Positions 1-23,003 of a stretch of 23,003 bases of DNA are shown here, piece by piece. The stretch lies in the IMG/VR virus record IMGVR_UViG_3300025289_000122. The stretch is one strand, 5' to 3'. The position numbers were made by a program, and so were the translations under genes. Positions within the stretch are counted from its first letter, which is position 1, and each line of letters begins with the position of its first letter. This DNA is from a virus. Under the pieces are notes generated by a model. It made no database searches. It saw nothing but the letters and a program-made list of their open reading frames with translations, and had not been told where the DNA came from.

Positions 1-153
1 AATATACAAAACTTCTAACTGAGTAGATGTTATTCTAGCTGAACCACTTCCCGCTGCCCTATATAATACTTCTAACTGAGTAGAAGTAATTCGAGCAGCA
101 TTAGCTTTAGTTAAAACTTCTAACTGAGCAGAGGTTAATCTTGCCTCAGACAT
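1..153 (-). CDS. Partial virion/tail-associated repeat protein (N-terminus only; runs off the window start)
   Basis: Not in the ORF track. ATG at 153-151 directly follows the TAA of the upstream gene. Reads MSEARLTSAQLEVLTKANAARITSTQLEVLYRAAGSGSARITSTQLEVLYI, three copies of AR(I/L)TS(T/A)QLEVL, which explains the DNA repeat ACTTCTAACTGAG. Confidence 0.8.
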   Translation of the reverse strand, partial: MSEARLTSAQLEVLTKANAARITSTQLEVLYRAAGSGSARITSTQLEVLYI

Positions 154-1209
154 TTATACTAGCTCATATCCAATTTCAACACCATCAATATCAGCAGGAA
201 CCCATTGTACTAAAGTATCTGGATCTACTTCCCACAAATGTGTCTGAGACTTATAGTCAGTATTTAAAGTCTTAGCATCTCCAGATTCCTCTGTTGTTCC
301 TGATTTCAATACATTCTTTATCTGAGAACCTCCAGCAGATGGTTCTTTTGCTATCGAGGTAACACTAACTCCTAATACTTCTACTCCTGACAACCCAAGA
401 GGAACTACAGTAAATCTATCTTTATGCCCAGACGTAGTAGATTGGTTATAGTCAACATCGTCATTAGGAAGTGCTTCATCTACCATATCACTATTATCAG
501 TGCCACTTAAAGGTGTAAATTCTATTTGTGCCGTTTCTGCTGCTGGAACTGTTACTGTAGACTGACAATTACCTACAAAATCAGTTACGATTCCAGCAAC
601 AGCATCTGCGAAGTAAAGGTCATCAAATAAGAAGCCAACAACTTCATACGCAGAATGTATACCATGTAAAGTACATTGTGTAGCTCCACCAGTAGCACCT
701 TCCGTATTTTGACCAGTTAATGTTAATGGAGTATCTTCTGCACCATCAACATGAACTTCCACTGTTCCAGTTGAAGCATGAATTGTTAGTTTAAGTTCAA
801 TAAAATACCAGGTTCCATTATCTATATTAATAACTCCTGTACCTAAAAGTGTTCCTATTGAGGAACCTTTTCTAGCCTCTAAATATCCACCAGCATTCTT
901 AAGTAACGTAAAGATTTTAGACCCACCAGAGTTCTTTAATGTAAAAATACCTGTCAGACGTGCAGGTGGAGAGCTATATCTTTTATAAGCAATACCCAAA
1001 ACTATTCCAGATGTATGTGGTCCAGAAGGAAGTTCAAACGAGACACCATTTACATCTGGTCCAATCTCACCAAGATATAATGCACCTTTACCATTTCTAC
1101 CAGCAGTTGTTATAATATCAATTGCTGTACTGGTAGAACCTCTTGTAAATCTACCATCAAGATGTTCTCTAATCTTGAAACCATCAAAACTGCAAAAGAA
1201 TCTAAGCAT
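154..1209 (-). CDS. Putative tail/fibre-associated protein with a ConA/LamG-like beta-sandwich domain
   Basis: Start moved to ATG 1209 (MLRFFCSFDGF), which has a GGAG RBS and does not overlap the upstream gene. Segments WYFIELKLTIHASTGTVEVHVDG and FLFDDLYF resemble LamG-like folds. Lies downstream of the adaptor gene. Confidence 0.55.
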   Translation of the reverse strand: MLRFFCSFDGFKIREHLDGRFTRGSTSTAIDIITTAGRNGKGALYLGEIGPDVNGVSFELPSGPHTSGIVLGIAYKRYSSPPARLTGIFTLKNSGGSKIFTLLKNAGGYLEARKGSSIGTLLGTGVINIDNGTWYFIELKLTIHASTGTVEVHVDGAEDTPLTLTGQNTEGATGGATQCTLHGIHSAYEVVGFLFDDLYFADAVAGIVTDFVGNCQSTVTVPAAETAQIEFTPLSGTDNSDMVDEALPNDDVDYNQSTTSGHKDRFTVVPLGLSGVEVLGVSVTSIAKEPSAGGSQIKNVLKSGTTEESGDAKTLNTDYKSQTHLWEVDPDTLVQWVPADIDGVEIGYELV

Positions 1210-1228
1210 CTCTACTCCCTTTCCGGTA

Positions 1229-1651
1229 CTATCTCGCAACACCAGCTCTTATTTTTAATGCGTCTCTTATATCATCTCTAAGTTCACCACAATACGTTCT
1301 AACTTCTGGAAGTTCAGACTTTTCATTCAAACACCAAAGGAAATCAAGACTTTCTCCATAACGCAAAACCAATCCAGCTACAGAATCAACTCTTGCAACT
1401 AAATCATTATTCTGTTTTGCATGATCAAATAAATCATGTTCAATATTATCTACCCTTATAGCCAACGAATCTGTTAACGCTCTAACACCATCATTTCTTA
1501 CAAATGAATAAACACCATTTGGAATACCAATAACACTAGCTATCAAAACCACAGCAACAAAAAATTGAAGATGATAAGGCAGACCTCTTAAGAGAATCCA
1601 AAACTCCTTATTACTTGAAGGAATAATCCCATTTTTCACTTCGTTATTCAT
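1229..1651 (-). CDS. Membrane-anchored coiled-coil protein (holin- or spanin-like candidate)
   Basis: One hydrophobic segment (LQFFVAVVLIASVIGI) followed by a helical, coiled-coil-like region with two C-terminal Cys. The start overlaps the adaptor stop (TGATG). Confidence 0.4.
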   Translation of the reverse strand: MNNEVKNGIIPSSNKEFWILLRGLPYHLQFFVAVVLIASVIGIPNGVYSFVRNDGVRALTDSLAIRVDNIEHDLFDHAKQNNDLVARVDSVAGLVLRYGESLDFLWCLNEKSELPEVRTYCGELRDDIRDALKIRAGVAR

Positions 1652-2313
1652 CAGTACTCCAACCCAAGAACTTCTACATGAGCAAGTTGAGAATTGGATT
1701 GAGCTTCATTAGCTTCAGTCGGAACTATTGTATTAATCATCTCACTCTGGAGACTTTTAAAGAAATTAGCCCTAGCAACATCACCAAGATCAACACAAGC
1801 TCTCCATAAACCACCCATCACAATTATCTCATCCCAAACTTGTGGGATTATGGATGAAGATTGAATAGAACTAAGATCAGTAAGCGCAACATTTCTTCTA
1901 ATTGTAATAGTATACTCATCATCAGGTGTAGGCCATAAGCGTACAATACAAGCTTCTCTTACATACTCAACCGGAATATCCCACTGATCCTCAGTATCTG
2001 CATACTTCTGCTCATATACATCTCTAGTAATTTGAATCAAAGGATAATGTTGACCTTGACCAGAACTTTTCTCAGTGATTGCAATATGATCTACAGATTC
2101 AGTTGGAAATGATACATCATAATTACGAACACCAATGGTTGTTAAAAATGTTGAAATAGCTTGCCTTTCTCTAAGAGGATATTTATTTTGAATTTCCCAG
2201 AATGCTCTATTCAAATAAAGATCAACTTGATCAGTGGGCATTTGTGTTCCACCAACATTAACACCTAAAGGTCTAGTAACTCCTAGCCTCATATCAGCAA
2301 TAGCCATCGGCAT
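1651..2313 (-). CDS. Head-tail adaptor (podovirus neck protein)
   Basis: Motifs DLYLNRAFWEIQ, IVRLWPTPDDEYTITI and IPQVWDEIIVMGGLWRA are typical of podoviral adaptor proteins. Located after the capsid genes, with a GGAGG RBS. Confidence 0.7.
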   Translation of the reverse strand: MPMAIADMRLGVTRPLGVNVGGTQMPTDQVDLYLNRAFWEIQNKYPLRERQAISTFLTTIGVRNYDVSFPTESVDHIAITEKSSGQGQHYPLIQITRDVYEQKYADTEDQWDIPVEYVREACIVRLWPTPDDEYTITIRRNVALTDLSSIQSSSIIPQVWDEIIVMGGLWRACVDLGDVARANFFKSLQSEMINTIVPTEANEAQSNSQLAHVEVLGLEY

Positions 2314-2338
2314 CTTTTACTTCCTCCAATTGGGGTTT

Positions 2339-2367
2339 GTAGGGATATAGATTCACTATACCCCTAC
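2339..2367 (-). other. 12-bp intergenic hairpin without a U-tract (processing or stabilising element)
   Basis: Minus strand GTAGGGGTATAG-TGAAT-CTATATCCCTAC (one G-U pair), between the head genes and the adaptor. Confidence 0.5.
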
Positions 2368-2375
2368 CACCCTCA

Positions 2376-2612
2376 TCATATTGTTCGAACGAATTTAACA
2401 GTTAAATCTTTTGCATTCTTCGCTTGTAATTTAACAGAAGTATGATTACTTAATAGAACCTGACCATTAAGAGGAATAGATGCTTTATTTAAGAACATTA
2501 AACAACTTTCAAAAACTCCACTTCTTTCAATATCATAATTTCCTGGTGGAACCCTAACAACTGGGCCATTAATATCAGGACCAGAAGCCGCTTGTAGTAA
2601 AACTATATTCAT
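2376..2612 (-). CDS. Hypothetical virion-associated protein
   Basis: 78-aa beta-rich ORF translationally coupled (ATGA overlap) to the upstream gene. Confidence 0.6.
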   Translation of the reverse strand: MNIVLLQAASGPDINGPVVRVPPGNYDIERSGVFESCLMFLNKASIPLNGQVLLSNHTSVKLQAKNAKDLTVKFVRTI

Positions 2613-2878
2613 AGTCCTAGCTCTGCACTATACCACACAAATAAAAGTAGCATTCCAGTTGTATCCGTTCCACCAGTATTGTTAACAGTATCAGCGGCTG
2701 TAATAGTAAACTCACTAGCTAAATTTGCTCCAGCAGCATCAACTCTTTGAACAAGTTTCAGTGTGTCAGAAGTCTTAATACCAGTAACAGTTAAATCTCC
2801 AGCTGCTCCACCTGCAATTACTGCTGATTCTAAAGGTGGATATGTATGATACTCACCTGATCTCCCAAGTAGAGTCAT
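2609..2878 (-). CDS. Putative capsid decoration/spike protein
   Basis: 89 aa, rich in Gly/Ala/Thr (GGAAGDLTVTGIKTSD, DTVNNTGGTDTTG). First gene after the major capsid gene, with an AGGAG RBS. Confidence 0.5.
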   Translation of the reverse strand: MTLLGRSGEYHTYPPLESAVIAGGAAGDLTVTGIKTSDTLKLVQRVDAAGANLASEFTITAADTVNNTGGTDTTGMLLLFVWYSAELGL

Positions 2879-2911
2879 CTCTGTTCTCCTTATCTATATA
2901 GATGTTAATAT

Positions 2912-3826
2912 TCAAGTAGGATCAGCACCCCACCAACCGCGGTAATCAACGAACATAATAAGGAATCTAGTAGTAGACTGAGCTTTTGCAGCTTGAGTAT
3001 CAAAGTCGAAAGTATCATCAAACTCAAGGGCTCTTTTAACACTAAGGAATGCATCATTATAACGACTATCCTGTAAGAAATACGAACGACTTGTAAGATC
3101 CTTGTAGTGAGAAATAACAATAGTAGGATTAGGAATACGGCGACGAATTACATTGTCAGTGTTATTAGGAGTAAACGGCTCCAGAGCAGAGTTCCAAATA
3201 GCAAGAGCAGTATTCACATCAGCAGCATTGTTAGAAACAATTAACTTATCAGGAGACATACGAATAGGATCACCATTATGATCTGTAACTCTCTGAGCCA
3301 AATCTAACAAAGCCGTAATACCAGTAACCGAAAGAGAAACATCAGCAGCAGGACGATTAGGATTAAGAGCTGGTGAGTTAAGATTGGTATGTAGAACAGA
3401 AATTAATGGAAGATTATCAATACCACGGAAGAAAGCACCAGTAAAGGCATCATCAAGAATAGAAGCAGCCCTATACTCATAAGTCATACGACCAGCATGA
3501 GCAAGATGCTTTGCTGATTGATTGGCCTTACCGTACTTATCATCCTCTAAAGTACGACGAGTGATAATAATACCACCAGCAAATTCCTTATCAACACCAA
3601 TAACCTGTGGTCCCTGAATAATATCATCATAAATAACTGGCTCACCATCTCCTCGTTCCATTAAACGAGAAATAGATGTAATAATAGTAGCCCGAATCTC
3701 TGGCTCATCAGTATTATCTACTTTTAAATACTCAGGGTATTCTGGATCGTACTCATTCCAGGTGTCCCTGAAATTTTTCCGTAATCCAGCCCTGAAAAGC
3801 AGGTTTAGCGATGCCTGTGTGTTCAT
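2912..3826 (-). CDS. Major capsid protein (HK97 fold, Mu gpT-like type)
   Basis: 304 aa with N-terminal LFRAGLRKNF, FAGGIIITRRTLEDDKYG, DGxPIRMSPDKLIV and C-terminal FDFDTQAAKAQSTTRF..DYRGWWG. Sits downstream of portal and scaffold. Confidence 0.85.
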   Translation of the reverse strand: MNTQASLNLLFRAGLRKNFRDTWNEYDPEYPEYLKVDNTDEPEIRATIITSISRLMERGDGEPVIYDDIIQGPQVIGVDKEFAGGIIITRRTLEDDKYGKANQSAKHLAHAGRMTYEYRAASILDDAFTGAFFRGIDNLPLISVLHTNLNSPALNPNRPAADVSLSVTGITALLDLAQRVTDHNGDPIRMSPDKLIVSNNAADVNTALAIWNSALEPFTPNNTDNVIRRRIPNPTIVISHYKDLTSRSYFLQDSRYNDAFLSVKRALEFDDTFDFDTQAAKAQSTTRFLIMFVDYRGWWGADPT

Positions 3827-3841
3827 TCTGTATTTTCTCCC

Positions 3842-4372
3842 TTATGAAATGTTAGCGGAAGCAGCGATAACAGAAGCCAAGAATTTGAATAATACATAAC
3901 TACCAGCAACACTATCACGAACAACAATATCAACAATCTGAACAGCATCATTTGTTACATTATCATCATTAACAGTCCACTCTCCACTAGCAAGAAGAAG
4001 TAATCCACGAGATTCAAGAATATGACTCTGTGTAGGTGCAACATCAACTCCAGCAGCAGTAGTTAACCTACCACTAAAGATCTGATTAGGATCTTCAATA
4101 AGATCAACAATAGAAACTTCTCTAACAACACCAGTACGCCAAACAATCTTATCATCATTTGCAGCATTCCAACCAGGCTTTGAAGCAACATCTTCTAGTG
4201 CTACACCAACAACATCAACAACACCAGCACCAGTAGTCAACTCAATAACTTCCCCATCTGCATTTGTACCAAGAACAGCTCCCTTTAAGAACGTTTCTGC
4301 TACATCATAAACAGCAGAACGAACAGTAGGAACTGTCTTGGCTCCAGTAGCAGGAATGAAAACTCTAGGCAT
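3842..4372 (-). CDS. Putative capsid cement/auxiliary head protein
   Basis: 176 aa, beta-rich (FLKGAVLGTNADGEV, VVGVALED), immediately upstream of the major capsid gene. Confidence 0.55.
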   Translation of the reverse strand: MPRVFIPATGAKTVPTVRSAVYDVAETFLKGAVLGTNADGEVIELTTGAGVVDVVGVALEDVASKPGWNAANDDKIVWRTGVVREVSIVDLIEDPNQIFSGRLTTAAGVDVAPTQSHILESRGLLLLASGEWTVNDDNVTNDAVQIVDIVVRDSVAGSYVLFKFLASVIAASANIS

Positions 4373-4380
4373 TTTATCTC

Positions 4381-4983
4381 CTATTCAAACTTTTTCGTCT
4401 GTGAGTCGATAGATTTTACAATATCAGCTAATTCCTTATTCCCAGCCGGCCTCTCAGAAGAATTGATGAAAGCAGATACACCTGAATCACGGAACTTATT
4501 AACATCTGTCAACAACTCCCGTTCTTCCTTATTGACATTACTCTTACCTGTTCTTTTACCAGCATGTTCCCTAACCATCCTCTCAATACGAATCTCACTA
4601 ATTACATCTTTAACTTCCTTTGGACAAATCATATGAATTACATCACCAACAATAGCGCTACTAGTACCATCAGAATGGATAGCTCTCTTAACAGCATATT
4701 CATTATCAATTCTAAAACCTAAAGTTTCTAATCTACGAATCTCAAGAGGATCATTTCTAACCCATTCACCATGCAAATCTTCTGGAAGTTCTACCGATAA
4801 CCTATCCTGGACTATTCCTCTATCTAAAATCGAAGCTAACTTAGCCCTCAACTCACCACGTTCAGCCTTCTTAATACGTTCAGCTATTTTCGGATCTAAA
4901 CCTTGCTCAATAACTTCTGATTTATCATCATAATCCCTTACAGGCTCATTAGGACGATATTTGGTAAAAAGAGAATCAGACAT
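4381..4983 (-). CDS. Conserved head-module hypothetical protein
   Basis: 200-aa ORF between scaffold and cement genes, containing ELPEDLHGEWVRND..LGF. Confidence 0.6.
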   Translation of the reverse strand: MSDSLFTKYRPNEPVRDYDDKSEVIEQGLDPKIAERIKKAERGELRAKLASILDRGIVQDRLSVELPEDLHGEWVRNDPLEIRRLETLGFRIDNEYAVKRAIHSDGTSSAIVGDVIHMICPKEVKDVISEIRIERMVREHAGKRTGKSNVNKEERELLTDVNKFRDSGVSAFINSSERPAGNKELADIVKSIDSQTKKFE

Positions 4984-5781
4984 TTATTTCTCCTTCTTCT
5001 TATGAACAGGAAGAACCATAGTTTCATCTTCAATTAACTCCCAATATTGTTTCTCATGTTCTGGATTACCAGGTTTCAATCCAGCAATTTTCATAGCAAG
5101 CCTATCATCTTCAGTCAATTCTTTTCTCACATCAGTTTCCTTTACCACTCTAGTTCTAGTGGTTCTAACATGTGGGGGATCAATTGACTCATTTATTGTT
5201 GTAGTATTAGATGATCTAGATGAACCCAACATTCCCATTTGTTTCATACCAACAGCTTGAGAGATAGCAGATTTAATATTATTTTCATTAATCTCAACCC
5301 CAGGTTGATTCATAATAGTATCAACAGCAGATTCAACATCAGGATCTCTCATCCCTTTTCCAAAATAAGGATCTTGTTTAATCAATAGTTTTAAATTCCT
5401 ATATTCACTATCATTCTGAAATGAAGAAGCAACACGCTTAATAGGTTCTAACATCTTTTCCATCTGCCTCAAAATCTTATCATCCCTAGCATCAAGAGCA
5501 CCAGTAGGATCTTCATAAAAACTTTTTCTTTCTTCTTCAACATTTCTAGATTTCGGAGTCGGAGCAGAAACTTCTTCCTTACTCTGTTTTACATTATCAA
5601 TCAACTTCTCTAACCTACGATACTGAACCTGCTGTTCTGCTAATCTCTGTTCAAGAGACGATACATAATTTGGATCTACTGTTACCTCAATAGGCGGATC
5701 TTCTTGGGACTTCGTCTCCTGGATTGATTCCTCCGAATGTGTTCCCTCCACTTTCGGAATTTCCTTTTCTTTTGTGCTCAT
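4984..5781 (-). CDS. Capsid scaffolding protein
   Basis: 265 aa, charged and helical with a coiled coil (LEQRLAEQQVQYRRLEKL) and a C-terminal helix (ELTEDDRLAMKIAGL..YWE). Located between portal and capsid. Confidence 0.65.
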   Translation of the reverse strand: MSTKEKEIPKVEGTHSEESIQETKSQEDPPIEVTVDPNYVSSLEQRLAEQQVQYRRLEKLIDNVKQSKEEVSAPTPKSRNVEEERKSFYEDPTGALDARDDKILRQMEKMLEPIKRVASSFQNDSEYRNLKLLIKQDPYFGKGMRDPDVESAVDTIMNQPGVEINENNIKSAISQAVGMKQMGMLGSSRSSNTTTINESIDPPHVRTTRTRVVKETDVRKELTEDDRLAMKIAGLKPGNPEHEKQYWELIEDETMVLPVHKKKEK

Positions 5782-6028
5782 TTTCTTTCTTTAGCTCCTG
5801 TAACTTAGTTGGGTTTAAAGACTCCACCAAATCCAACACAAACTTAATACCTCTCCTAAAATGTTTATTTTCTATAAACTTATTTTCAGGAGATTCTAGA
5901 ACCGTTTCCGCCACCTCCTTCTCTATTTCCTGTAATAAGTGATAAAAGTTGCTCCATTCCGGTCGCTTCACCAGCTCCTGTAACTCTATTATTTGGTTGG
6001 GCTCCACTAGGTAGCGGGAGAGGTCCAT
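5687..6028 (-). CDS. Small helical protein downstream of portal
   Basis: Start at ATG 6028 with a strong GGAGGAGG RBS. Amphipathic helices (RPEWSNFYHLLQEIEKE, FRRGIKFVLDL) resemble the small genes that commonly follow podoviral portals. Overlaps both neighbours. Confidence 0.65.
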   Translation of the reverse strand: MDLSRYLVEPNQIIELQELVKRPEWSNFYHLLQEIEKEVAETVLESPENKFIENKHFRRGIKFVLDLVESLNPTKLQELKKENEHKRKGNSESGGNTFGGINPGDEVPRRSAY

Positions 6029-7814
6029 TACCTCCTCCAAGTATAGATGGAATCTGACCCTTTAACATCAAATCAAGTTCTTTTACAATAATTCTATCAA
6101 TATTCCTAACATCATATGTCTCAAGAATCTGTCTCATAGCCTCAGTTAAGGCACCTAAGCCTTTAGTGAAAATCAATTGAATCATTTGAGGGTTACCAAG
6201 AGGTATAGCTAATTGAGCTAAACCTTGATAATATTGATTCAAAAATCCAGCAATTTGTTGCCAATTTTGACGATCAAGAACCTTATTATGAACTTGAGAT
6301 GACACTTTCAGATTAATAATAATCCCTTCTCTGATATAAGATGAAGGTAATTGCATAAATGCTCTAACCATTTCACCACCAGCAGCCGTATAGAAATATT
6401 CAAGATTCCTTGGCCCAAACTGTTGGTATAGATCAGCAATATCCATAATAACTTCATCACCAAAATCTCTAACCCTCATATACCACAGATCAAACTTCTT
6501 ATTTCCTTCTTGGATTCTTGCTAAATCAGAAGTTGCAGTTCCTGGAGTACCAACTTGAGGCATACCAAGAGTTACATCATTAACTCCAGTCCTCTGTTGA
6601 GAATAAATTACATCGGATTGTTCTGTTTGATAAGCAGAGGGATAAACCTCACCCATCTGTATTGTATCTATTTGATCCATATTATCTAAGAACCACATCT
6701 TCCCTGGGAAGATAGGCTCGCCATTTCCATATCCAGATAACTTATGAATCTTAAACATCCTGATATTAGCAAGAGTAGCATTATCTACAAACTGACGATG
6801 CCTAGTGGTAATAGAACGCTGGAACTGCTCATTCATCTTACAAATACCAATACCACGACTTCTATGTTCTACTGGGAAATATTTACCTATACGATAAGGA
6901 CGACGAAGATCAGATAAATAATTATATCTAATCGACATAATTTTACGAGAATCTCTATGGTAATGAATAACTATTTCTTTCTTAACATCACTACTATCCA
7001 CTTCCCACGCTGTCCAAAACTCAATCCACTCAAGATTTTTCCCTATACTATATTTTGTATGCTCCAAATCCATCTGGCTACGATCAAACTTCTTACCATC
7101 ATCACCAGGAGAACCTGACATCTGATTCTCCATATATATCATTAAATCCTCATATATACCCTCTCTAAATAATCCTGCTTTTTCCGCTTGATAAATATAA
7201 TATGGAGATTCACTATGTTCCTCCCCTACCCAATCTGAAGATTGAACATCTTTAGCCCAATAAGGATAAAGGAATCTAGAATCAGGAATTGCATCAAAAC
7301 AAGGACCATCTTTGTATACAACTGAGAAATTTTTCTCCTCACCATTAATTTCTCTTGCACCATATCTAACAACTCTCTCATAACCAGGTTTACCAATCAT
7401 AGTACCAAATTTTTCAGCCTCTAGAAAACAAGAAGAAAGTTCACTTTTAATCTTTATTTTCCTAAATAAATAATAATTCATAAAATCTTCAAGAGGCTTC
7501 TGGGCCTCATCCCACTCATTAGAAATAGACTGCGCAGCAACTAACTGTTGTTGTCCAAACAATTGTGTCTCTGTTCTAGCATGAATTGCTTCTACAGCAA
7601 TAGCTGTAACAGGAATTACAGTTGTACAAGCTCCTTTAAATGGAAAAATAGCCTGCTTCTTTGTAGGTTTAGCCCAGTAATCAGATTGCCATTGAATTAA
7701 ATCATCAAGATGTTCACTCGTATCCATATAATATTGAACTAGTTCAGACTCAATATGTTGAACCAACTCAGCTTCTCTCACTTCACCCAAGTATATTTCT
7801 CTTGGATACGGCAT
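5886..7814 (-). CDS. Portal protein (head-tail connector)
   Basis: 642 aa with PFKGACTTVIPV, FLEAEKFGTMIGK, RSRGIGI, RQFVDNATLAN, QQRTGVND and GTATS. Located downstream of the terminase genes. Confidence 0.85.
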   Translation of the reverse strand: MPYPREIYLGEVREAELVQHIESELVQYYMDTSEHLDDLIQWQSDYWAKPTKKQAIFPFKGACTTVIPVTAIAVEAIHARTETQLFGQQQLVAAQSISNEWDEAQKPLEDFMNYYLFRKIKIKSELSSCFLEAEKFGTMIGKPGYERVVRYGAREINGEEKNFSVVYKDGPCFDAIPDSRFLYPYWAKDVQSSDWVGEEHSESPYYIYQAEKAGLFREGIYEDLMIYMENQMSGSPGDDGKKFDRSQMDLEHTKYSIGKNLEWIEFWTAWEVDSSDVKKEIVIHYHRDSRKIMSIRYNYLSDLRRPYRIGKYFPVEHRSRGIGICKMNEQFQRSITTRHRQFVDNATLANIRMFKIHKLSGYGNGEPIFPGKMWFLDNMDQIDTIQMGEVYPSAYQTEQSDVIYSQQRTGVNDVTLGMPQVGTPGTATSDLARIQEGNKKFDLWYMRVRDFGDEVIMDIADLYQQFGPRNLEYFYTAAGGEMVRAFMQLPSSYIREGIIINLKVSSQVHNKVLDRQNWQQIAGFLNQYYQGLAQLAIPLGNPQMIQLIFTKGLGALTEAMRQILETYDVRNIDRIIVKELDLMLKGQIPSILGGGNGPLPLPSGAQPNNRVTGAGEATGMEQLLSLITGNREGGGGNGSRIS

Positions 7815-7865
7815 TTTTTTGTTTCCCTTTTCCTTTTAAAATTTAAGTAAGCCCTCTCATCTCTT

Positions 7866-8000
7866 TATTATACTTAAGGACAAGAGATGCTGAGTATTTC
7901 AACCCAGTTTGAGGTCCTCTTACTTATAACCCCCCTCAATCCTCATTCCCGTCGTTAGGCGTCTGTGCATGGATTCTTGTCCTTATCGTAATGTATAATA
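7866..8000 (-). repeat. Long-range inverted repeat closing a 135-nt intergenic element (candidate structured RNA)
   Basis: TATTATAC 7866-7873 pairs with GTATAATA 7993-8000, TAAGGACAAGA 7875-7885 with TCTTGTCCTTA 7975-7985, and ATGC 7887-7890 with GCAT 7967-7970. Confidence 0.5.
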
Positions 8001-8007
8001 CAGAGAT

Positions 8008-8541
8008 TCATGCAGTTTCGCCTCTTCCCGTTTCATACTTACTTCCTTGTGTAACGGGGTCAGAAACACAAGCCTTTGTTCTCCGCTTCTTATCATACCC
8101 CTTCCGTTTTTCTCTTCTTCTCGCCTTAGAACAATCATCACAATAGTATCTAGAAGGATTGATTTGTGCCATGTAAATACCACAATCTCCGCATTCCCTA
8201 TCCACCAAAGGCAGTCTCATTATTCTAGTTCTAAATGGCCAACCAGTTCCATTTCTCTCTATTGGGAGATCATTATATCTAAAAAATTCTCTATTCTCAT
8301 TCTTTATGAGAGTAAATATCTTGTGTCTTGTAGATACACAAACATAAGCATTTGTAGCATCAGGCTTACGCCTATATACTTTTAATACAGTAAATACTGC
8401 CTCAGCTTGAATATCATCAAAAGTTAAAGAATTAGGAATACCATTACTTAAAATTCTTCCTATTTCACCTGCTACTCCTGATATTCCATCATCATCAAGG
8501 CCGGTAGCACGCAGTAAACGAATATTTGCTGGAGCAATCAT
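8008..8541 (-). CDS. Zinc-finger protein (CxxC-x12-CxxC plus basic helix), possible nucleic-acid binder
   Basis: ECGDCGIYMAQINPSRYYCDDC followed by SKARRREKRKGYDKKRR. Confidence 0.6.
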   Translation of the reverse strand: MIAPANIRLLRATGLDDDGISGVAGEIGRILSNGIPNSLTFDDIQAEAVFTVLKVYRRKPDATNAYVCVSTRHKIFTLIKNENREFFRYNDLPIERNGTGWPFRTRIMRLPLVDRECGDCGIYMAQINPSRYYCDDCSKARRREKRKGYDKKRRTKACVSDPVTQGSKYETGRGETA

Positions 8542-9254
8542 AGTGTTATTCCTACGTCACTAAATGTTACATCTGCAATATTACGATCTGTTGAATATGA
8601 ATTTTGCCAACCACACCCGCTATCTGGTATAAATGCCCCTCCATCAGTCATATACCAGCCATATGGTTGAGCAGAGGCTTTAGGTTCAACTTGAATCCAT
8701 CCTCTATTACCAGTATCTAAACTACCACAAACCATTGATATTTTACCAAACCAACCAATTGGAAGGAAATGAATAGAATCTCCAATACTAGGTATTGTAT
8801 CATATCTTTCTAAACCAGCGAGAGAAATAGAATCAGGATACATACCAATAGAGGTGATTATCTTAACTTGAACATTCCCAGGCGCTGTAACTACTGTACT
8901 TGCAGGTATGGTAAAGGTAGATAATGGTGAAGCAACAGGATCACCATCTGTTAGAGCAATAACTCTAAATTCCACTGAAACATCTATAGTATCTCGATGA
9001 AGCCATAGCGAATCTACATTTTGATCTAATGGTACTGTATCAGATAAAATCCATGAAGGTGTTTCTATACTTACAATATAACCTTTTACTAGGGATCTTG
9101 GAGTAGAGTGGCTCCAGGAAACTTCAACTTGTATGGAGTCTGGAACTTGCTGTAATAATACAACTCTAGTATTTCTTGGTGCTCTGAAATTGGGTTGTGC
9201 CTGAGCAACTAAAGAAACAAAGAGTAGTACGGGAATAACAATTAACTTTTTCAT
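8538..9254 (-). CDS. Secreted protein with a signal peptide and Fn3-like domain
   Basis: MKKLIVIPVLLFVSLVAQA is a Sec signal with an AQA signal peptidase I site. APRNTRV..VEVSW..VKGYIVSI..VEFRVIA follows the fibronectin type III strand pattern. Confidence 0.6.
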   Translation of the reverse strand: MKKLIVIPVLLFVSLVAQAQPNFRAPRNTRVVLLQQVPDSIQVEVSWSHSTPRSLVKGYIVSIETPSWILSDTVPLDQNVDSLWLHRDTIDVSVEFRVIALTDGDPVASPLSTFTIPASTVVTAPGNVQVKIITSIGMYPDSISLAGLERYDTIPSIGDSIHFLPIGWFGKISMVCGSLDTGNRGWIQVEPKASAQPYGWYMTDGGAFIPDSGCGWQNSYSTDRNIADVTFSDVGITL

Positions 9255-9433
9255 ACTTTTGCTCCCTTTTTTCTAGCTTTGCTTAAGGCTATTGCTATTT
9301 TCTGTCTCCTCATTTTCTCTTTTGACTGCTTCTTAAGCGTTGATGGTGGATTGTTCTCCACTTCGTGAAAGGCTTCCTTCACCAATCTCTCCGACTTCGA
9401 CCCCTTCTTCCTCCACTTCTTCTTTCCCTCCAT
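9251..9433 (-). CDS. Small basic protein (resembles the DUF6496-type QAIAIALSEAR family)
   Basis: 60 aa, very Lys/Arg-rich, ending RQKIAIALSKARKKGAKV, with a GGAGG RBS. Confidence 0.55.
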   Translation of the reverse strand: MEGKKKWRKKGSKSERLVKEAFHEVENNPPSTLKKQSKEKMRRQKIAIALSKARKKGAKV

Positions 9434-10712
9434 TATTACCTCCTACTTTGTGGAACCAAGTATAATCTTCTCCAGTTGTATAATTATCACCAAAATTACC
9501 CTCAACAGCTTCTCTAATTCCTAAAAATCTAGGTTCATCAAAATCATGGCCACAAAGATAACCGCCAACCTTCACTTTTGGCAACCAAGCTCTAATATCT
9601 TCATTACAACCTTCATAAGAATGGTCAGCATCTATGAAAACTAAGTCGAAATAATTATCTGGGAACAATTTAACAGCCTCAAGTGACTCCATTTGATGTA
9701 TTTTAGCTCTACGATCGCGTTTTATCCTTAATCTAGTTGTTTTCAATGCCTTATCGAACTTTACTTGATTATAAGTTGCCAATTTCGATCCAGAAATGCA
9801 CCAACTACTATTTGGAGTACACGCTTTCCAAGGATCAACTAGGTGGTACATACTAATTTTATCAGATTTCAATACCTTATCTGTCATCAAACCATCCCAA
9901 ACACCAATTTCAGCAATAATTAAACCATTTCCAAGCTCATCTAACTTAGAAACAACCTCATCCCATCGGTAGTTATACACAATCTTTCCCGCCCAACTAT
10001 GCCATTCTTTACCAATATGTCTCCAATTCTTATCATTAGCCCAAGAATCACCTTTTAATATCTTCTTTCGACCACTTGGTAGTAAATGTACGATCTTAGA
10101 CTGAATGAAATCTTCATATCCTCTGTGTGTATGTTCACTATTCCAAATTAAACAAGGAATATCTAAAACTTTAAAGCCTGGAATTAGATTTCTCTCAATA
10201 GTTGCAGCAATAGAAGCTTGGTGAATACCACCAAATTTCTTCTCATATATCTCATGATACCTAGCATCACCAAGCATCTTAAAGGTTTCTTCGGTGATTA
10301 ATTCAAAAAACTTCTTAGTTTTCTCATTAACACGAACAAACATTACCCCAGAGTTCCATGGCCACTTATAATCCCTAGTTGTACGAGCATAATCAAAATC
10401 AAGCTCCCAAATCTCATCTAATGGGGCACGAATGAATGTATCACAATCAATTAAGAGAATCCTATCTCCAATAGGAGCTTCTTTTATAATCTCACACCAA
10501 GCAAGAGCTTTATGAGCATTATTTGGGAATAATTCTTTACGTACATATTTCGATGAGAGAGCTGCTTTTAGATTATGACCTTCAATCTTCCTTACATTTA
10601 TCTCCCACCTATCTTTTAGGTGAAAGCGAGCAGATTTCTCCAATACACCAGCAAGCCAATGGTATTCCCTAGTACCAAAATATACAGATTCAAGGCGTGG
10701 TTTATTCATCAA
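9333..10712 (-). CDS. Fusion of a GT-A glycosyltransferase and a class I SAM-dependent methyltransferase
   Basis: N-terminal half has ILLIDCDTFI (DxD) and WNSGVMFV. C-terminal half has IAEIGVWDG, LVDPW and FDLVFIDADHSYEG..D..AW..KVKVGGYLCGHDF (Methyltransf_24-like). Confidence 0.8.
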   Translation of the reverse strand: MMNKPRLESVYFGTREYHWLAGVLEKSARFHLKDRWEINVRKIEGHNLKAALSSKYVRKELFPNNAHKALAWCEIIKEAPIGDRILLIDCDTFIRAPLDEIWELDFDYARTTRDYKWPWNSGVMFVRVNEKTKKFFELITEETFKMLGDARYHEIYEKKFGGIHQASIAATIERNLIPGFKVLDIPCLIWNSEHTHRGYEDFIQSKIVHLLPSGRKKILKGDSWANDKNWRHIGKEWHSWAGKIVYNYRWDEVVSKLDELGNGLIIAEIGVWDGLMTDKVLKSDKISMYHLVDPWKACTPNSSWCISGSKLATYNQVKFDKALKTTRLRIKRDRRAKIHQMESLEAVKLFPDNYFDLVFIDADHSYEGCNEDIRAWLPKVKVGGYLCGHDFDEPRFLGIREAVEGNFGDNYTTGEDYTWFHKVGGNNGGKEEVEEEGVEVGEIGEGSLSRSGEQSTINA

Positions 10713-12388
10713 TAAGATCCCCCATATTCAATTTGGGAGTAGCCAGTTGTAGGATCAACCCCTCTACTCTCTACTGAATCATCTCGAACTCCAATAATAC
10801 CATACGATCCAGGAGGGAAGCCTCTCCTACGAACTCCTTCATCCATAATTTGAGCCAACGCGTCTAAAATATGAATATCAGAAGTTTTCCCAAATCTCTC
10901 AAACTCCTTCTTTAATTCTTCTTGTTTATCATTGTGAAAAAGCTGATTAGATGAATATAATTGACCAAGAGATTCAATCCTCTTAGTTTTAGCGATTTTC
11001 CTAGTTCTATATGGATGAATCTCAAAGTAGATATTTCGATTGCTCATTTCACTACGAACCCAATCACCTAATAGATGTTGGGCTGCATCGTATTCAATCG
11101 TAACTAGGTGAACTCCCCATTTCACAGATTGACTAAATAATAATTCAACTAAAGCAGTTGATGGGAAGTCGATTGGAATTGCTCCTAATGTAAATGTACG
11201 CCACCAATAATCAGTAGCAGAGATTACAAATCCGCCTGTAACTTCTCCGGGGTCGATATGTAAGCATATATAACAATCTCTAACACTAACAACTGAAGGA
11301 TGATTAGGATTGCCGTCAAGTACAGCTATTCTATACTGATCCAACCATTCAAAAGTCCTCCACCACTCCTTATTAAACCCATCTCCAATTTCTTCTGGAT
11401 CATTCAACCACTCTGAATAGTAAACTTCCTTATTCTTCTTAATAATCTCAAGTTGAACTGGAGTAACACGTTCTGGGAATATGATTTGTTCAATGCCCTC
11501 AGAATCTTTTTCAACCACTTTTCTTCTATAAACAGATAATTTATCCTCAAATTTATCTATCATATAGCCATATACATCATCATACTTATATCTAGTACCA
11601 ACACCAGAAATCTTATCTATACTAAGATTATTCAAGAACCCAAATATACCATCAATGAAATCTCTACGCTGTTGGCTCTCTGCCTCAGATTTACGAGCTT
11701 CTTTACCATAGATGTCATCTGGGGATATAACATTATAATGGTTTCCCTGTTGTTTTGCTGATACACCCTTTGCATCAAATGTAGGCTCACCAAATATACC
11801 ATCCCTCGGGAGAGTTAAGGCGGTTTTGTTTATAACTTGCTTCCCTCTTTCCGGTACACACTCAGGGTAGTAAGCCATTAATAGTGGATTAGACATAAAA
11901 TTGGCAGCAATCTGAAATAAGAATCTCGCTGCTTCATCTTCAACTTCATGTACAATTAATATTCGAACATTTGGACCTAAAGTAAGTGGATATGGTAATG
12001 GTCTAGCTATCTCATCACATAATCTATCTTCTTCTGTATAAGGTAAAGCAATTCGAATATTATCAACCACTGTCTTAGTTGAAGTCTTAAAGTGACCTCG
12101 TGGGAGTAAGCCTAAAGCAAATTGGTAATTATAGAATACATCCTCCCAATACTCACACCATTCACCATGTAATTTAGGTTGAAGATCAAGATTACCACAA
12201 ATGGCTGTATTTAAGAAGAAAAGATCCCTCTTACATCTAGCACGATAAATATGTATTTCTTCATTAGATAAAGAAGCTCTTTTCTTGTCAGCCTTTTTAC
12301 GCATCTCATCAAATGTAGAGAAGAGACGATCATAGTCCTCTTCTGTAATTATATAATCCCTATCTTTAGGACTATTTGGATTCGACAA
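10709..12388 (-). CDS. terL: Terminase large subunit
   Basis: Walker A-like LLPRGHFKTS, Walker B-like ISPDDIYG, coupling motif GVGTRYKYDDVY, and RNase H-like nuclease residues LHIDPG, IEYDA and DILDALA. Confidence 0.9.
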   Translation of the reverse strand: MSNPNSPKDRDYIITEEDYDRLFSTFDEMRKKADKKRASLSNEEIHIYRARCKRDLFFLNTAICGNLDLQPKLHGEWCEYWEDVFYNYQFALGLLPRGHFKTSTKTVVDNIRIALPYTEEDRLCDEIARPLPYPLTLGPNVRILIVHEVEDEAARFLFQIAANFMSNPLLMAYYPECVPERGKQVINKTALTLPRDGIFGEPTFDAKGVSAKQQGNHYNVISPDDIYGKEARKSEAESQQRRDFIDGIFGFLNNLSIDKISGVGTRYKYDDVYGYMIDKFEDKLSVYRRKVVEKDSEGIEQIIFPERVTPVQLEIIKKNKEVYYSEWLNDPEEIGDGFNKEWWRTFEWLDQYRIAVLDGNPNHPSVVSVRDCYICLHIDPGEVTGGFVISATDYWWRTFTLGAIPIDFPSTALVELLFSQSVKWGVHLVTIEYDAAQHLLGDWVRSEMSNRNIYFEIHPYRTRKIAKTKRIESLGQLYSSNQLFHNDKQEELKKEFERFGKTSDIHILDALAQIMDEGVRRRGFPPGSYGIIGVRDDSVESRGVDPTTGYSQIEYGGSY

Positions 12389-12950
12389 CAGATACCTCTC
12401 TACCAGCTCTCAATCTACGAGCCTCATCAGCTTTTTCTAATCCAAGTAGGAATCTATCTGCAATCGAAGGAGGAATCGTGAATTGTTGATTCACTTGAAC
12501 TGAAGGAGCATTCTTTAAGTGTTCACCAATACCCTTCATTACATCAATACCTTTACCAATAAATCCAAGCCGCGAAGTCTTAAATGTTTCATCATCTTTT
12601 AGGCAATTCTTAAGTCTTTGAACAGTGAGCTCTTGAATTTCTGTTAATTCCTCAGTAATATTGAAACTCTTCTTCCTAACCCTACCAATCATAGCTTTCT
12701 GAATAGCAATAGCTTCATCAGTTGCTAGAATATTGTATACATGTTGAGGGGTTATACCTACTTTCTCTGCTATCTCATATCCTTTCAATCCCATTAAATC
12801 CATCAAAACAATCTGTTCGTATTCTACAGTCCACTTCTTAGGCTGCCACTTGTCCTTCTTCCCATTCCCATTCTCGCTAGAATCAGAATCAGAATCAGGA
12901 AAGTAGTAGTCTAATAATTCTCCAGATACTACATCTACATTCATTCTCAT
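12372..12950 (-). CDS. terS: Terminase small subunit (HTH)
   Basis: HTH GLKGYEIAEKVGITPQHVYNIL followed by helical segments, directly upstream of terL. Confidence 0.65.
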   Translation of the reverse strand: MRMNVDVVSGELLDYYFPDSDSDSSENGNGKKDKWQPKKWTVEYEQIVLMDLMGLKGYEIAEKVGITPQHVYNILATDEAIAIQKAMIGRVRKKSFNITEELTEIQELTVQRLKNCLKDDETFKTSRLGFIGKGIDVMKGIGEHLKNAPSVQVNQQFTIPPSIADRFLLGLEKADEARRLRAGREVSVVESK

Positions 12951-13075
12951 TTCTTTACAAACCTGCTAAGTCTCTTTACGTTGTGATCTATATGCTTAAT
13001 ATGAGTACTCTTATTCTTAGGTCCCTTAGTTAGAACAGGATACCCGCTAGGATTATATTTATTCTTTCTAGGCAT
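12947..13075 (-). CDS. Small basic protein, 42 aa (not in ORF track)
   Basis: MPRKNKYNPSGYPVLTKGPKNKSTHIKHIDHNVKRLSRFVKK. Coupled upstream by TAATG and to terS by ATGA, filling the gap exactly. Confidence 0.65.
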   Translation of the reverse strand: MPRKNKYNPSGYPVLTKGPKNKSTHIKHIDHNVKRLSRFVKK

Positions 13076-13278
13076 TATGGAAAATTCACCTTTTTTCCCT
13101 TACCCTTATTAACAACCAAACCCTTGATACCTACACCAATATCCTCACCAGGCATATTTTTGTTTACATCCCCAATTACACTAGTAGAACCACCAATAGT
13201 TGTGTCCGAGGATACATCATTCTTCATCTTAGCATCTGCTGGAGCAGTATCTGTGTAGAAATCATTTACTTTTTTCAT
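13075..13278 (-). CDS. Hypothetical protein
   Basis: 67-aa ORF in the late operon. The true start is uncertain (see findings). Confidence 0.55.
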   Translation of the reverse strand: MKKVNDFYTDTAPADAKMKNDVSSDTTIGGSTSVIGDVNKNMPGEDIGVGIKGLVVNKGKGKKVNFP

Positions 13279-13323
13279 CGCTTCAATTGCTCCTCTCGTT
13301 AGCGAAAACAGAATCCGGCATTT

Positions 13324-15051
13324 TTATCTCCTATACCTAGCTGTAAACGGTCCTCTAACACCATCAAAATCAGTACTACCTGGCACAAACGGAATATGAG
13401 AAGTAGTTAAATTCCCAACAAAATCCAATACACCATCAGCATCTTGATCAATTGCATCTATTTGGGCATCTAAACTACCACTAAAGCTCAAAGACCCAGG
13501 TATCTGTTTATCTATATCCCTTCGTAAATTTCCATTCAATAGAATTGAACCAGCCAAATATTTATCAATCTCAGTAATAACAAATCCACTTAGTGTTAAA
13601 TCACCAAAGCAGGATTGTGTTGCTAATTTAATAGAATCAAGATTACCATCAAATGTAATTGTTCCACCAAACGATTTATAAATTAGTTTATTTAAATCTC
13701 CTAATGAATTAATTGAACCAACTAATAGTTTGAATACGTCTCTTATTAAATCTCCATCCAAAGATAATGATCCACCTAGAGTTTTATGAATTACGTATGT
13801 AAGACCACCAATAGGAGTTATATCACCATCAACGGATCTAACAAAAGACTTTAATCTAACTAAATCTCCATCAAAACTCAAAGTTCCAGTTAAATCTCTA
13901 TCAATTTGTCTAAGTAAATTACCACTAAAATCTAATGACCCACTTAATGATGTATTAGTCTCTTTAACTAAAGACCCACTCAAGCCCAGAATCCCAACAA
14001 CATTCTTGTTTATATCTTTTATTAAAACTCCAGTAAAGGAGAAGTTACCATCAACACCTCTAGAATACAATTTAGAAACAGCTAAATCACCAGAAAAATC
14101 CAAATCACCAGCTAAATTCCTATCAACCTCTCTATTTATAATACCAGCAAAACTAAGGATTCCATCTATATTCTTATCTGTCTCTTTACTCAAAACTCCA
14201 ACAGAACTAAGAATACCAGTATCAATCTTGCCAACTAACTTAGATAAATCTCCTTCAACACTTAAAGCTCCTGCTGCTGCTTGTGGAGTTATTGTAGCAG
14301 CAGGATCAACCCAAAATTCTGGAACAGCTTGCCATCTTCTCCAAGTTCTAATTGCAACACTAGGCATCATAGGTCCAACTTCATTGCCGGATGCCATCGG
14401 CATGTGTCTTTTATTCCCAGACAAATCAACAGCCACTTGCAAATTTCTATCTACTACCCAAGCTCCCCAAGGTTGTGTTTGAATTATACCACTCCGCCAA
14501 AATTCATAAATTTCATCTGGGTCAATAAGAGCATTTTTCCATAAAACACAACTCAAGAAACCTACATTACCTCCAAATGAAAACACATTAAAGTATGTAC
14601 CAGGTTTCGCTGCTTTAAAAACTCCACTACCAACATCTCCACCAGTACTAGTCCATTCTAATGGTGGAGCATTTACAAATCCAGTCCAACCCTTTCTATT
14701 ATTTACATTCGATGCATCAACTCTAGCCGCGATGAAAACTGGAACTCCAAGTGGTGGACCTCCATATTGACAACCACCAGCAAGTTGACTAACTAAAATA
14801 GAACCAGTAGTAGCAGAAAATGTAAACTCTGATTGCTCAACTGGACGTAATGTACAGAAATGATTGCCTGATGGTTGAGCATTTTGACCAAAAATTCTAG
14901 CAGCAACCGCATTTCTACCAAGCACTACCCACGCTGCTATAGTTTGATAAGTATCACCATCAGGATTAAACTGCGTTACATTATCTGTGTAACCACCGCT
15001 AAATGATTCAACTCCAACACCCAACCAAATACTACGCCCGCGTGTATTCAT
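13324..15051 (-). CDS. Putative fibre/spike protein: LamG-like N-terminal domain plus about 16 beta-repeats
   Basis: N-terminal TIAAWV, GVPVFIAARVD, ALIDPDEIYE and VDLSGNKRH match a LamG-like pattern. The C-terminal half consists of GxLxFxGxLxKxIxKxL repeats. Confidence 0.6.
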   Translation of the reverse strand: MNTRGRSIWLGVGVESFSGGYTDNVTQFNPDGDTYQTIAAWVVLGRNAVAARIFGQNAQPSGNHFCTLRPVEQSEFTFSATTGSILVSQLAGGCQYGGPPLGVPVFIAARVDASNVNNRKGWTGFVNAPPLEWTSTGGDVGSGVFKAAKPGTYFNVFSFGGNVGFLSCVLWKNALIDPDEIYEFWRSGIIQTQPWGAWVVDRNLQVAVDLSGNKRHMPMASGNEVGPMMPSVAIRTWRRWQAVPEFWVDPAATITPQAAAGALSVEGDLSKLVGKIDTGILSSVGVLSKETDKNIDGILSFAGIINREVDRNLAGDLDFSGDLAVSKLYSRGVDGNFSFTGVLIKDINKNVVGILGLSGSLVKETNTSLSGSLDFSGNLLRQIDRDLTGTLSFDGDLVRLKSFVRSVDGDITPIGGLTYVIHKTLGGSLSLDGDLIRDVFKLLVGSINSLGDLNKLIYKSFGGTITFDGNLDSIKLATQSCFGDLTLSGFVITEIDKYLAGSILLNGNLRRDIDKQIPGSLSFSGSLDAQIDAIDQDADGVLDFVGNLTTSHIPFVPGSTDFDGVRGPFTARYRR

Positions 15052-15515
15052 TATGATGATGTATATGTAATACCTTGATAATCAATATCATGATCTCCAG
15101 CAGTAGCTGATAATGCAGCGCCACTTTGATTTTCAAAAATCAAACCCCATTTCTCTGGCATTCTACCACCAAACAAATCAGCGATACCAGTAAAGATTGC
15201 CACAACATCGTTTGCCCCATTCATCCTAATACTACCAAGACCAACACAATTTAGAATGTTCGCAGTAGTAAATGCAGCATCACTTCCAGTTGCTCCATCA
15301 GTATAGATAGTATCTCCAACAGCAGCATATACCCAAACATATACTCTATCAGTTCCACCAGCTTGGCCTTTTGTTTTAACACGAACGATTACATCATCAA
15401 ATAAATCGGAAGTATTTGGAATTACTGAACTCTCTCTAGAAGCAGCATCAGCTAGAGAAGTAAGAGTACAAGTAATTGCTGCGGCGGAACCATAGGTGAT
15501 TTTCAGTACCGCCAT
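15051..15515 (-). CDS. Hypothetical virion-like beta protein
   Basis: 154 aa, Ala/Thr/Gly-rich, coupled to the downstream gene (TAATG). Confidence 0.55.
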   Translation of the reverse strand: MAVLKITYGSAAAITCTLTSLADAASRESSVIPNTSDLFDDVIVRVKTKGQAGGTDRVYVWVYAAVGDTIYTDGATGSDAAFTTANILNCVGLGSIRMNGANDVVAIFTGIADLFGGRMPEKWGLIFENQSGAALSATAGDHDIDYQGITYTSS

Positions 15516-15524
15516 TAGAAACTC

Positions 15525-15965
15525 CTATGGTACATAATTAATTGCATCTAATACTTGGATTTTTGTAACTTTGTCATCAACGTCGAATAACTGTTCAATT
15601 CTACTCCCATTCCTTTGCCGTAGTACATTCAATGCACTAACCGTATTTGAATTAGAACCAAATATACTAATAATACCATTAATAATATTCTGATTATTTG
15701 TAGGAACTTCACCAAGAGAAAGACTCAATAACATCTGAACCCATTCTCTCTTTGCAGCTTGCTGTACAGCCATATATTCTGCTGGATCAATCGTAATAAT
15801 TACCTCATCAACAGAAACAGAACGTTTGGTGATAGTAATATTACTACGAACCATATTTAATTCATCAACAATTAAATTTGTAGATCCAGATGCAATCATT
15901 GAAGCAAAACCATAATTATTAGGATCGTTCACTAATTCATCATGTAATTCCTGCAATGTAATCAT
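15525..15965 (-). CDS. Hypothetical protein
   Basis: 146 aa, starting LHDELVNDPNNYGF, within the operon. Confidence 0.6.
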   Translation of the reverse strand: MITLQELHDELVNDPNNYGFASMIASGSTNLIVDELNMVRSNITITKRSVSVDEVIITIDPAEYMAVQQAAKREWVQMLLSLSLGEVPTNNQNIINGIISIFGSNSNTVSALNVLRQRNGSRIEQLFDVDDKVTKIQVLDAINYVP

Positions 15966-15967
15966 AA

Positions 15968-16489
15968 TTAACCACCAGAGTTGACAGTTAATGTATATGT
16001 AAACTGAATTGAATCACCATTTACCACATTGATAGCTGCAAAGACTGTTCTATCTAATAATACTCCAGCAGCACCTGCGGAGAAGATACCATGCTCTACA
16101 ATTGCTAATGTACCAGTATATGGAATCGTTGCAACTGTTACATATTGTACTGCAGAACCTTCTGTTTGTGTACCTGCTACTCTTGTTGCAACTTCAACTC
16201 CTAATGCAGCATCTAAGACATTTTCAGCAGTATTATCTGTCCCAGATGCATGATACTTCATATTCTCTAATTCTACAAGATTCTGAAAAGCATCTACAAT
16301 AAATTCTGCTCCATCATCAGTTACAAGCTTTCTACCAAGCACACCAAGATCAATTCTAGAGCCATCTCCTTTATTATGGATAGCTCTTAACTCTGCAGCT
16401 ATTCCAATCTTACTAATAGTCAAGAGTTCCTGTTTAAAACTCCTAAAGCGATTTGGGAGATTCCGGAGGCGATAGCCAAGACTAATCAT
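15968..16489 (-). CDS. Tail-collar/fibre-anchor-like beta-sandwich protein
   Basis: YHASGTDNTAE..D.ALGVE, IVEHGIFSA..AGVLLDRTVF..INV..GDSIQFTYTL resembles phage tail-collar fibre N-terminal domains. Confidence 0.5.
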   Translation of the reverse strand: MISLGYRLRNLPNRFRSFKQELLTISKIGIAAELRAIHNKGDGSRIDLGVLGRKLVTDDGAEFIVDAFQNLVELENMKYHASGTDNTAENVLDAALGVEVATRVAGTQTEGSAVQYVTVATIPYTGTLAIVEHGIFSAGAAGVLLDRTVFAAINVVNGDSIQFTYTLTVNSGG

Positions 16490-16701
16490 TTTCCAACTCC
16501 TAATTTTGGAGCTGCATCTGTAATAGCTTCTCTAATACCAACACCAATTCCAGTAACAATTACACCCTCTCTGTCTGTAAAATGAATTTTCACCCTCTCT
16601 CCGGATGAATCAATTACATACTTAAGACCATAAGTTTTACATAAATCATTAATTAAATCAGCATTTGTCTTAACTGGAGTGTAGGTTGTCCTAGTAGGCA
16701 T
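16486..16701 (-). CDS. Hypothetical protein, 71 aa (the track extends it to 16788)
   Basis: ATG 16701 (MPTRTTY) has an AAGGGAG RBS. The stop overlaps the next start. Confidence 0.55.
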   Translation of the reverse strand: MPTRTTYTPVKTNADLINDLCKTYGLKYVIDSSGERVKIHFTDREGVIVTGIGVGIREAITDAAPKLGVGK

Positions 16702-16780
16702 GGTAGCTCCCTTTTGAGTTCTTATCTTTTCGGCTAACAACTTGCCAGAGAAATTCGTACTCCCACCAGTGGATCCCATA

Positions 16781-17227
16781 TTATCCAATCCCTACACTCA
16801 TAGAAACCGTAACTGGACCAATTCCAGCTACACTCTTTCTAACTCTAATGAGTCTAAATCCAACAACATCGGCAACTCCTAATCCAGCAGCAGCTAAATT
16901 AGCAATAGGTGCGCCAGCAATATCATTAGGATTTTTCATTTGGATTTGCGTCCATTGAATAGAAGAATCGTCTTGTTCATCTAAACTAGCTTCTAACACA
17001 ATAGTCCCAGCACCACCTGTTCCATATTGAACACAAACACCACCATTTATATAATTATAAATCGGAAATGGACCAAGTATATCATTTAAACTTGTAAGCA
17101 CACCCTTTAATTTTCCCATTTTCTTCTCCAAAATCGAGGCGGTCACTCCCCCGTAGGGTAGTATAACACTCCCTCCCCACGGAGTCAACTCCAACGATCC
17201 AACAAGTCCAAGAGAGCCAATTCGCAT
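16781..17227 (-). CDS. Hypothetical beta-sandwich protein, first gene of the late arm
   Basis: VCVQYGTGGAGTIVLEASLD..WTQI..GFRLIRVR pattern is jelly-roll-like. The true start may lie downstream of 17227. Confidence 0.5.
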   Translation of the reverse strand: MRIGSLGLVGSLELTPWGGSVILPYGGVTASILEKKMGKLKGVLTSLNDILGPFPIYNYINGGVCVQYGTGGAGTIVLEASLDEQDDSSIQWTQIQMKNPNDIAGAPIANLAAAGLGVADVVGFRLIRVRKSVAGIGPVTVSMSVGIG

Positions 17228-17366
17228 AATTTATAAGAAGAAATATATAAAAAAATAAAAGGGGAAAATTTAAATGAAAAAATAGAAATTGAAAGTTATT
17301 AGAATTTTATTTTAAGGTACCCTTCGGGACCCATAATCTGTAAACTAGTTTTTGGGGTACCCCGGT

Positions 17367-17422
17367 TTGTATACAATTGCGTATGCAGTTTTGCATACAG
17401 TCTTGCATACATGTTTGTATAC
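17367..17422. repeat. 12-bp-period TTG(C/T)ATAC array
   Basis: Copies start at 17367, 17391, 17403 and 17415. The intervening slot holds an inverted copy (GTATGCA, 17381-17387). Confidence 0.7.
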
Positions 17423-17438
17423 CTTAGTTCTAAGACTC

Positions 17439-17466
17439 TCACAACTTCATCACAATCTCGTCACAA
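17439..17466 (+). promoter_or_regulatory. Three TCACAA direct repeats at 11-bp period (candidate transcription-factor site)
   Basis: TCACAA at 17439, 17450 and 17461. The -35 box at 17472 occupies the next phased slot. Confidence 0.55.
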
Positions 17467-17471
17467 GACCC

Positions 17472-17500
17472 TTGCGCAGCGCGAGCCCCGCTATTAGATT
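17472..17500 (+). promoter_or_regulatory. Sigma70-type early promoter P1
   Basis: TTGCGC-17 nt-TAGATT, 41 nt upstream of an ATG with a GGAGG RBS. Confidence 0.6.
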
Positions 17501-17541
17501 ACATGCGTATGGACCGATCGCCCACTATCACGGAGGACACT

Positions 17542-17802
17542 ATGTCTCGCAAGGCCCGGCAGACCACTTCCGTTTCCACGCTCGTTTCGCAAGTCAACAA
17601 CCTTATCACCGTCGCGCATGTGAGCGGGCGCAAGGATCTCCTGAAGGTGTTCGCGGACCTTCATTCCCGCGTCGATGCGTTCGCGAAAGAGTACGTTTCC
17701 CTCCGACGCGAGATCGACCCATTCGTGAAGAAAATGTTGACAGTGGAATCGGTAGATTCCATTCTCGCGGGAATCGAGGAATCTGAGGAAGTAGAGGCGT
17801 GA
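17542..17802 (+). CDS. Early protein, 86 aa, helical, unknown function
   Basis: Start moved to ATG 17542 (CGGAGG RBS). About 55% GC by hand count, with no TTA codons. Confidence 0.75.
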   Translation: MSRKARQTTSVSTLVSQVNNLITVAHVSGRKDLLKVFADLHSRVDAFAKEYVSLRREIDPFVKKMLTVESVDSILAGIEESEEVEA

Positions 17803-17850
17803 GGATCTAAGTGGTGGGGGCGCTAGTACAGGTCCTCACCATTTCCTTTT
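17799..17850 (+). terminator. Terminator-like hairpin with a competing alternative helix
   Basis: 17809-17820 pairs with 17833-17844 (12 bp, 3 G-U) and is followed by CCTTTT. Alternatively 17799-17808 pairs with 17830-17839 (10 bp). Confidence 0.45.
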
Positions 17851-17875
17851 CCACATTCATATGGAGGACTACACA

Positions 17876-17941
17876 ATGCGCTTGATTGATTGGATTCTCA
17901 AGATCATATCACTATCTGGCTATACAATTAGAGGGATCTAA
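17876..17941 (+). CDS. 21-aa amphipathic peptide (not in ORF track)
   Basis: GGAGG RBS then MRLIDWILKIISLSGYTIRGI*. The stop lies 2 nt before the next ATG. Confidence 0.55.
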   Translation: MRLIDWILKIISLSGYTIRGI

Positions 17942-17943
17942 TC

Positions 17944-18225
17944 ATGATCGTAAAACGTGAGGAATCCGCACAATATTCCATATTCCCATCAGAACACAAG
18001 CCACTTTACAAGAATTGTAAAACATGTTCCCGGCTTGTACCTGATGGGAAATGTGAGTATTGTGGAGTAAATGAGTACAGAACATCAACGCCTTGGGAAA
18101 GGATCAAACTCTATAATGCCCTTCACAAAAAGAGTAGAGGAAAGAAGGAGGAATCCGAACGGGAACATATCCAAAATGTAATCAAGAGGCTCCAGAAGTT
18201 ATATAAAAGTGCGAGCGGGGGGTAG
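17944..18225 (+). CDS. Zinc-ribbon protein
   Basis: CKTCSRLVPDGKCEYCG (CxxC-x8-CxxC) with a basic helical C-terminus. Confidence 0.65.
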   Translation: MIVKREESAQYSIFPSEHKPLYKNCKTCSRLVPDGKCEYCGVNEYRTSTPWERIKLYNALHKKSRGKKEESEREHIQNVIKRLQKLYKSASGG

Positions 18226-18249
18226 TTCTGGTGGACCAGTACTAGTACT

Positions 18250-18399
18250 CCTAGCTCGCCGGCCCCGATCGGCCTTGCGCGCTGACTTTTATATGCTTCC
18301 GTTATATGTTTATTAAAAAAAAAAAAAAAAAAAAAAAAGAATAAGAGATAAGAGAAAGAAAGACAGGATCGCGGGCTCGATGGGCCGGGCCGACCTAGG
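18250..18399. repeat. GC-rich imperfect inverted repeat enclosing an A24 tract
   Basis: CCTAGCTCGCCGGCCCCGATCGGCCTTGCG (from 18250) versus CGCGGGCTCGATGGGCCGGGCCGACCTAGG (18370-18399). 24 consecutive A at 18315-18338. Confidence 0.65.
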
Positions 18400-18478
18400 C
18401 GTAGTGGTGGAGGAGGAGAAGGGGTACCCTCGGAGTGTTTTATAGTAATATAGTATATGAATATACATGTATAAATAC

Positions 18479-18533
18479 TGTGAGTCTCTGGGTAATACCC
18501 AGACTGATGAGGCTTAGTAAGCCGAAACTCACA
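18479..18533 (+). ncRNA. Hammerhead ribozyme, type III topology
   Basis: Stem III TGTGAG/CTCACA, GUC cleavage triplet (cut after C18486), stem I TCTGGG-TAATA-CCCAGA, core CTGATGA (18504-18510), stem II GGCTT-AGT-AAGCC, core GAAA (18524-18527). All conserved core nucleotides are present. Confidence 0.92.
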
Positions 18534-18663
18534 CTTTTTCTAGGGGGATGTATGACAATCGTGGATAGGAAGAAGCCAGAAGATGATAGTTGAGATGGTA
18601 TCTCCAGAAGTATAAATATCAACCCCGGCCACCGGGCGCAGGGTAGTAGGGGGAACGAGACAC

Positions 18664-18692
18664 TTGACTTCCGGGCGGCCCCATGCTATATT
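18664..18692 (+). promoter_or_regulatory. Strong sigma70-type promoter P2 with extended -10
   Basis: TTGACT-17 nt-TATATT with TG at the extended -10 position. Confidence 0.8.
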
Positions 18693-18725
18693 GGGGTCAG
18701 TTGGTAGAGGGGACTCAGAAAGGAT

Positions 18726-18875
18726 ATGAAAATGCAAGAGCTGAAAAAGAATCGGAAAATCAAGTCTACTCGCAACATTCCCCTTATCAGAATGGAGGAT
18801 GATGACGTAAGAGCTTTTCTACTCAAAGGTTGGAGAGTCCGCAGTCGTAAGTTAGGCATTCGGGTAAGTGCCTAA
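18726..18875 (+). CDS. Small basic protein, 49 aa (not in ORF track)
   Basis: AAGGA RBS, MKMQELKKNRKIKSTRNIPLIRMEDDDVRAFLLKGWRVRSRKLGIRVSA. First ORF after P2. Confidence 0.6.
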   Translation: MKMQELKKNRKIKSTRNIPLIRMEDDDVRAFLLKGWRVRSRKLGIRVSA

Positions 18876-18877
18876 CT
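18850..18877 (+). other. 11-bp hairpin without a U-tract
   Basis: AGTTAGGCATT-CGGGTA-AGTGCCTAACT covering the stop codon of the 49-aa ORF. Confidence 0.5.
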
Positions 18878-18901
18878 AAAACAATCCACAAGAGGTGCAA
18901 A

Positions 18902-19387
18902 ATGTCTATCAAGTTGGTGAAGTGGGCGTCGAAGATCAAGTTTTCGCGTGGTCCTTCTGATGCTACCCAGTATTCTGCTGGTGGGGCAGAAGGTGAGGAA
19001 GTTGAAGTCCCTCAGATTGACGAAACATTGTCAGTCAATGACTTCAATCAGGCGTTGGTGAATCTGATTGGTTCGGAGGATGAAACCAAAAAGATCATCA
19101 ATAAGAATGTCCTTGGACTTCCTGCTATTCGTGAGGGACAAACAAAGTTCAAGGGTTCTTGGAAAAAGTCTTCTGTTATGGATCTTACAGAAGCCACAAA
19201 GGCGGCGATTCAGGCAGTAAGGGAGTATGTTCCTACTCTCTCGAAGGAACGCGGAGCGGTTGTTGCAGAAGCTTTCTCTAAGGCTGCAAAGATGGATGCT
19301 CTTACTGCTGCGCGTGAGAAGGTTGCAGCGGGAGAGATGGAATGGGATGATTTCCAGAAGATGTTAGAGGAAGCTTTCGCGGCATAA
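18902..19387 (+). CDS. Early hypothetical protein, 161 aa
   Basis: GAGG RBS, Ala/Glu/Lys-rich helical C-terminus, higher GC than the late genes. Confidence 0.75.
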   Translation: MSIKLVKWASKIKFSRGPSDATQYSAGGAEGEEVEVPQIDETLSVNDFNQALVNLIGSEDETKKIINKNVLGLPAIREGQTKFKGSWKKSSVMDLTEATKAAIQAVREYVPTLSKERGAVVAEAFSKAAKMDALTAAREKVAAGEMEWDDFQKMLEEAFAA

Positions 19388-19397
19388 GGTTTTTAGT

Positions 19398-19486
19398 GGT
19401 CTAATTCCAGGATTGAGGAAGATCCAATCTGAGGTGGAATGTATGCGATGATGCATACACTAGGGTTCGATTCCCTAGTTAGACCA
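19398..19486 (+). ncRNA. tRNA-like RNA 1 (non-canonical)
   Basis: Acceptor GGTCTAA/TTAGACC plus discriminator A. T-arm CTAGGG-TTCGATT-CCCTAG. Two other arms: TTCCA..TGGAA with inner GGATTG/CAATCT, and TGTATGC/GCATACA. No canonical anticodon loop. Confidence 0.6.
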
Positions 19487-19532
19487 TAGATAGCTAAATA
19501 GAACGTACTTAGAAGCAACCCGTTAGCTACGT

Positions 19533-19651
19533 GGTCTAGGTCTGGGACAGTTTATTAGGTTACTAGTAAACTTGGACTACTAGGTATTTATAAAGGTTAC
19601 CGCCGATATGGGTAACGCCTAGTATCAGAGTTCAAATCTCTGGCTAGATCA
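19533..19651 (+). ncRNA. tRNA-like RNA 2 (non-canonical)
   Basis: Acceptor GGTCTAG/CTAGATC plus discriminator A. T-arm TCAGAG-TTCAAAT-CTCTGG. Arm 1 GTCTG..TGGAC with inner 10-bp AGTTTATTAG/CTAGTAAACT. Arm 2 TACTAGG/CCTAGTA with inner GTTACC/GGTAAC. Confidence 0.6.
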
Positions 19652-19740
19652 TTTTTCACTGGAGATGTTCCATGTACACAAAGAGCTTTTTCTGCTCTGG
19701 AACAATTCTCTTGTGATAGAAATCCAATAACCAGTGAGGA

Positions 19741-19950
19741 ATGAAAATGAAAACCAAGGGTAGGTTCTATGTCTTATATGATCTCGATAAGGGATATATT
19801 GGTGATTGGGGTACAACCACAAAAGATGTTATCTATGCTACAAAGTTCTCCTCTCTCCGTGCAGCTAAGTCTTTTAGACAACGTTATACTAGCAAAAGAT
19901 CAACGAGAATTTATCGTATAAATTATGTTTTTAATCGTGGGATGATGTAG
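19741..19950 (+). CDS. Small basic hypothetical protein
   Basis: 69 aa. RBS spacing (GAGGA) favours the second ATG at 19747. Confidence 0.6.
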   Translation: MKMKTKGRFYVLYDLDKGYIGDWGTTTKDVIYATKFSSLRAAKSFRQRYTSKRSTRIYRINYVFNRGMM

Positions 19951-19955
19951 CATGA

Positions 19956-20039
19956 GCCCTCATGGCGGAATTGGTATACGCAGCAGACTTAAAATCTGCA
20001 TCTCGAAAGAGAATAAGGGTTCGAGTCCCTTTGAGGGCA
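19956..20039 (+). tRNA. tRNA-Leu (anticodon TAA), CCA not encoded
   Basis: Acceptor GCCCTCA/TGAGGGC plus A, D-loop AATTGGTA, anticodon arm GCAGA-CTTAAAA-TCTGC, long variable arm TCTC-GAAA-GAGA, T-arm AAGGG-TTCGAGT-CCCTT. Confidence 0.95.
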
Positions 20040-20066
20040 TTTTAAATTCTTTAACAGGAGTTGAAA

Positions 20067-20252
20067 GTGAGAACATGTAAAGTAACATTCAGAAAGAGGA
20101 TAGCTGATAGTGGGAGTAAACAATTTGCATGGCCAGTGATAGGAAAAGCATTCATAGATGTACAAGAGAACGAGAAGTTGAAGATTGATATAAAACTAGA
20201 CGCGATTCCTATAGGTTGGGATGGAAGGTTAACATTGTTTGAAGATGAATAA
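20067..20252 (+). CDS. Small beta-barrel protein, possibly ssDNA-binding
   Basis: GTG 20067 has better spacing to AGGAG than TTG 20061. WPVIGKAF..IDIKLDAIPIGWDGRLTLF is a pattern I recall from small phage and plasmid proteins. Confidence 0.5.
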   Translation: MRTCKVTFRKRIADSGSKQFAWPVIGKAFIDVQENEKLKIDIKLDAIPIGWDGRLTLFEDE

Positions 20253-20264
20253 ATTGGAGGAAAA

Positions 20265-20870
20265 ATGACAGACTACATTCACCCCACCAGATTTAGAGAT
20301 GAGCTAGAAGAACAAATAAATAAGTGGGCTAATAGTATTGCCCATGAATACAAGATTTATCAGAATACATTTCGTATCAATCTAATAAACCCTGAACCTA
20401 GAATGTACCCAGTAATATCTAGGATAACAAATGGGGCTGTTGTACAGATAGCTCTAACAATACCTTGGGTAGATAAGAATAAGGATGTAGGAGAAGCATT
20501 ATTATCATCTATTAGAGTTTTGAAGAAGGCAGTTAGAAGTATATTCAGGTACCTATCCCTCCCAAAAATTAACAATGATGATGAGCTATTCAATCCTCTC
20601 ATAATCTCAGACAAAGTACATGAATATATCAGGGGAGAGAAAGGAACATTTACATGGAAAGTAAGTGCATATAATCCACATAACATCAAGAGACGCGATT
20701 TCAAAATCTCAGTACACCGTGAGGTAAAAGTAGTTGTTATACACAAAGAAACAAAAACTTCATATGCAATAGTTGATACAAACAATCGACCAGAGTATGA
20801 TTTAATTAGAGAAGCACTTGAAAAGTGCATTGAGAATATTGAAATTAATGTGGAGAAAACAGATGTTTAA
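20265..20870 (+). CDS. Hypothetical protein, 201 aa
   Basis: GGAGG RBS. The stop overlaps the helicase start. Confidence 0.7.
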   Translation: MTDYIHPTRFRDELEEQINKWANSIAHEYKIYQNTFRINLINPEPRMYPVISRITNGAVVQIALTIPWVDKNKDVGEALLSSIRVLKKAVRSIFRYLSLPKINNDDELFNPLIISDKVHEYIRGEKGTFTWKVSAYNPHNIKRRDFKISVHREVKVVVIHKETKTSYAIVDTNNRPEYDLIREALEKCIENIEINVEKTDV

Positions 20871-23003
20871 TAAATATATTGAATCATTGAAGAAAAAGAA
20901 CGAGCCCAAATATAACCCCCTTCAGTTACTATCGGAGAATCCACATCCTTTAATTGAGGAAGAAGTATTATTTGAAGAAGCAGAATTACTAAAGAAACTA
21001 ACAGAGATCCAAGAGAAGAAGAAAGAGATCAAGAGGATCAAGGAAGAGAAAGAGAAAGAGGAATTAAGGAAGAAACCAGAAGTAATCAAGTTTCAATCAT
21101 TCAATTATGGTAACATTACATTCATTCTTGAGCATGGCAATCCAATTGTTGTTGATATAATCAATAATTACAATTATATCAATAGCAATATATCAACAAT
21201 TCATATTGATAAATTTGATGAGTTTGTAAAAGAGATAAATGACGCACTCCCAAATACTAAGTGGATCAACTTCGATCCCATCTATCAACCGTATTGGAAG
21301 ATAGCTAAGAGAGACAAGAATCTTATCCTTCAATGGAATCCCATTACCAATCCAAGTGGATACTTTAAGAGATTCGAGAATAATGAGAATAAAGAGAACT
21401 CTAGTACAATCCCCGGAATCCTATTGAGGAATAAGTATTATGAAGTACCCTTCAGTGAAGGTTGGAGGTTGTATCTCATTCATCCAGAGGAAAAGTCTAA
21501 GTTGTGTGAATGGTCAGAGGGATTGATAGAGATAGTAAAGAAGGAATTTGAGAAGAGACTTAGGGTATCAACTATTCATGATGCAGAAGATAGTGAGGTA
21601 GATTTTATATTTGAGAACTTTCCAGATTTCCACCTACGTCCACATCAAAGAGTAGCGTTAGAATTTTCAGATTTAGTAGATCACAGAACAATCGTTGCAT
21701 ATGGTACTGGTACAGGAAAGACGGCTATTAGTATAGCTGATGCAATTAGATCAGGAGCAGAAAGAATCCTTTTCGTTGTTCCTGGATCAGTAAGAGCAAA
21801 TTGGCGGAAACATCTTATCAACCATACTGGTGTAGAACCTATTATCCTAGCAGGTAGAACACCAACTAAAGAAGATTTAAAATACTTGATGACCAATCAT
21901 CCGAAATATGTGATGATTAATTATGAGATCCTGCGAACTAAGATGAAGGTTGACAATACCAAGGATGATATATTCAAATCAAACGAACGTTATCCTTGGG
22001 TTGATATATTGAATCTTTATCGTCCAGATTATATTGTAGTAGATGAATCACACTATGTTAGGAATCCAACATCACAACAGTCTAAGGCACTACGCCAGTT
22101 GGGGAATAAAGATACAATGAAGATGGCAATGTCAGGTACTCCAATTATGAATAGGCCGGGAGAATTGTGGTCTGTTCTAAATTGGTTACATCCTGAGACA
22201 TTCCCATATTATGAAACATTCCTTAACCAATATGGCTTTGGTCGTAGTATTGGTTCGTATGAAGCTAAGAAGTTGCGTAGTCTGTTAGAGACTATCATGA
22301 TTAAGAGAATGAGGCAAGATATTAGTAAGAATCTACCTCCCATCAATCGGATTGTAGAGACATTCGAGATGGGAGAGAAAGCACGTAGAATATACGATAG
22401 GATTCTAGAAGGTATTTATGAAGAATTTGCAGCATATGACTCCCAAGGTGTAGGTGGTTGGATAAAGCAATATAGATCCATCCTCCCGAAGATTAATGCT
22501 ATGATTAAGGTATGTGCAGCCGATAAGGTAGATCATACCGTTGAGAGAGCAGTAGAGATCGCAGATTCAATAGAAGAAGAAAAGTGGAATGGGATTCTCA
22601 TATTCACGAAATTCAGAGGAACAGCTAATACTATAGCACGAAAGTTAGGTAATGAAGCCATTACATTCGTGACTAGGACTGATGGTGGTTTTATCACGAT
22701 GAAAATGGAAGATAGAATGAAGGTTGTGGAACAATTCCATAGTGATCCAAGCATTAGATTCTTAGTTGCTACAGAAGGTAGTGCTAGGGAAGGATTGGAT
22801 ATAACTAAAGCTGGTGTAGTTATGTTCAATGATCTATTTTGGAATCCTGCTGCTCATATTCAATGTGAGGGTAGAGCATTCTATCGTGAATCTGATATGC
22901 ACGGTGGAGATTCTATGTACCTCACTATGAATGATTCTATTGAGGAATGGATCACCGAATTGCAAGGGATAAAGCAGAATACAATTGACAAGGTTGTTGA
23001 AGG
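20863..23003 (+). CDS. SNF2-family (SF2) helicase/ATPase, partial (runs off the window; absent from ORF track)
   Basis: Hand-translated open frame of 713 codons from ATG 20863. LRPHQ, motif I VAYGTGTGKT, Ia ILFVVPGSVRANW, II VVDESH, III MSGTPIMNRPGELW, IV ILIFTKF, V FLVATEGSAREGLDI, VI WNPAAHIQCEGRA. Confidence 0.9.
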   Translation, partial: MFNKYIESLKKKNEPKYNPLQLLSENPHPLIEEEVLFEEAELLKKLTEIQEKKKEIKRIKEEKEKEELRKKPEVIKFQSFNYGNITFILEHGNPIVVDIINNYNYINSNISTIHIDKFDEFVKEINDALPNTKWINFDPIYQPYWKIAKRDKNLILQWNPITNPSGYFKRFENNENKENSSTIPGILLRNKYYEVPFSEGWRLYLIHPEEKSKLCEWSEGLIEIVKKEFEKRLRVSTIHDAEDSEVDFIFENFPDFHLRPHQRVALEFSDLVDHRTIVAYGTGTGKTAISIADAIRSGAERILFVVPGSVRANWRKHLINHTGVEPIILAGRTPTKEDLKYLMTNHPKYVMINYEILRTKMKVDNTKDDIFKSNERYPWVDILNLYRPDYIVVDESHYVRNPTSQQSKALRQLGNKDTMKMAMSGTPIMNRPGELWSVLNWLHPETFPYYETFLNQYGFGRSIGSYEAKKLRSLLETIMIKRMRQDISKNLPPINRIVETFEMGEKARRIYDRILEGIYEEFAAYDSQGVGGWIKQYRSILPKINAMIKVCAADKVDHTVERAVEIADSIEEEKWNGILIFTKFRGTANTIARKLGNEAITFVTRTDGGFITMKMEDRMKVVEQFHSDPSIRFLVATEGSAREGLDITKAGVVMFNDLFWNPAAHIQCEGRAFYRESDMHGGDSMYLTMNDSIEEWITELQGIKQNTIDKVVE

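Follow-up and report, generated by a model that had tools for sequence, protein, structure and literature searches.

A type III hammerhead ribozyme that probably heads an accessory early gene in a tailed phage from metagenomes

Introduction

What does a single self-cleaving ribozyme do in the genome of a phage? Intergenic hammerheads of types III and I have been known from bacteria and phages since 2010-2011 (PMC3088659, PMC6155905), one proposal for those of phages is that they cut long transcripts down to mRNAs the length of a gene (PMC3088659, PMC6765202), and the role of the bacterial and phage representatives is still an open question (PMC6765202, PMC6155905). The locus analyzed here raises this question for one hammerhead with one apparent partner gene.

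The window, i.e., the whole stretch of 23,003 nucleotides under analysis, is part of a metagenomic tailed phage with about 37% G+C. Its late genes (large terminase, portal and others) occupy the − strand between 17227 and 154, its early genes, including a SNF2-type helicase from 20818, lie on the + strand, and the hammerhead site falls within a 1.7-kb divergent region of raised G+C. The match between the window and the nearest phage record is limited to a tRNA. The DNA runs that contain the hammerhead region are metagenomes of soil, sediment and groundwater; among 21 public runs, no RNA run was listed as containing it. An earlier note on this DNA had interpreted the element as an insulator of two early transcription units; here we ask which of the adjoining RNAs, if any, the ribozyme is likely to serve.

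Results

An intact hammerhead between a poly(A) clamp and the promoter-like site P2

The hammerhead and the elements that flank it are as follows.

18211..18430, + strand: GC-clamped poly(A) hairpin of roughly 220 nt, seen in the sequence; upstream context, not part of the ribozyme
18421..18478, + strand: conserved upstream block, GGGGTACCCTCGG (motif 3) followed by an AT-rich stretch with TATAGT at 18449-18454
18479..18533, + strand: type III hammerhead ribozyme, from RF00008 (Hammerhead_3) and the minimum-energy fold
18479-18485/18527-18533, + strand: helix III, 7 bp, including A15.1-U16.1
18487-18503, + strand: helix I hairpin, 7 bp, loop AAU
18504-18510, + strand: core CUGAUGA, read from the sequence
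18511-18523, + strand: helix II hairpin, 5 bp, with G10.1-C11.1 present
18524-18527, + strand: GAAA, read from the sequence
18664..18692, + strand: promoter-like site P2, TTGACT, 17 nt, TATATT, with a TG extension

The claim that this is an intact type III hammerhead with all core nucleotides and three stems is upheld by both the Rfam cmscan and the sequence itself. The scan places RF00008 at exactly 18479-18533 (+), with the full model (1-54) matched, at 48.6 bits against a gathering score of 48.5 and an E-value of 4.6e-8 for the whole window. A match only 0.1 bit above the cut-off is marginal; despite this margin, the E-value and a conserved variant in a second species (see below) make a chance match unlikely. 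The invariant core is present in its entirety (C3 U4 G5 A6 N7 G8 A9, G12 A13 A14, A15.1-U16.1, G10.1-C11.1 and a non-G at position 17), and the topology is that of type III: loops cap helices I and II, and helix III is open. Position C17 is C18486 of the GUC triplet, so that the predicted cut falls at 18486/18487, in agreement with the cleavage after C18486 that had been anticipated. Loops I and II, between which tertiary contacts are required for rapid cleavage at physiological Mg2+, are both present (AAU/UAAUA and AGU/UAGUA).

Folding predictions give a consistent picture for short RNAs and a more qualified one for long transcripts. The minimum-energy fold of the isolated 55-mer is the hammerhead junction, at −21.1 kcal/mol (z −3.4, with 0 of 200 shuffles as good), and the minimum-energy fold of a 236-nt segment around it contains the same junction. 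Once 50-300 nt of RNA from the upstream side are included, the hammerhead lies 2-4 kcal/mol above the predicted minimum, with a mean pair probability of about 0.5-0.6, and in the competing fold of these long transcripts GGGGUACCC pairs with helix I. Pairing is possible between the window segment 18421-18437, GGGGUACCCUCGGAG (GGTACCC motif 3), and the 5′ half of the ribozyme at 18485-18502. This upstream-pairing alternative is less marked in the second species, L002, where the hammerhead is the minimum-energy fold of a 270-nt precursor.

The Rfam scan revealed no second ribozyme in the 23-kb window at E<=2. Fourteen further contigs of this phage carry the ribozyme unchanged, and four DNA runs contain no variants within it; the same runs show only 4 SNPs in 2.1 kb overall, too few for the intactness of the ribozyme in all deletion variants (see below) to show either selection or neglect.

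The placement of the element relative to its neighbors is also as previously described: it lies on the early-gene strand, downstream of the GC-clamped poly(A) and upstream of the strong sigma-70-like promoter P2, 56 nt from GGTACCC motif 3 (which starts at 18423) and 130 nt from P2 (whose −35 box TTGACT starts at 18664). Counterparts of the poly(A) clamp are found in L001, L002 and L003, and its left arm contains a terminator-like hairpin with a CUUUUAU tail at 18269-18285. The run of A24-26 at window 18303-18351 breaks short-read assemblies: Logan contigs end there, and the nearest IMG/VR record (G001/L011) ends at the poly(A) run, short of the ribozyme. Between the clamp and the ribozyme, a promoter scan found no sigma-70 promoter, TATAGT being without a −35 box. 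The upstream block is conserved in L002 as GGACTACCCTCG...AATATAGT, and its AT-rich part could possibly be a weak promoter or simply leader sequence.

A gene deleted behind the ribozyme

Relatives of the locus were gathered via the neighboring 161-aa protein (18902-19387). Four of them (L031, L034, L037 and L038) carry the identical hammerhead, then CUUUUUCUAGGGGGAUGU, then an ATG 18 nt after the ribozyme, which opens an intact ORF of 138 aa (417 nt) with a Shine-Dalgarno sequence (L031:1798-2214; L034:235-651) that fills the space up to P2. The same gene start follows the hammerhead in L044, a contig that ends eight codons in. Alignment with these sister contigs resolves the interval between the ribozyme and P2 in the window.

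18534..18551, + strand: leader, pyrimidine-rich spacer CUUUUUCU followed by Shine-Dalgarno UAGGGGGA (18541-18548)
18552..18593, + strand: 13-codon stub MTIVDRKKPEDDS, ending in a stop, of the 138-aa gene, from alignment with L031, L034, L037 and L038
18583..18615, + strand: out-of-frame remnant of the 3′ end of the gene, from alignment; the original stop TAA is at 18613-18615
18624..18636, strand unassigned: GC hairpin CCCGG-CCA-CCGGG, which closely follows the stop codon of the deleted gene

Deleted contigs have 126 nt between the ribozyme and P2 and intact ones 479 nt, so that the deletion amounts to 353 nt and is frameshifting. Its junction lies at 18580-18582, with AAG microhomology. The polymorphism comprises 10 deleted contigs (the window and nine others), 4 intact ones and 1 (L044) limited by its contig end, and both alleles coexist in single samples, a 421-nt contig bridging 18542-18582 and 18580-18609 (runs X8 and X19). 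Over the N-terminal two-thirds, two of the intact alleles are about 20% divergent. L050 joins an L031-type 5′ end to the deletion, a combination that implies recombination.

These observations change the meaning of the space before P2. A scan of the + strand from the ribozyme to P2 found no terminator-like sites, just as the earlier note had stated; its view that the ribozyme stands where a terminator would be expected is not supported, since the 130-nt gap is a deletion scar and a gene occupies this place in sister strains. Given the intact ORF in these strains, the natural position of the ribozyme is the 5′ leader of that gene. The U-run that follows helix III was considered as an intrinsic terminator and is ruled out: L002 has CUCUUUCUU there, with the gene directly after. 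The GC hairpin at 18624-18636 is conserved in all sister contigs and is terminator-like, with a T-rich tail, on the − strand only. In that orientation (18636-18624) it lies directly between P2 and what is left of the gene, where it could stop antisense transcripts from entering the late operon.

A variant hammerhead before a homologous gene in a second species

L002 represents a different species, its 161-aa protein being 84% identical to that of the window. The order of elements in this locus is poly(A) clamp, GGACTACCCTCG motif, AT-rich stretch, hammerhead, CUCUUUCUU, AGGAG and ATG. The hammerhead occupies L002:1412-1469, 21 nt separate it from the ATG, and the leader has the same layout as in the window, with the pyrimidine spacer CUCUUUCUU and AGGAGA before the start codon. 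The gene that follows encodes a 145-aa homologue with 38% identity to the 138-aa protein.

The L002 hammerhead is a variant, with A at the variable position N7, an additional U inserted between A9 and G10.1, and a reshaped helix II of 4 bp that is closed by a 7-nt loop. RF00008 misses it in the Rfam scan even at E<=0.1, and a descriptor scan finds it with no spurious matches in about 190 kb of other loci. The minimum-energy fold of the L002 sequence is the hammerhead, and the variant is plausibly active. Two double changes between the window and L002 preserve pairing, namely G-C to A-U at pair 6 of helix I and U-A to A-U at the outermost pair of helix III; this covariation comes from two distinct sequences only and has accordingly low statistical power. 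Identity of the gene has fallen to 38-80%, with the ribozyme, the spacer and the ribosome-binding layout all kept. That every invariant core base is retained while the adjacent gene dropped to 38% identity argues for function. On the comparison of these two loci, the linkage between ribozyme and gene is older than the species of the window.

Relatives that lack the hammerhead

No hammerhead was found in L001, L003-L010, L039-L043 or L054-L070, though most of these loci encode a homologue of the gene. At least 18 other loci have gene homologues without a type III hammerhead, and the linkage is seen in two species only. Poly(A) clamps without a hammerhead occur in L001 and L003. Given such hammerhead-less clamps and homologues among the relatives, the ribozyme tracks the junction between clamp and gene rather than the clamp alone. 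Given these clamps, a clamp 3′ end evidently needs no ribozyme.

In these phages, the homologue lies in other settings, some of them with a different element at the position of the hammerhead. In L003, the homologue is the first gene after a P2-type promoter, an element that is also present in L001. In L005 and L070, it is preceded by a tRNA-like minihelix with a GGUUCAAUCC T-loop. These minihelices (L005:1245-1292 and L070:61-114) consist of an acceptor-type stem, one hairpin and a T-arm with the GGUUCAAUCC loop, and they resemble the tRNA mimics at window 19398-19651. On the 3′ side, the gene homologue is followed by a tRNA gene within 10-150 nt in L001/L056, L005, L040, L054 and L070. The coordinates of these homologues, with the tRNA found 3′ of each, are given below.

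L001:4954-5409: homologue followed by an Ile-like tRNA
L005:1358-1792: homologue followed by tRNA Leu-UAA
L040:107-604: homologue followed by tRNA Lys
L054:1501-1900: homologue followed by tRNA Lys
L070:187-624: homologue followed by tRNA Gln

This recurrent neighbor hints that the gene family might have a tRNA-related or anti-defence role. The only other ribozyme met near the gene homologues is one Pistol (RF02679) in L064; it lies at L064:2836-2892, about 1.1 kb downstream of the homologue, and scores 48.9 bits against a cut-off of 34.5.

The 138-aa protein as a putative minimal nucleotidyltransferase

Neither Pfam nor PHROG yielded a match above threshold for the 138-aa protein. Among 21 homologues, the motifs L-T-G-S and D-W-D-F-F do not vary and D-V-Q-L-V hardly does, and these three motifs correspond to the G[SG], DxD and third-carboxylate signature of Pol-beta-type nucleotidyltransferases. 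The Pfam families NTP_transf_2 and Polbeta give weak, below-threshold matches in 7 and 5 of the 21 homologues, respectively. An AlphaFold (AF2) model with a pLDDT of 91.8 retrieves, as its top Foldseek matches, terminal or CCA-adding nucleotidyltransferases in all cases, weakly (best E 3.5e-3), and the best VIA-align Z-score, 6.2, is to the head domain of a CCA-adding enzyme. The nearest solved sequence is the MNT antitoxin 7ae2 (E 0.16). On these grounds, the protein is tentatively assigned as a minimal member of the nucleotidyltransferase fold.

Other hammerheads encountered in the searches

Exact and degenerate hammerhead patterns gave no matches to the hammerhead family of the window in IMG/VR, and the hammerhead pattern gave none in GTDB genomes. 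A looser pattern retrieved 16 unrelated hammerheads from IMG/VR, mostly not of type III, and the search of JGI metagenomes returned only the same phage and two unrelated families. In an unrelated high-GC contig family (L047-49, L053), a type III hammerhead lies 10 nt before the ATG of a 61-aa ORF (L048:3240-3190, − strand) and about 90 nt downstream of a promoter-like TTGCAC...TGTAAT, a geometry that is the same as that of the leader in the window. Furthermore, two identical type III hammerheads, exactly 1297 nt apart, are present on the 2.5-kb contig L052 (725-776 and 2022-2073, − strand; also L046); this repeat may reflect the concatemeric assembly of an element that is tandem or circular.

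Discussion

A probable leader-removing ribozyme

The reading that we favor, with a probability of roughly 0.6, is that the window contains a genuine and probably active type III hammerhead, which forms part of the 5′ leader of an early accessory gene, that of the 138-aa protein with a putative minimal Pol-beta-type nucleotidyltransferase fold, and which cuts this leader off the mRNA. A transcript would reach the site either by read-through past the poly(A) clamp or from a weak promoter in the AT-rich block. The RNA would then cut itself after C18486, with removal of everything upstream, and the 3′ product would begin with a 5′-OH followed by two stable hairpins (helices I and II), the pyrimidine-rich spacer, the Shine-Dalgarno sequence and the ATG. 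The mRNA would be freed in this manner from the roughly 220-nt clamp and other upstream RNA, and expression of the gene would become independent of a long structured leader. In the genome of the window itself, where the gene is deleted, the ribozyme would be an orphan that acts only on RNA running toward P2.

The motif with its fold, the deletion, the compensatory changes and the link between ribozyme and gene in two species are observed; transcription across the site, cleavage in vivo and an effect on the stability or translation of the mRNA are inferred. With respect to the nature of that effect, the predicted accessibility of the ribosome-binding site is unchanged on cleavage, and an unmasking of this site by cleavage, which was also considered, receives no support from folding. 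A 5′-OH end could stabilize an mRNA in hosts of the RNase E type and destabilize it in hosts of the RNase J type, as in the case of glmS. A search for the host, by a terminase search of genome contigs and a motif scan of genome collections, gave no matches.

Alternative explanations

Since a clamp lies just upstream in both hammerhead-bearing species, synteny cannot separate a ribozyme that serves the gene from one that serves the clamp RNA, and the ribozyme may also, or instead, trim the latter. In the model of the earlier note, which is centered on the upstream RNA, the clamp transcript would acquire a defined 2′,3′-cyclic-phosphate 3′ end, and unit 1 would be separated from unit 2 in place of a terminator. 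The position of the clamp directly 5′ of the hammerhead in both species is in line with this proposal, as are the lack of any + strand terminator-like site between the clamp and P2 and the retention of the ribozyme by deletion variants in which the downstream gene is gone. We nevertheless consider it unlikely, because the clamps of L001 and L003 have no hammerhead at all, the seemingly empty space before P2 is a deletion scar, a terminator-like hairpin is already present in the left arm of the clamp at 18269-18285, and the cistron downstream is what the conserved pyrimidine spacer and Shine-Dalgarno sequence immediately behind helix III point to. Of the insulator proposed in the earlier note, there accordingly survives the notion that cleavage would separate upstream from downstream RNA, and what finds no support is the reading of the site as the place of a terminator.

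The same downstream gene could conceivably be the object of repression, with the ribozyme as a constitutive down-tuner: the 5′-OH exposed by cleavage would be attacked by a 5′-exonuclease of the RNase J type, and a possibly toxic nucleotidyltransferase would be kept low. The decay of 5′-OH products by RNase J1 in the glmS system is a precedent that counts for this possibility, and the phage population can do without the gene and has often deleted it, as would be the case if it were costly; however, a 5′-exonuclease would be impeded by the pair of stable hairpins with which the cleaved RNA begins, and no ligand-sensing part is present, so that we deem such a role quite improbable. Only a slim chance is likewise accorded to the view that the motif is a functionless relic or passenger, which arrived with a mobile gene cassette or is left over, and is of no use in the genome of the window. 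Its absence from most relatives, the loss of its gene in the window and an Rfam score only 0.1 bit over the cut-off would all suit a relic, but the invariant core positions are all kept in two species whose flanking genes are only 38% identical, two double changes are compensatory, and the E-value is 4.6e-8.

A possible set of interchangeable 5′ processing signals

A broader, still tentative and rather doubtful hypothesis is that, throughout this phage group, the small tRNA-associated nucleotidyltransferase gene invariably depends for its expression on a processed 5′ end and that the signal is interchangeable: a hammerhead in the species of the window and in L002, a tRNA-like minihelix cut by host RNase P/Z in L005 and L070, and a dedicated promoter in L003. 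Were this hypothesis true, the hammerhead would be a RiboJ of natural origin and would parallel tRNA punctuation without the need for an enzyme, and the coexisting intact and deleted alleles would amount to a field experiment on the purpose of phage hammerheads.

Comparison with known systems

In tRNA punctuation and in t-elements, polycistronic RNA is processed at tRNA-like structures. The present locus resembles these systems in that mRNA ends would be set by RNA processing, with the minihelix of L005 and L070 in the place of the hammerhead; it departs from tRNA punctuation in that a hammerhead cuts itself, without RNase P or RNase Z, the equivalence proposed here being one of position alone.

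With the hammerheads of phages and prophages (PMC3088659; PMC6155905; RF00008), that of the window shares the canonical core, the three-helix junction, the intergenic location and the proximity of a small accessory gene. Unlike those, it is a single ribozyme in 23 kb rather than a flanking pair or triplet, it is of type III and lies 18 nt before a start codon, with gene linkage in two species only, and its partner gene is deletion-polymorphic within one population. RiboJ is an engineered, hammerhead-based insulator part placed in the 5′ UTR to normalize it, and uncleaved mRNA has been modelled in that context as decaying about twice as fast (PMC7536230). Both are type III hammerheads directly before a ribosome-binding site, whose cleavage removes a variable leader and leaves a structured 5′-OH end (PMC7536230); the element of the window, in contrast, is natural, has a pyrimidine-rich spacer in place of the added 23-nt hairpin, and is an insulator by presumption. 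Self-cleaving ribozymes in the 5′ UTRs of RNA mycoviruses are needed for translation initiation (PMC13725137), and they offer a further parallel as viral 5′-UTR ribozymes whose cleavage is linked to the expression of the ORF that follows (PMC13725137). Those, however, are type I ribozymes of eukaryotic RNA viruses with cap-independent translation, whereas the window belongs to a DNA phage with Shine-Dalgarno initiation.

Thus, the hammerhead of the window adds an example to a known class and defines no new one. Its value lies in the clean context, with one ribozyme and one gene, covariation, apparently interchangeable elements and a natural deletion polymorphism, which makes the locus a compact and directly testable case for what phage hammerheads do to mRNA.
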